DNA of 64,000 nucleotides from Thermodesulfobacteriota bacterium (GCA_965215275.1 OZ244044.1:160001-224000); one strand, 5' to 3'; shown: positions 1 through 64,000, counted from the first letter of the stretch. The notes: generated from the letters alone by a model not told the origin. Program-made: numbers and translations.

Positions 1-9
1 AGGACGGCT

Positions 10-1008
10 ATGAACGAAGAAAGTCTAGGGTACTGGAATACCGTTTGGATAGAGTTTAAAAAAGACAGGATGGCTCTGATATCCTTGCTGTTCATTGTCT
101 TTATGGGTTTTATTGCGGTCTTTCAGGACCTTATTGCGGGCAGTAAACCCATTGTGTTAGTGGATAACGGAAAGCTTTATATGCCGGCAGTGTTCAGTTA
201 TCCGGAGTTAAGTGGCCTTGATATTAAAAAAGCGTATATGAACAGCAAAGATACTTTTGCAATATTTCCACCCGTTGCGTACAGTCCGACCGAAAGTGAC
301 CTGTATGCGATCCTGCAGGGTCCATCGACGGACCATCTGTTCGGTACGGACGACAGGGGCAGGGACGTGCTGAGCAGAATGGTACATGGCACAAGGGTTT
401 CTTTATCGATCGGAGTTATCGCGGTCGGGATATCCGTGCTGATCGGGATAGTCCTTGGAGCGGTCGCGGGTTATTACGGTGGAACGATAGATTTTATTAT
501 ATCGAGGCTGTTCGAGGTAATGATAACATTCCCCGTCTTTTTTCTGATACTTACGGTTCTTGCATTCAGCAATCCGAGCATTTATAACATTATGATAGTA
601 ATTGGTCTGACCAGCTGGACGGGAATTGCAAGACTTGTCAGGGGCGAGTTCCTGAAGTTCAGGAACTTTGCTTTCGTGGACGGTGCGGTAGCCCTTGGTG
701 GAAGCGACGTGAGAATAATATTCAGACATATCATGCCAAATTCCCTTGCCCCTGTTCTTGTAAGTGCGACTTTCGGGATCGCAGGAGCGATACTTGTTGA
801 ATCATCCCTCAGCTTTTTAGGCTTTGGCGTACCTCCTCCCGAACCCAGCTGGGGAGATACGCTTTCGCAGTCTCAGAAATACGTTGATTTTGCATGGTGG
901 CTGGTACTTTTTCCCGGACTGTTGATATTTGCGACCGTAACTTCTCTGAATCTTATAGGGGAAGGTTTCAGGAACGCGGTCGATCCGAAACTGAAGGATG
1001 CACGATGA
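10..1008 (+). CDS. oppC: Peptide/nickel ABC transporter permease (OppC/DppC family)
   Basis: HLFGTDDRGRDVLSR motif, RHIMPN motif, multiple TM segments; precedes two ABC ATPases. Confidence 0.9.
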   Translation: MNEESLGYWNTVWIEFKKDRMALISLLFIVFMGFIAVFQDLIAGSKPIVLVDNGKLYMPAVFSYPELSGLDIKKAYMNSKDTFAIFPPVAYSPTESDLYAILQGPSTDHLFGTDDRGRDVLSRMVHGTRVSLSIGVIAVGISVLIGIVLGAVAGYYGGTIDFIISRLFEVMITFPVFFLILTVLAFSNPSIYNIMIVIGLTSWTGIARLVRGEFLKFRNFAFVDGAVALGGSDVRIIFRHIMPNSLAPVLVSATFGIAGAILVESSLSFLGFGVPPPEPSWGDTLSQSQKYVDFAWWLVLFPGLLIFATVTSLNLIGEGFRNAVDPKLKDAR

Positions 1009-1991
1009 GTTCCAAAAATATACTGGAAGTTAAAGATCTGAGCGTGAGCTTTGGGGACGGTGAAAGCAGGTACGAGGTAGTAAGCGGCGTTTCTTTAAGC
1101 ATCCCCAGAGGTAAGATCATCTGCGTAGTTGGTGAAAGCGGGTGTGGAAAAACGGTAACTGCACTTTCCATAATGGGGCTCCTGCCGGTTCCTCCCGGGA
1201 AAGTGGAAAGTGGAGAGATAATCTTTGATGGCAGTAATTTACTTGAGCTGTCTGAAAAAAAGCTAAGAGAGTACAGAGGGAACAGACTGTCAATGATATT
1301 CCAGGAACCTGTAAGTTCATTTAACCCGGTTTTTACGGTAGGGGAGCAGATAGGGGAGGCGTTGAGGATACACAGAGGTCTGTCAAGGAGTGAAGAAAAG
1401 GAAAAAGTCACGGACCTGATGAAGACCGTTGGCATACCCGCGCCGGAAGCAAGGATAAGCAGCTATCCGCACGAACTAAGTGGAGGTATGTGCCAGAGGG
1501 CGATGATAGCTATGGCCCTTGCCTGTGATCCGGAACTTCTGATAGCCGATGAACCGACAACGGCTTTAGACGTGACCATTCAGGCGGAGATACTGCGGCT
1601 GATACTTCACCTGAGGGATATTACAGGGATGGCGGTCCTGCTTATAACCCATGACCTTGGAATAGTCTCTGAAGTTGCGGATGAGGTATACGTTGTTTAC
1701 GCCGGTAAAGTGGTTGAAAAGGGTACAAGGGACCTCGTGTTCAGTTCACCCTCACATCCTTATACCAAAGGGCTTATAAGTTCCATACCTTCTCTTGATA
1801 AGAAAGTGGAAGACCTGCCATCTATCCCCGGATACGTGCCTTCTCCGAAGAACCTGCCTTCCTCATGCAGATTTCAGGACAGGTGTGAGTACGTGATAGA
1901 TAAATGCAGGGATCAGGACCCTGACCTTAAAAAGGTAAGTCCTCTGCATTTTTCAGCGTGTCACAGGTCGGAAGAGATCTTAAAACGGTGA
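1005..1991 (+). CDS. oppD: Peptide ABC transporter ATP-binding protein (OppD/DppD)
   Basis: Walker [27 protein letters not shown]-terminal Cys domain; start moved to ATG 1005, which overlaps the oppC stop (ATGA). Confidence 0.9.
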
Positions 1992-1997
1992 TCGAAG

Positions 1998-2957
1998 ATG
2001 AAATTAGTTGAAATAAAAGGACTGAAAAAATACTTTCCGATAAAAAAAGGTATTTTCTCCAGGGTGTCTGATCACGTTAAGGCGGTCGATGGGGTTGATC
2101 TGAACATAGAAAAAGGTGCCACGCTGGGACTGGTAGGGGAGAGCGGGTGCGGTAAGTCCACTCTTGGTAAAACTGCAATAAGACTTCTTAACGCCACTGA
2201 CGGGCAGATAATGTTCGACGGTCGGGATATAACGAACATAGGTTCTTCTGCTTTAAGGCCCATCAGAAAGGATATGCAGATGATATTTCAGAACCCTTAT
2301 GGTTCTTTGAACCCCAGGATGAACGTGGAGGACCTTATTACCGAAGGTATGGATATTCACGACCTGCACGACAGATCAGAAAGAACGGGTGCGGCAGGTG
2401 ACTTGTTGGAAAAGGTCGGCTTGGCAAAAAGTTCACTTTATAAGTATCCTCACGAGTTCAGTGGCGGGCAGAGGCAGAGAATAGCGATTGCCAGGTCGCT
2501 TGCCGTGCAGCCTTCCTTTATTGTATGTGATGAACCCGTTTCCGCACTTGATGTATCGGTTCAGGCACAGATAATAAACCTGCTGGTATCCCTTCAGAGG
2601 GAGTTCGATCTGACCTACCTTTTTATCTCACATGATCTCAGGGTGGTAAAACACATAAGTGACCAGGTTGCAGTAATGTACCTGGGGAAAATAGTTGAAG
2701 TTGCAAGAAGTGAGGATATATACTCAAATCCTCTTCATCCATACACGCAGGTACTTATTTCTGCCATTCCGGACGTGATGAACAAAAAGATCGGTAAGAG
2801 GTCTTCTGTGACAGGGGATATTTCCAGTCCGATAGACCCTCCAAAAGGATGCAGTTTTCATCCAAGATGTCCGGTTGCCGAAGAAAAGTGCAGGAACATA
2901 GAGCCTGAACTAACCAATAAGGGAAAAGAGCACAGGGTGGCTTGTCATTTGGTTTAA
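1998..2957 (+). CDS. oppF: Peptide ABC transporter ATP-binding protein (OppF/DppF)
   Basis: GESGCGKST, FSGGQRQR, CDEPVSALD, GCSFHPRC...VACH tail. Confidence 0.9.
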   Translation: MKLVEIKGLKKYFPIKKGIFSRVSDHVKAVDGVDLNIEKGATLGLVGESGCGKSTLGKTAIRLLNATDGQIMFDGRDITNIGSSALRPIRKDMQMIFQNPYGSLNPRMNVEDLITEGMDIHDLHDRSERTGAAGDLLEKVGLAKSSLYKYPHEFSGGQRQRIAIARSLAVQPSFIVCDEPVSALDVSVQAQIINLLVSLQREFDLTYLFISHDLRVVKHISDQVAVMYLGKIVEVARSEDIYSNPLHPYTQVLISAIPDVMNKKIGKRSSVTGDISSPIDPPKGCSFHPRCPVAEEKCRNIEPELTNKGKEHRVACHLV

Positions 2958-3024
2958 GATAATGTTGTAATAGCAGTTATGTATGTTATATTGAACGGTT
3001 TAAATATTCTAACTGCTGGGAAAA

Positions 3025-3561
3025 ATGTTAATAAGGGTCGATCATATAACTGAAAAAGGGTTACCTCTGAAGGTTCAAAGGGGTGCAAGCTGGGTTACCA
3101 ATATCCTGGAGATAGTTACCGGGACGGAAGAACTGAGCTTAAATAAGGACATTGAGATCGATTGTAACGTAACTAAGGTTCAAAAGGATATAAGCGTGAG
3201 CGGTTTGATGCGATTTGGCATAAAGACCGTGTGTTACAGATGCTTAAAAGAGGTAGAACTGGACCTGCAGACGGATATAGACCTGATATTAAAGCCAAAG
3301 CATGAGTTCGAAAATGACCAGACCGATATCAGGCACGATCCTTATGAAGGGGAATCGGTGGACCTGTCGGACTATTTCAGAGAGCAGATCGCCATAAGTT
3401 TACCTTCCAGAGTGGTCTGCAGAGATATATGTGAAGGACTGTGTTCTGAATGTGGAACTGATCTCAACGTTGAAAGATGTAACTGTCAAAAAGGTTTAAA
3501 CGGTTCTGCTTTTAAGGTGTTGAAAGATATTAAATTTGAGAATAATTTGGGGAGAACATAA
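3025..3561 (+). CDS. yceD: DUF177/YceD family protein
   Basis: CxRC and CxxxCxGLCxxCGxDLN motifs; directly upstream of rpmF. Confidence 0.85.
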
Positions 3562-3563
3562 AA

Positions 3564-3764
3564 ATGGCACTGCCAAAAAGAAAAAAATCAAGGTCAAAGT
3601 CGAGAAAGAGACGAACACACTATAAGGTAAGCGTTCCCGGTCAGTCCTTGTGTCCGAGTTGCGGAGAGAAAAAACCTCCCCACAGGGTATGTCCGAGCTG
3701 TGGTTTCTACAAGGGCAGAACGTTCAGTAAGCAGGAAGAGGAGAGCGGGGAAGAAGCCGAATAA
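3564..3764 (+). CDS. rpmF: 50S ribosomal protein L32 (Zn-binding form)
   Basis: [22 protein letters not shown]...[13 protein letters not shown]. Confidence 0.95.
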
Positions 3765-3799
3765 TAGCGAATCTATAATAAAACAGATAAACGTATAAC

Positions 3800-4732
3800 A
3801 TGAGAGCTTTTGTTTTTCCAGGTCAGGGAGCACAATACATTGGAATGGGTGGTGAGTTCTACAGGCAGTTCCCCGTTGCCAGGCATACCTTTGAGGAAGC
3901 AGGGGACGTACTGGGCTTTAACCTGGCAAGGTTATGTTTTGAAGGGGAGCCGGACGAACTGAACTTAACGGCTAATGCGCAGCCGGCGATCCTAAGTACA
4001 AGTATTGCAGCTCTGAGAGTACTGGATCAGGAAACTGACATCGTTCCGGATCTTGTTGCGGGACACAGCCTGGGTGAATATTCGGCACTTGTGGCTTCTG
4101 GTGCTTTAAACTTTAAGGATGCCGTTCATACAGTCAGAAAACGTGGTGAATTTATGCAAAGTGCCGTTCCGGTCGGGGCAGGTTCAATGGCCGCTGTGAT
4201 AGGATTATCAGCCGAAGAAGTGGAAGGCATTTGCCAGCAGGTATCGTCTGACGACAGCGTTGTAAGCTGTGCGAATTACAATTCACCTAAGCAGACCGTT
4301 ATATCGGGACACGGGAAAGCGGTTCAGGAAGTTTCCGGAATGTTGAAGAAAGCGGGAGCAAAACGTGTCGTTCCATTAGCAGTAAGTGCTCCTTTTCATT
4401 GCAGCCTGATGGATAAAGCAGCAAGGAACCTCTCGGAAGTCCTGAATGACGTTCAGATAATGGATATGAGAACGCCCGTTGTCACCAACGTGGAAGCCGT
4501 GGCCAATACCGATAAGAACAGAGTAAAGGACCTGCTCGTTCAGCAGGTCGTCAAACCTGTCAGGTGGTTTGCCTCAATGGAATACCTGTATGATCAGAAG
4601 GTCACTGATTTTATGGAGATAGGTCCGGGCAACGTGTTGACGGGACTGATCAGAAGGACACTGAAAGGAGTAAATTTGGTAAATATTGAAAATATAAGCC
4701 AGCTGGACCACGTTAGAACAAATGGGATTTAA
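3800..4732 (+). CDS. fabD: Malonyl-CoA:ACP transacylase
   Basis: FPGQGAQ, catalytic GHSLGEY, VSAPFH. Confidence 0.95.
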   Translation: MRAFVFPGQGAQYIGMGGEFYRQFPVARHTFEEAGDVLGFNLARLCFEGEPDELNLTANAQPAILSTSIAALRVLDQETDIVPDLVAGHSLGEYSALVASGALNFKDAVHTVRKRGEFMQSAVPVGAGSMAAVIGLSAEEVEGICQQVSSDDSVVSCANYNSPKQTVISGHGKAVQEVSGMLKKAGAKRVVPLAVSAPFHCSLMDKAARNLSEVLNDVQIMDMRTPVVTNVEAVANTDKNRVKDLLVQQVVKPVRWFASMEYLYDQKVTDFMEIGPGNVLTGLIRRTLKGVNLVNIENISQLDHVRTNGI

Positions 4733-5465
4733 AGACAAGGTTGCACTTATAACAGGGGCGTCGCGAGGGATCGGAAGAGAAATTGCAGTGGACTTAGCAT
4801 CCAAAGGTGCTGTGGTTATCCTGAACTATATAAAAAGCGGTGAGTCGGCAGAAAAGACCATGAGAGAGATAAAAGAGAAGGGTGGTAATGCCGTTCTGTC
4901 CCAGTTTAACGTTGGCGATTATAAGGAAGTGCAGGGTCGTGTCAGTGCCTTGATCAATGATTTTGGTAAGATCGACCTGCTTGTGAACAACGCCGGGATC
5001 ACCAAGGACAAGATGTTTTTGAGAATGACTGACCAGGACTGGGATTCAGTGTTCGATACGAACATAAAGGGTGTTTTTAACTGTACCAAGTTCGTTATAA
5101 GGAATATGAGCAGGAACAGATATGGAAGGATCGTTAATATAGTATCGGTCGTGGGAGAGATGGGTAACGCAGGTCAGGTAAATTACTCCTCAACGAAAGC
5201 CGGTCTGATAGGGTTTACCAAGTCAGTTGCAAAGGAATTCGCGTCAAGGGGAATAACGGTTAACGCGGTAAGTCCTGGTTTTATTGAGACGGATATTACA
5301 AAAGACCTGTCCCTTGACTTAAAAGAGAAATATTTGGATTCTATTCCATTAGGCAGATTTGGTCAGCCTGAGGACGTATCGGGGATCGTAACGTTTTTAT
5401 TATCCGACAATGCGTCGTATATTACAGGTGAAGTTATAAGGGTCAATGGTGGATTGTATATATAG
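4722..5465 (+). CDS. fabG: 3-oxoacyl-ACP reductase
   Basis: TGASRGIG, NNAGITKD, YSSTK; fab operon context. Confidence 0.95.
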   Translation: MGFKDKVALITGASRGIGREIAVDLASKGAVVILNYIKSGESAEKTMREIKEKGGNAVLSQFNVGDYKEVQGRVSALINDFGKIDLLVNNAGITKDKMFLRMTDQDWDSVFDTNIKGVFNCTKFVIRNMSRNRYGRIVNIVSVVGEMGNAGQVNYSSTKAGLIGFTKSVAKEFASRGITVNAVSPGFIETDITKDLSLDLKEKYLDSIPLGRFGQPEDVSGIVTFLLSDNASYITGEVIRVNGGLYI

Positions 5466-5515
5466 ACTGTGTTTAAATAGTTAAGTAAAATGAAAATAAT
5501 TTTAGGAGGTTTTTG

Positions 5516-5758
5516 ATGTCGGAACAGGAAATATTGGAAAAGGTTAAGGAACTGGTTGCCAGTCAACTGGGAAAATCGAAAGATGAGGTAACGCCGGAAT
5601 CTTCATTTATTGAAGATCTGGACGCGGACTCACTGGATCTGGTCGAACTCATTATGTCAATGGAAGATGAATACGGGTTAGAGATATCAGATGAGGACGC
5701 AGAGAATATCACGACCGTAAAAGATGCGGTTAAGTTCATTGCAAAACACGCGGAATAG
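5516..5758 (+). CDS. acpP: Acyl carrier protein
   Basis: [12 protein letters not shown] phosphopantetheine site; AGGAGG RBS upstream. Confidence 0.95.
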
Positions 5759-6994
5759 ATGAGCAGGAAGAGGGTGGTTATAACTGGTGTCGGGCTTGTG
5801 ACACCTCTTGGCGTGGGTACTGCAAGCACCTGGGAATCTATCTGTAAGGGACAGAGCGGGATCACAAGGATACATAAGTTCGATCCCACCGATCATAAGA
5901 CCAAAATAGCGGGACAGATCAGCGATTTTGATCCGTTAAAGTACGTTAATTCCAAAGAAGCAAAGAGGAATGACGAATTTATTAATTTTTCGATCGCGGC
6001 TACAAAGCTCTCCCTTGAGGATGCCGGTCTCGAAATAGACGACAGGCTTTCCCCTATGGCCGGTTGCATAATCTCTTCCGGGATCGGGGGAATGCGCAGC
6101 TATTACGAAACCGTTATGACCGTGGAAAACAAAGGACCGTCACGGATGTCGCCTTTTTTCATTCCTAATATCATTACGAACATGGCCGCTGGGTACGCGT
6201 CGATAATCTTTAATGCAAAGGGACCTAACTGTTGCACGACCACTGCCTGTGCGGCAAGTGGTCACGCGCTGACCGTGTCACAGATGCTTATTCAGAGAGG
6301 GGATGCTCACGTAATGATCACGGGAGGTACGGAGGCCCCTATCATCCCGATAACGGTTGGTGGTTTTAACGCAATGAGGGCCCTTTCTACAAGGAACGAT
6401 GATCCGGAGGCTGCCTCGCGTCCTTTTGATAAGGACAGGGATGGGTTCGTTATATCCGAGGGTGCTGGTACTTTGATCCTTGAGGAACTGGAGCATGCAA
6501 AAAAACGTGGTGCGAAGATCTATGCCGAACTGCTTGGAAGCGGAATGACCGGGGACGCGGGACATATAACAGCTCCGACCCTTGACGGACCGGTAAGGTC
6601 GATGACAGGTGCTCTTCGGGACGCCGGGATAGGACCTGATGAAGTTGATTATATAAATGCCCATGGTACTTCAACGGCTTTAAATGACGTCAATGAGACC
6701 AATGCAGTAAAAGAAGTATTTGGTGAACGTGCTTACAAGATCCCCGTCAGTTCCACCAAGTCCATGACGGGTCATATGCTGGGTGCGGCGGGCGTTGTTG
6801 AAGCCATTATATCATCTTTGTCCATTTACAACAGCGTGGTCCCTCCTACCATAAACCTTTGTGAACCCGATCCGGAGTGCGATCTGGATTACGTGCCTAA
6901 TGAAATGAGAGAAAGCAGGATCAGGACCGTAATGAGCAACTCGTACGGTTTTGGAGGCACTAATTCAAGTGTAGTGTTAAGACGGTTTGATTAG
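5759..6994 (+). CDS. fabF: 3-oxoacyl-ACP synthase II
   Basis: TACAAS, INAHGTST, KSMTGHMLGAAG, SNSYGFGGTN. Confidence 0.95.
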   Translation: MSRKRVVITGVGLVTPLGVGTASTWESICKGQSGITRIHKFDPTDHKTKIAGQISDFDPLKYVNSKEAKRNDEFINFSIAATKLSLEDAGLEIDDRLSPMAGCIISSGIGGMRSYYETVMTVENKGPSRMSPFFIPNIITNMAAGYASIIFNAKGPNCCTTTACAASGHALTVSQMLIQRGDAHVMITGGTEAPIIPITVGGFNAMRALSTRNDDPEAASRPFDKDRDGFVISEGAGTLILEELEHAKKRGAKIYAELLGSGMTGDAGHITAPTLDGPVRSMTGALRDAGIGPDEVDYINAHGTSTALNDVNETNAVKEVFGERAYKIPVSSTKSMTGHMLGAAGVVEAIISSLSIYNSVVPPTINLCEPDPECDLDYVPNEMRESRIRTVMSNSYGFGGTNSSVVLRRFD

Positions 6995-7037
6995 ACCGCT
7001 AGGTTAAGGAACGTTCTGAAAAACTTAAGGAATAAGT

Positions 7038-7075
7038 TAAGCTCCGGTCACGGCAGGACCGAGAGCTTATTCTAA
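7038..7075 (+). terminator. Hairpin after fabF, possible terminator
   Basis: TAAGCTC-CGGTC/GACCG-A-GAGCTTA inverted repeat followed by a T-rich stretch. Confidence 0.45.
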
Positions 7076-7091
7076 TTTAAAAAGGTGCAAA

Positions 7092-9776
7092 ATGTCCATT
7101 AATAAAATTAACGATTTAAAAACTAAAATTAAAGCTGGGGGAAAAAGTTACGATATATTTTCGTTAAAGCTCCTTGAAAAAAGCACGGGTCATGACCTGT
7201 CCGTTCTTCCGGTTTCCATAAAGGTACTGCTTGAGAACATTATAAGGAACTATGATGGAAAGATCGTCAACGACGACCACATTGAGCTTCTGGCAAACTG
7301 GGATGCTGGTAACAGCGAGCCAAAGGAGATCCCCTACAAACCAGCAAGGGTAATTCTTCAGGACTTTACCGGTGTACCATGCGTGGTGGACCTTGCTTCA
7401 ATGAGGTCGACCGTAAACGCCCTGGGCGGAGACCCGGACAGGATAAATCCGATCGTCCCCGTTGACCTGGTGATCGATCACTCCGTTCAGGTCGATCATT
7501 TTGCAAAAGAGGATGCCTTTCAGAAAAACGTGAGCCGTGAGTATGAAAGGAACGAGGAAAGATATCAGTTTTTAAAGTGGGCCCAGGAGTCCTTTGATAA
7601 TTTCAGGGTGGTACCTCCCGGTAACGGTATCGTCCATCAGGTAAATCTTGAACGATTGGCCAGTGTAATTACGACGGAAAAAACTGACGGCAGTACGGTC
7701 GCTTTCCCGGACACCCTGGTCGGGACCGACTCCCATACGACCATGATAAACGGTCTTAGCGTCCTGGGATGGGGAGTTGGAGGGATTGAAGCAGAGGCGT
7801 GTATGCTCGGACAACCTCTGTACATGCTGGTGCCGGACGTTGTAGGTTTCAAGCTCAGCGGGCGACTGAGGGACGGGGTAACTGCTACTGACCTTGTACT
7901 GAACGTGACGGAAATACTAAGAAAAAAGGGAGTGGTAGGAAAGTTCGTTGAGTTTTACGGTCCCGGTCTGAGCTGTATGACGCTGTCGGATAAAGCTACT
8001 ATTGCCAATATGGCACCTGAGTACGGAGCAACTATGGGATTTTTCCCAGTGGATGCGGAGACGATCAGATACCTGCGGACGACCGGAAGAGATAAGGAAC
8101 TGACAGACCTGGTCGAAATATATACAAAAGAACAGGGTATGTTCAGGGATGACGATACACCGGATCCGCTGTACACGGACGTAGTAGAGCTTGATATATC
8201 AACGGTGGAACCATCTCTGGCGGGTCCAAATCGGCCCCAGGACAGGATAGACCTGAAGAACATGAAAGGCGTTTATGAAAAGAACTTCCTGGAAAGGTCA
8301 GGTTCGGGCAGGCAAAGGTCAGTTGATATTGAAATGAACGGTCATGCTGATAAGATCGGGGACGGTTCAGTGGTCATAGCGGCTATAACCAGTTGTACCA
8401 ATACTTCAAATCCTTCGGTTATGATAGCTTCCGGACTTGTTGCAAAAAAAGCCGTTCAGCTCGGTCTGACCGTTAATCCGTGGGTCAAGACCAGTCTGGC
8501 CCCGGGTTCAAGGGTCGTAACGGACTACCTGAAGGCATCTGGATTACTGCCGTACCTGGACCAGCTCGGGTTCAATCTGGTCGGTTACGGGTGCACCACA
8601 TGTATCGGTAACAGTGGCCCTCTCCCTGACGAAGTTGAGACAGCTATTAAAGAAAATGATCTGACGTGTGCGTCGGTACTGAGCGGGAACAGGAACTTTG
8701 AGGGCAGGGTGCATCCGCACGTCAAGTTCTCATATCTTGCCTCACCTCCACTTGTCGTGTCCTACGCACTTGCGGGAACTGTGGATAAAGACCTTACAAA
8801 AGAACCCCTGGCCAGGGATAAGGAAGGTAATGACGTATATCTGAAGGACGTCTGGCCAGCACAGCAGGAGATAGATGAAATACTGTCGGGCTTTATAACT
8901 CCTGATATGTTCAGAGATCAGTACGAGACGGTCTTTTCCGGCGATCATCAATGGAAGTCCCTGCTGGCACCGTCCGGTAATCTGTATGAATGGGAACCGG
9001 GTTCCACCTATATACAGAATCCTCCTTTTTTCAAGGATTTTTCATTAAGCGAGAACGACCCGTCCGATATCAGTGGTGCTCACGTACTTGCCCTGTTAGG
9101 GGATTCCATTACGACCGACCATATCTCTCCAGCCGGGTCCATACCGGCGTACGGACCGGCAGGAAAGTATTTAATATCAAAAGATGTCATACAGAGGGAC
9201 TTTAACAGCTTCGGTTCGAGAAGGGGTAATCATGAGGTGATGATAAGGGGCACTTTTGCAAATATAAGGATCAGGAACAAGATGGTTGAAGGTACTGAAG
9301 GGGGAGTTACGCTGCACGTTCCCTCGGAAGAAGTTATGAGCATCTATGAGGCATCTGAAAGGTACATTGCAGATAACGTTCCGTTGATCGTGATCGGCGG
9401 TAAGGAATACGGCACTGGAAGTTCAAGGGACTGGGCGGCAAAGGGAACAATGCTCCTTGGTGTTAGATGCGTTATTGCCGAGAGCTTTGAAAGGATACAC
9501 AGGAGCAATCTGGTCGGTATGGGCGTTTTGCCCCTTCAGTTCAAGGATGGTGAGAGTGCCGGTACCCATGGCCTGACCGGACTGGAACAGTACGATATCT
9601 CCGGAATATCGGATGGACTGGACCCGAACAAAGTGCTCATGGTCAGTGCTGCTGACGTCAGCAGTGGAAGTATCAGGGAGTTTGAAGTGATCTGCAGATT
9701 GGACAGTCCGGTCGAAGTCGATTACTTCAGAAATGGAGGGATACTGCAGACGGTTCTGAAGCAATTGGTCTCGTAA
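7092..9776 (+). CDS. acnA: Aconitate hydratase A
   Basis: [46 protein letters not shown]. Confidence 0.97.
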
Positions 9777-9837
9777 GTTGCAAAGTGGCTTTTTTTGATT
9801 ATATTTACCTTAAATTTGATTTAATCAGGAGATAGAT

Positions 9838-11076
9838 ATGTCTACATTAGACGCGGAAAAGATAACGATCGATGAAAACAAGAAAAAGTTAGTGATCCCG
9901 GACAGGCCGATCATACCTTTTATTGAAGGTGACGGCACGGGTCCCGATATATGGCGTGCTTCGCAGTTTGTGTTCGATGCTGCCGTGAAAAAAGCGTACA
10001 AGGGACAAAAAGAGATCGTATGGCATGAAGTATTGGCGGGAGAAAAGGCTTACGAACAGACTGGTGAATGGCTCCCGGATAAAACACTGGAAGATATAAG
10101 GGAGTACGTAGTTGCGATAAAAGGCCCCCTGACGACCCCCGTAGGTGGCGGGATCAGAAGTCTGAACGTTGCTTTGAGACAGCTTCTGGACCTGTACGCC
10201 TGTGTAAGACCGGTCAGGTGGATAAAAGGAACGCCTAACCCGGTTAAAAACCCTGAAAAACTGGACGTTATCATATTCAGAGAGAACACGGAGGACGTGT
10301 ATTCGGGGATCGAGTGGGAAAGCGGTACGGAAGATGCAGAAGCTATAAGACAGTTCTTGGTTGACAATTATGATGTAAATATAAGAGAAAGATCGGGAAT
10401 AGGAATTAAACCTATAAGTCCCTTTGGAACTAAAAGGCTGGTTAAAAAGGCCATCGAATATGCGATAGATTACAGCAGAAAAAGCGTTACTTTCGTACAC
10501 AAGGGCAATATCATGAAATTTACCGAAGGTGCGTTCAGGGAATGGGGCTATGAGATAGCCAAAGAGGAGTTTGGAGATATTACGATCACGGAGGATGAAC
10601 TCTGGGATAATTTCAACGGGAAGATGCCCGAAGGTAAGATATTAATTAAGGACAGGATCGCTGATAATATGTTCCAGCAGGTACTGACAAGACCTAATGA
10701 GTACGACGTCGTTGCCATGCCTAATCTGAACGGCGACTATATGTCCGATGCCTGTGCCGCTCAGGTTGGTGGATTGGGGGTTGCTCCTGGTGGAAATATA
10801 GGGGATTATCTCGCCGTGTTCGAAGCAACCCATGGTACGGCCCCTAAATATGCCGGTCAGGATAAGGTCAATCCCGGTTCGGTGATACTTTCAGGAGTGA
10901 TGATGTTCCAGTATCTTGGATGGAACGAGGCCGCGGACCTTACCGTAAAGGCAATGGAAAAAACGGTACTTAACAAGACGGTCACTTATGATCTGGAACG
11001 CCAGATGGAAGGGGCCACCTTGCTCAAGTGTTCTGAATATGGAGAAGCTATAGTTGAGAATATGGACAAGGTCTGA
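9838..11076 (+). CDS. icd: Isocitrate dehydrogenase (dimeric, E. coli-like)
   Basis: [50 protein letters not shown]. Confidence 0.95.
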
Positions 11077-11127
11077 CCGGTCGGCTTTTCTTAAAAACCA
11101 AACCTTCATGTAGGAGAAAGTCCCGTA

Positions 11128-12069
11128 ATGAATAGAAATAAGATATCAGTTATAGGTGCAGGTAACGTTGGTGCATCAGCTGCTTTTCAGATCGCCGGTA
11201 ATGAACTGGCGGACGTTGTTCTGGTCGATATAATGGACGGTATGCCTCAGGGAAAGGCACTTGATCTTTATCAGATGTGTCCGGTTATCGGATCTGACGT
11301 TGAACTCGTTGGAGGCACTGACTACGAAGCCACGAAGAATTCGGATGTGGTCATCATAACGTCCGGTATTCCAAGAAAACCCGGTATGAGCAGAGATGAT
11401 CTGATATCAACGAACACCAGGGTAGTGAAGGAAGTTACTGAGAACGTCGTTAAGAATTCACCTGACGCTGTTTTAATACTCGTTACCAATCCGCTTGATG
11501 CCATGACGTACGTTGCACACAAGGTCAGTGGATTTCCAAAACAGAGAGTGATGGGAATGGCAGGTGTACTGGATTCGGCAAGGTTCAGGACCTTCATAGC
11601 GATGGAACTGGGCGTGTCGGTGGAGAACATACAGGCGTTCGTTTTAGGTGGTCATGGGGACGATATGGTACCACTTGCCAGATATACCACGGTGGCGGGT
11701 ATCCCTATTACCGAGTTAATGGACCAGAGTACTATAGATGCAATAATCGAAAGGACCAGAAAAGGCGGAGCAGAGATAGTCGGGCTTTTAAAGACCGGTA
11801 GTGCCTTCTATGCTCCCGGTATATCGGCCGTTGAAATGGCCGAGGCCATACTTAAGGATAAAAAGAAGATCCTGCCGTGCTGCGTGCTCGCTGAGGGAGA
11901 GTACGGGATCGAAAATACCTTTGTCGGACTGCCGGTCAAACTGGGCAGAGGTGGGGTTGAGGAGATAGTACAGATAAACTTAAAGGAAGAAGAAAGCGAG
12001 GAATTAAAAGTTTCAGCGGGCCACGTCAGTGAACTCTGTAAAGTGATAGACGATTCCGGTCTGGTATAG
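11128..12069 (+). CDS. mdh: Malate dehydrogenase (LDH-like)
   Basis: [31 protein letters not shown] context. Confidence 0.95.
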
Positions 12070-12174
12070 CATAGATATAATGCTTGTGTGATATTTTACT
12101 GAATTGGTTATTTCTTAACAAAACACAATAACTTCAAACCTTAACTACTTGTAATTATTAGTGGAGAGAATTTA

Positions 12175-12906
12175 ATGTCCAATGGTACAGATCAGGGAAC
12201 TTTAACGCAGCGCAGGGACGTCTGGTGGATAGAACCTTTGATCACTGCAGCTGTTTTAGGGGCGTTCGGTATATATTCCACCTGGAGAGCACTGGCTGAC
12301 GAGTATTTTTATACCGACCCTTATCTTTCTCCGTTCTACTCCCCGCTTATTCTTGCAGATTGGTGGCCGTTCTCTCCTGCAATACTGATACTCTGGGCAC
12401 CACTGGGATTTAGAGCGACCTGCTACTATTACAGAAAGGCCTATTATCGTTCCTTTTTCCTTTCTCCACCGGCGTGTGCGGTCAGCCTGATTAGAAAGAA
12501 CAGCAACTACAAAGGAGAATCTGCATTTCCCTATATCTTGCAGAACGTACACAGGTTCTTTTTCTACGCTGCAACCGTGGTCCTCATATTCCTGTGGTAC
12601 GATGCAGTTATAGCTTTTAAGTTCAAAGACGGTATAGGTATTGGTTTTGGTTCAATAGTTTTAACCCTTAACGCGTTTTTACTGACCCTTTATTCCGTGT
12701 CGTGCCATTCGTTCAGGCATTTGATAGGAGGGAAACTTGATGTATTTTCCAGTTGTCCCACCAGGTTCAGACTTTGGGGTGCAGCAAGTGTAATGAACGA
12801 AAGGCATATGTTATACGCCTGGGTCAGTCTGGTGTTCGTTGCCCTGGCAGATCTTTATGTAATGCTGGTTGCCAAAGGGATAATTACAGATGTGAGGTTC
12901 ATATAG
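12175..12906 (+). CDS. Succinate dehydrogenase membrane anchor (single-subunit, Sdh1/Rv0249c-like)
   Basis: Several TM helices, FRATCYYYRKAYYRSF and CHSFRHL motifs; directly upstream of sdhA/sdhB. Confidence 0.75.
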   Translation: MSNGTDQGTLTQRRDVWWIEPLITAAVLGAFGIYSTWRALADEYFYTDPYLSPFYSPLILADWWPFSPAILILWAPLGFRATCYYYRKAYYRSFFLSPPACAVSLIRKNSNYKGESAFPYILQNVHRFFFYAATVVLIFLWYDAVIAFKFKDGIGIGFGSIVLTLNAFLLTLYSVSCHSFRHLIGGKLDVFSSCPTRFRLWGAASVMNERHMLYAWVSLVFVALADLYVMLVAKGIITDVRFI

Positions 12907-12910
12907 TTAA

Positions 12911-14641
12911 ATGGAAAATTTTGAAACGCATATTCACGACATACTTGTGATCGGAGCCGGCGGTGCCGGTTTGAGAGCTGCGATCGAATCATCGGCAAAA
13001 GGTGCGTCTACCGGGCTCGTATGTAAGTCCCTGCTTGGAAAGGCCCATACGGTCATGGCAGAAGGTGGTGTGGCAGCGGCTCTTGCTAACGTTGACGTAA
13101 AAGATGACTGGAAGGCCCACTTTAAAGATACCATGCTGGGTGGAAAAATGCTCAATAACTGGAAAATGCCTTACAATCATGCCCACGAATCACCTGAACG
13201 TATCTATGAACTTGAGCAGTGGGGAGCTGTTTTTGACAGAACTCCTCAGGGAAAGATAATGCAGAGGATATTTGGAGGGCATACGTGGAAAAGGCTTGCG
13301 CACGTCGGGGACAGAACGGGTCTGGAAATGATAAGGACCCTGCAGGACAAGGGTATACACTCGGGTATTGACGTGTATATGGAATGTACTATTACTCATA
13401 TCATTAAAGACGGGGATAAAATAGCAGGGGCTTTCGGGTACTGGAGAGAAAGTGGAAAGTTCGTTTTATTTAAAGCAAGGGCGATCGTTCTGGCAACGGG
13501 AGGCGTAGGTAAGGCCTATCAGGTAACGTCAAATTCATGGGAGTATACCGGGGACGGCCACTCTATGGCCTATGAGGTCGGGGCCGAGCTTATCGATATG
13601 GAATTCGTGCAGTTCCATCCGACGGGGATGGTATGGCCGCCAAGTGTGCGAGGCGTTCTGGTGACCGAAGCGGTAAGAGGGGAGGGCGGCATACTGACGA
13701 ACAAGAACGGTGAAAGGTTCATGAAAAAATACGACCCTGACAGGATGGAACTTTCAACCCGTGACGTTGTTGCAAGGTCTATTTATACCGAAGTTCAGGA
13801 AGGAAAGGGTTCTCCGCATGGAGGAGCGTTCCTGGATATATCTCATAAGGGAGCCGACTACGTAAAAAGAAAGCTTCCAAGTATGTACCATCAGTTCAAG
13901 GAGTTTGCTGACATTGATATTACAGAAGAACCAATGGAAGTCTTTCCCACCACGCATTACATTATGGGTGGCGTGAAGGTGGATGGGGACACCTGTGAGA
14001 GCAGGGTAAGCGGTTTGTTCGCTTCCGGAGAGGTGTCGGGCGGAATGCATGGGGCGAACAGGCTTGGGGGTAATTCCCTATCAGACCTGCTCGTGTTCGG
14101 CAAGAGATCAGGTGAAGCTGCTGCCAGCTTTGCGAACGGTAACACGACCCCGGTCTCGATCTCAAAGGACCATATTGAAAGTTACATTAATGAACTCCTG
14201 GAACCTTTTAACAGTTCCACAGGAGAAAATCCTTATACGATACACCAGGAACTTCAGGAGATAATGGGACGGTATGTCGGAGTGTTCAGGACCCAGGAAA
14301 ACATCAAAAAAGGAATAGAGGAGGTCTTAAAGCTGAAAGACAGGGCGAAAGACCTGAAGATAGAAGGTTCAAGGATGTACAATCCGGGCTGGCATCTTTG
14401 CAGGGATCTGAAGTCAATGCTGATCGTATCGGAAGCGATCGCAAGGTCCGCTCTCCAGCGTCAGGAAAGTCGTGGGGCTCACAGCAGAGTTGACTTTGAA
14501 AATACCGACGATGAAAAATGGGGAAAGGTTAACTCCAGTGTATTTTGTGATGGCAGTGATGGCGAAAGTATGAACATAACGACGTCACCTGTCCCGGAAA
14601 TGCCCGGGAAACTGAAAAACCTGTTCAAGGAGGCCAGTTAA
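12911..14641 (+). CDS. sdhA: Succinate dehydrogenase/fumarate reductase flavoprotein
   Basis: GAGGAGL, AHTVMAEGG (FAD-His), QFHPTG, HGANRLGGNSL. Confidence 0.95.
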   Translation: MENFETHIHDILVIGAGGAGLRAAIESSAKGASTGLVCKSLLGKAHTVMAEGGVAAALANVDVKDDWKAHFKDTMLGGKMLNNWKMPYNHAHESPERIYELEQWGAVFDRTPQGKIMQRIFGGHTWKRLAHVGDRTGLEMIRTLQDKGIHSGIDVYMECTITHIIKDGDKIAGAFGYWRESGKFVLFKARAIVLATGGVGKAYQVTSNSWEYTGDGHSMAYEVGAELIDMEFVQFHPTGMVWPPSVRGVLVTEAVRGEGGILTNKNGERFMKKYDPDRMELSTRDVVARSIYTEVQEGKGSPHGGAFLDISHKGADYVKRKLPSMYHQFKEFADIDITEEPMEVFPTTHYIMGGVKVDGDTCESRVSGLFASGEVSGGMHGANRLGGNSLSDLLVFGKRSGEAAASFANGNTTPVSISKDHIESYINELLEPFNSSTGENPYTIHQELQEIMGRYVGVFRTQENIKKGIEEVLKLKDRAKDLKIEGSRMYNPGWHLCRDLKSMLIVSEAIARSALQRQESRGAHSRVDFENTDDEKWGKVNSSVFCDGSDGESMNITTSPVPEMPGKLKNLFKEAS

Positions 14642-15370
14642 ATGTCAGAAACGATATTCAGGGTATTCAGAGGTGATGCAAACACTGGTGGAGAAAAAGA
14701 GTACAGTGTGCCCGTGGAAGAAGGTATGGTGGTTTTAGACGCCCTGCATTATATCCAGGCCAATTATGCCCCCGATCTTGCGGTCAGATGGAACTGTAAA
14801 GCGGCCAAGTGCGGTTCGTGCAGCACGGAGATAAACGGAAAACCAAAACTGGCATGCAAGACACGAATAGATCATCTGCCAAAGAACGAGCCCATTACCG
14901 TGTATCCGATAAAAACGTTCCCGGTGATCAAGGACCTTGTAGCTGACGTATCGTGGAATTACGAAGTGAATAAGAAAATACCCCCTTTCTCTCCGGTTAC
15001 AGATAAGCCGTTTGAGATGTACCAGGACGATGTGGACAGAATTCAGGAATTCAGAAAGTGCATTGAGTGTTTTATGTGTCAGAACGTGTGTCACATATTA
15101 AGGGACCACGGCAGAAAGGATGCTTTTTTTGGCCCGAGGTCCATGATCAAGATAGCTGAGCGGGTCATGCATCCGATGGAAAAAACGGACAGAATGGAAT
15201 TTCTGAAGAACAAGGCTGGTGTAGGATACTGTAATATAACGAAATGCTGCACTGAGGTATGTCCGGAAGACATACATATAACTGATAATGCAATAATCCC
15301 GCTTAAAGAGAGAGTGGCAGACAGGTATTTTAACCCGCTGAACTGGGTCCTTGATAAGATCAGAAGATGA
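14642..15370 (+). CDS. sdhB: Succinate dehydrogenase iron-sulfur subunit
   Basis: CKAAKCGSC, CIECFMCQNVC, CNITKCCTEVCP. Confidence 0.93.
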   Translation: MSETIFRVFRGDANTGGEKEYSVPVEEGMVVLDALHYIQANYAPDLAVRWNCKAAKCGSCSTEINGKPKLACKTRIDHLPKNEPITVYPIKTFPVIKDLVADVSWNYEVNKKIPPFSPVTDKPFEMYQDDVDRIQEFRKCIECFMCQNVCHILRDHGRKDAFFGPRSMIKIAERVMHPMEKTDRMEFLKNKAGVGYCNITKCCTEVCPEDIHITDNAIIPLKERVADRYFNPLNWVLDKIRR

Positions 15371-15412
15371 TGAGTTATTTACGCAGTGTTGTAATTTCGG
15401 AGGATAGGCACG

Positions 15413-16576
15413 TTGAACGTTCATGAGTATCAGGCAAAAGAGTTGTTCTTTAAATATGGAATAAATGTTCCGATTGGCAAAGTTGCCACCACGGAGGAAG
15501 AGGCAAGACAGGTCGGAGAGGACCTGAATGCGGAGAAGGTGGTGATCAAGGCACAGATCCACTCGGGAGGAAGAGGTAAGGCAGGTGGTGTTAAGGTCGT
15601 GGATTCAGTTGATGATATTGCAAGAAAGTCTGCTGATATGCTGGGATTAAAGATAGTAACCCCTCAAACCGGCAAGGCAGGAAAACTCGTACGAAAGGTT
15701 CTGATCGAGGAAGCCTCGGACATTGTGAACGAGTTTTATCTAGGGATGGTAATTGACAGGTCAAAAGAGCAGATAGTGGTTATGGCAAGCCCTGAGGGTG
15801 GGACTGATATTGAAGAAGTGGCAAGGAATATGCCTGATCAGATACTGAAGGTCCATATAGACCCTTCTGTGGGTATTTATCCATATCAATGCAGAAAGAT
15901 CGCGTATTTTCTTGACCTGAAAGGTAAGGTCGTTAATAAGTTCCTGTCGATAGTTACAGGGCTTTACGCTCTTTTTACCGAAAAGGATTGTTCACTGGCC
16001 GAGATCAATCCTCTTGTACTTACAGGCAACGATGAGCTGTTGGCCCTGGATGGAAAGTTAAACTTTGATGATAATGCGATATTCAGGCACAGGGACATTG
16101 CAAAGCTGCATGACCCATCGGAGGAAAACAGGCTGGAACTTGAAGCAAAAGAGGTTGGTATCAGCTTTGTGAAACTGGACGGGAACATCGGATGTCTTGT
16201 AAACGGGGCCGGTCTTGCGATGGCTACAATGGACATCATTAAACTGCATGGAGGGGAGCCTGCTAATTTCTTAGACGTAGGAGGCGGTGCCAATGAGGAG
16301 CAGGTGACCAAGGCCTTTAAAATGATATTAAGTGACGACAATGTAAAAGCTGTCTTTGTAAATATATTCGGGGGCATTATGAAATGCGACACGATAGCAA
16401 AGGGTATAATATCTGCAGTTCGTGAAATATCCATTAACGTGCCTCTTATCATCAGACTGGAAGGGACGAACGTTGAGAAGGGGAAAGAAATGCTTTCGAG
16501 TTCCGGACTTAACATACAGACGGGAAACAACATGAAAGATGCTGCCCATAAGGTCGTGAAAGCCGCAAACGGATAG
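15413..16576 (+). CDS. sucC: Succinyl-CoA synthetase beta subunit
   Basis: NVHEYQAK, KAQIHSGGRGKAGGV, NGAGLAMATMD, NIFGGIMKCD; TTG start after GGAGG. Confidence 0.95.
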   Translation: MNVHEYQAKELFFKYGINVPIGKVATTEEEARQVGEDLNAEKVVIKAQIHSGGRGKAGGVKVVDSVDDIARKSADMLGLKIVTPQTGKAGKLVRKVLIEEASDIVNEFYLGMVIDRSKEQIVVMASPEGGTDIEEVARNMPDQILKVHIDPSVGIYPYQCRKIAYFLDLKGKVVNKFLSIVTGLYALFTEKDCSLAEINPLVLTGNDELLALDGKLNFDDNAIFRHRDIAKLHDPSEENRLELEAKEVGISFVKLDGNIGCLVNGAGLAMATMDIIKLHGGEPANFLDVGGGANEEQVTKAFKMILSDDNVKAVFVNIFGGIMKCDTIAKGIISAVREISINVPLIIRLEGTNVEKGKEMLSSSGLNIQTGNNMKDAAHKVVKAANG

Positions 16577-16716
16577 ACCTCTCAAAACCATATTCCTTGA
16601 CAACTCTTTCTTGAGACTTATTTTAGAGGTCGGAGACAGGAAATATATAAAACACGATAAAAATTGAAAATATCAATAAGAAAGTAACACACTAGTACTT
16701 CAGGAGGCTTGTTTTT

Positions 16717-18627
16717 ATGGCAACTTCAAAGATCATTGGAATAGACTTGGGCACCACTAACTCATGTGTAGCTGTGGTTGAGGGAGGTGAACCTAAGATC
16801 ATAATAAACGAGGAAGGTATCAGGACCACCCCGTCCGTAGTTGCGTTTGGCAAAGACGATGAGGTCATAGTCGGCGGGTCGGCAAAAAGGCAGGCCGTGG
16901 TTAATTCAAAGAACACGATATATTCAAACAAGAGACTTATGGGAATGAGGTTCGAGGAAGTGGAAAAAGAGGCCAAGACCCTGTCCTACGACGTTGTAAA
17001 ATCCCCCAATGGGGACGCGTGGCTTGAGGTTGAAGGTAAACAGTACTCACCTCCTCAGATATCATCACACATTCTGACGAAACTGAAAAAAGCTGCAGAG
17101 GATTATCTTGGTTCAGAGGCAAAGGAGGCGGTGGTAACGGTGCCGGCTTACTTCAACGACAGCCAGAGACAGGCAACTAAGGACGCCGGCAAGATAGCGG
17201 GATTAGAGGTTAAGAGGATCATCAATGAACCTACTGCGGCGGCTCTCTCTTATGGGTTCGATAAGAAGAGCGAAGGGATAATAGCAGTTTACGACTTAGG
17301 GGGAGGGACCTTTGATATCTCTATACTTGAAGTCGGGGATAACGTGATCGAGGTTAAATCCACTAATGGAGATACACATCTGGGAGGCGATGATTTCGAT
17401 AAGAAGATCATCGAATACATAATAGATGAGTTTAAAAAAGATTCAGGAGTTGATCTGAGTAAAGACAAAATGGCGATCCAGAGACTCAGGGAATCGGCAG
17501 AAAAAGCAAAAATAGAACTTTCAAGTACTTTGGAGACCGAAATAAACCTGCCTTTTATAACGGCAGATGCATCAGGTCCGAAACATTTAGTAATGAAGAT
17601 CACCTGCTCGAAGTTCGAGCAGCTGACGGAGGACCTGGTCAAGCAAACCCTTAAACCATGCAGGCAGGCTTTAAAGGACGCCGGGTTAAAGGCTTCGGAT
17701 ATCTCTGAAGTGATCCTGGTCGGAGGATCTACCAGGATTCCGCTTGTTCAGAGAACGGTGACCGAGTTCTTTGGTAAGGAACCCCATAAGGGTATTAACC
17801 CTGATGAGGTCGTGGCAATGGGTGCAGCGATCCAGGGTGCTGTTCTTGGAGGGGACGTAAGGGACGTGCTGCTTCTTGACGTAACGCCTTTATCTCTCGG
17901 TATTGAAACGCTGGGTGGGGTGATGACACCTATCATATCCAGAAATACGACTATCCCTACTAAAAAAAGCCAGGTGTTCACAACGGCAGAGGATAATCAG
18001 ACCGCAGTTGATATTCACGTCCTTCAGGGTGAACGTCAGATGGCTTCAGACAACAGAACGCTGGCTAAGTTCATTCTTGACGGCATTCCTCCGGCATCAC
18101 GGGGCGTGCCTCAGATCGAAGTGGCGTTCGATATCGATGCTGACGGGATACTGCACGTTTATGCCAAGGATACGGCAACGGGTAAGGAACAGAAAGTAAA
18201 GGTCGAAGCATCAAGTGGGCTTTCCAAGGAAGAAGTGAACAAGATGGTGGAAGAAGCTGAAGTGAAATCTGAAGAAGATAAGAAAAGACACGAAGCCGTT
18301 GAAAAGAGAAACAAGCTGGACGAACTTATTTACAGGACTGAAAAGAACTTCAAGGACATGCAGGACAAACTGTCCGACCAGGAAAAGAAAGAACTTGAAG
18401 ATGCACTTGAGGAAGGGAAAAAGACCCTTCAGTCCGATGAAGCAGGCAAGATAGATGAAGTAACCGAGAGAATTACACAGGCATCACATAAACTGGCTGA
18501 AATGGTGTATAAACAGCAATCAGAAGGTCAGGGTCAAGAGGAACAAAAGGATACGAGCGAACAGAAGGGAACGGACGAAACTAAAAATGACGATGTAATA
18601 GATGCTGAATTTACAGAGAATAAATAG
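16717..18627 (+). CDS. dnaK: Chaperone DnaK
   Basis: [32 protein letters not shown] tail. Confidence 0.98.
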
Positions 18628-18748
18628 TCTCGTTCCACGTATACCACTTGAAGTTATTTTCTGACATATGAATAAACCTGTATGGGAAGTTTTGGTTACG
18701 TTTGATCTTAATGATGAATACTGTATTTAGAAGGGTCAGGAAGGGCAG

Positions 18749-19501
18749 ATGGCTTTCGGTGATGGTAAGATCTCTGAAGAAATGAAACAGAAAGATATAA
18801 ATGATGAAGCTAATGGGTTGGAAGGGGCTGATATTAAAATCAGCGGTGAAAACTCAAAAAGAATGGAAAAGATCCTGAAGCACTGTGAGCAGGTCTCACC
18901 TGAAGGTTCAAAGAAGATAGGAGAACTGCTGCAGCGTTGGGGGCAGGTCTCACCTGAAGATTCAAAAAGGGTAGAAGAACTGTTACAGCATTGGGAACCG
19001 GTTTCAGAGGCTTTAGATGATCGTTTTGTAAGACTTAATGCAGATTTTGATAATTATAGAAGACGCGTATGGAAGGAAAAAGATGATATTTCCAAGTATG
19101 GTAATGAAGAATTAATAAAGGAACTGTTAACAGTTTTGGATAATCTGCAACTTGCCGTGGATTATTTTGATCCCAAAGGTAATGTAAATTCACTGTTTGA
19201 AGGCGTGAAGCTGGTACAGAACCAATTGATGACCACCCTTAAAAAGTTCGGATTGACCACCGTTGATATACAGGAAGGCAGCAAATTTGATCCAGAATTC
19301 CATCAGGCGGTTGAAAAGAAAAGTGGTAAAGATGAGCCGGAACTGATACTTGAGGAACGGGCCAAGGGCTATATATTAAATGGCAGACTCGTAAGACCTT
19401 CAATGGTAGTTGTATCGACCAGTGATGAGGCGGATAAAGTAACAAGTGAAGCTGAGGATGTTATAAAAAAGGGTCAAAAAGACAACTCGGAGGAGATGTG
19501 A
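18749..19501 (+). CDS. grpE: Nucleotide exchange factor GrpE with N-terminal tandem repeats
   Basis: RLNADFDNYRRR, FDPEFHQAV, KGYILNGRLVRPSMVVV; between dnaK and dnaJ. Confidence 0.9.
   Translation: MAFGDGKISEEMKQKDINDEANGLEGADIKISGENSKRMEKILKHCEQVSPEGSKKIGELLQRWGQVSPEDSKRVEELLQHWEPVSEALDDRFVRLNADFDNYRRRVWKEKDDISKYGNEELIKELLTVLDNLQLAVDYFDPKGNVNSLFEGVKLVQNQLMTTLKKFGLTTVDIQEGSKFDPEFHQAVEKKSGKDEPELILEERAKGYILNGRLVRPSMVVVSTSDEADKVTSEAEDVIKKGQKDNSEEM
18854..19012 (+). repeat. Three imperfect 54-bp (18-aa) tandem repeats inside grpE
   Basis: SKRMEKILKHCEQVSPEG / SKKIGELLQRWGQVSPED / SKRVEELLQHWEPVSEA; units start at 18854, 18908, 18962. Confidence 0.85.
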
Positions 19502-19598
19502 TCCGTAGTTGAAAGGTCTGTAATAAGTGAAGGAACGTTTGGATTTGCTGATACCTGAAACTGATTTATGGTTTTAATTAACCTTCTGGAGTTAAACA

Positions 19599-20675
19599 GT
19601 GACCAGAGATTATTATGAAGTTCTCGGTATTGACAGAAGTGCCAGTTCGGGCGAGGTAAGAAAGCAGTACAAAAGACTTGCTTTTGAGTTCCATCCTGAC
19701 AGGAATCCCGGTGATGCTTCTGCTTTGGAAAAGTTCAAAGAGATAAATGAAGCCTATCAAATATTGAGCGATGAGAACAAACGTGCTCAATATGACAGTT
19801 TCGGTCACATCGGTTCTGATTTTGGGTCTAATATCAATGACCTGTTTGGAAACCTGTTTGATGAAGTTTTCAATGGTGGTTTTGGTTCCGACGGTCGTCA
19901 GAAAGGCAGTAATTTACAGTACGAGCTTAAAATAGGGTTTGAGGAAGCTGCATTTGGAGTTCAGAAAGAGATTGAGATCTCCAAAAACGTCATATGTTCC
20001 CATTGCAGTGGTAGGGGAGCATCACCCAGAGGCGAAGACAGATGTAAGGCCTGTAGGGGTAGTGGTTCGGTTGATTACACAAATGGTTTATTTTCTGTCA
20101 GAAGGACCTGTGGTCAATGTAAGGGTAGGGGATATGTAATTACAGAGTATTGTAATGAGTGCAGCGGAAATGGGGTCCTAAAAACTCAACATAAGGTAAA
20201 AGTTAATGTTCCGGCAGGGATTTCCAGTGAATCAAGGTTAAGGATCAGAAATGAAGGAGGACATGGAATTAACGGGGGACCGAACGGAGATCTTTTCGTT
20301 GTTATATTGGTAGAGGAACATCCGATATTTATAAGGGAAGGTAACGATATATGCTGTGAAGTGCCGATAAATTTTATCCAGGCAATGTTAGGTGATAAGA
20401 TTACCATTCCGACCCTGCTGGGAAAGGATAACTTAAAAATTCCACCAGGTACTCTGCACGGTCAGCTTTTCAGATTAAAAGGAAAAGGAGTGGTTGATTT
20501 ACAGACGAACAGGATTGGTGATCTGATTGTAGTAATTAGCGTTGAAATTCCTAAAAAGGTAACATCGAAACAGAAAAAGCTATTAGAGGAGCTTGCCAAG
20601 GATATTGTCCCCGAGCAGTTTAAAAACGTTAATAGTTTTAAAGAGAACTTGGAGAGACATATTTCAAAAAATTAG
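19599..20675 (+). CDS. dnaJ: Chaperone DnaJ
   Basis: J-domain with HPD, four CxxCxGxG zinc motifs, C-terminal domain. Confidence 0.95.
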   Translation: MTRDYYEVLGIDRSASSGEVRKQYKRLAFEFHPDRNPGDASALEKFKEINEAYQILSDENKRAQYDSFGHIGSDFGSNINDLFGNLFDEVFNGGFGSDGRQKGSNLQYELKIGFEEAAFGVQKEIEISKNVICSHCSGRGASPRGEDRCKACRGSGSVDYTNGLFSVRRTCGQCKGRGYVITEYCNECSGNGVLKTQHKVKVNVPAGISSESRLRIRNEGGHGINGGPNGDLFVVILVEEHPIFIREGNDICCEVPINFIQAMLGDKITIPTLLGKDNLKIPPGTLHGQLFRLKGKGVVDLQTNRIGDLIVVISVEIPKKVTSKQKKLLEELAKDIVPEQFKNVNSFKENLERHISKN

Positions 20676-20773
20676 GGGATTACATACTTAATTGCCAAAA
20701 AGCTCAGACTACTTCCTGCACTGACTTTAAAGTTTTGGACAGGTCCTGTCAGTATGAGATATTATTTATCCAC

Positions 20774-20803
20774 TTGACATTCGTTCATAATACTTGGTAA
20801 AAT
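20774..20803 (+). promoter_or_regulatory. Sigma70-type promoter of S8-like surface protein gene 1
   Basis: TTGACA (20774-20779), 18 nt spacer, TG-extended TAAAAT (20798-20803); ATG 9 nt downstream at 20813. Confidence 0.7.
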
Positions 20804-20849
20804 ATAAATGTTATGAAAAATTCAAACATAAAAACACATAGTTCCATTA

Positions 20850-20930
20850 CCCCCCCCCCCATATAAACCTGACCTTTCAGTCTGGTATAAGTATTTTTTA
20901 AGAACAATGTTTAAGATAATCCCCCCCCCC
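20850..20930 (+). repeat. Two poly-C tracts (C11 at 20850-20860, C10 at 20921-20930) in the 5' coding leader
   Basis: Seen directly; each puts a stop codon in frame, and removing one C from each joins ATG 20813 to the downstream ORF. Confidence 0.85.
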
Positions 20931-20973
20931 ATCTAAGTCATTACTTACGTTAGTTTTATTTATTCTGTTTATA

Positions 20974-23900
20974 ATGGTAATAGCTGCAAAAGGGCAGAGC
21001 AGCCTGGAAGAAACATTATCTGAATGCAGAGGTATGAGTGCAGACACGGAAGATCCGTTATACGGATGTCAGTGGCATCTGAAAAATACAGGACAGTTTA
21101 GTATTTCCGGAAATAGAATAACTGCAGGAGAAGATATAAACATAGAGGGAGTGTGGAACGAATACGTATACGGTACCGGAATTAACGTAGCAGTTGTAAG
21201 TGACGGTATCGACCTTTCACATGAGGACCTTTCTGCAAACGTACGTTCCGAACTGAACTATAGTTTTTCTGAGAAAGATAATTCTGACAGTTCATCCTTT
21301 ACCGGAACACGAGCAGCAGGTGTTATTGCAGCGGCTGGATATAACGGACTGGGAGTAAGAGGAACAGCACCTGGTGCGAGTATATACAGTTACAGGTTAT
21401 CCGGTGATCTCAGGGAAGCGGACGCGGTGGTCCGTAATAAAGAAATAACAGCAGTATCGGTTAACGGCCTGGGATCTGAGGACGGAGCTTTTTTTCAGGA
21501 GGCTTTATCTTCCTGGGAAGAAGGAGTGGAACTTGGTATAAGTAAAGGGTTTTATGGTAAAGGAGTGTTTTACGTCCGGGGAGCAGGGGACGGGCATGAG
21601 AATAACGATCAGGCTAATTTTTCTGAATATTCTAATTACTACGGCGTAACAGCCGTGTGTTCAACTGACGGTTATGGAAAAAAGAGTATTTTTTCAGAAG
21701 AGGGAGTAAATCTCTGGGTATGTGCACCTGGTTCTGATATTGTAACCACAGATAACAACAACGATTACGTTGTAACTTCCGGAACATTTCTATCAGCTTC
21801 ACAGGTCGGAGGAGTGGCTGCACTGCTGAGAGAGATAAACGGGAATCTGAGCTGGAGGGATATAAAGCTTATACTTGCGGGTTCAGCACGTCAGAACGAT
21901 TTTTCTGATATTAGCTGGGAGACAGGAGCTGTTAAATACGGCTCTGACACGGAAAGATATAATTATAATCCTAAGTATGGTTTTGGCGTGGTAGACGCAG
22001 AAGCAGCTGCAGAACTTGCAGGAAGCTGGAAAGGCGTTGGAGAGATGAGGACCGTTACCGCCTTTTCAGATAATGAAATAACAATTCCTGATGGAGAAGG
22101 AGAAGCGGATGGAATACTTACCTCCACACTTATGATCCCGGACCTGGAGGAAATATTTACGGAATTCGTGGAGGTAGAACTTGTTTTCTCTCATGACCGC
22201 TTACAGGACCTTAATATACAGATAACCTCTCCTTCCGGGACAGTATCTGAACTTGTGCGGGAGGTTGTAAGGGGATCTTCGAATGAAGAAGAAAACTGCG
22301 TCAGTTACCTGAGAAGAACACATCGTTTCGGGTCGGCTAAGCACCTCGGAGAAGACCCTTCCGGAGAATGGATCCTTAATATATCTGATACTGCTTCCGG
22401 AGATGCAGAAAACACTGTTACCTTACACTCATGGAGCATTAAGGTATACGGGCATTTTTATCAGGGAACTGGCAATGAGATAAATCCTAAACATCACAGA
22501 CTGAATTTTGGCGGTCAGACAATTCAGGATCAGGAGTATCAAGTAGAAGTTCAGATAGCACCATTAGTGCTGCCTAGGGCAACTGGAGATACTGGAATAC
22601 AATATAATTTGACTGATGATCCAAACACAGATGGATTTGCCACTAATGTACCAATTGATGGATTGAGTTTTAACCGTGGAACCAGAACTCTAAGTGGCAC
22701 ACCCACTAATACTGGGTCTTTTGATCTCATATACAGCGCTGTTGGTAGAACAGACGGTACTGCTGCTCAACTTGAGTTCAACGTTACGGTGGTAAACGTC
22801 CCTACCTTCGGAGGTCAGACCATACCAGATCATACGTATGCAAGACTTCAGACAATAAGAAATCCGTTAACTTTTCCTAAAGCAACGGGAGGGAATGCTC
22901 CCTTGACTTACAGTATAACTCCTAAGGTACAGACTGGACTTGCTTTCAGCAGTTCCACTCGGAGGATAACCGGGTCACCTGGGACTGTAAGGAGCAGAAC
23001 TGAGCATACGTATACGGTAACGGACAATGAGGGAGATACGGCTGAGATAACGTTCGGTATAACCGTAGAAGGAAATGACAGGAGGCCGCGTTTCAGAGCA
23101 GGTGAGAATATCTCTGATAAGTTTTATTTTACAGGTGTTCCGATAACGCCGGTAACGCTGCCCAGGGCAACTAACGGGAACAGTCCGATAAAATACAGTT
23201 TAAATCCTTCTTTACCAACTGGATTGAGCTTTAACGCAAATACCCGGGAGATAAGCGGGACACCGACTGCTGCAAGCAGTAACACAGAGTATACATACAG
23301 AGCATCAGACCTTGATGGAGACAGGCGTGATCTGAAGTTCAGTATCACGGTAAGGGATGCAACTGACGTACCGACCTTCGGCAGTGAGACGATAGATGAT
23401 CAGGAGCATACAGCAGGGAGTCAGATAACACCAGTAACGCTGCCTGAGGCAACATCAGGAGATGCTCCGTTAATATACCGTTTAACCCCTGCCTTGCCTG
23501 ATGGATTGATCTATAACAATATCACCGGAGTTATAAGCGGAACACCGACTGCTGCAATGTCTGAGACTATGTATACATATACAGTAACGGATAATGATGG
23601 AGATACGGATGAGCTGACGTTTAATATTGAGGTAGCAGCAAGCTTCAGCAACGTAACGATAGAAGATAAGGTGTATATAGCAGGTACAGCAGTAACGGAA
23701 ATGCTGCCTGAGGCAACTGGACATAATGGAACGGTAACCTACAGTTTAACCCCATCATTACCAACTGGACTGGACTTTAACACAGCTACCCGGGAGATAA
23801 GTGGAACACCTTCTGCTGCATCGTCTCAGACTGCTTATACATATACCGTTACTACTGGTGCAGGAGGACCTGCACGAACTTTGACGTTCAGGATAACAGT

Positions 23901-24366
23901 AGAAGAAGACAGCATGCCGGACTTCAGCGGTACAGCAATACCTGATCGGGTGTACACGGGGAGAGCAATAACGCTGCCGGAGGCAACGGGAGGGAATCCA
24001 CCAGTTACTTACAGTATAACACCTGATCTGCCAGCTGGATTGAGATTTAACGAAGTAACGCGGGAAATAAGTGGGACACCCAGGAGTGCATCAACAAGAA
24101 CTTACACGTATACGGTAACGGACAGCAATGGAGATACGGATGATGCGACTTTCATGCTCAGTGTAGAGGTTACTTCTACTCCAGGACCAACACCACCACG
24201 AGGACCAAGAACGTCAGGTACTGATTCAGGCGGAGGTGGAGGAGGATGTGCCGTCTCAGATCAGATCAGCGTTGTTTATGATATTCTCGGAGCAGTGGCA
24301 TGTCTGATACTTATACCTGTATCAGTAGTTATCAGAAGGAAGAGAAGAGCTCAGATAAAGACGTAG
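20974..24366 (+). CDS. Surface-anchored kexin/furin-like S8 protein (catalytically degenerate) with P-domain, six Ig-like repeats and C-terminal Gly-Cys-TM-basic anchor; true N-terminus lies upstream across the poly-C frameshifts
   Basis: DPLYGCQWHL, GINVAVV, NLSWRDIKLILA, YGFGVVDA, P-domain (ITSPSGT, GEDPSGEWILNISD), repeated LPEATG..YSLTP.LP.GL.FN..TREISGTP, GGGGGGCAVS..LIPVSVVIRRKRR. Confidence 0.85.
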   Translation: MVIAAKGQSSLEETLSECRGMSADTEDPLYGCQWHLKNTGQFSISGNRITAGEDINIEGVWNEYVYGTGINVAVVSDGIDLSHEDLSANVRSELNYSFSEKDNSDSSSFTGTRAAGVIAAAGYNGLGVRGTAPGASIYSYRLSGDLREADAVVRNKEITAVSVNGLGSEDGAFFQEALSSWEEGVELGISKGFYGKGVFYVRGAGDGHENNDQANFSEYSNYYGVTAVCSTDGYGKKSIFSEEGVNLWVCAPGSDIVTTDNNNDYVVTSGTFLSASQVGGVAALLREINGNLSWRDIKLILAGSARQNDFSDISWETGAVKYGSDTERYNYNPKYGFGVVDAEAAAELAGSWKGVGEMRTVTAFSDNEITIPDGEGEADGILTSTLMIPDLEEIFTEFVEVELVFSHDRLQDLNIQITSPSGTVSELVREVVRGSSNEEENCVSYLRRTHRFGSAKHLGEDPSGEWILNISDTASGDAENTVTLHSWSIKVYGHFYQGTGNEINPKHHRLNFGGQTIQDQEYQVEVQIAPLVLPRATGDTGIQYNLTDDPNTDGFATNVPIDGLSFNRGTRTLSGTPTNTGSFDLIYSAVGRTDGTAAQLEFNVTVVNVPTFGGQTIPDHTYARLQTIRNPLTFPKATGGNAPLTYSITPKVQTGLAFSSSTRRITGSPGTVRSRTEHTYTVTDNEGDTAEITFGITVEGNDRRPRFRAGENISDKFYFTGVPITPVTLPRATNGNSPIKYSLNPSLPTGLSFNANTREISGTPTAASSNTEYTYRASDLDGDRRDLKFSITVRDATDVPTFGSETIDDQEHTAGSQITPVTLPEATSGDAPLIYRLTPALPDGLIYNNITGVISGTPTAAMSETMYTYTVTDNDGDTDELTFNIEVAASFSNVTIEDKVYIAGTAVTEMLPEATGHNGTVTYSLTPSLPTGLDFNTATREISGTPSAASSQTAYTYTVTTGAGGPARTLTFRITVEEDSMPDFSGTAIPDRVYTGRAITLPEATGGNPPVTYSITPDLPAGLRFNEVTREISGTPRSASTRTYTYTVTDSNGDTDDATFMLSVEVTSTPGPTPPRGPRTSGTDSGGGGGGCAVSDQISVVYDILGAVACLILIPVSVVIRRKRRAQIKT
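22501..24170 (+). repeat. Six tandem ~90-aa putative Ig-like (He_PIG-like) domains
   Basis: Repeated F.G.TI.D..Y...LP.ATG....YS.TP....GL.F...TR.ISGTP...YTVTD..GDT....F.I.V; boundaries approximate. Confidence 0.8.
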
Positions 24367-24506
24367 TAATGCGGTCCTTTCCAAAACAATGAAGGAATTA
24401 AAATCTCTCAGTCAGAATAAAGGAATAATAACAAGTGAGAAACCAAGGATAATTCTATCGGTAGATGGTGATAATGATTAAAATTTAAAATCTGAATTGC
24501 TTCAAA

Positions 24507-24782
24507 TCACCTGCCACCAGCTATAGCAGGAATTATAGAAATATTGTCATTTTGATTTAGTTTGGTGTTCTTCCCATCAAGAAACCGGATGTCTTCATTG
24601 TTAACGTATAAATTTATGAATCTTCTTACGTTTCCTTCTTCATCACATATTCTATCTTTAATACCGGGACATTCTTTCTCAAGTTCCTCTATCAGTTCAT
24701 TAATATCCGAGGCAGTTACATTTATTTCGTCTCTATCTTTAGATAATTTTCTAAGTGGAGTTGGTATTCTTACAGATGGCAT
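24507..24782 (-). CDS. MoaD/ThiS/CysO-like ubiquitin-fold sulfur carrier
   Basis: VRIPTPLR, RRFINLYVNNEDIRFL, C-terminal IIPAIAGG(R). Confidence 0.88.
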   Translation of the reverse strand: MPSVRIPTPLRKLSKDRDEINVTASDINELIEELEKECPGIKDRICDEEGNVRRFINLYVNNEDIRFLDGKNTKLNQNDNISIIPAIAGGR

Positions 24783-24819
24783 GTATATTTCTCCTGTTAT
24801 AAATTCTACGTATAATTAA

Positions 24820-26055
24820 CTATTGTACTATATTTTTATACAATTCTTCAAATATTTCAATTTTAGATTCTATTATCTTTGGACTTGCTAATTTATTTAC
24901 GATGGCGTCCTGAGTTTTTAAACCGTTACCGGTTATAGAAATAACGGTTGACTCATTAACGGATAGTTTTCCCTTTTCTATAAGTTTTTTAGTAACCGCT
25001 ATAGTAACCCCACCGGCAGTTTCGGTATAAATTCCTTCTGTTTCTGCAAGCAGTTTTATTCCATCAATTATTTCTTGATCAGACACATCTTCAGCCCAAC
25101 CTCCGCTTTCTTTAATTACGGACATTGCATAAATTCCATCTGCGGGAGTACCAATTGCAAGTGATTTAGCAATGGTGTCGGGTTTTACTGGCTTAAACAT
25201 ATCCCAGTTGTTCTTAAATGCAGTGGAAATAGGTGAACATCCTGTAGCTTGAGCCCCATACATTTTTGTTCTGCCAGACTCTACAAATCCTAATAGTTCA
25301 AATTCCTTTATAGCTTTCCATATTTTGGTCAGAAGCGAACCACTTGCCATTGGCACTATAATATTGTCAGGGACTTTCCAGCCAAGCTGCTCCATTATTT
25401 CAAAGGCATAGGATTTTGAACCTTCTGAATAATAAGGTCTGATGTTTATGTTAACAAATGCCCAGTTATATTTTCCTGCAATTTCACTGCAGAGCCTGTT
25501 TACATCATCATAAGTACCTTTGATCCCTATAAGATCAGTGCCGTACACGATACTGTTAACGACTTTTGATTGTTCAAGGTCGTGGGGAATAAAAATAAAG
25601 CTCTTTAAGCCACCTGATGCAGCAAGAGAAGATACAGAATTTGCAAGATTGCCGGTAGAGGCACAGGAAACGGTATCAAACCCAAATTCTCTGGCTTTGG
25701 ATAAAGCAACTGAAACCACTCTGTCCTTAAATGACAAGGTCGGAAAACATACTGCATCATTCTTTATGTACAGATTTGAATGTCCTAGTGCCTTTGCCAG
25801 ATTATCAGCTTTTATTAGAGGGGTATAACCGACTTTTTTGCCTATTTCTGGTTCATTATCAATGGGTAAAAGTTCAGCATATCTCCAGATATTGTTCTTC
25901 CGGGATATAATATCTTCCTTTGTCAGGACTTTTTTAATCTCTTCGTAGTTGTATGATACCTCTAATGGACCAAAGCATGTTTCGCAAACATATATTGGCT
26001 TAGCAGGATATTTTTCACCGCATTCTTTACACTTTAGACCTTTAATAAAACTCAT
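24820..26055 (-). CDS. thrC: Threonine synthase (PLP-dependent)
   Basis: N-terminal CxxC..CxxC, PTLSFKDR (PLP Lys), ASTGN, TGNGLK; start set at ATG 26055. Confidence 0.85.
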   Translation of the reverse strand: MSFIKGLKCKECGEKYPAKPIYVCETCFGPLEVSYNYEEIKKVLTKEDIISRKNNIWRYAELLPIDNEPEIGKKVGYTPLIKADNLAKALGHSNLYIKNDAVCFPTLSFKDRVVSVALSKAREFGFDTVSCASTGNLANSVSSLAASGGLKSFIFIPHDLEQSKVVNSIVYGTDLIGIKGTYDDVNRLCSEIAGKYNWAFVNINIRPYYSEGSKSYAFEIMEQLGWKVPDNIIVPMASGSLLTKIWKAIKEFELLGFVESGRTKMYGAQATGCSPISTAFKNNWDMFKPVKPDTIAKSLAIGTPADGIYAMSVIKESGGWAEDVSDQEIIDGIKLLAETEGIYTETAGGVTIAVTKKLIEKGKLSVNESTVISITGNGLKTQDAIVNKLASPKIIESKIEIFEELYKNIVQ

Positions 26056-26095
26056 TTTTTCACAAGTTGAGGAGAGATAGGATTGGAAAGAAAAA

Positions 26096-26521
26096 CTACC
26101 TTTTATTAACGGTTTTGTCAAAGCTACTTGAAGGTTTTATACCGTCTTTAGTAACTGTTACTTTAATAACCTTCTCTGATATGATGATATTTTTGTTTTT
26201 TCTATACCTGCCTCCAACTACTACAGTGTCATTTTTATCAAATTCTGGTATTTCTGTAAGTTCCACATTTATGTTGTTTCCGTAATGATCGGCTAAAGTA
26301 AGGATTCCTTGCTTGTTTTCCAAATTCTTGATTTCTTCAACAAATCCCAGTACAACTACTTGTGCTCCATCGAACGCGATAGGGGATATCTGAATTCTGG
26401 CGATCGAAGTTTTGATCCCTGTTATATTAAAAACAGGTTTCGGCTGTTCTTTCTTCTGACACCCGGCAAGAACGATTAACGAGATACAAATTATAAGCAG
26501 TTTCGATATTTTAAAAGCCAT
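26096..26521 (-). CDS. Putative lipoprotein, possible OB-fold
   Basis: Signal peptide with lipobox LAGC; beta-rich body. Confidence 0.6.
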   Translation of the reverse strand: MAFKISKLLIICISLIVLAGCQKKEQPKPVFNITGIKTSIARIQISPIAFDGAQVVVLGFVEEIKNLENKQGILTLADHYGNNINVELTEIPEFDKNDTVVVGGRYRKNKNIIISEKVIKVTVTKDGIKPSSSFDKTVNKR

Positions 26522-26572
26522 TTTTTTAATAAATCAGGTAAATTCTATAAGTATATCTGAAGAGAGGAAAAA

Positions 26573-27364
26573 GTGTATATTTCAGAAGACGATAATTTAA
26601 GTATATACAGATTTAAAGTAGAAAACAGTGGTAAGAACTTTAATTACATAGTTAAATGCAATCAAACGGGAGAATGCGTTGTGATAGACCCGCTTGACCC
26701 GGTTCGATTGCTGAACTTTGTAAGAAAGAACGATATGAGAGTGTCTTATGTAATAAATACCCACGGTCACCCCGATCACGTTGAGGGAAATAATCCCATA
26801 ATTAAGGTTTTTTTGTCATCTAATATCTTAATACACGAACTTGGTATGGATTTTGTTGCACCAAGAGCGGAAGCATTAAAAGAAGGGGACGTTATAAGTT
26901 GTGGTAAACTTAAAATAGATGTTCTGCACACCCCGGGTCACTGCCCCGAACATATTTCTTTAATGATCGGCAGCAATATATTTGTAGGAGACACTATTTT
27001 TGTCTCCGGATGTGGAAACACAAAGTTCAGAGGTAATACTGATGAACTCTATGAAACTTTCTCAAGTAAGCTGATGAAACTGGAAGATGATCTTAATGTG
27101 TTCTGCGGGCATGATTATGCAAAAAATAATTTAGAATTTGCTTTAAGTATTGATCATAATAATCCTCATATAAACAGTAAATTAGAAGAAATTAAAAAAC
27201 AAAATGAGGTTTTATCTACGATCGGAGAAGAGAAAAAATATAATCCTTTCATGAGAGTTGGTGAAAAAAGTCTGGTCAGTGCCTTAAAAGAGAAATACCC
27301 TGATATGAAGACAGATGAGAGGTCCGTGTTCATTAAATTAAGAGAGCTTAGAGATAACTGGTAA
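26573..27364 (+). CDS. gloB: Hydroxyacylglutathione hydrolase-like metallo-beta-lactamase
   Basis: THGHPDH, HTPGH, GDTIF..GCG, CGHDY, STIGEEKKYNPF, LRELRDNW. Confidence 0.8.
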   Translation: MYISEDDNLSIYRFKVENSGKNFNYIVKCNQTGECVVIDPLDPVRLLNFVRKNDMRVSYVINTHGHPDHVEGNNPIIKVFLSSNILIHELGMDFVAPRAEALKEGDVISCGKLKIDVLHTPGHCPEHISLMIGSNIFVGDTIFVSGCGNTKFRGNTDELYETFSSKLMKLEDDLNVFCGHDYAKNNLEFALSIDHNNPHINSKLEEIKKQNEVLSTIGEEKKYNPFMRVGEKSLVSALKEKYPDMKTDERSVFIKLRELRDNW

Positions 27365-27427
27365 AGTGGTTCTTGTTCAGGGTAGGGCAGGGGGGGGGGC
27401 ACGTCTCAAGTGGTTTTAACTGATTTT

Positions 27428-28219
27428 TTAAAACAGACCTTTACTATAACCACCATCTATCTGAATGGTGTTCCCGGTTATGTAGCTGGCTCTTTCTGAA
27501 ACCAGAAAAGCCACCATCGAACTGAATTCTTTTGGGTCGCCGATCCTCCCGACTGGAATATCGGATTCCATACCCTTAATAACCGTTGTGAGATCCTTTT
27601 TTGTTTCTTCAGCTCTTTTTTCAGCGAGTTCCCTGATCCTATCGGTCATTATCCTTCCAGGACACAGGTTATTAACCAGTATATTAAACTTTCCATACTC
27701 ATTGGACAGGGTCTTGGCAAAACCAATTACTCCGGTTCTAGCTGTATTTGAAAGGATAAGACCCTCTATGGGCTGCTTTACGGCAATTGAAGTAATATTG
27801 ATTATCCTTCCCCATTTTTGCTTTTTCATGTATGGAAGAACCTCTTTTGTTAAATTAATAACGCTCAGGAGGTTCAGTTCCAGTGCACTCTGCCAGTCTT
27901 TTGATCTGAAGTCTTCAAAATAACCAAAAGGCGGGCCGCCCGCGTTGTTTATAACTATGTGAACCGTTTTATATTCTTTTATGGTGGACCTAACGACGTT
28001 TTTTATATCTTTGGTACTTTTTGCATCGGCTCTTAAAGATAGGACCCTGGTTTTGTATTTTTCTCTTATTTCGTCTGCTGTTTTTCTGATATCAGCTGAA
28101 TTTCTTGAAAATATAGTTAAGTTACATCCTTCGGCAGCCAATTCTTCGGCACATGCTCTGCCCAGTCCTTTGCTGGATGCTGATATTATTGCAACTTTGT
28201 CCTTTATACCTAAATTCAT
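27428..28219 (-). CDS. SDR family oxidoreductase
   Basis: SASSKGLG, NNAGGP, GNTIQIDGG. Confidence 0.88.
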   Translation of the reverse strand: MNLGIKDKVAIISASSKGLGRACAEELAAEGCNLTIFSRNSADIRKTADEIREKYKTRVLSLRADAKSTKDIKNVVRSTIKEYKTVHIVINNAGGPPFGYFEDFRSKDWQSALELNLLSVINLTKEVLPYMKKQKWGRIINITSIAVKQPIEGLILSNTARTGVIGFAKTLSNEYGKFNILVNNLCPGRIMTDRIRELAEKRAEETKKDLTTVIKGMESDIPVGRIGDPKEFSSMVAFLVSERASYITGNTIQIDGGYSKGLF

Positions 28220-28552
28220 TTAGACCTTTGAGTTTTTAGCTTTAGCAGTGTCTTTTTTTATAGAGTCAACCGTGGTTGCTGCAGCAGTAGCCGTATCTCC
28301 ATCAGGTGTTCCAGACTCTACTGTTGTGGAATCGGTCTGTTTGGGTGGAGGAGCACCGGATGAAACTTTTTTTCTCCCATAATCAGTTTCATACCAACCA
28401 GATCCCTGTAAATGGAAAGAGGATAAAGAAATGAGTTTTTTAACTTTATTCTTTTTACAAGATGGACATTTTTTTATTGGCTCATCATTGAATGCCTGCA
28501 TTTCCTCAAATACATGATCACACTGTTGACATTGATATTCATATATAGGCAT
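28220..28552 (-). CDS. FmdB family zinc-ribbon protein
   Basis: [27 protein letters not shown]; start set at ATG 28552. Confidence 0.88.
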
Positions 28553-28866
28553 CTTACTGTGTATCTCCTGTAATGATGTAAATAGGGTAATTATAATACT
28601 TCTGATAGTTTTCTTCAAGATAACGTATCTTTTAGACCGTTTTATATGAACGTATATGTTAGTTTACATAATATCCCTTATCAGACATAAAATATTCTTA
28701 ATAAATTACATTAACAAATTAGATATAACTTGCTTTAATAACTCAATTTAATATCAGATATTACATTGAGTTATTTTTTGGATAAAATTTTTATTGAAAA
28801 AGTTGTAATAATGGATTTGCCAATGAAGAAGATTGTCAGTACGTTATTTATTAGAGGTACGGAGCA

Positions 28867-29208
28867 ATGAGCACGATATTTGATCAGATCATAAATAGAG
28901 AAATTCCCGCGGATATAGTTTACGAAGATGATCTTTGTATAGCGTTCAAGGATATAAATCCCAAGGCACCGGTCCATATACTCATAATACCCAAAAAAAA
29001 TATCGTATCTTTAGCTACAACGGACCAGGAAGACCTGAAGGTCTTAGGACACATCATGATAAAGACGGCTGAGATAGCAAGGAACGAGGGAATTGAAGAG
29101 TCCGGCTACCGTGTAGTGACAAATATCAACGCAGATGCCGGTCAGAGCGTTTTTCACCTGCATTTTCATATTTTAGGTGGAAGGAAGATGACGTGGCCTC
29201 CAGGCTAA
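28867..29208 (+). CDS. hinT: Histidine triad nucleotide-binding protein
   Basis: AFKDINPKAPVHILIIP, GQSVFHLHFHILGGR, WPPG. Confidence 0.92.
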   Translation: MSTIFDQIINREIPADIVYEDDLCIAFKDINPKAPVHILIIPKKNIVSLATTDQEDLKVLGHIMIKTAEIARNEGIEESGYRVVTNINADAGQSVFHLHFHILGGRKMTWPPG

Positions 29209-29217
29209 ACGTCTTTT

Positions 29218-32076
29218 TTACTGAATTCCAAGCACTTCAGCGTCTCTGTCACAGAGCATTCCACCGTCGGTCCTTTTCTTTACGGTCTCATCACGTTTCC
29301 AGGACCTTTCACATCGTGCTTCCATCGTTAGATCATTGACTTCGACCTTCAGGTCGTTACCGTTCTTTATATTGAAACGGCTTACTCCGCAGAGGTCGGC
29401 AAGTTCAGGTTCATAGGGTTTTATAGTATTATAGAGGTCGCTGTTTAAACTTATCTGAATACCAGCGTCCAGCGGATTGGAAATACCGTGCGATTTGGCC
29501 TCTTCAAGTCGTTTCATACATTGACTTCGTATGTTCAAGACCTCGTTCCAGGCGTTATCCAGCTTAATACTTTCAACGTCGGGGAATTCAGTAAGATGTA
29601 CACTTTTTACATCATCAGCCCCGCACTGTTCATTAAGGCACCTGTATGCTTCATCAGCGGTATGTACTAATATTGGTGCCAGTAATCTTATTAAACCATC
29701 TGCTATATCGTACATAATGGTCTGGGAGCGTCTGCGGCGTCTGCTGTCCCGCCTGTCGCAGTATAACCTGTCTTTTACAGCTGCCAGATAAACTGAACTT
29801 AAAGTTTCAGAGCAGAAACTGAATATTAACTCCCCTGCCCTTTTGTAATCAAATTCAGAATAAGCTTTTTTTGTTCTTGTGACGAATATAGAAAAATTTA
29901 CATAGGCCCAGTGGTCAATGGACAGCTTATCTTCATCCGCTGTAAGGTCTGTTTTGTCTTTCTCGGGGTCAAAATCGCTTATATTGCCCAGCAGGAACCT
30001 GATCGTGTTTCTGATCTTCCTGTACTCGTCAGCTGCAACTTCAAAGTATCTCCAGTCCGTCTTTATGTCATTTGAGTATTTTAAGTTACTGACCCACCAT
30101 CTGCATACATCTGCTCCGTGTTTTTTTAATATTTCATCCACATCCAGTGCATTTCCGCCTGATTTGCTCATCTTTTTACCGTGAACGTCGACCATAAAGC
30201 CGTGAGTGAGAATTCCCCTATATGGTGGTTCACCCGTCACTCCGAGTGCCAGGAGCAAAGACAGATGGAACCAGCCGCGATGTTGATCGGAACCTTCAAG
30301 GTAAAGGTCCGCCGGATATCCTATACTGCGTTTCTGGTGCTTTAAGACCGAGTTCCATGAAGAACCGGATTCGAACCACACGTCAAATATATCCATTCCC
30401 TTACTGAGCTTGCCTTTGATCAGTTCCGGTTCGTTCTTTATCCAGTCCGGTGCATCAGGGTCATCTGCGGGGTCGTAACCCTCAAGTATATGCTCGGCGT
30501 CTTCTATGAACCATACATCTGAACCTTTTTCTTTTATCTTGGAAGCAACAAGTTCCACGGTTCGTACCGTTAACAGATGCTCTCCCCTGTCATTGGTGAA
30601 GTAAGGTATTGGAAGTCCCCAGGACCTCTGTCTTGATATACACCAGTCCGGTCGTGCTTCAAGCATGCCTCTCAGCCTGTTCCTTCCCCATTCGGGGAAG
30701 AACCTTACTTTGTTCACTACGCCGTCAATAGCTTTGTCCCGCAGTGTCTTACCGTCTTTACCATAAGGCTTGTCAACGGCTACGAACCACTGTTTGGCTG
30801 CTCTGAAGATCGTAGGGGTCTTGCTGCGCCAGTCATGGGGATAGCTGTGAAAGTACTCCTCTTCATGGAACAGGTGCCCGTTTTTCCTTAGCGCATCGAT
30901 CACTAACTTATTTCCCTTCCATACGTTTACACCCTGCAGCCAGTCCGGAACGGTTTTATCAAAAGTACCGTCCTCCAGTACGGGGCAGTAAATGTCCAGT
31001 CCTTCCTTCAGTCCGGTCTGATAATCTTCGATCCCATGTCCTGGAGCAATGTGAACGATCCCTGTTCCATCTTCAAAAGTAACGTACTCTGCACCGACGA
31101 CCACACCACGTCTTTGCATGAATGGATGAACATAGGTAATGCCGCTTTCGGCAAGTTCATCTCCTTTGAAACTCCCGATCTTTTTGAAACTTCCCGTACC
31201 GGATCTGCCGAACACTTTTTCTGCAAGCAGTTCGGAAAGTATCGTGATTATTTTCTTACCCCAGTGCGTTATTTCATATAGACCGTAATCTCCCACTGGT
31301 GAAACGGCTGCTGCCAGGTTTGCCGGAAGCGTCCATGGAGTGGTCGTCCAGATCATCAGATAGATATCTTTTCCTGAAACTTCGACTGGTAAGGGCAAGT
31401 TATTAGTGTCGTCTATCTGAAAAAGGACAAAGATACTTTTATCCTTTCTGTCGTAGTACTCAAGTTCTGCGTCTGCAAGAGCTGTTTGATTTTCAATTGA
31501 CCAGTGGATCGGCTTCAGGTCCCTGTAAACGAGCCTGTTATCTATAAGCCGTGCGAACACTTCCAGAACCCCTACTTCATACCTGGGGACCATTGTCAGG
31601 TACGGGTTATCATAATTCCCGGTAGTTCCAAGCCGTTTCATCTGACCTGACTGGACCTTGACGAACTTACTGGCGTAATTAAAGCATTTATTTCTGATCT
31701 TCAGCTTTGTATAGCCCCTTGCACTGTCCCCCAGGTCTTTAAGGACCTTATGTTCAATGGGAAGTCCATGACAGTCCCAGCCGGGAATAAAATCCACGTT
31801 ATAGCCTTCCATGGTCTTGGACCTCACTACAAGGTCCTTGAGGACTTTATTTAAAAGATGTCCAAGGTGGATCGGTCCGTTCGCATAAGGAGGACCGTCG
31901 TGGAAAATAAATTTTTCCCTGTGTTCAGACCGCTCTCTTGTTTTTTCATAAAGCTTTTCCTCGGCCCAGGCCTTCTGGAGCGCGGGTTCACGCTGGGTTA
32001 AGTTAGCTTTCATTGGAAAGCTGGTCCTGGGAAGGTTCAGGGTGTTTTTATAATTTATCTTTTTTACAGTAGACAT
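29218..32076 (-). CDS. ileS: Isoleucine--tRNA ligase
   Basis: PPYANGPIHLGH, GWDCHGLPIE, WTTTPWTLP, EGSDQHRGWF, KMSKS. Confidence 0.96.
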   Translation of the reverse strand: MSTVKKINYKNTLNLPRTSFPMKANLTQREPALQKAWAEEKLYEKTRERSEHREKFIFHDGPPYANGPIHLGHLLNKVLKDLVVRSKTMEGYNVDFIPGWDCHGLPIEHKVLKDLGDSARGYTKLKIRNKCFNYASKFVKVQSGQMKRLGTTGNYDNPYLTMVPRYEVGVLEVFARLIDNRLVYRDLKPIHWSIENQTALADAELEYYDRKDKSIFVLFQIDDTNNLPLPVEVSGKDIYLMIWTTTPWTLPANLAAAVSPVGDYGLYEITHWGKKIITILSELLAEKVFGRSGTGSFKKIGSFKGDELAESGITYVHPFMQRRGVVVGAEYVTFEDGTGIVHIAPGHGIEDYQTGLKEGLDIYCPVLEDGTFDKTVPDWLQGVNVWKGNKLVIDALRKNGHLFHEEEYFHSYPHDWRSKTPTIFRAAKQWFVAVDKPYGKDGKTLRDKAIDGVVNKVRFFPEWGRNRLRGMLEARPDWCISRQRSWGLPIPYFTNDRGEHLLTVRTVELVASKIKEKGSDVWFIEDAEHILEGYDPADDPDAPDWIKNEPELIKGKLSKGMDIFDVWFESGSSWNSVLKHQKRSIGYPADLYLEGSDQHRGWFHLSLLLALGVTGEPPYRGILTHGFMVDVHGKKMSKSGGNALDVDEILKKHGADVCRWWVSNLKYSNDIKTDWRYFEVAADEYRKIRNTIRFLLGNISDFDPEKDKTDLTADEDKLSIDHWAYVNFSIFVTRTKKAYSEFDYKRAGELIFSFCSETLSSVYLAAVKDRLYCDRRDSRRRRRSQTIMYDIADGLIRLLAPILVHTADEAYRCLNEQCGADDVKSVHLTEFPDVESIKLDNAWNEVLNIRSQCMKRLEEAKSHGISNPLDAGIQISLNSDLYNTIKPYEPELADLCGVSRFNIKNGNDLKVEVNDLTMEARCERSWKRDETVKKRTDGGMLCDRDAEVLGIQ

Positions 32077-32135
32077 TTTATGGCCGTGAACGGATCAGGC
32101 GATCATAAATCATTTTGCGGAACTGTAAACCTTCC

Positions 32136-32477
32136 TCAATTTTTTTCATTGTCAAAGAAAGTTTCAAGTCCTTCGTACAGTTCTCTGGAGAACGTCACCC
32201 ATTCCTCCCATTCTTTCATATAGTTCTTTTCACTGTCAACCCGCTTTTTCAGCTTAAAGCCGATCTCGGTATATTCTATGGCAAAATTCCCGTTCTTATT
32301 CAGTTTCTTCAACAGAATATCTCCATATTTTTTAAGCATACTGATAGTTTCACTGTCCGAATCCCTGATCTCAGCCACAAAATAGCCGTTTACCTGTGTT
32401 GCAGGCATATCCATCTGGAGATTGCGGAATTTCGTCCTGTTCATATCGTCCGCTTTCATAGAGATCAGTATTTCCAT
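32136..32477 (-). CDS. Hypothetical protein
   Basis: 113-aa ORF co-oriented between lpdA and ileS; no recognised motif. Confidence 0.55.
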   Translation of the reverse strand: MEILISMKADDMNRTKFRNLQMDMPATQVNGYFVAEIRDSDSETISMLKKYGDILLKKLNKNGNFAIEYTEIGFKLKKRVDSEKNYMKEWEEWVTFSRELYEGLETFFDNEKN

Positions 32478-32503
32478 AGAAGGTCGTCCTGTAATAAATC
32501 CTG

Positions 32504-33910
32504 CTACTTCATAAAATGTGTACTGTTGCCGTAGAACATTTCGGCAGCTTCCATAAAGGTTTCCGTAAGCGTTGGGTGCGGATGTACGGACAGTGATATA
32601 TCGGACGCTAATGTTGCCATCTCTACTCCCAGAACACCTTCAGAGATAAGTTCTCCCGCCCCTGTTCCTGCTATCCCGGCGCCAAGCAGTCGCTCGGTTT
32701 TAGCATCGAAGATCATTTTTGTCAGTCCATCTGTTTTATTGAGGGTCATGGCCCTGCCTGAAGCTCCCCATGGGAACCTGGTTATTTTTACATCTATATT
32801 ATTCCGTCTGGCTTCTTTCTCCGTTAACCCGCACCATGCGATCTCAGGGTCGGTAAAGACCACTGCGGGTACGGCTGCTACGTCGTATATGACGTTTTGA
32901 CCGGCAATGACCTCTGCGGCCACCCTGCCCTCATGAGTGGCCTTATGGGCGAGCATGGGTTCACCTGCCACGTCCCCTACGGCGTAAATGTTCGGTTCAT
33001 ACGTTCTTTTCTGTCTGTCCGTTTCAATAAATCCCATGCTGTTCACCTTTACCTTCGTGTTCTCAAGTCCGATACCTTCGGAGTTAGGTTGCCGTCCGGT
33101 TGATATCAGCACTTTGCTGAACTGACGTTCAAACTTACCGTCATCTTTGTTCTCGAACGTAACCTTTATCCCTTTATTCGTTTTTCTGACCCCGGTCACC
33201 TTTGTACCGAGCAGGATCAAGCTAAACTCCTTTTTCAGTTTTTTATAAAGAACGCTGGACAGGTCATTATCCGCCGCTTCGATTATAGAGTCGAGCATTT
33301 CCACGACCGTTACGTTCGAACCCAGGGACGCATATACCGTACCCATCTCGAGTCCTATGTATCCCCCACCGATAACCAGGAGTTCTTCTGGCACGCTTTC
33401 AAGCGCTAAGGCACCTTCTGAGTTCATTATTTTTTTATTATCCACTTTTATTCCGGGTATGTCTGCCGGTCTGGACCCCGTGGCAATGATACAGTTCTCA
33501 AAACTGACCGTCTCTTCAGAACCGTTCTCTTTCGTAACCTTCATTGTTTTTGAACTTGTAAGGGTCGCGGTTCCACTTATATAATTGATCTTTCTTTTTT
33601 TTACCAGAAAACCGGCCCCGCTCGTCAGCCTGTTTATTATCTGCTCCTTCCACTGCACCATTTTTTTCAGATCTATGCTGGGGTCGTCGTAAGTTATGCC
33701 GATCTTTTCTGCATCTTTTGATCCGCTTAGAACGCTCGCGGCGTGAAGTAACGCCTTTGACGGGATGCATCCACGGTAAAGGCACTCACCACCTGGGTTT
33801 TTTTCACGGTCTATCAGGGTAACCCTGAGTCCCAGGTCCGCGGCCCTGAAAGCTGCTGGATATCCCCCTGGACCGGCACCTATTATGGCTAACTGTGTGT
33901 TTATGCTCAT
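32504..33910 (-). CDS. lpdA: Dihydrolipoamide dehydrogenase (PDH E3)
   Basis: GAGPGGY, GGECLYRGCIPSK, GGGYIG, HPHPTLTE. Confidence 0.95.
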   Translation of the reverse strand: MSINTQLAIIGAGPGGYPAAFRAADLGLRVTLIDREKNPGGECLYRGCIPSKALLHAASVLSGSKDAEKIGITYDDPSIDLKKMVQWKEQIINRLTSGAGFLVKKRKINYISGTATLTSSKTMKVTKENGSEETVSFENCIIATGSRPADIPGIKVDNKKIMNSEGALALESVPEELLVIGGGYIGLEMGTVYASLGSNVTVVEMLDSIIEAADNDLSSVLYKKLKKEFSLILLGTKVTGVRKTNKGIKVTFENKDDGKFERQFSKVLISTGRQPNSEGIGLENTKVKVNSMGFIETDRQKRTYEPNIYAVGDVAGEPMLAHKATHEGRVAAEVIAGQNVIYDVAAVPAVVFTDPEIAWCGLTEKEARRNNIDVKITRFPWGASGRAMTLNKTDGLTKMIFDAKTERLLGAGIAGTGAGELISEGVLGVEMATLASDISLSVHPHPTLTETFMEAAEMFYGNSTHFMK

Positions 33911-35295
33911 TAATGTCCTTCAAACAGTATCTTGAACGGCTCTTCAAGAGCTCTTACTATCCATCTCAGGAACTCTGCGGCTGCCACCCCATCGATTATC
34001 CTGTGGTCATAAGATAAGGACAGAGGTATCAGGAGCCTCGGTTCGAATTTTCCATCTATATGGACCGGTTCGATCTTTGACTGGGAAACCCCGAGTATCG
34101 CAACGTCCGGATAGTAAATTATCGGTGAAAAGTACGTTCCACCCACGCCTCCAAGGTTACTGACGGTAAAAGTGCTTCCCTTCAGTTCGTCCGGGGTGAT
34201 CTTTTTATTCCTTACCCGGTCCGATATCTCTGACAGTTCTGACGCGATCTCTATGATGTTCTTACGGTTAGCGTTCCTTATGTTCGGAACGAACAGCCCG
34301 CGATCAGTGTCAACGGCAAAGCCTATATTAACGAACTTCTTATAGATTATCTCATTGCGTTCCATATCTATGCTCGCGTTGAAATCCTGAAAGACCATAA
34401 GTGCCGAAGCCACGACCTTTATCAGAATAGGAGTGATGGTCAGGTTCCCACCGGCTTCCTTGGCCTTTTGTTTGTTCTTTTTCCTGAGCGCGTCCAGTTC
34501 CGTAATATCGGCCTTATCATGCTGAGTTACGTGCGGGATGGTCCAGGCCATTGCAAGGTTTTCAGCCGTAAGTCTTCTTACGGTCGTCATCTTGACCTTC
34601 TCTATTTCCCCCCATTTGGTAAAATCGGGAAGTTCTGGAAGTCTGGCCTCGTATTTTCCTCTGTGCGTGGAGGTATGTGCATCATAGGCGATTATTATGC
34701 CTTTGGCGTGGTTTATGACGTCCTCAGCCGAGATCCTGCCACCTGGACCGGTACCAGACACTTTATCTATATCAACTCCAAGCTGCCGGGCCAGCTTTCT
34801 GGTGGAAGGAGCTGCAGGGATATGGACCTTTTTGTCTGCATTGACGATCGAGAGCATATTGTCCGCCTCATTACCCGTCCCGAGGTCCTTGTCCGACTTT
34901 TTATCTGAGGGGTCTGCCTCTGCTTTCTTTGATGAAGGCTGTTTGATCTCATCTGTAATTTTTTTATTTTCTTCATCTGCTCGTTTTACCGTATCTTCCT
35001 TTGGTCTTTCCTTTTTCGTCTTTTTTTCAACAGGTGCTTTTTTACTGACCTCTGCACCTTCTCCTTCTGTGACCTTTGCTATCAGCTGTCCTATATCTAT
35101 GGTGTCCCCTACGTTTACAAGCACTTCCTGGACCGTTCCGTCATAAGGGGATGGAAGCTCAATAGCGGCCTTGTCGGTTTCTATCTCGATGACCGGTTGT
35201 TCTTTCTTTATCGTGTCTCCACGTGACACGAAGACGTTTATGACCAGGGCTTTGTCTATACCTTCACCGATCTCAGGGAGCGATATGCTGTTCAT
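33910..35295 (-). CDS. aceF: Dihydrolipoamide acetyltransferase (PDH E2)
   Basis: Single lipoyl domain (ETDKA), E3-binding domain (GTGPGGRI), DHRIIDG. Confidence 0.92.
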   Translation of the reverse strand: MNSISLPEIGEGIDKALVINVFVSRGDTIKKEQPVIEIETDKAAIELPSPYDGTVQEVLVNVGDTIDIGQLIAKVTEGEGAEVSKKAPVEKKTKKERPKEDTVKRADEENKKITDEIKQPSSKKAEADPSDKKSDKDLGTGNEADNMLSIVNADKKVHIPAAPSTRKLARQLGVDIDKVSGTGPGGRISAEDVINHAKGIIIAYDAHTSTHRGKYEARLPELPDFTKWGEIEKVKMTTVRRLTAENLAMAWTIPHVTQHDKADITELDALRKKNKQKAKEAGGNLTITPILIKVVASALMVFQDFNASIDMERNEIIYKKFVNIGFAVDTDRGLFVPNIRNANRKNIIEIASELSEISDRVRNKKITPDELKGSTFTVSNLGGVGGTYFSPIIYYPDVAILGVSQSKIEPVHIDGKFEPRLLIPLSLSYDHRIIDGVAAAEFLRWIVRALEEPFKILFEGH

Positions 35296-35304
35296 TAAAG
35301 TTCC

Positions 35305-37986
35305 TCATACGAACAATGGATTTGATTTATTAACATCTATTTTAAACTGCTTCTTGGCTTTATTCAGTAATTTCTTATCGATAATTCCCTTTTTATAGAG
35401 CTCTGCCAGGCTCGAGTACGCTATATGTTCCGCATTTACCTCAAAATGGTACCTGAGCATTTCTCTGTTGTCGCTTCTGCCAAAACCGTCCGTGCCAAGC
35501 GTTACGAGCGGCTTGGGAAACCACTTTGAGACGGTATAGGGCACTGCTTTTATATAATCACACACTGCAACGTATATACCGCTGTCGTTATTATCGAAAC
35601 ATCTTTCGATGTAGTTCTTTTTACGCTTTTTCCCCGCGTTCAGGATGTTCCATCTGTCCGTGTCCTGCGCATCTTTATAGAGTTCCTTGTAGCTCGTGAC
35701 GCTCCAGACGTCCGTGGTGATCCCGTATTGCGTCTCCAGTATTTTAGAAGCCCTTATCACTTCATTTAAAACGCCGCCACTTCCCAGAAGGTTTACGTGC
35801 CTTTCAGGGTCTCTTTCCGGACTTTCTTTAAAGCGGTACATACCTTTGATGATCCCTTCCTCTACGCCTTCCGGCATTGCCGGCTGTTCATATATTTCAT
35901 TCAGCAGCGTTACGTAATAGAAAACGTCTTCATACTCCATGTACATACGCCTGATACCGTCCTTGATGATAACCGCAAGTTCGTAAGCGTAAGCAGGATC
36001 ATACGCTATTATCGTAGGATAGGAAAAAGCGTAATGATGGCTGTTGCCATCCTGATGCTGCAGTCCCTCGCCGGCAAACGAACTCCTGCCGGAAGTGCAT
36101 CCGATAAAGAACCCTTTACATTTCATATCCGACCCCGCCCAGATAAGGTCCCCTACCCTCTGAAAGCCGAACATCGAATAGAACGTGAAAAAAGGGATGG
36201 TATTTACACCATGGGTCGCATAGGCGGTGCCGGCAGCTATGAACGATGAGAATGCCCCTGCTTCGGTTATTCCTTCTTCCAGTATCTGTCCATCCGTTGC
36301 TTCTTTGTAATAAAGGAAAGTATCAGAATCCACTGGCTCGTAAACCTGTCCCACATGGGAATATATACCTGCCTGTCTGAAAAGGGATTCCATACCGAAC
36401 GACCTTGCTTCATCAGGGATGATAGGTACTATCAGCTTTCCGATCTCCTTGTCCCTCAGGAGTTTTGAAAGCAGTCTTACATAAGCCATGGTGGTTGCTG
36501 CACCTCTGCCACCGGAACCTTTGTAGAATTCGTCAAATACCGTCTCATCATATCCTTTTATGGGCTGTCCCAGCACTTTTCTTGCAGGCAGATAGCCTCC
36601 GAGTTTTTCCCTTTGCTGTTTTAGATATTCGACTTCAGGACTGTCATCGTCCGGTTTGTAGAACGGTGCTCTGGCAACGTCTTCATCTGATATTGGTATA
36701 CTGAAACGCGTTCTGAACTCCTTAAGTTCCTCTTCGTTCAGTTTTTTCTGATTATGAGTAACGTTCCTGCCTTCTCCAGCCTCTCCCAGTCCATATCCCT
36801 TTATCGTTTTTGCAAGTATGACCGTTGGCTCTCCTTTATGTCCGGTGGCCTCTTTATATGCCGCATACACCTTTTCACTGTCATGTCCGCCTCTTCTCAG
36901 CTTTTCAAGTTCGTAGTCCGAATACGTTCTCACGAGGTCTTTCAGCTTCGGATGGGTCCCGAAAAAATGTTCCCTTATGTATGCACCGTCTTCAACTATG
37001 TACTTCTGATAGTCACCGTCCACGGCACTTTCCATCCTTTGAACGAGCAGTCCATCTTCATCTTTTTCCAAAAGAGGGTCCCAGTCGTCACCCCATATCA
37101 GCTTGATGACGTTCCACCCTGCGCCTCTGAATATCCTTTCGAGCTCCTGTATTATCTTTCCATTTCCTCTGACGGGACCGTCCAGTCTTTGCAGATTGCA
37201 GTTCACTACGAATATCAGATTGTCAAGACTTTCTCTTGACGCAAGGGTTATTGCCCCAAGGGATTCAGGTTCATCGGTCTCACCATCTCCCATGAAAACC
37301 CAGACCTTGCTGTCTATATTCTTTTTTAATCCCCTGTCTTCAAGATATCTGTTGAACCTTGCCTGATAGATCGCCATGATCGGAGAAAGTCCCATGGAGA
37401 CGGTGGGGATCTCCCAGAAATCCGGCATAAGCCATGGATGTGGATATGAGGACAGCCCGGCACCATGGGTCAGTTCTTTTCTGTAGTTCCTGATCTGCTT
37501 GACCGTGATCCTTCCCTCAAGGAAAGCACGGGCGTATATACCCGGAGCGGCATGCCCTTGAAAATAAACTATATCTCCATCCTGATTTTCGTTACTGGCT
37601 TTCAGGAAGTGATGGAACGCCACTTCGAACAAAGTAGCACAGGAAGCGTAAGTGGAGATATGACCTCCTATACCTTCATCGTTCCTGTTGGCCCTCACGA
37701 CCATTGCCATCGCGTTCCACCTTATGATGTTCCTGATCCTTCGCTCTATATCTGTATTCCCTGGATACTTGGGCTGTTTACTGAAGGGAATTGTATTTAT
37801 ATAAGGCGTGTTGGCGGTATAAGGTACTGCTATGCCCGCTTTTTGCGAGTATATCTGAAGATTTCTCAGTAACTTTTGGACCCTGGCGTGTCCAGAGGTC
37901 TTGAGAACGGCCTCCAGGGATTCTATCCACTCCCTGTCTTCTGTTTCTTCTTGATGTTCCACACTTTCGTCTTTTTGGTATGACAT
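35305..37986 (-). CDS. aceE: Pyruvate dehydrogenase E1, homodimeric type
   Basis: GGHISTYAS, SSYPHP, GDGETDEPES, NLQRLDGPVRGN, GEGLQHQDG; start at 37986 or 37992. Confidence 0.95.
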   Translation of the reverse strand: MSYQKDESVEHQEETEDREWIESLEAVLKTSGHARVQKLLRNLQIYSQKAGIAVPYTANTPYINTIPFSKQPKYPGNTDIERRIRNIIRWNAMAMVVRANRNDEGIGGHISTYASCATLFEVAFHHFLKASNENQDGDIVYFQGHAAPGIYARAFLEGRITVKQIRNYRKELTHGAGLSSYPHPWLMPDFWEIPTVSMGLSPIMAIYQARFNRYLEDRGLKKNIDSKVWVFMGDGETDEPESLGAITLASRESLDNLIFVVNCNLQRLDGPVRGNGKIIQELERIFRGAGWNVIKLIWGDDWDPLLEKDEDGLLVQRMESAVDGDYQKYIVEDGAYIREHFFGTHPKLKDLVRTYSDYELEKLRRGGHDSEKVYAAYKEATGHKGEPTVILAKTIKGYGLGEAGEGRNVTHNQKKLNEEELKEFRTRFSIPISDEDVARAPFYKPDDDSPEVEYLKQQREKLGGYLPARKVLGQPIKGYDETVFDEFYKGSGGRGAATTMAYVRLLSKLLRDKEIGKLIVPIIPDEARSFGMESLFRQAGIYSHVGQVYEPVDSDTFLYYKEATDGQILEEGITEAGAFSSFIAAGTAYATHGVNTIPFFTFYSMFGFQRVGDLIWAGSDMKCKGFFIGCTSGRSSFAGEGLQHQDGNSHHYAFSYPTIIAYDPAYAYELAVIIKDGIRRMYMEYEDVFYYVTLLNEIYEQPAMPEGVEEGIIKGMYRFKESPERDPERHVNLLGSGGVLNEVIRASKILETQYGITTDVWSVTSYKELYKDAQDTDRWNILNAGKKRKKNYIERCFDNNDSGIYVAVCDYIKAVPYTVSKWFPKPLVTLGTDGFGRSDNREMLRYHFEVNAEHIAYSSLAELYKKGIIDKKLLNKAKKQFKIDVNKSNPLFV

Positions 37987-38063
37987 GGACATTTCTCTTC
38001 AGCAATTTTAATCAATAGTGAAAAAAGTAAAAGGTTTATAATGAACGTAATATAGTTATATAA

Positions 38064-39376
38064 GGGAATTATAGTGAATAGTTGACAGGAAGAAAAATTG
38101 AAAACGGGTCAGAAAATGGGTAATATTATAGCATGGTTAGAACGATCACAAGAACTGTAAAGGCAGATAGTGTTTTTCATAAAAGGCTGGATGAATTCTT
38201 ACAACAGCTTACCGACCTGTATAACGGAGCTTTATATCACAGATTAAGATCTTATGACTGGTATGAAAAAACTATCTCTAAATACGAACAGTTTAACGAA
38301 CTAACTGAGGTCCGAGAGCAAGACAAGGAATTTGAAAAGTTTAATGTTGTAGCTCAAAGAAGCGTTCTGGAAAGACTGGATAATGCATATAGTCCTTATT
38401 TGAACTATTTAAAGAATAAAAAAGCAGGAAAGAAGGTGGGCAGACCAAAATACAAAGGTCCAAACAGACCTGTCAGAAGTTTTGAAACAAACAATTATAA
38501 AAACATTGAAAAGATCGGCAGAAGAACGTATTTAACGATAAAGGGACTTGGCAGATTATCTTTCAAAGGTTCTATGCCTGATGGAGTTGTTTTAAAACAA
38601 CCTAAAACAACAATAAGGATAGTTAAAACTGCTATAAGGATAAAGATCCAGTTTCTATGTGAGTTTACCAGCGAAAAGAAAAGACCTATGGACAGGTCCA
38701 TAGGGATCGATCTTGGAATTATAAACAGAATGGCTTTTTCAGATGGAACTAAAATACCAGGAGTTCGGTTGAACAGAAAGGAACTGAAAAGAAAGCAGAG
38801 AATTGTTTCAAGAGCGGTAAAAGGTTCTGACAGCAGAAAGAAGAAAGTTTTATCGTTAGCAAAGGAATGGGAACGAACTACCGATCGTGAAAATAACGCT
38901 ATACACAGAATGACTACCGAAATAGTAAAAAAGAACAATCATATAAAGTTGGAGGATTTAAAGATCCAAAATATGGTAAAAAATCCTTATTTAGCAAGAA
39001 GTGTAACGGAACAGCAATGGGGGAAGATTAAAACCCAACTTGACTACAAAGCCGAGATAGCTGGAGGCAAGTTAGTTTTAGTTAATTCCCATTATACAAC
39101 AATGACCTGTTCTGAATGCGGAAAGGTAAATCCAAAACTGCCTTTGTCTGAAAGAGTATTTAACTGTATATATTGCGGTTATTCAGAAGACAGGGATATA
39201 AATGCAGGTAAAAATATCAATACTCTTAATGAAGGAGACTTCATATCGGGTGGGAATAAGGTAGAAATACTCCCGATGAGTGCTAAGAGTATCAGATCAA
39301 AAGAGAACAGGGATAGAGGAACTCTGCACTCAGAACAGTACGAGTAGTTGTTTGTCAACTATTCACTATAATTCCC
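38064..39376 (+). mobile_element. Non-autonomous TIR element carrying tnpB (IS1595-like ends)
   Basis: Perfect 24-bp TIR GGGAATTATAGTGAATAGTTGACA at 38064-38087 and 39353-39376; flanking 8-mers TTATATAA/TTACATAA (7/8 identical). Confidence 0.85.
38133..39347 (+). CDS. tnpB: RNA-guided endonuclease TnpB family protein
   Basis: RuvC-I GIDLG, RuvC-II LEDL, CSECG..CIYCG zinc finger, RuvC-III DRDINA. Confidence 0.92.
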   Translation: MVRTITRTVKADSVFHKRLDEFLQQLTDLYNGALYHRLRSYDWYEKTISKYEQFNELTEVREQDKEFEKFNVVAQRSVLERLDNAYSPYLNYLKNKKAGKKVGRPKYKGPNRPVRSFETNNYKNIEKIGRRTYLTIKGLGRLSFKGSMPDGVVLKQPKTTIRIVKTAIRIKIQFLCEFTSEKKRPMDRSIGIDLGIINRMAFSDGTKIPGVRLNRKELKRKQRIVSRAVKGSDSRKKKVLSLAKEWERTTDRENNAIHRMTTEIVKKNNHIKLEDLKIQNMVKNPYLARSVTEQQWGKIKTQLDYKAEIAGGKLVLVNSHYTTMTCSECGKVNPKLPLSERVFNCIYCGYSEDRDINAGKNINTLNEGDFISGGNKVEILPMSAKSIRSKENRDRGTLHSEQYE

Positions 39377-39466
39377 TTACATAAGTAATGCCAATGGCAG
39401 AAAAACCATGTAATATATACCTGATTCATTATTGACCAGAATAATGATACATATGATATTAATCCT

Positions 39467-40897
39467 ATGAAAAAATTCGACCTGACTATTATCGGTTCCG
39501 GACCGGGTGGGTATATAGCAGGAATTCGTGCTGCACAGCTTGGTATGAACGTTGCGGTAATTGAACGTGACAAACCTGGTGGGGTCTGTCTGAACTGGGG
39601 CTGTATACCTTCTAAAGCGATACTTAAATGTGCAGAAGTTTACAACTATATTATCAGTTCGGAAAATTACGGTATTAAAGCGGACGGGGTTTCGTACGAC
39701 TACTCAAAAGTAGTAGATAAAAGCCAAAATGCATCATCGACCTTGAACAAAGGTGTTGAGTTCCTGCTTAAAAAGAACAACGTCACCCTGTTCAAAGGGG
39801 TCGGAAAGATCGTAAAGGAAGATCAGATAGCCGTTCTTAACAAGGAAAGCACTGAGATCCATTCGGATAAGGTCCTTATAGCTACCGGCTCGGTACCAAG
39901 AACGATCCCCGGTCTGGAAATAGACGGCAAAATAGTTATGACCAGTGATGAAGCGATCAGACACCGCGAAGTTCCCAGATCCGTTGTAATTATAGGCGGT
40001 GGTTATATAGGAGTGGAATTTGCCTACGTTTATAACTCTTTCGGCAGTAAAGTTACGATCGTTGAAATGGAAAAGAACATTATTCCAGGGGCTGATGAGG
40101 AAGTCGCACAGGAACTGCGGAAGATCTTTAAAAAACAAGGGATAGAGGTACTTACTGAAACTAAATACAGGTCTGTCAAAAAGCAGAAGACATCCGCTAC
40201 CGTAACGGTCGAGAACGTACGCTCAGGTGAGGAAAAAAATATAAAAGCTTCGTTGGTGTTGGTTGCAATTGGGCGGAGAGCAGTTGCAAATGCTTCCCCG
40301 TCTTCTTTCAGTTATTACGGAAAGAAGGAAAGTCTTGGGCTTGAAGAGATCGGCGTTGAGCTCAGTGATGACGGTTTTATCAAGGTCGATAAGGATTATA
40401 TGACGACTAAAAACAATATCTATGCCATTGGCGACGTCATAGGTCCCCCTCTGCTGGCACATAAAGCCTCCGAAGAAGGTGTTGCGGCGGTAGAGATCAT
40501 GAACGGGATCAAAAGCAAGGTTCACTATAACAAGATACCGGGCTGCGTTTATTGTCAGCCCGAAGTAAGTACCCTCGGTCTTACCGAAAAACAGGTAAAG
40601 GAACAGGGTTTTGACTACACGGTCGGGAAATTTCCGTTCAAGGCCGCAGGAAAAGCCGTTGCCGTAGGTGATACAGATGGATTTGTAAAGATCCTGTCTG
40701 ACAAAAGGACCGGCGAGATACTCGGAGCTCATATCATAGGACATGGAGCCACGGAACTGATAGCAGAACTTGGCCTGGCGTCTTCCCTTGAAGCCACGCC
40801 CCTTGAGATCTCATACACCTCTCATGCTCACCCTACTCTTTCTGAAGCGATCATGGAAGCTGCACTGGGAGCGTTAGGAAGAACGCGCAATTTCTGA
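39467..40897 (+). CDS. lpdA: Dihydrolipoamide dehydrogenase (second copy)
   Basis: GSGPGGY, GGVCLNWGCIPSK, HAHPTLSE. Confidence 0.93.
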   Translation: MKKFDLTIIGSGPGGYIAGIRAAQLGMNVAVIERDKPGGVCLNWGCIPSKAILKCAEVYNYIISSENYGIKADGVSYDYSKVVDKSQNASSTLNKGVEFLLKKNNVTLFKGVGKIVKEDQIAVLNKESTEIHSDKVLIATGSVPRTIPGLEIDGKIVMTSDEAIRHREVPRSVVIIGGGYIGVEFAYVYNSFGSKVTIVEMEKNIIPGADEEVAQELRKIFKKQGIEVLTETKYRSVKKQKTSATVTVENVRSGEEKNIKASLVLVAIGRRAVANASPSSFSYYGKKESLGLEEIGVELSDDGFIKVDKDYMTTKNNIYAIGDVIGPPLLAHKASEEGVAAVEIMNGIKSKVHYNKIPGCVYCQPEVSTLGLTEKQVKEQGFDYTVGKFPFKAAGKAVAVGDTDGFVKILSDKRTGEILGAHIIGHGATELIAELGLASSLEATPLEISYTSHAHPTLSEAIMEAALGALGRTRNF

Positions 40898-40926
40898 ACA
40901 TCCTGCCGTTCAAGTCGTTTACTGCC

Positions 40927-41601
40927 ATGAGCACGCTTGATATATACCACCTTGGAACGATCAGTTACAAGGATGCCATGGATATACAGTTCAAGCTGCT
41001 CGAAAAGAGGATCAATAAAGAGATAAACGACTCTCTTTTACTGCTTGAGCATCCATCAACGATCACAATTGGCAGAAGCGGTAAAAGATCCAATCTTCTT
41101 ATTTCCGACAGTTATTTAAAAAGCAGAAATATAGAATTTTTTGAAACGAACAGAGGTGGGGACATAACGTTCCATGGTCCGGGACAGATCGTATGCTACC
41201 CGATCATAGACCTGGATGATCGCACAAAGGACGTTCATAAGTATATAAGGGATTTGGAAGAAATAATTATAGAGACCCTTAAGGAATTTGACGTTGAAGG
41301 GCAGAGGATCGATGGACTGACCGGAGTATGGACGAAGGGGTGCAAGGTCGCGTCTATTGGAGTGGGTATAAGAAGATGGACCACCTATCATGGGTTTGCC
41401 ATTAATGTAAATACTGACCTTGATCTTTTTGATCTTATAATCCCATGTGGAATTGCTGACGTTGAAATGACCTCTATAAAACGCTGTAATGACCTTGAAG
41501 ACAAAATAGAGATGGATTCCGTCTGTAAGATCATTATTGAAAAGTTCATTAACGAGTTTAAGTATCTTGAAACAGAGGAAAAAACGTTAGTTACTGACTG
41601 A
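40927..41601 (+). CDS. lipB: Lipoyl(octanoyl) transferase
   Basis: LLEHP..TIGR, RGGDITFHGPGQ, KVASIG, HGFAIN, IIPCG. Confidence 0.95.
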   Translation: MSTLDIYHLGTISYKDAMDIQFKLLEKRINKEINDSLLLLEHPSTITIGRSGKRSNLLISDSYLKSRNIEFFETNRGGDITFHGPGQIVCYPIIDLDDRTKDVHKYIRDLEEIIIETLKEFDVEGQRIDGLTGVWTKGCKVASIGVGIRRWTTYHGFAINVNTDLDLFDLIIPCGIADVEMTSIKRCNDLEDKIEMDSVCKIIIEKFINEFKYLETEEKTLVTD

Positions 41602-41697
41602 AACGACCCTGTCTAAGGCAAATTTCTCTTCCCTGTGCTCTCTATACTTCCTGCACAAATAATCTAACCTATACATACTAATGAAAGCACATTGTTG

Positions 41698-42360
41698 TCA
41701 CGGTATTTGTGAACCTAACTGTCCTGTGTCAGCGTCGACCGCTATGCAAGGGTTGCTCGTAGGACTGAAGAAGGACCAAACGCCGGTGCAATCAGCCATA
41801 TTCAAAGCATTTAGCTGTGTTCCATCATCATCCAGTACCGGTATAGGAAGGTTTGCAGAGTCAGATGCTTCTTGTACAAGAACATAAGGACACTTAATAA
41901 TGTCCGCCATTTCCGGGGCATTGGGACGACCTGACCAAAAACCACGCCATTCTTTTTCATTCATATTGTTTTGTACAAGGTTGTATATTCCGGGATTGAT
42001 AAATTCACCAGGGCGGGATTCAACGCTGGTCTGGTAAAACAGCACCATGGAATTTCTTCCAGGATTTCCTTTACTATCTTGCTGATTGGAACCGATGTAT
42101 CCTACTTGTCTAAAATGGTGTCGCCTGCCATTATCGTCAATGAATGTGCTTGTAGCCAGTATGTTGTTTTCGTTAAGCGTTACCTCTTCCATAACTTCAA
42201 AAGCACATATTGGCGTATTATTTGCCCCTAATGTTGTATAATATCCAACCCACTCCACTGGGGCTGGAGAACTGTCCTTACTATCACATGCGAATATAGT
42301 TGCTCCAGCAAGTAGAATTCCTGCAAATACTGAACTAATCTTTTTGTAATGTCGTAAAAT
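41698..42360 (-). CDS. Hypothetical lipoprotein with probable ATT start
   Basis: Frame of the 41698-42258 ORF stays open upstream and encodes LRHYKKISSVFAGILLAGATIFA-C; AGGAGA lies 6 nt before ATT 42360; no in-frame ATG upstream. Confidence 0.6.
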   Translation of the reverse strand: MLRHYKKISSVFAGILLAGATIFACDSKDSSPAPVEWVGYYTTLGANNTPICAFEVMEEVTLNENNILATSTFIDDNGRRHHFRQVGYIGSNQQDSKGNPGRNSMVLFYQTSVESRPGEFINPGIYNLVQNNMNEKEWRGFWSGRPNAPEMADIIKCPYVLVQEASDSANLPIPVLDDDGTQLNALNMADCTGVWSFFSPTSNPCIAVDADTGQLGSQIP

Positions 42361-42417
42361 AATATTTCTCCTGATAGATTTTCTCCAAATTTATTACAGA
42401 GGATCATATTTGTCAAT

Positions 42418-43706
42418 GGGAACTATATACTTAAGTATCCAGTGGATACTAAAAGTTCTCTTTGACGAGTCATAGACCAGTTCCTGTCCCCAACCCCTCT
42501 GCAGTCTCCCCGTCCAATCACCCCTTTCCCTGAGGCTATAATTTGTTTTATTCCAGTTTCCAACTGGTTAAATGCAGCATTTAAGTCAGCATTAACTTCA
42601 TAACCGCAAGATGTACACTTAAATCTGGATTGCGATCTTCTGTTATCAGGAGATCTGTGTCCGCATTCAGAACAGGTTTGACTGGTATATGCAGCTGGAA
42701 CTTCTTCAGTAGCATTACACTTGTAATCCAGCATCCTTTTCATATCAAACCAGCCAGTAGCACGAATGTTCCTGTTCATCTTGCGAAAGTTCTTCCATTT
42801 CTTTCTGGCTGTCATCCCTTGTGTATTAAGTCTCTCAAGTACAGGAACATCATAAAGATCGGAGATCTTTCTTGTAACCTGATGTCTCCAGTCCTTCTGT
42901 CTGTTTGCCAGCTTCCTATGAAGTTTCTGTAACCTTTCCTTAGTAATTCTCCACCTGTTACTTCTCTCTTCCTGACGTGCAAGTTTCTTTTGGTATCTGC
43001 GTATCTTTGCTTCTGTAAGTTCATCATCAGATAACTTAAAAACCTGTCCGTCAGACAGCGTAACCTGTCTTGAATTCCTGTCCATTGCTACAACTCTTAC
43101 TTCTTTCTTTTCCTTTTTAGTTTCATCTATCTCATAGGTAAGGTACGCATACCACTTACCGCATTCCTTCCTTATCCTGCCAGAAAGGAACTTTCCATCA
43201 GGATATGGATTCTTACCTGCCAACCTGAACCATCCAACCTTTAAAATACGGAGCCACTTATTATCTGACAGTTTAGCTGACTGATAATTTACCGGGAATG
43301 AAGGAGTGGTTTTTAATTTACTCTTGAATTTAGGTTGTCCCGATTTTCCATCCCTGTATCTCTTACAGGCATTTGTAAGGTCCAGTAAATAATGCTGAAG
43401 TATGTAAGCAGATGCTTCTTTCAGAAAGTAGTTCTTTTCTTCTTTCTTCAATTCTCTCAAATCGTTACCTAAACTCTCATGACCATAACCATCATTAAAA
43501 TCATTATCCTTTAAATTTCCCACGAATTGATTCCAGATAAACCTGCAACAGCCAGCAGTAGAGGAAAGTTTATGAAACTTCTCCCTGTTGTTTGATCTCA
43601 ACCTCTGCCTTACCGTTCTTATTGTCTTACCTTCTTTCATATTTGTAATTTTACCTTATTCCCTTGCTTTTTTTAAGTAGTTTGGATAGTTAAGTATATA
43701 GTCCCC
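42418..43706 (-). mobile_element. Non-autonomous TIR element carrying tnpB (IS1595-like ends)
   Basis: 24-bp TIRs GGGAACTATATACTTAAGTATCCA (42418-42441) and, on the minus strand, GGGGACTATATACTTAACTATCCA (43683-43706), 22/24 identical; perfect 8-bp TSD TTGTCAAT at 42410-42417 and 43707-43714. Confidence 0.9.
42423..43640 (-). CDS. tnpB: RNA-guided endonuclease TnpB family protein
   Basis: GCCRFIWN, PKFKSK, RuvC-I AMDRN, RuvC-II LERL, TSQTCSECG..FKCTSCG, RuvC-III NADLNAA. Confidence 0.9.
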   Translation of the reverse strand: MKEGKTIRTVRQRLRSNNREKFHKLSSTAGCCRFIWNQFVGNLKDNDFNDGYGHESLGNDLRELKKEEKNYFLKEASAYILQHYLLDLTNACKRYRDGKSGQPKFKSKLKTTPSFPVNYQSAKLSDNKWLRILKVGWFRLAGKNPYPDGKFLSGRIRKECGKWYAYLTYEIDETKKEKKEVRVVAMDRNSRQVTLSDGQVFKLSDDELTEAKIRRYQKKLARQEERSNRWRITKERLQKLHRKLANRQKDWRHQVTRKISDLYDVPVLERLNTQGMTARKKWKNFRKMNRNIRATGWFDMKRMLDYKCNATEEVPAAYTSQTCSECGHRSPDNRRSQSRFKCTSCGYEVNADLNAAFNQLETGIKQIIASGKGVIGRGDCRGVGDRNWSMTRQRELLVSTGYLSI

Positions 43707-43918
43707 TTGTCAATTAAGGGATCTGCCGTATGTTCAATATTCAATCGCAGATGTTTTAATATGAATAACTTGATAAGTTAAGTAATTGTTTTCAGGAGAA
43801 AGAGTTTTTCCGAACACGAGCCTCAAGGACATTACACGGTAACGCACCCGTTCTCCTCAACGAACTTATAAAAGAAAACCAGGTTGTAATTCTATCTTGT
43901 GTTTTGCTGTCAATATTA

Positions 43919-46372
43919 TCAGGTCTTTATCCGAGACCTAATCTTCCTTCTTATCACAACAGATACAGGTATAAGCATCAGCGATGCCACTGCTGTGAGC
44001 ATATCAGGAACGGCTTCGCTCTGACCGGAGACCGCACATCCTCCTCCGCCTGTATCACTACCTGATGACGTTGGTCTTTGTGTCGGTGGTCTTGTTGTTG
44101 GTGGGTCTGTCGGTCCTGGCGGCGTAGTTGTTACCCTGATCGTAAATCTCAGCTCATCCGTATCTCCATCTTCGTCCGTTACCTTATATGTATAACTGCC
44201 AGAAGATACAGCAGTCGGTGTTCCGCTGATAACTCTGTCAGTTTCACTGAAAGCAAGTCCAGCAGGTAAACCAGTAGCAGGTAAAAGAGGGGACAGGCTG
44301 TAGGTCAGTTCTCCATTCCCTGCTGTTGCCTCAGGCAGTGTTTCTTTTATTGCAGTTCCCGGCACGTAATTCTTATCTGGTATGGTCCAGTTGTTAAACG
44401 TCGGCGTGTCCCCAGACATATGACCATAGACCTTTATGTTCCATGAGTGTAAGGTCCCCGTACCTGCAATTGAATTGTTAGTTATCTTCAAGGTCCACTC
44501 TCCAGCAGGGTCCGTTCCTAAGTGATTGGCTAAACCAAAACGATGTTCCCTGCCTGTGTACTTAAAGTCGTCTACAGTAAGAGATCCGTCAGATAAATGT
44601 GATAACGCTTCTGATGCATATTCCTCAGTGAGTTTTGACACGGTAGTATCGTCAGGAGAAGTTATTTCTATATCTAAAAAAGGAAAGAAAGGATGGGTAA
44701 AATTGATACCTATCTCTATAAATTCCGTAAATACCTCAGTGTCTGGTATATCTATATCAGGTACTGTCAGTGTGAAAACAACTGAAACGTCTTCTGCGTT
44801 TTCCCCCGTTGTGAAGTCTGGTATAACCGTATTGATATTACCCGAGGAAACCGTCACGGGTTTCATTTGCGGTGGAACGTTGGTCCAGCTTTCTGCAAGT
44901 TCCACTGCAGCTGCAGCGTCTACTGTGCCAAAAGTATCTACTGTGCCAAAACCGAACTTTGGATTGTAAAAATAATACTCTGAATCAGAACCGTATTGAA
45001 GTGCTACTCTCTTCCATTCTTGGGTATCACCGGAACGGGAGCCCTGGCTGGCTGAACCTGCCAAGATCAGTTTCAGGTCTCGCCAGCTAAGATCACTGTT
45101 TACCTCTCTCATCAGTGCTGCAATTCCTGAAACGACCGCTGCTGAATTTGACGTTCCAGGGAACTCAAAAGTATAACCGTCGTTATTGTCGGTAGTTACA
45201 ATACCGGAACCCGGTGCACATACCCATAGATTGTATCCCTCTTCTGAAAAGGAACTCTTAGTAACAGCGAGCGCATCCCTATCGATCTCTGATGAACATA
45301 CGGTAGTTACTGCGTAGTAGTTGGAATACTCATCAAAATTAGCCTGGTCTGATCCTTCATGTCCGTCCCCTGCCGCCCATACGTAAAACACCCCTTTACC
45401 ACCAAATCCTTCTCTTATACCCGTTCTCACCCCTTCTTCCCACTCTGATGAAGCCTCTGTAAGAACGGGAAGGTCCTTCGGTCCCCAGTTGTTGACCGAT
45501 ACAGCAGTTATATCCTTATTACGGACCATGGCGTCCTTTGCATTAGCATCACTGAAGTTACCAGCTAAATTATAACTGTAGATGTTTGCCTCAGGTGCTA
45601 CACCTCTTACTCCAAGGCTGTTATCACCCACTGCTGCTATAATGCCAGCTACACGTGTTCCACGACCACTGAAAGGACTGTACAGATCACCATTCCCAGA
45701 GTAATCATGAGAAAGTGTGGTATCTACATTGTCAGCAAGGTCCTCATGGTCTGTGTCCATACCATGATCTACCACCGCTACGTTAATCCCAGCACCAAAT
45801 ACGGCATCATCCCAGACATCTTCTATGTTTATGTCTATATCTTGTCTGGCGGAGGTTTGGAATACCTTATCGCCACCTAATATTACATCAACCGCTGGAG
45901 ATTCCAGATACCACTGACAGCCGTATAAGGGATCATTTGGAAAATTGGTAGTAATAATTGAACAGGTTTCAAAGAGTTGATTAGAATCAGCTAATTGAAC
46001 TTGAACTCGATAGGATGTAGCACCACTGCTTCCTACAACGATATAGTACGTTCCCCGTCTGAGGTGAGTTTGTATAGATATATTTCCTAGTAGCCTTTCA
46101 TCACTTGGGTCCACTACTTCAGTAGTACTTGCTATCAGATCATCATTACTGTCACATACCTGTAGGCTGTATTCCTGATCATTGGAGAAGGGGAAGGTTA
46201 CCAATATATCTGCAATAAAATCTCCATTTATGTTTATCTGAAAGTAATGCGGATCAGCACCGGCAGCTAAACTTCCATTGTGTGTTGGTCCTTGCACTCT
46301 CAACGTAGCTTCGGTCGTTGCACTGGAGTCACAGTTGTTAATGCTGGTCTTACCATATGCACTAATGGACAC
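43919..46372 (-). CDS. Surface-anchored kexin/furin-like S8 protein (catalytic His replaced) with N-terminal PPC-like domain, P-domain, one Ig-like repeat and Gly-Cys-TM-basic anchor; true N-terminus lies upstream across a poly-C frameshift
   Basis: DPLYGCQWYL, VAVVDHG, GRGTRVAG, GTSNSA, DLSWRDLKLILA, GTDPAGEWTLKI, GGGGCAVS..LIPVSVVIRRKIR. Confidence 0.85.
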   Translation of the reverse strand: MSISAYGKTSINNCDSSATTEATLRVQGPTHNGSLAAGADPHYFQININGDFIADILVTFPFSNDQEYSLQVCDSNDDLIASTTEVVDPSDERLLGNISIQTHLRRGTYYIVVGSSGATSYRVQVQLADSNQLFETCSIITTNFPNDPLYGCQWYLESPAVDVILGGDKVFQTSARQDIDINIEDVWDDAVFGAGINVAVVDHGMDTDHEDLADNVDTTLSHDYSGNGDLYSPFSGRGTRVAGIIAAVGDNSLGVRGVAPEANIYSYNLAGNFSDANAKDAMVRNKDITAVSVNNWGPKDLPVLTEASSEWEEGVRTGIREGFGGKGVFYVWAAGDGHEGSDQANFDEYSNYYAVTTVCSSEIDRDALAVTKSSFSEEGYNLWVCAPGSGIVTTDNNDGYTFEFPGTSNSAAVVSGIAALMREVNSDLSWRDLKLILAGSASQGSRSGDTQEWKRVALQYGSDSEYYFYNPKFGFGTVDTFGTVDAAAAVELAESWTNVPPQMKPVTVSSGNINTVIPDFTTGENAEDVSVVFTLTVPDIDIPDTEVFTEFIEIGINFTHPFFPFLDIEITSPDDTTVSKLTEEYASEALSHLSDGSLTVDDFKYTGREHRFGLANHLGTDPAGEWTLKITNNSIAGTGTLHSWNIKVYGHMSGDTPTFNNWTIPDKNYVPGTAIKETLPEATAGNGELTYSLSPLLPATGLPAGLAFSETDRVISGTPTAVSSGSYTYKVTDEDGDTDELRFTIRVTTTPPGPTDPPTTRPPTQRPTSSGSDTGGGGCAVSGQSEAVPDMLTAVASLMLIPVSVVIRRKIRSRIKT

Positions 46373-46410
46373 AAAGCACAGAAGAAAGAAAAAAGGAATT
46401 AATAACTTAT

Positions 46411-46495
46411 GGGGGGGGGGGGAGAAACTTCAACATTATTATATTATTGTACTTATGTCCAGCTGAAAGGTCAAGTATATATGGAGGGGGGGGGG
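46411..46495 (-). repeat. Two poly-C tracts on the sense strand (G12 at 46411-46422, G10 at 46486-46495 on +)
   Basis: Seen directly; the first tract (C10) is in frame and the second (C12) leads into TAA; C11 would restore the signal peptide. Confidence 0.85.
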
Positions 46496-46532
46496 TAACA
46501 GAGATACGCGTTTTTAAACTCATAATAGTGAT

Positions 46533-46561
46533 ATTCTACTTCTGTTCTGCTGTAATGTCAA
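46533..46561 (-). promoter_or_regulatory. Sigma70-type promoter of S8-like surface protein gene 2
   Basis: TTGACA-N17-TAGAAT on the minus strand; ATG 9 nt downstream at 46523. Confidence 0.75.
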
Positions 46562-46726
46562 GTATAACGTCTTTCTCTTTCCCTTTTTTACAGTGATAAA
46601 GATCTTCAGGATATACGGATCATTCCTAAAATAACAATGAATAATTAAGACAATGCGACAGAGTTTGATAAAATAGATCAAAGTATTATCTGAAACTAAA
46701 ACCTGTACTTTATCTGACTATATATT

Positions 46727-47338
46727 ATGAAACTAATAGAAGAGATAATAATAGCAACAGAAAACAAGGGAAAGGCAGCTGAATTTTCGTATTTGCTAGG
46801 TAGTTACTTCAGCCGAGTTAGATGTTTGCTGGATTTTGATCAAATACCCGAAATAGTGGAAGATGGGAGTTCATTTGAAGAAAATGCCGTGAAAAAAGCT
46901 CAGATCACCTCTGAATTTTTCAATAAAATGGTAATTGCTGACGACTCAGGTCTGGCAGTGACTTCTTTAAATGGCGAACCGGGTATCTATTCTGCAAGAT
47001 ATGCAGGAGAGAACAGCACAGACGATCAGAACGTCAATAAACTCCTGGAGAAGATCAGATCAGTAAAGAACAGGGAAGCAAGATTTATATGCGCAGTAGT
47101 TCTTGCCTGTCCTGATGGTATGACCAGGCTGTTTAAAGGAACATGCAACGGCGTGATAATAGATGAAAAAAGAGGGAATAACGGATTTGGTTATGACCCG
47201 GTCTTTTACCTGCCAGAAATGAAAATGACCATGGCAGAACTCGACCCTGCCGATAAGAATAAAATAAGCCATAGAGCAAAAGCCGTTAAAAAGCTGGTAG
47301 ATTATTTGAATAGCTTTCTCGGTGTTGAAAGAACTTGA
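46727..47338 (+). CDS. rdgB: Non-canonical purine NTP pyrophosphatase (RdgB/HAM1)
   Basis: ATENKGK, ADDSGL, PGIYSARYAG, GFGYDPVF, KNKISHR. Confidence 0.95.
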   Translation: MKLIEEIIIATENKGKAAEFSYLLGSYFSRVRCLLDFDQIPEIVEDGSSFEENAVKKAQITSEFFNKMVIADDSGLAVTSLNGEPGIYSARYAGENSTDDQNVNKLLEKIRSVKNREARFICAVVLACPDGMTRLFKGTCNGVIIDEKRGNNGFGYDPVFYLPEMKMTMAELDPADKNKISHRAKAVKKLVDYLNSFLGVERT

Positions 47339-47491
47339 TCATTTAAATATACTTTACAAAAGCATATGATATAAGCAGGGAATGATAATGATCTGCTTTG
47401 TAAAGATCAACGTTCTTTAAAGGTGTGGAGGGTCTTTTCAAAGTAAATAAGGACTTGAAACTTAATGTTTTTGTTTAAAAATTTGATTTAA

Positions 47492-49105
<1,614 letters not shown>

Positions 49106-49118
49106 TTAGAACCAACTA

Positions 49119-51122
49119 ATGAACTTATCCTACTCTCCCAATGAGTTAATAGTATTCGCTAAAAGAAATAAGCCCGTGCTCGGTTCGGTATGCTCAGTTA
49201 ACGATGACCTTCTGACGGTTTTATCAGAGGATGGAAAGCAGATTGACATCTGCTCTGATCAGATTGAACTGAAGACCTCAATAATAATAGATCCTGACGG
49301 AAAACTGATCCTAAGGGGCTATAGAAAACAGCTGAACGAAAGTATCAAGGAAATAGATCTGGAATTCTTATGGAAACAGGTAGCCGGGTCGGCTGAAAAA
49401 ATGTCCTTTGATGACCTGATCGAGATCTACTGCGACGGCAGAGCGTTTGACCGGGATGAAGTGTTAAAGGTCTACTGGGCCGTTAACAAGGACACTGTCT
49501 ATTTTAAAAAATTTGACGGGCAGTACTTTCCGTCATCCGAGTCGGAAGTGAACAGCAGGCTGTGGGAGATTGAAAAAGAGGAAAAAAGGAACCGGGAAAC
49601 CTCGGCTGCGTTAGAGTATTTTAAAAGTTTTATAAACGAAGACGTCCACTTCTGCGGAAAACCAGCGTTCGATATTGATTACTTCACCGACCTTATCAAG
49701 CATTACGTCGTTGCCGAAAGCAATAAGGAAAAATATAAGGAGGCCAGGTTCTTTGTCCATCAGCTTGGGATAAGCACTGCTGAAGATGCAGCTGAATTTT
49801 TGATAAAAACAGGTGCGTGGGAAAATGGTGCAAGCCCGGACCTGAAAAAACTTGAAGAATATGGAAAGTTTTCAAAAAGCTCTTTGAGAGAAGTTGAGAG
49901 TAAAATATCTTCGACTTTAGAAAAAGATGGTCTTGTTGATCTGACTTCCAGGGAAGTATTTACGATCGATGACGAAAATACCGAAGACATTGACGATGCG
50001 GTATCTGTTGAGTTAAAGAGCGACGTGGTCGAACTGGGGGTCCATATCTGCAACGTTGCCCATTACATAAAAAAGGGTTCCAGTCTGGACATTGAAGCAC
50101 GTGCCAATGGTCAGACCATCTATATACCCGATAAGCAGATCGGTATATTCCCTCAGAGCCTTATAAAAGAGAAGTTCAGCCTTTTTAAGGCAGATCTCAA
50201 GCCGGCGATATCCCTTCTGTTGCAACTTGATAAAAAAACCTATGAAATAAAGGATTACAGATTTATGAGATCAGTGATCTCGGTCTCAAACAACCTTTCC
50301 TATGAACAGGCGGCAAAAGGATTTCTTAAAGAAGAAAAAGGTAAGGAACTGGCAAATATAGCAATTGCCCTCAGAAGAAAAAGGATCAGTAAGGGTGCTT
50401 TTATTCTGCATTTACCTGAACTTAAGATCAGCGTTAATGAAGACGGTCGTGCAGCCACTTATAAGAACTACATGAACTCCATTCCGCACATTATTATTGC
50501 TGAACTCATGATCCTTACCAACAACTTAGCGGCTAAGTTCATAAAAAGCTATAAGATACCCTCAATATTCAGAGTACAGGATGAAGAGGTGCCACAAGAA
50601 GGAAGGGAATTAGATACGAACGACCCTCTGTATTCCATAAAGGTGGTTAAATATCTGAGACCGTCCATAACGCGTACCAGCCCTGGTCCCCATAGGTCGC
50701 TCGGACTTGACCCGTACGTGCAGATAACTTCCCCGATAAGGAGATATTTTGACTTGGTTGCCCAGAGACAGATCATCGGTATATTAGAAGGTAATGAATG
50801 GACCTATGATGATAAAGAGCTTTCTGATATCATCTCCACTGTAACAAACGGATTTGGCAAAAGAAGGCTTCTTCAAAAAGAAAGGAAAAAATACTGGTTA
50901 TACAGGTACTTACAAGACAATATTGAACAGGATATTAAAGGAATTGTCAGCTTTGTAAACGAGACGAACTTATCTGTTTACCTGACTGATCTCCTTATTG
51001 AGGTCCCGATCAGAAATAACCCTGTAAAAGATCTGAAGGAATATGACGAGGTCGTATTGAAAGTTGAACAGGTAGACCCTCTTAGAAAAAGGCTCAAATT
51101 AAAAGTAATTGATGTGAATTGA
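49119..51122 (+). CDS. RNB-domain exoribonuclease (RNase II/R family)
   Basis: TIDDENTEDIDDA, AELMILTN, TSPIRRYFDL, C-terminal S1-like domain. Confidence 0.88.
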   Translation: MNLSYSPNELIVFAKRNKPVLGSVCSVNDDLLTVLSEDGKQIDICSDQIELKTSIIIDPDGKLILRGYRKQLNESIKEIDLEFLWKQVAGSAEKMSFDDLIEIYCDGRAFDRDEVLKVYWAVNKDTVYFKKFDGQYFPSSESEVNSRLWEIEKEEKRNRETSAALEYFKSFINEDVHFCGKPAFDIDYFTDLIKHYVVAESNKEKYKEARFFVHQLGISTAEDAAEFLIKTGAWENGASPDLKKLEEYGKFSKSSLREVESKISSTLEKDGLVDLTSREVFTIDDENTEDIDDAVSVELKSDVVELGVHICNVAHYIKKGSSLDIEARANGQTIYIPDKQIGIFPQSLIKEKFSLFKADLKPAISLLLQLDKKTYEIKDYRFMRSVISVSNNLSYEQAAKGFLKEEKGKELANIAIALRRKRISKGAFILHLPELKISVNEDGRAATYKNYMNSIPHIIIAELMILTNNLAAKFIKSYKIPSIFRVQDEEVPQEGRELDTNDPLYSIKVVKYLRPSITRTSPGPHRSLGLDPYVQITSPIRRYFDLVAQRQIIGILEGNEWTYDDKELSDIISTVTNGFGKRRLLQKERKKYWLYRYLQDNIEQDIKGIVSFVNETNLSVYLTDLLIEVPIRNNPVKDLKEYDEVVLKVEQVDPLRKRLKLKVIDVN

Positions 51123-51234
51123 CTTTTAAAAAGAAACCATCTGAGTATATACTAAAAGAGTATCATAGGTTGTTTGATCGAATTCTGATATATAGTTGTT
51201 GTAAAAAACTTAAAAAAATAAACCGGAGGTAATT

Positions 51235-52122
51235 ATGAGTAACAAAATGAACAGTCTCTTTACGGGTTTCAGTTTTAAATACCCGATGATAATAATCATA
51301 CTGTTTTTTATTATTTCCAATGTCTTTGTGGTCGTTGACAGTGGCCATGTAGGCATTGTCAGAACCCTGGGTGCCGTACAGCTTGACGCACTGCCGGAGG
51401 GTTTCCATTTTAGAAAACCGATCATTGATAAGGTTGAGCAGATGGACGTCAGACTTACAAAAGCGAATGCAAAGGCCCAGGCTGCCTCAAAGGACCTGCA
51501 GACCGTCAGAACTCAGGTCACGGTGCAGTACTCACTGGTGGGAGAAGTCGCTCCGTTAACCTTTCAGAAAATAGGAAATAGAGATATAGTCTCTGCCACA
51601 CTTATTGAACCTGCGATCCAGGAATCCGTTAAGGCCATTACTGCACAGTATACCGCGGAGCAACTCGTAACCAAAAGAGCAGAGGTAAAACTTCAGATAC
51701 AGGAAGCAATTAACAACTTTATTTATATAACTCTTAAGGAAAAAGGTGTTGATAATTCCCTGCGGATCGCAAACGTTGCCATTACGGACTTTGATTTCTC
51801 CGACGAATTCAACAGGGCAATTGAGCTGAAGGTAAAGGCAGAACAGGAAGCCCTCCAGGCAAAAAACGAAAAAACCAGAAGGGTTACGCAGGCTGAAGCC
51901 GCAGCGGCTGAAAGAGAACTGGCTGCAGATGCGGAGGCTTATGAGATCACGGTTGCCTCAAAGGCCCGGGCAGAGGCGATCAGAAGGGAAGCTAAGGCGC
52001 TTAAGAACAATCCAGAACTTATTCAGCTCAGAGTGGCAGAGAAATGGGATGGTAAACTTCCAAAGTTTTCCGGAAGTGAAGCAGTGCCTCTTATAAATTT
52101 AGATGCAGTGCTTGGAAGATAG
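51235..52122 (+). CDS. Prohibitin/SPFH domain membrane protein
   Basis: N-terminal TM, VVDSGHVG, ASKDLQ, AIELKVKAEQ, EKWDGKLP. Confidence 0.88.
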   Translation: MSNKMNSLFTGFSFKYPMIIIILFFIISNVFVVVDSGHVGIVRTLGAVQLDALPEGFHFRKPIIDKVEQMDVRLTKANAKAQAASKDLQTVRTQVTVQYSLVGEVAPLTFQKIGNRDIVSATLIEPAIQESVKAITAQYTAEQLVTKRAEVKLQIQEAINNFIYITLKEKGVDNSLRIANVAITDFDFSDEFNRAIELKVKAEQEALQAKNEKTRRVTQAEAAAAERELAADAEAYEITVASKARAEAIRREAKALKNNPELIQLRVAEKWDGKLPKFSGSEAVPLINLDAVLGR

Positions 52123-52181
52123 TATTTTTACTGAACCGCTGTCCAGAAAGTACCTATAAGCCAGATAAGCTGAACCTCCAT

Positions 52182-52500
52182 TCAGTATATCTTAAGAAGT
52201 TCCTTTCTGATCACTGCTCCGAGCAGATCAGGAAAGACATAGTTATGATCGGAGGTTGCACGTCCACCACCGCCAGGACCAGCATCTTATGTTAATATCT
52301 AAAGCTGGTCCTGGTGTTGGATTCACTGCCCCTACCCTGATCATGAAGTTCAGTTCATCCGTATTTCCATCTTCGTCTTCTGCCGTAGAGGTGTAAGTAC
52401 TGAAAGAGTGCTCCACTTCCTCCCGCTGCCTCAGGTAGAATTGCTGTAATTGAACTCTCTACTACGCACTGCCGATTGGAGATGGCTACTCCCCCACTCC
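52182..52500 (-). pseudogene. Decayed fragment of the Ig-repeat/GGGGC-anchor surface protein family
   Basis: Frameshifted pieces GVAISNRQCVVESSITAILPEAAGGSGAL, TYTSTAEDEDGNTDELNFMIRV..PTPGP and GPGGGGRATSDHNYVFPDLLGAVIRKELLKIY* resemble the two intact paralogues. Confidence 0.75.
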
Positions 52501-52791
52501 CTTAAATGAAATTCTGTTATCCAGGTTAGAAGTATAAGTGTTTTCTACGACGGGATAGAGAGAGGTAAAACCTTGAATTAATGCGGTATTGATACTTTTT
52601 ATCCTGACCGAAAGGTTATTTTCATGTCCAGGTTATAGTATGTAATTCCCGGAGTTAAATAGCATTGCTTTTCAGATTTTGCTCAGAACCCATGCAATTC
52701 AGCTTTAACTGGTTTTCTTAAAAAGAACTTTACAACGAACACCTAAAAGTTCTATAATCAATGGTATATCTTTTCTAAAGAGAGGTTTTAA

Positions 52792-54882
52792 ATGTCGTTG
52801 GAAATAGACTCGGAGAGAGTACGCAACATAGCTGTAATAGGTTCCCATGGAGTTGGAAAGACCAGTTTGTCAGAAGGATTACTTTTCATTAGCGGTGCCA
52901 CAAGTACGCTGGGAAAAGTGGATGATAACAGTTCGGTCCTTGATCACACAAAAGAAGAAAAGCAGAGAAAAATGTCCTTGACTTCTCACGTTGCCTATTT
53001 TGAGCATGAAGGACATCTTATAAACATTATCGACACCCCTGGGTTCTCGAATTTCCTGTTCGATGCAGATAGTGCGATCAAAGTAGCCGATGCGGTTATC
53101 TTTGTGGTAAATGGAGTTGAAAATTCAGGAGAACAGCTTGACAGATACTGGAGCATGGCGGCTGAAAACGACGTTCCGAGGATCTTGTTTATGAACAATA
53201 TGGACAAAGAACATGCTAATTTCGAGAAATCCTTGGAATATGTAGAGAAGAGCCTCAATATCAAAACAGTTCCGATCACAATACCTATGGGACAGGGAAA
53301 TGACTTTGGAGGAGTGATAAACCTTTTTGAGATGAAAGCCTTTGTATATAAAGGTGAGAACAAGTTCGACGTTCTTGAAATCCCGGAAAATATGGTTCAG
53401 ATGGCAAACGACTGCTATGATAAGGTCCTTGAGACCATAGCCGAACAGGATGACGAGACCCTGGTCAAATATCTTGAAGGTGAGGAGATCGGCCACGATA
53501 CCGTTATCGATATGTACAAGAAAGGCGTAAAGGAATCAACGATCTATCCTATGCTGATAGGCTCTTCAAAAAAGCTTCTGGGCCTATACTCTCTTTTGCA
53601 GGATATCAAGAGCCTGCTGCCGTCCCCGACCGAGGGAGAAGATATGGTCTGCAAAAATCCCGATGGGGATGACGTTACAAGGTCACCAGACAGTACAGGT
53701 CCTTCCTCTTTATATATATTTAAAACGGTATCTGACCCTTTTGCAGGCAAAATAAGTATCGGAAAGGTCCTGTCAGGTACTGTCAAAGCTGACTCAACGC
53801 TCTACAATTCCCACACCAGTTCTAAGATAAAGATCTCTAATCTGTCTCGATTGATCGGAAAGAACGAACATAAGATAAACGAGGCAAAAGCAGGGGATAT
53901 AGTCGGATTGAGCAAGCTCAAGGACGTGAATACGGGTACGACCTTGAGCGACGTTGACCATCCGTGCGTGATCGCTCCAGTGGAATTACCGCAGGCCGTC
54001 CTTTCTTTTGCCATAGAACCTAAAACAAGGGCCGATGAGGATAAACTTACGGTTTCTCTCTCAAGGATAATGGAGGAGGACCCCACGATAAAATTTCATA
54101 AGGAACCGGAAACGAACGAATTCCTTATTTCAGGTACAGGGCAGACACACGTTGAAGTAACGGTTGAAAAACTGCGGAACTCTTATGGAGTGAACGTTAA
54201 TCTGAAAACCCCCAAGGTACCGTACAGAGAGACCATTAAGGGCAGATCTGAAGCAGAAGGTAAGTACGTCAAGCAGACCGGGGGCAGAGGCCAGTACGGT
54301 GTTGCCAGACTGCGTATAGAACCTCTTCAGAACGGAGAAAGTTACGAATTTGTAAATGAAATAGTTGGCGGGGTTATACCGAAAAATTTTATTCCCTCAG
54401 TTGAAAAAGGGGTACAGGACGCAATGAAGAAAGGTGTTCTTGCAGGATTTCCGGTGACGGACGTTAAAATTTCCCTGTTCGATGGTAAATATCATCCCGT
54501 GGACTCTTCCGACGTTGCTTTCCAGATAGCGGGTTCAATGGGATTTAAAAAGGCAATGGAGAACGCCAGCCCGGTACTCCTGGAACCGATCATGAAAATG
54601 AACATACACGTCCCGGAGGACAATATGGGGGATGTGATCGGCGATATAAACGCCAGAAGGGGCAAGGTGGCAGGGGTGGACTCTTCTGTGACCGGTCATC
54701 ACCTTATCGACGCTCTGGTGCCAATGTCGGAAGTTATGACCTACGCACCTGAACTGAGGTCCATTACGAGCGGCAGAGGAAGTTTTACAATGGAATTTTC
54801 CCGCTATGAAGAAGTGCCGTCACAGGTATCCGCCGAAATAGTGGAACAGTTCAGGACCGCACAGGAACAAACTGATACCTGA
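52792..54882 (+). CDS. Elongation factor G-like protein (divergent EF-G paralogue)
   Basis: GSHGVGKTS, IIDTPG, KQTGGRGQYG, YHPVDSSD, LRSITSGRG; not adjacent to rpsL/rpsG. Confidence 0.88.
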   Translation: MSLEIDSERVRNIAVIGSHGVGKTSLSEGLLFISGATSTLGKVDDNSSVLDHTKEEKQRKMSLTSHVAYFEHEGHLINIIDTPGFSNFLFDADSAIKVADAVIFVVNGVENSGEQLDRYWSMAAENDVPRILFMNNMDKEHANFEKSLEYVEKSLNIKTVPITIPMGQGNDFGGVINLFEMKAFVYKGENKFDVLEIPENMVQMANDCYDKVLETIAEQDDETLVKYLEGEEIGHDTVIDMYKKGVKESTIYPMLIGSSKKLLGLYSLLQDIKSLLPSPTEGEDMVCKNPDGDDVTRSPDSTGPSSLYIFKTVSDPFAGKISIGKVLSGTVKADSTLYNSHTSSKIKISNLSRLIGKNEHKINEAKAGDIVGLSKLKDVNTGTTLSDVDHPCVIAPVELPQAVLSFAIEPKTRADEDKLTVSLSRIMEEDPTIKFHKEPETNEFLISGTGQTHVEVTVEKLRNSYGVNVNLKTPKVPYRETIKGRSEAEGKYVKQTGGRGQYGVARLRIEPLQNGESYEFVNEIVGGVIPKNFIPSVEKGVQDAMKKGVLAGFPVTDVKISLFDGKYHPVDSSDVAFQIAGSMGFKKAMENASPVLLEPIMKMNIHVPEDNMGDVIGDINARRGKVAGVDSSVTGHHLIDALVPMSEVMTYAPELRSITSGRGSFTMEFSRYEEVPSQVSAEIVEQFRTAQEQTDT

Positions 54883-54921
54883 CAGGTCCTGTCTTTTTTG
54901 CTCAATACACTTCGTTCTGAG

Positions 54922-55551
54922 CTACGGTGCTATCCTCTCAATGACCCATTTATGGTCTTCTAACCTGTATCTGAACCTGTCGTGAAGTCTGTTCTTTCTG
55001 CCTTGCCAGAACTCAAATCCTTCCGCTGTTAACATGTAGCCCTTCCAGTGTTCCGGTCTTGGGACTTCGGTCCCTGTGAACTTTTTATCGTAATGCCGGT
55101 AAAGCCTGTCAAGTTCTTCCCTGCTTTCTAATACATTACTCTGGTCTGATGCCCAGGCACCCAGCTGACTTCCCCGTGGTCGGGTTTTAAAGTAAAGGTC
55201 GCTTTCCTCGTCCTTTAGATTTTCCACGACCCCTTCGATCCTGACCTGTCTTTCCACTTCGTTCCACCAGAAGCACATCGAGGCCCTGTTGTTCTTTTCC
55301 AGCTCTTTTCCCTTTTTGCTGTTCATGTTCGTGTAAAACTTAAATCCGTTCCCGGTCCTGCCCTTATACAGAAGGACCCTGGAAGACGGTGCCTTATCGT
55401 CCGCCACGGTGGAAAGTACGAAAGCGTCCGCATATTTTATTCTGGAAGTTACGGCTTCTTTATACCAGATATCGAACTGCTCGAGCGGGTCAGAGGACAG
55501 ATGTTCCCTTCGCAGCTGCATAAGTTCATATTGGGTATCTTTTGATGACAT
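54922..55551 (-). CDS. pdxH: Pyridoxamine 5'-phosphate oxidase
   Basis: RVLLYK, FYTN..SKKG, RQVRIEG, EFWQGRKNRLHDR. Confidence 0.95.
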   Translation of the reverse strand: MSSKDTQYELMQLRREHLSSDPLEQFDIWYKEAVTSRIKYADAFVLSTVADDKAPSSRVLLYKGRTGNGFKFYTNMNSKKGKELEKNNRASMCFWWNEVERQVRIEGVVENLKDEESDLYFKTRPRGSQLGAWASDQSNVLESREELDRLYRHYDKKFTGTEVPRPEHWKGYMLTAEGFEFWQGRKNRLHDRFRYRLEDHKWVIERIAP

Positions 55552-55552
55552 T

Positions 55553-56470
55553 TTATTTCACCAGCTTGATCAGGGTTCTTTTTATATCCGTGTCGATAAA
55601 CCTGTAACCGTTTTCCAGCAGTTTCCCTGGTCTTACGTTTACGCCGGAAAGTATGACCTCCTCTGCCATTTCTCCAAAGATCGATCTTATAATAAATCCA
55701 GGCAGATGAAAAAAAGCAGGTCTGTTAAGGACCTCTGCCAGTATCTTTGTAAAATGGGCATTGGTGCACGGGTTAGGAGATACAAGGTTTACCGGTCCTT
55801 CTATCTTATCATTTTTCAGAACGAACTTTATCGAGGAAACTATATCGTCAATGGATATCCAGCTCCATATCTGCTCGCCGCTGCCTATATGGCCCCCCAG
55901 TCCCAGACTGAAAGGCAGTAGCATCTTTGATAACGCTCCACCTCTTTTATCCAGCACCAGACCGATCCTCAGGTTAACCACCCTGGCACCAAGCTCCCTT
56001 GCACGACCTGCTGCTGCTTCCCAGTCCCTGGCAAGTCCTGCAAGAAAGCCCGAACCCGATAATTCGGAACGTTCATCTGCCATGACGGACCCGGCGGGAC
56101 TGTATATCCCTATTGCCGAGGCACATAGGAAATGTCCGGGAGGATCTGATACCTTTTTAAATATATCTGCAAGTAACCTTGTGGTGTCTACCCTGCTTTT
56201 AACGATCCTTCTTTTCTTTCTTTCGGTCCATCTGCTGACGATGTTCTCACCAGCTAAATGTATTACCGAATCAAACCCTTCAAAATCAGACAGTTCATAG
56301 TTTTCGTTCTCATAATCTATAAATACCGTGTCTCTGGAAGACCTTGAAGCGGACCTTGCCAGTTTTATCACCTCATGACCTTCATCCGTAAGAGCGGTTA
56401 CCAGACTTCTTCCTATCAGTCCACTGGAACCTGAAATAAGTATTCTCATTGAAAGCTGATCCTGTCCCAT
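55553..56470 (-). CDS. TIGR01777-type NAD-dependent epimerase family protein
   Basis: SGSSGLIG, IHLAGENI..RW, ASAIGIY, GSGEQIWSWISIDD. Confidence 0.88.
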   Translation of the reverse strand: MGQDQLSMRILISGSSGLIGRSLVTALTDEGHEVIKLARSASRSSRDTVFIDYENENYELSDFEGFDSVIHLAGENIVSRWTERKKRRIVKSRVDTTRLLADIFKKVSDPPGHFLCASAIGIYSPAGSVMADERSELSGSGFLAGLARDWEAAAGRARELGARVVNLRIGLVLDKRGGALSKMLLPFSLGLGGHIGSGEQIWSWISIDDIVSSIKFVLKNDKIEGPVNLVSPNPCTNAHFTKILAEVLNRPAFFHLPGFIIRSIFGEMAEEVILSGVNVRPGKLLENGYRFIDTDIKRTLIKLVK

Positions 56471-56488
56471 TGATACCCTCGTTAAAAC

Positions 56489-57505
56489 TTAATTTCCAAA
56501 AACACGAAGCAGTTCATATTGATATTTTTTAACGTCCTCGTAATCAATAAAATAATGCGGGACGCTCAGTATCGGCAGATCTATTATCTTTCTGTAACCG
56601 TCTATTTTTTCTCTGCATTGGTCCTCGTTGCCGATCACTGCAAAGTTCTCGACCATATCGTCTGAAACGTTTTCGATCATCCCTTTGATGTCCTTATTGA
56701 AGTACGCGTCCCTTATTCTTCTCGTCTGGTCGGAAAATCCTGCCATCTCAAAAGGCCGTCTGTAAGTCTTAACCACTGCATAAAACCCTATGGTCGCCTT
56801 TGCCGCTTTTTTAGCTTTTTCGGCTTCTCTGGGTTTATTCGCAACGGCACAGGTAATGATAGAAGATACCGTAAAATCACTTCTTTGTTTATCTGCTTCT
56901 TCAAGTCCCTCATTGATCGCCGGTATTATACTGTCTTTCAAATAGCTTTTATGACAGACGACGTGACCTAAATAACCATCTGCGATCTTAGCCGACGATC
57001 TTGCCATGTTATTCCCTATACCGGCCATATACAGGGGTATTTTATCCCTGACGGGTTTAAAGGCCCTTTTAAATCCCCTGGTGTTTATATCGTAATATTC
57101 ACCACTGTACCTGTGCTCTGTATCCATGTGTGAGGATGATATATAGTGCCTGATTATCTCCACGCATTCCTCTATCCTTTTAACTGGTTTTCCGTACTTG
57201 ATCCCATGGTACCTTTCGTTGGTGTTCTTTGCCCCTGTCCCAAGTCCCAGTATGAACCTTCCATCGGACATTTCATCCAGATCAAGTGCCGTCAGTGAGG
57301 TGATCAAAGGACTTCTTGTAAAAGCCAGTGCAACGGCACTTCCCAGTTTTATTCTGTTTGTCACGGAGGAGACGGCGGCCAGTTGCTGAAAAGAGGTCCT
57401 GTACAGTTCGGTCGACCAGACTGAATGGAAGTTCGAACCTTCAGCCCTTATGGCCAGTTCCTTAATATCCTCAATTGATGCAGAATCAAGTATTAATCCC
57501 GTCAT
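56489..57505 (-). CDS. LLM-class flavin-dependent oxidoreductase
   Basis: T..IKLGSAV....RSP, SDGRFILGLGTG, IPLYMAG, KIADGY. Confidence 0.85.
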   Translation of the reverse strand: MTGLILDSASIEDIKELAIRAEGSNFHSVWSTELYRTSFQQLAAVSSVTNRIKLGSAVALAFTRSPLITSLTALDLDEMSDGRFILGLGTGAKNTNERYHGIKYGKPVKRIEECVEIIRHYISSSHMDTEHRYSGEYYDINTRGFKRAFKPVRDKIPLYMAGIGNNMARSSAKIADGYLGHVVCHKSYLKDSIIPAINEGLEEADKQRSDFTVSSIITCAVANKPREAEKAKKAAKATIGFYAVVKTYRRPFEMAGFSDQTRRIRDAYFNKDIKGMIENVSDDMVENFAVIGNEDQCREKIDGYRKIIDLPILSVPHYFIDYEDVKKYQYELLRVFGN

Positions 57506-57664
57506 TAAAGCCTTATACCAGTATCACAAAGGTCAGATCCTGGTTTTTACCTTTTTGTATCAGTTCTCTTGCAAGAAATTAAATAATTTTTACTGTTAGA
57601 GTATATTATAACGAGAGATAGGACTTTTTAGAAAAACACAAAGAGGTATCATACAGGATAAAAG

Positions 57665-58345
57665 ATGGATAAACGTACTGATCATACAGGTATCTTCAAG
57701 TTCATAATATCTTCCGTCCGGGTCCACAAGATGTTCAATTTTATGTGTTCGCTGGTGATATTACTGGTCCTGTCGGCTGCGATGGAAGATTATAAATATG
57801 GAGATCTGGTACTTGGCTGTCTAAGCGTTCTTGTGATCGCTGCAGGCGTGTACGTTGCGTCTGCGAATAAAAGGTCAGTGGTGATATTGCTTATACTGGC
57901 TCTCCCGTGGTTCCTTTCCGAATGGTTTTTTACGATCGACAAGGCCGTTTTTGTTGGGTTTTTTTTCTTTCTTTACGTGATCTGGATCTTGTTCGATATG
58001 ATCCTCAAGTCAAAGGACATAACGGAAAACACTTTGTATAGTGCGGTCTGTATCTATCTTCTGATCGGACTTCTCTGGGCATCGCTTTACGGCCTGATAG
58101 ATGAAATAGTACCGGGGGTGATCTTTTCGGACCAGCATGAAAAAAGTTACTTAACTCACAATGAACTCATCTATTTCAGTTACACAACACTGACGACGCT
58201 GGGATACGGGGATATAACGTCCATAACTCCCGTTGGAAGGATAATGTCTGTTATAGAGGCGATTACCGGACAGCTCTTTATCGTTTTCATGGTCGGAAGA
58301 CTGCTGAGTATATACTCTTTCAAGTCCAGAAGGGACGATAGATAA
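57665..58345 (+). CDS. Potassium channel family protein
   Basis: Multiple TM segments, YFSYTTLTTLGYGDI selectivity filter. Confidence 0.88.
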   Translation: MDKRTDHTGIFKFIISSVRVHKMFNFMCSLVILLVLSAAMEDYKYGDLVLGCLSVLVIAAGVYVASANKRSVVILLILALPWFLSEWFFTIDKAVFVGFFFFLYVIWILFDMILKSKDITENTLYSAVCIYLLIGLLWASLYGLIDEIVPGVIFSDQHEKSYLTHNELIYFSYTTLTTLGYGDITSITPVGRIMSVIEAITGQLFIVFMVGRLLSIYSFKSRRDDR

Positions 58346-58371
58346 GCTGCTAGTCTAGGGCTTTATTACCT

Positions 58372-59208
58372 TTAACGGCCGTTATCTCTGAGCTGCTTCA
58401 GAAGCTTTATATCAGCGGCAACTTTATCAGGAGGATTTTCAACTATAACGTCCATAGGAGCTAGCCTCTTGTCACCTATTATCGTTTTAAATCCTTCTAC
58501 ACCTATATTACCTTTCCCTATGAGTTCATGTCGGTCTTTTCTTTCACCCAGACCGACACCTGTATCATTACCGTGTATCAGCTTAATACGGTCCATCCCG
58601 AACGTTCTATCAGCCTGCTCAAGCGAGAGGTTGAGCGCTTTACTGCTTCTGATATCATAACCTGCGCCGAACATATGGGCCGTATCAAGACAGACCCCCA
58701 GATCGCTTTTGTTAACGCGGTCCAGTATGAAGGCAAGTTCCTCGAACCTATGACCGATCGTATCACCCTGTCCTGCCGAGTTCTCAAGCAGCAGGGCAGC
58801 TTGTCCTTCGTACCCTTCCAGGACCTTAATGATCGAAGCAGCGACCCTGTCCAGTGCCACCTTACGGTCCATACCTTTTGAACTTCCGAGATGGGTCATT
58901 ACGTACGTTACTTCAAGAAGTGATGCTCTTTCCAGGTCCTCTCTGATGATCCTTATTGAATTATCCCTGACGTCCTCGTTCACAGAGGCTAAGTTCAGAA
59001 AGTAAGGCGTGTGAACGTGGTAGCCGCTGAAGCCGTATTTTCTGCAGTCTGATAAGAACTTATCAACTACTTTATCGTCCAGCGGAGACGGCTTTCCTCC
59101 CCTTGGGGACCTTGTAAACAGCTGAAAGCATTCACACCCCAGTTCAAAGGCCCTGCCGGGTGCGTTGTCGATCCCTCCGGCGATCGATACATGAGTTCCA
59201 AAATGCAT
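58372..59208 (-). CDS. nfo: Endonuclease IV
   Basis: GTHVSIAGG, HTPYFLNLAS, ENSAGQG, CLDTAH, DRHELIG. Confidence 0.93.
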   Translation of the reverse strand: MHFGTHVSIAGGIDNAPGRAFELGCECFQLFTRSPRGGKPSPLDDKVVDKFLSDCRKYGFSGYHVHTPYFLNLASVNEDVRDNSIRIIREDLERASLLEVTYVMTHLGSSKGMDRKVALDRVAASIIKVLEGYEGQAALLLENSAGQGDTIGHRFEELAFILDRVNKSDLGVCLDTAHMFGAGYDIRSSKALNLSLEQADRTFGMDRIKLIHGNDTGVGLGERKDRHELIGKGNIGVEGFKTIIGDKRLAPMDVIVENPPDKVAADIKLLKQLRDNGR

Positions 59209-59301
59209 TAGATATATCTCCTGATCAATGTTTTAAATAAAACAGTTACAGTGCATACTTAAAGCAGTTTCTACATAAACGTACATAGTTCCCACAGATT
59301 T

Positions 59302-60963
59302 TTAAGATGTTTCGGACAGCATCTCTTTTGCCACCTCGAGCGTTTTTGCAGTAACGTTCTTTCCTGCAAGCATCCTGCTCATCTCCTCAACTCTTTCTTT
59401 GTTACTTAACTTATCTATCTGCACGCTTGTACTGGAACCTTCAATGAACTTGGACACTCTTATATGGGACTGGGCGAACTTTGCCACCTGAGGCAGATGA
59501 GTTATACAGATGACCTGATTATTTTCAGAGAGTCCCCTGATCTTTTTTCCTATTATTTCCGCGGTAATACCCCCAATGCCCGAATCTGCCTCATCGAATA
59601 TCAATATTGCTCCCGTCTCTTTATTTGAGAGCATGTTCTTTAAAAGTAACATTATCCTTGATAATTCTCCTCCCGACGCCACTTTGCTCAAAGGCTTTGG
59701 CTTCTCACCCGGATTTGCCGTGAATAAGAACGAAACGTTATCTATACCATCGATAGAAACGGGCTTGCTCTCTATTTTTATATCGAGCATAGAGCCTTTA
59801 AGTCCCACGTCCTTAGCTTCCTTAGTGAAGGACCTCATCAGCTTTCTGGATGATTCCTTTCTTTTAAGGGAAAGTCTTTCGGCAGAGGAGCTTAGTTCAT
59901 CAAGCGACCGCTTGCCGTCCTGCTTCAGTTTATCGACCGTATCGTCCAGCTTTGTCAGTTCAGAAAGTTCCTGCGATATTGTTTCATGCTTTGTCAGTAT
60001 TTCTGTAACCGTACTACCGTACTTTCTTTTTAGACCGTTTATCTCTGATATCCTGTAATTGATCTCCTCCAGTCTTTCAGGGTCTGACTGTACCTTGGAC
60101 AGATAATCCATTAAACTGAAAGAAATATCTTCGATCTCGACCGTGACCGATGCCACTGCCTCACCAAGACCCGTCAAGTCAGGGTCTATTTCCTGTATTT
60201 TTTCGACCTCTTTTGAAAGGTTTTTAATAGTGTTGTACGAGGAAGACCCGGATTCATAGATATCAGCGTATACCCTGTTCAGCGTATCGACGATCTTCTC
60301 GGCATTTGACAGTATCTTTTCCTCCTGTCTGAGGTTTTCTTCCTCATCTGCCCGCAGACCTGCATCATCTAACTCTTTGAGCTGATATTTCAGAAATTCT
60401 TCTCTTTCGGTCCGGTCTTTAGCAGCTATAAGGGCCTGTTCGAGCTTTTTGCTGATACACAGGTACCTGGAATATGAATTTTTATGCTCTTCAAGCAGGG
60501 AAAGGTTATTCGAGTAAGAATCCAGGAACCTTATATGGCCGCCGGGCTTGATCAGCGACTGATGTTCATGCTGTCCGAATATATCGATCAAACCGGTCGT
60601 TATATCAGAAAGCGTACTCAGCGTAGCGATGCTTCCATTGATAAATATCTTACCCTTTCCCGTAAGCGGTATTATCCTTTTGATAACCAGCTGTTCATCA
60701 CTTGTGCTATATCCCCTGTCTTCCAGCTTATCCGACAGTTCTTTATTATTGGTAATATCGAACAGTGCTTCCACTGTGGTCTGATTGGTTCCCGTCTTTA
60801 CGATATCGGAAGATACCTTATCACCTAAAAGTATGTTGATAGCGTCTATGATTATGGATTTTCCAGTTCCGGTCTCACCTGTGATTATATTAAGACCATC
60901 TGAGAACTCCACGGTCAGACTGTCTATTATTGCGTAATTCTTTAGAGAGATTTGAACGATCAT
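59302..60963 (-). CDS. recN: DNA repair protein RecN
   Basis: ITGETGTGKS, GQHEHQ, ASGGELSR, IFDEADSGIGG, ITHLPQVA. Confidence 0.96.
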   Translation of the reverse strand: MIVQISLKNYAIIDSLTVEFSDGLNIITGETGTGKSIIIDAINILLGDKVSSDIVKTGTNQTTVEALFDITNNKELSDKLEDRGYSTSDEQLVIKRIIPLTGKGKIFINGSIATLSTLSDITTGLIDIFGQHEHQSLIKPGGHIRFLDSYSNNLSLLEEHKNSYSRYLCISKKLEQALIAAKDRTEREEFLKYQLKELDDAGLRADEEENLRQEEKILSNAEKIVDTLNRVYADIYESGSSSYNTIKNLSKEVEKIQEIDPDLTGLGEAVASVTVEIEDISFSLMDYLSKVQSDPERLEEINYRISEINGLKRKYGSTVTEILTKHETISQELSELTKLDDTVDKLKQDGKRSLDELSSSAERLSLKRKESSRKLMRSFTKEAKDVGLKGSMLDIKIESKPVSIDGIDNVSFLFTANPGEKPKPLSKVASGGELSRIMLLLKNMLSNKETGAILIFDEADSGIGGITAEIIGKKIRGLSENNQVICITHLPQVAKFAQSHIRVSKFIEGSSTSVQIDKLSNKERVEEMSRMLAGKNVTAKTLEVAKEMLSETS

Positions 60964-61040
60964 GGCAGCTGTTTAAAACGTTTATCAGGATATAATACAT
61001 TTTCTTTCTGCACAACAAAGGTTACTGGGGTCTTTCCACC

Positions 61041-62342
61041 CTATTCTTTTATCTGTCCTTTGCCCCAGACAACGAATTTCTTGGAAGTCAGTTCTTCAAG
61101 TCCCATGGGTCCAAAGGCGTGGAGCTTGGAGGTACTGATACCTATTTCAGCACCCAGTCCCAACTCAAATCCATCGTTAAATCTGGTAGAAGCATTTACG
61201 ATCACGGCGGAAGAGTTAACACGGCTTAAAAAATATTGAGCATTATTATGACTTTCGGTAATGATAGCATCGGTATGCATAGAACCGTACTTATGTATAT
61301 GCGTGATCGCACCTTCTATATCCTCGACTACTTTTATGTTAAGTATAAGATCAAGGTACTCTTGATGATAATCCTGTTCGTCAGCCAGTTTAATACCTTT
61401 TATTATATCGTTCGTCCGTGCACATCCCCTGATCTCCACCCCGTTTTTTATTAACTCTTCTGAAACCAGCGGCAGGAACTCCTCTGAAACGTCCTTGTGT
61501 ACAAGGAGCGTCTCCATTGAGTTACAGACGCCAGGTCTTTGGACTTTGGAATTTACTGCGACTTTTACCGCACGTTCAAGGTCGGCACTCTCGTCCACAA
61601 AGACGTGACATACGCCTTTGTAGTGCTTTAAGACCGGGATCCTTGAGTTCTCAGATACAAATCTGATAAGTGCTTCACCACCTCTGGGTATTATCAGATC
61701 GATCTGGTCTTCAAGTTTTAACATATTAAGGACCACGTCCCTGCTGGTTACAGGAACGACCTGTACGCAGTTTTCGGGTATTCCCACTTCGTTCAGGGCT
61801 TCTTTTATTACCTTTGCAATGGCGAGATTGGAATTGATCGCCTCTGATCCGCCGCGAAGTATAACGGAATTGCCAGCTTTTAAGCACAGGGAGGCGGCAT
61901 CAAGCGTAACGTTAGGCCTGGATTCGTAGATTATTCCGATCACGCCAAGCGGTATCCTCATCTGTCCGACCACCAGTCCGTTGGGACGTTCCCATTTTTT
62001 TACGACCTCGCCAACGGGGTCTTTGAGAGAAGCGATCTGCTTGAGGCTTTCGACCATGGAACTTATCCTTTGTTCGTTCAACACAAGTCTGTCCACGAGT
62101 GCACTGGATAAGCCTTTTTTTTCCGCACGTTCCACGTCCAGTTTGTTCTGAGACCGTATAAGGTCTTTACTGCCTGTAATTTTATCAGCGATCGTTAAAA
62201 GAGCCTGGTCTTTCAGTTTGGTATCTACCGTTGAAAGGACCAGAGAGGACCGCTTGGCATCAAGTGCAATATCTTTGATCAGCTTAGCGGTATCTGAACC
62301 GACACTGCCTTCTTGTTCTCTTTTTTGCATAGAGCTGGACAT
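61041..62342 (-). CDS. proA: Gamma-glutamyl phosphate reductase
   Basis: IYESRPNVT, PRGGEAL, VCNSMETLLV, NASTRFNDG, GAEIGIST. Confidence 0.95.
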   Translation of the reverse strand: MSSSMQKREQEGSVGSDTAKLIKDIALDAKRSSLVLSTVDTKLKDQALLTIADKITGSKDLIRSQNKLDVERAEKKGLSSALVDRLVLNEQRISSMVESLKQIASLKDPVGEVVKKWERPNGLVVGQMRIPLGVIGIIYESRPNVTLDAASLCLKAGNSVILRGGSEAINSNLAIAKVIKEALNEVGIPENCVQVVPVTSRDVVLNMLKLEDQIDLIIPRGGEALIRFVSENSRIPVLKHYKGVCHVFVDESADLERAVKVAVNSKVQRPGVCNSMETLLVHKDVSEEFLPLVSEELIKNGVEIRGCARTNDIIKGIKLADEQDYHQEYLDLILNIKVVEDIEGAITHIHKYGSMHTDAIITESHNNAQYFLSRVNSSAVIVNASTRFNDGFELGLGAEIGISTSKLHAFGPMGLEELTSKKFVVWGKGQIKE

Positions 62343-62356
62343 GGACGGTCACTTCG

Positions 62357-62953
62357 TTAACGGATAATACCTTTTTCTTTAAGATATTTAACTATAAGCT
62401 CTGTACCCTCGTCGATCCCTGATTGGTCCGTCTTTATGGTTATCTCTGGAGCAAGTGGTTCTTCGTACGGGTCATCGATACCGGTAAAACCCTTTATGAT
62501 CCCCTCACGAGCTTTTTTGTATAAGCCTTTAACGTCCCTTTTTTCACATTCTTCAACGGGACAGTCCACGAATACTTCTATAAATTCTCCGCTTTCGACT
62601 ATTTCCCTTATCTTGTCCCTGTCCGCTCTGTATGGCGAAACGAATGCAGAAAGAACAATGATCCCCGCGTCCACGAAAAGCTTTGAAACTTCACCGATCC
62701 GCCTTATGTTTTCCTCTCTGTCGTCAGCTGAAAAGCCAAGGTCTTTACAAAGTCCCATCCTTACGTTGTCTCCATCCAGAATATAGGTCCGTGCCTGTTG
62801 CTCGATCAGTATTTTTTCGACTTCATTGGCTATAGTGGATTTTCCTGAGCAGGGAAGCCCGGTAAACCAGATAATTGCCGAACCATGCTTGTTCAATCTT
62901 CTTCTGTCGTCTTTGCCGATCTCATGATCATGCGGGATTACAAATCTTTCCAT
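62357..62953 (-). CDS. cysC: Adenylyl-sulfate kinase
   Basis: WFTGLPCSGKST, LDGDNVR, RDVKGLYKKAR, FTGIDDPYE. Confidence 0.95.
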   Translation of the reverse strand: MERFVIPHDHEIGKDDRRRLNKHGSAIIWFTGLPCSGKSTIANEVEKILIEQQARTYILDGDNVRMGLCKDLGFSADDREENIRRIGEVSKLFVDAGIIVLSAFVSPYRADRDKIREIVESGEFIEVFVDCPVEECEKRDVKGLYKKAREGIIKGFTGIDDPYEEPLAPEITIKTDQSGIDEGTELIVKYLKEKGIIR

Positions 62954-63121
62954 TATTAACCTCCATACTGCTGTAAAAATTAAAAATTTATCATATCATA
63001 ACTACGGAGTTATTAAATCTATGATTTTATATTAAGGTAACAGCTGTTTTTCCATCAGTAATATTGACTTATTTTTTTTAAGTTGAAAAATTACACCCTA
63101 AATCAAGACGGAGGAAAGTAA

Positions 63122-63535
63122 TTGGAAAGAACTTTATCTATTATAAAGCCGGACGGTACGGCTAAAAACGTCATAGGGGAAGTCATTACACGCTACGAAA
63201 AAAAAGGTCTCACGGTCGCTGCACTTAAAATGATAAAAATGTCCAAAGGCCAGGCGGAAGGTTTTTACCACGTACATAGAGAAAGACCGTTCTTTGAAAG
63301 CCTGACCAGGTTCATGTCATCCGGGACTGCAGTTGTCATGGTTATAGAAGGGGAAGATGCAATATCAAAAGTGAGAGAGATTATGGGTGCGACCAACCCT
63401 GAAGACGCAGCAGAAGGAACTATCAGAAAAGATTTTGCCTCCGACATTGAGCAAAACACGGTACATGGTTCGGATTCACCTGAGTCGGCCGAATATGAAA
63501 TAAGCTACTTTTTTAACTCTCTTGAAATGTTTTAA
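63122..63535 (+). CDS. ndk: Nucleoside-diphosphate kinase
   Basis: [25 protein letters not shown] start after GGAGG. Confidence 0.96.
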
Positions 63536-63712
63536 GTACCGAAGTTTGTCAAACCAGCTTAGACGGTAATATGACTCTGCGTTCAGTGAAACACTTTAGA
63601 TAACATTTAACTGTCATTGAAGATATCAGGGCAGGAGTTAAAAGTGCGGTTGAGTGATCAAGGGAGACCAGAGTTAATTCAGGGATTGTAAGCAGCTGTT
63701 TTGTAAAATATA

Positions 63713-64000
63713 TTAACTTCCAACCACCTGCTCACCTGTTATACCCATGACCTTGATATTGATCTCCTTACCCGTATCATATTTACCGTAAGGAAGTTTA
63801 ACGTTAATATAGTTGTCGGTTGTTCCCCTTGATCTGCTTTCCACTAAGGTTTTTAACTCTTTTCCAATAAAACTTCTGTAAAATCCGATCTTCTTCCTTA
63901 AGCCCAGGTCCCTCAGGACCTTGCTCCTTGCTTTTTTTATCTCCGGCTCTATCTGCCCTTGCATTGAAGCGGCAGCGGTCTTTTTTCTGATCGAATATGG
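63713..64000 (-). CDS. mtaB: C-terminal part of a MiaB/MtaB-family methylthiotransferase (runs off the window edge)
   Basis: PYSIRKKTAAA..KKARS..L..L, FIGKEL..LVE, GTTDNYINV tail. Confidence 0.7.
   Translation of the reverse strand, partial: PYSIRKKTAAASMQGQIEPEIKKARSKVLRDLGLRKKIGFYRSFIGKELKTLVESRSRGTTDNYINVKLPYGKYDTGKEINIKVMGITGEQVVGS

Follow-up and report, generated by a model that had tools for sequence, protein, structure and literature searches.

In a 64,000-nt stretch of DNA, referred to here as the window, the leader of the gene for surface protein 2 is, as read from its sequence, composed of two serial copies of one promoter-ATG-poly-C unit, placed before a predicted surface pseudo-protease. 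The arrangement probably switches the gene by slipped-strand phase variation, through two serial locks. All positions refer to the window; the leader occupies 46370..46561 and is read on the minus strand (Table 1).

Table 1. Features of the double poly-C leader, the gene that follows it and the homologous leader in the window.
Feature	Position	Strand	Basis
P1, sigma70-type promoter-like site TTGACA-17-TAGAAT (TTGACA from 46561, 17-nt spacer, TAGAAT from 46538), predicted function	46533..46561	-	11/12 consensus match
ATG1 (46523) and leader codons MSLKTRISV	46496..46523	-	9 nt past the -10 box
Tract 1, C10, in frame with ATG2	46486..46495	-	sequence; frame scoring
Second copy of the promoter unit (P2: TTGACC 46474, 17 nt, TACAAT 46451)	46437..46480	-	32/44 ungapped match to P1
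ATG2 (46436) and short leader MLKFL	46423..46436	-	sequence
Tract 2, C12, one base too long, out of frame (OFF)	46411..46422	-	sequence; frame scoring
Predicted signal-peptide core HKLLIPFFFLLCFVSISAYG	46352..46410	-	hydrophobicity
817-aa body: Peptidase_S8, P-domain, He_PIG Ig domain, GGGGC-hydrophobic-basic C-terminal tail	43919..46372	-	domain matches, sequence
Double leader of gene 1 (paralogue)	20774..20930	+	sequence comparison

The leader had been described in an earlier note as a double poly-C leader with the first tract in frame and the second out, and the frames agree with that description: the C10 tract is in frame and the C12 tract is one base long. Translation of the minus strand from ATG1 gives MSLKTRISVTPPPPYILDLSAGHKYNNIIMLKFLPPPP and ends at a stop after tract 2. 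A TAA is located at 46409-46407, directly after the tract 2 region, and is immediately preceded by CCA at this locus. The signal-peptide-like segment and the 817-aa ORF lie together in one other frame, as the note had also stated. Read stop-to-stop, this body frame gives SFSPPPHKLLIPFFFLLCFVSISAYGKTS..., continuous with the 817-aa ORF at 46372-43919, which is preceded by PPPHKLLIPFFFLLCFVSISAYG. The signal-peptide core can be reached only with tract 2 in frame. The first three bases of the P1 -10 box, TAG, form a stop in the frame of ATG1, and there is no obvious Shine-Dalgarno site before ATG1. The predicted second promoter, P2, spans 46474-46446, and ATG2 is positioned 9 nt past its -10 box, with the same 17/9 geometry as at P1. 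The earlier note mentions neither P2 nor ATG2. A promoter scan recovers both sites, P1 with 11/12 and P2 with 10/12 consensus matches. The leader reported for gene 1 is indeed homologous. It is built as TTGACA-18-TAAAAT-9-ATG 20813, followed by C11 at 20850-20860, ATG2 at 20907 and C10 at 20921-20930. Both tracts of gene 1 are one base too long, and its body ORF ends at 24366.

Aligned without gaps, the 44-base stretches upstream of ATG2 and of ATG1 agree at 32 positions, against a mean of 13.3 and a maximum of 27 in 200,000 shuffles. This homology between the inter-tract DNA and the promoter unit ahead of it exceeds chance, and is clear in three of the 28 double-tract genes of the family described below, with direct matches of 27-32/44. 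The remaining doubles score 7-24/44 in ungapped comparison, partly because 18-nt P1 spacers shift the register, and are linked through likeness to P2 of this locus (four at 30-32/44). Since the inter-tract DNA is a promoter copy, the peptide encoded there owes its D-L-S to the codons of the -35 region and its K-Y to those of the -10 region. Minority bases among 24 distinct copies are distributed 37/58/41 over codon positions 1/2/3, unlike protein conservation, in which variation would be in excess at the third position. The conserved inter-tract peptide proposed in the earlier note was therefore rejected, and is a by-product of the conserved DNA element, the duplicated promoter-ATG unit.

The copied unit differs from its original in the reading frame. 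In all 28 doubles, the P1 -10 box begins with a stop codon in the ATG frame, TAA or TAG; the first codon of the P2 -10 box is TAT, TGT, TAC or CAC in all 28, and the stop is lost. The inter-tract copy at this locus is open only in the frame of ATG2; the other two frames are closed by stops at 34 nt and 2 nt upstream of ATG2. Every double has ATG2, with its frame open and both other frames closed between the tracts (28/28). In 27/28 doubles, one off-frame stop lies at a distance of 5, 2 or -1 nt from ATG2, and in 25/28 the stop of the other off-frame is 34-40 nt away. None of the 49 variant codons between the tracts is a stop (crude P = 0.016, which overstates the case, as the copies are kin). 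P2 is degenerate in most doubles, with CTGACC or CTGAAC as the -35 box and TATTTT or TATTCT as the -10 box; five have TGTTTT, which lacks the conserved A. Near consensus as it is at this locus, P2 may offer a second route of expression that needs tract 2 only.

Searching all ORFs of the genome, a 1.99-Mb single-contig assembly that is 99.87% complete, with the two S8 domains of the window yielded 57 S8 paralogues, of which 28 have two tracts, 22 have one and seven have none. The 5' tracts of 50 of the 57 support the family-wide regulatory module suggested in the earlier note, which had proposed such a search for members and their frame states. A promoter was found for 49 of the 50 tract-bearing genes, and 77 tracts were scored; the single-tract gene 432800, without a P1 match, is excluded from both numbers. 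The -35 box of P1 is TTGACA in 48 of the 49 scored genes. ATG1 follows the -10 box after 9 nt in 38 genes, 10 nt in nine and 8 nt in two, so the near-leaderless start noticed at this locus extends to all 49.

The tract states are mixed across the family, with 31 of the 77 tracts one base long, 29 one base short and 17 in frame, at lengths of 8 to 13. Tract 2 is long in 20/28 doubles, tract 1 is short in 14/28, and single tracts are short in 12/21. The need for one C less in three broken tracts, which the earlier note took as a shared property, holds within the window and fails family-wide; it is a local coincidence. Nor are the genes in frame throughout: only 5/49 scored genes can be read in frame from ATG1, one of the 28 doubles (genome position 1028816, 1183 aa) and four singles. 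Two further singles are in frame from an alternative ATG, which makes seven in all. Setting all tracts to C9 by calculation brings tract 1 in frame in 1/28 doubles, tract 2 in 11/28 and both in 0/28. Of the observed C9 tracts, 6/39 are in frame (with one third as the expectation, P = 0.01, a significance that kinship exaggerates). The bodies of the paralogues are long open frames, and 52/57 end in a conserved tail. Three sets of copies have identical S8 segments, which indicates exchange between copies. Close homologues with up to 82% identity occur in other assemblies and include the in-frame single-tract P0017 and P0133. The protein records P0060 and P0140 of other assemblies start internally where the genome copy P0139 is in frame, which is suggestive at the level of protein records.

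The C runs of the genome do not have a random length distribution. There are 36 C6, no C7, six C8, 57 C9 and 21 C10 runs; G7 is likewise absent, and the mode is at C9. Leader tracts of the S8 family make up 78 of the 139 C or G runs of at least 8 in the genome. The run-length spectrum and the concentration in one family exclude a chance origin of the tracts. Judged by features that can be tested on DNA, the locus is a candidate simple-repeat contingency locus. Its repeat is long and over-represented (0 C7 against 57 C9), sits in the 5' coding region and sets the frame of an otherwise intact gene, and differs in length between samples with unchanged flanks, as seen in contigs. Natural in-frame members are represented by genome 1028816 and P0134.

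The length differences between samples, whose absence the earlier note had named as part of a refutation, were sought in public sequencing runs, 13 of which contain part of the stretch and none of which is recorded as RNA. Logan contigs of four runs were compared at this locus and of four at a paralogous locus, L020, making six distinct runs. At this locus, a 37.9-kb contig of run X1 has no substitutions over ~595 nt and carries C13 as tract 2, at a depth of 7.8, so that C13 could be an error. Run X2 has C10/C12, the same as the window, and one of the runs may be the source of the window. Tract 1 is C10 in the contigs of both X1 and X2. Among the listed pieces of X5 and X6, none spans both tracts. 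At L020, a 5.2-kb contig of X4 with no substitutions and a depth of 443 has C11 in place of the paralogue's C12, which puts tract 1 of L020 in frame. The same tract is C12 in X1 and X2. The X3 contig stops 2 nt before it, which is a hint only. Of the eight tracts covered by the listed pieces (the L020 tracts at 10291 and 10361 are left out), both C12 tracts varied and the six tracts of 8-11 C did not. The variation between samples argues for length-dependent slippage and against assembly error. Together with the mixed tract states, it supports phase variation, one of the two readings that the earlier note had put forward.

The length of tract 1 determines whether ATG1 and the inter-tract copy share a frame, and that of tract 2 whether either ATG is in frame with the signal-peptide-like segment. 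This segment lies downstream of tract 2, so every model requires tract 2 to be in frame. Because the inter-tract copy has stops in two frames, messages from P1 need tract 1 in frame as well; and since it is open in one frame only, two out-of-frame tracts cannot offset each other. Replication slippage would flip each tract by one C, reversibly, and messages from P1 would yield protein only with both tracts in frame, as in an AND gate. With the commonest length, C9, put out of frame by the flanks, most of the family would be silent in any one cell, and the population would display a shifting subset of it. OFF would be the resting state if the length tendencies of Campylobacter jejuni tracts hold here. 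A family whose members switch on and off independently normally has a sizeable share of them ON. Two serial locks with the commonest length OFF would multiply small probabilities and produce sparse expression by mutation alone; the double stacking would leave half of the 57-gene family off by default. Recombination between the two C runs would likely delete the second unit and leave a one-lock gene. The genome contains mutS and mutL, so high slippage is not accounted for by loss of repair genes, and mismatch-repair loss was rejected as its cause. EF-P was also found.

The product of this gene matches Peptidase_S8 without having the residues of an active subtilase. The catalytic His is replaced by Arg, which leaves D/R/S at the triad positions, and the oxyanion Asn is replaced by Asp. 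No double (0/28) has an intact triad, against 1/22 singles and 6/7 tract-less copies, the last of which mostly form one clade in the S8-domain tree. Among distant protein matches, the HGT and GTS motifs are kept in 58/59. Given the loss of the triad in the tract-bearing copies, the switched genes are predicted to encode pseudo-proteases. The presence of switches almost only on triad-less copies suggests a variable role at the surface or in binding, and not proteolysis. A surface location is suggested by the hydrophobic N-terminal segment and the C-terminal tail. Compared with curated CTERM models, the tail of this gene has no match, and that of gene 1 matches Synerg-CTERM with E = 0.1, below the cut-off. 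The genome encodes one Rce1-like CPBP protease.

Translation might instead start at ATG2, through P2 or by re-initiation, with tract 2 as the sole on/off switch. Tract 1 would then only tune the level, by read-through, by coupling at the ATG2-adjacent stop, by an early stop or by shifting the DNA relative to the P2 -35 box. The presence of ATG2 in every double agrees with such a start, as do the near-consensus P2 of this locus with the geometry of P1 and the off-frame stops, one within 5 nt of ATG2 in 27/28 doubles and the other 34-40 nt away in 25/28; alternative starts around a repeat are known in Haemophilus influenzae licA (PMC2212159). However, P2 is degenerate in most doubles, a Shine-Dalgarno site before ATG2 is not clear by eye, and the frame from ATG1 to ATG2 is kept open, which is relevant only if ribosomes from ATG1 read through. 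We consider a start at ATG2 as the main route rather unlikely. Another reading is that ribosomes shift by +1 on CCC codons in a programmed way, or that the polymerase slips within the C run, which would provide low constitutive output from out-of-frame genes without switching of the DNA. Slippage on C runs is known from other systems, tract 2 is one base long in 20/28 doubles, and CCA directly precedes TAA at this locus. Tract 1 (14/28) and the single tracts (12/21) nevertheless mostly need the opposite correction, and the lengths, which range from 8 to 13, differ between samples at the level of DNA. The homologues lack the one fixed shift direction and slippery site of a programmed +1 event, and a fixed +1 shift was rejected on the frame counts across the family. 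As for a stimulator, CCA-TAA here is ATC-TAA in most doubles, no stimulatory RNA structure was found, and Shine-Dalgarno sites were assessed by eye only. The leader folds no better than shuffled sequences (z-scores +1.32, -0.31 and +0.29) and has no Rfam match at E <= 1 in 46250-46750; an RNA element was rejected on these grounds. Programmed +1 frameshifting, the other reading of the earlier note, is quite improbable, and some leakage may occur on top of phase variation.

The tracts could also be relics of a repeatedly copied 5' module, with the out-of-frame genes as decaying copies or donors for gene conversion. This would fit the absence of the D/H/S triad from 49/50 tract-bearing copies, the few genes in frame from ATG1 (5/49, or seven with the two alternative ATGs) and the exchange visible in the three sets of identical S8 segments. 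Decay is, however, difficult to reconcile with the long open bodies, the conserved tail of 52/57 genes, the TTGACA of P1 in 48/49 and the stop-free frame between the tracts, and we regard it as highly improbable. Finally, the frameshifts might be homopolymer errors of a long-read assembly in genes that are really in frame. Long C runs are error-prone in sequencing, and the genome is a single-contig assembly. Against this, X2 repeats C10/C12, and five further tracts of 8-11 C at the second locus, several of them out of frame, are reproduced in the listed X1-X4 contigs; errors would also leave the C7 gap and the C9 mode unexplained. The error reading is largely refuted and deserves next to no credence. 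The two-lock phase-variation switch is the reading that we prefer.

The double label changes seven times on the S8-domain tree (57 rows; midpoint root, for drawing only), compared to a mean of 19.1 after shuffling. The doubles are clustered without forming one clade, and this gene is found among mostly single-tract genes; exchange within the S8 domain could add to the scatter. In the singles at genome 652448, 421709 and 432800, the leader of unit 1 is joined straight to the sequence after tract 2, as excision between C runs would give.

The module extends beyond S8 genes. With the hexamers and ATG masked, P2 scores 12 against its own P1, and the background of 242 non-family sites is -8.1 (s.d. 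5.3). Four promoter-ATG-poly-C sites score 11, 9, 8 and 6 against P2 and are all in the top seven of the 242 non-family sites, a contrast that is inflated because many of these control sites are not real promoters. According to tblastn, three of the four lead into remnants of N6/N4 methylase-HNH genes; the fourth is alike by eye only. Of 28 loci with methylase homologues, 19 were processed, six from this genome and 13 from others, and a C run of 7-10 is present at the 5' end in five of these 13 (genomes G001, G011 and G029). Capture of the module from methylase genes is plausible, and transfer may have gone either way. The leader would thus record how such a switch is built and moved, as a promoter-start-tract module that has been copied, possibly from methylase genes.

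Of 30 relatives searched, 28 gave no match to the double-tract pattern, and the six matches in the other two, G007 and G013, are low-complexity in look. One degenerate pattern of the cassette had no matches in the JGI metagenome collection. C or G runs of at least 8 are absent from the six loci examined out of nine in S8 relatives from other phyla, and PPP within the first 60 residues from all 59 distant protein matches. Tentatively, we speculate that a portable module of promoter, 9 nt, ATG, a few codons and poly-C originated in phase-variable DNA-methylase genes, from which it was captured, and now stands in two stacked copies before catalytically dead subtilases, with the inner promoter recoded for read-through. 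The resulting two-lock, default-OFF gate would make the display of the 50-member surface repertoire sparse, almost one-of-many, with no recombinase or regulator involved, and the number of locks would change by excision between C runs.

Poly-C phase variation itself is textbook; the unusual points here are architecture and scale. Phase-variable tracts of C. jejuni have a modal length of nine (Bayliss et al., PMC3401435); G8 tends to gain and G11 to lose bases (PMC3401435), and strain NCTC11168 has 29 loci with runs of 7 or more (PMC3401435; PMC4965091). The tracts described here resemble these poly-G/poly-C loci in being C/G homopolymers inside frames, with a modal length of nine and ON/OFF states set by the frame. 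Longer tracts are less stable in C. jejuni, and here both C12 tracts varied and the six of 8-11 C did not. Unlike in C. jejuni, mutS and mutL are present, there are 139 runs of at least 8, over half of them in one family, and the genes can have two tracts in series, each behind its own promoter-ATG copy. In H. influenzae licA, the repeat is preceded by at least two start codons, and these determine at which repeat numbers the gene is ON (PMC2212159). Here too, more than one start codon is tied to the repeat, but licA has one CAAT tract with starts in different frames, whereas this leader has a start ahead of each of its two tracts, both in the same frame. Cpn1054 of Chlamydia pneumoniae belongs to a paralogous family with homopolymer tracts proposed to phase-vary (cited in PMC4514472), a likeness that does not extend to the proteins, which are unrelated.

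The opa genes of Neisseria, 11 of which are phase-variable (PMC11868660), provide a parallel in family organization. Both are dispersed multigene families of surface proteins with independent leader-repeat switches and exchange between copies. The opa repeats are CTCTT units in the signal-peptide region. The family described here differs in its mononucleotide C tract, the serial double tract and about five times more genes, and its products are S8/P-domain/Ig pseudo-proteases with a C-terminal anchor, unlike the β-barrel adhesins encoded by opa. No description of a serial promoter-leader duplication with two coding tracts was found in the literature searched, which is short of most subscription journals and supplements. 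Two repeat tracts on one gene are present in Helicobacter pylori sabA and Neisseria porA, where one tract tunes the promoter and the other sets the frame. In contrast, both tracts of the leader described here are coding C runs, which come from repeating the whole promoter-leader unit.

The inter-tract copy of the leader module, a second promoter-like site and ATG placed between the two poly-C tracts of double-tract S8 genes, contains the hexamer CTTTCA in the S8 gene of the window and in its homologues. The hexamer is identical in all 24 distinct inter-tract copies compared. The -35-like hexamer that overlaps this invariant element is itself variable among the copies. The invariance of CTTTCA could mark a candidate binding site, or it could stem from recent common ancestry of the copies.

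The plus strand of the contig carries 43 of the 57 S8 genes. Each half of the GC-skew curve shows this excess, and the strand bias therefore does not track the replichore.

The leader module extends beyond the S8 genes. Two genes without an S8 match share with the family the promoter-ATG-poly-C leader as well as the N-terminal and signal-peptide regions. The longest run of the genome, C26, lies behind the same module of promoter, 9 nt and ATG. One paralogue has a coding-strand G13 run where its S8 region begins, and the run appears to separate that region from the 5' part of the gene.

Repeats also occur elsewhere. A second repeated gene family has an intragenic coding run of C9-C11, mostly 77-98 codons past the start, with mixed frames and a common upstream context (gcaataggg/a...caa). 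At their 5' ends, the methylase homologues L055 and L061 have long arrays of pentamers (AGCAG, ACAGA) in place of poly-C. In the window, a G10 run, which reads as C10 on the opposite, minus strand, is located between convergent genes, and no long reading frame depends on it. The window also harbors two IS605-type TnpB/Cas12f-like genes; the minus-strand one begins about 280 nt 3' of the S8 gene, which has the same orientation.

Coordinates of the leader element, runs and neighboring genes
Feature	Sequence	Position	Strand
CTTTCA	window	46464-46469	-
TnpB/Cas12f-like gene	window	42423-43640	-
TnpB/Cas12f-like gene	window	38133-39347	+
G10 run	window	27390-27399	
Convergent gene	window	26573-27364	+
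Convergent gene	window	27428-28219	-
Second C-run family	G000:C1	19539, 20737, 31545, 1068992, 1899949, 1901573, 1914729, 1964984	
G13 run	G000:C1	518332	
Paralogue with G13	G000:C1	513692-518350	
Leader genes without S8 match	G000:C1	627310, 1649137	
C26 run	G000:C1	1401695	
L055	G000:C1	674281-678177	
L061	G001		

Matches to C9 numbered zero in seven of the 30 relatives compared. C9 is also abundant in the same-order genomes G005, G007, G011 and G025, with 108-552 overlapping matches versus 274 in the genome carrying the window.
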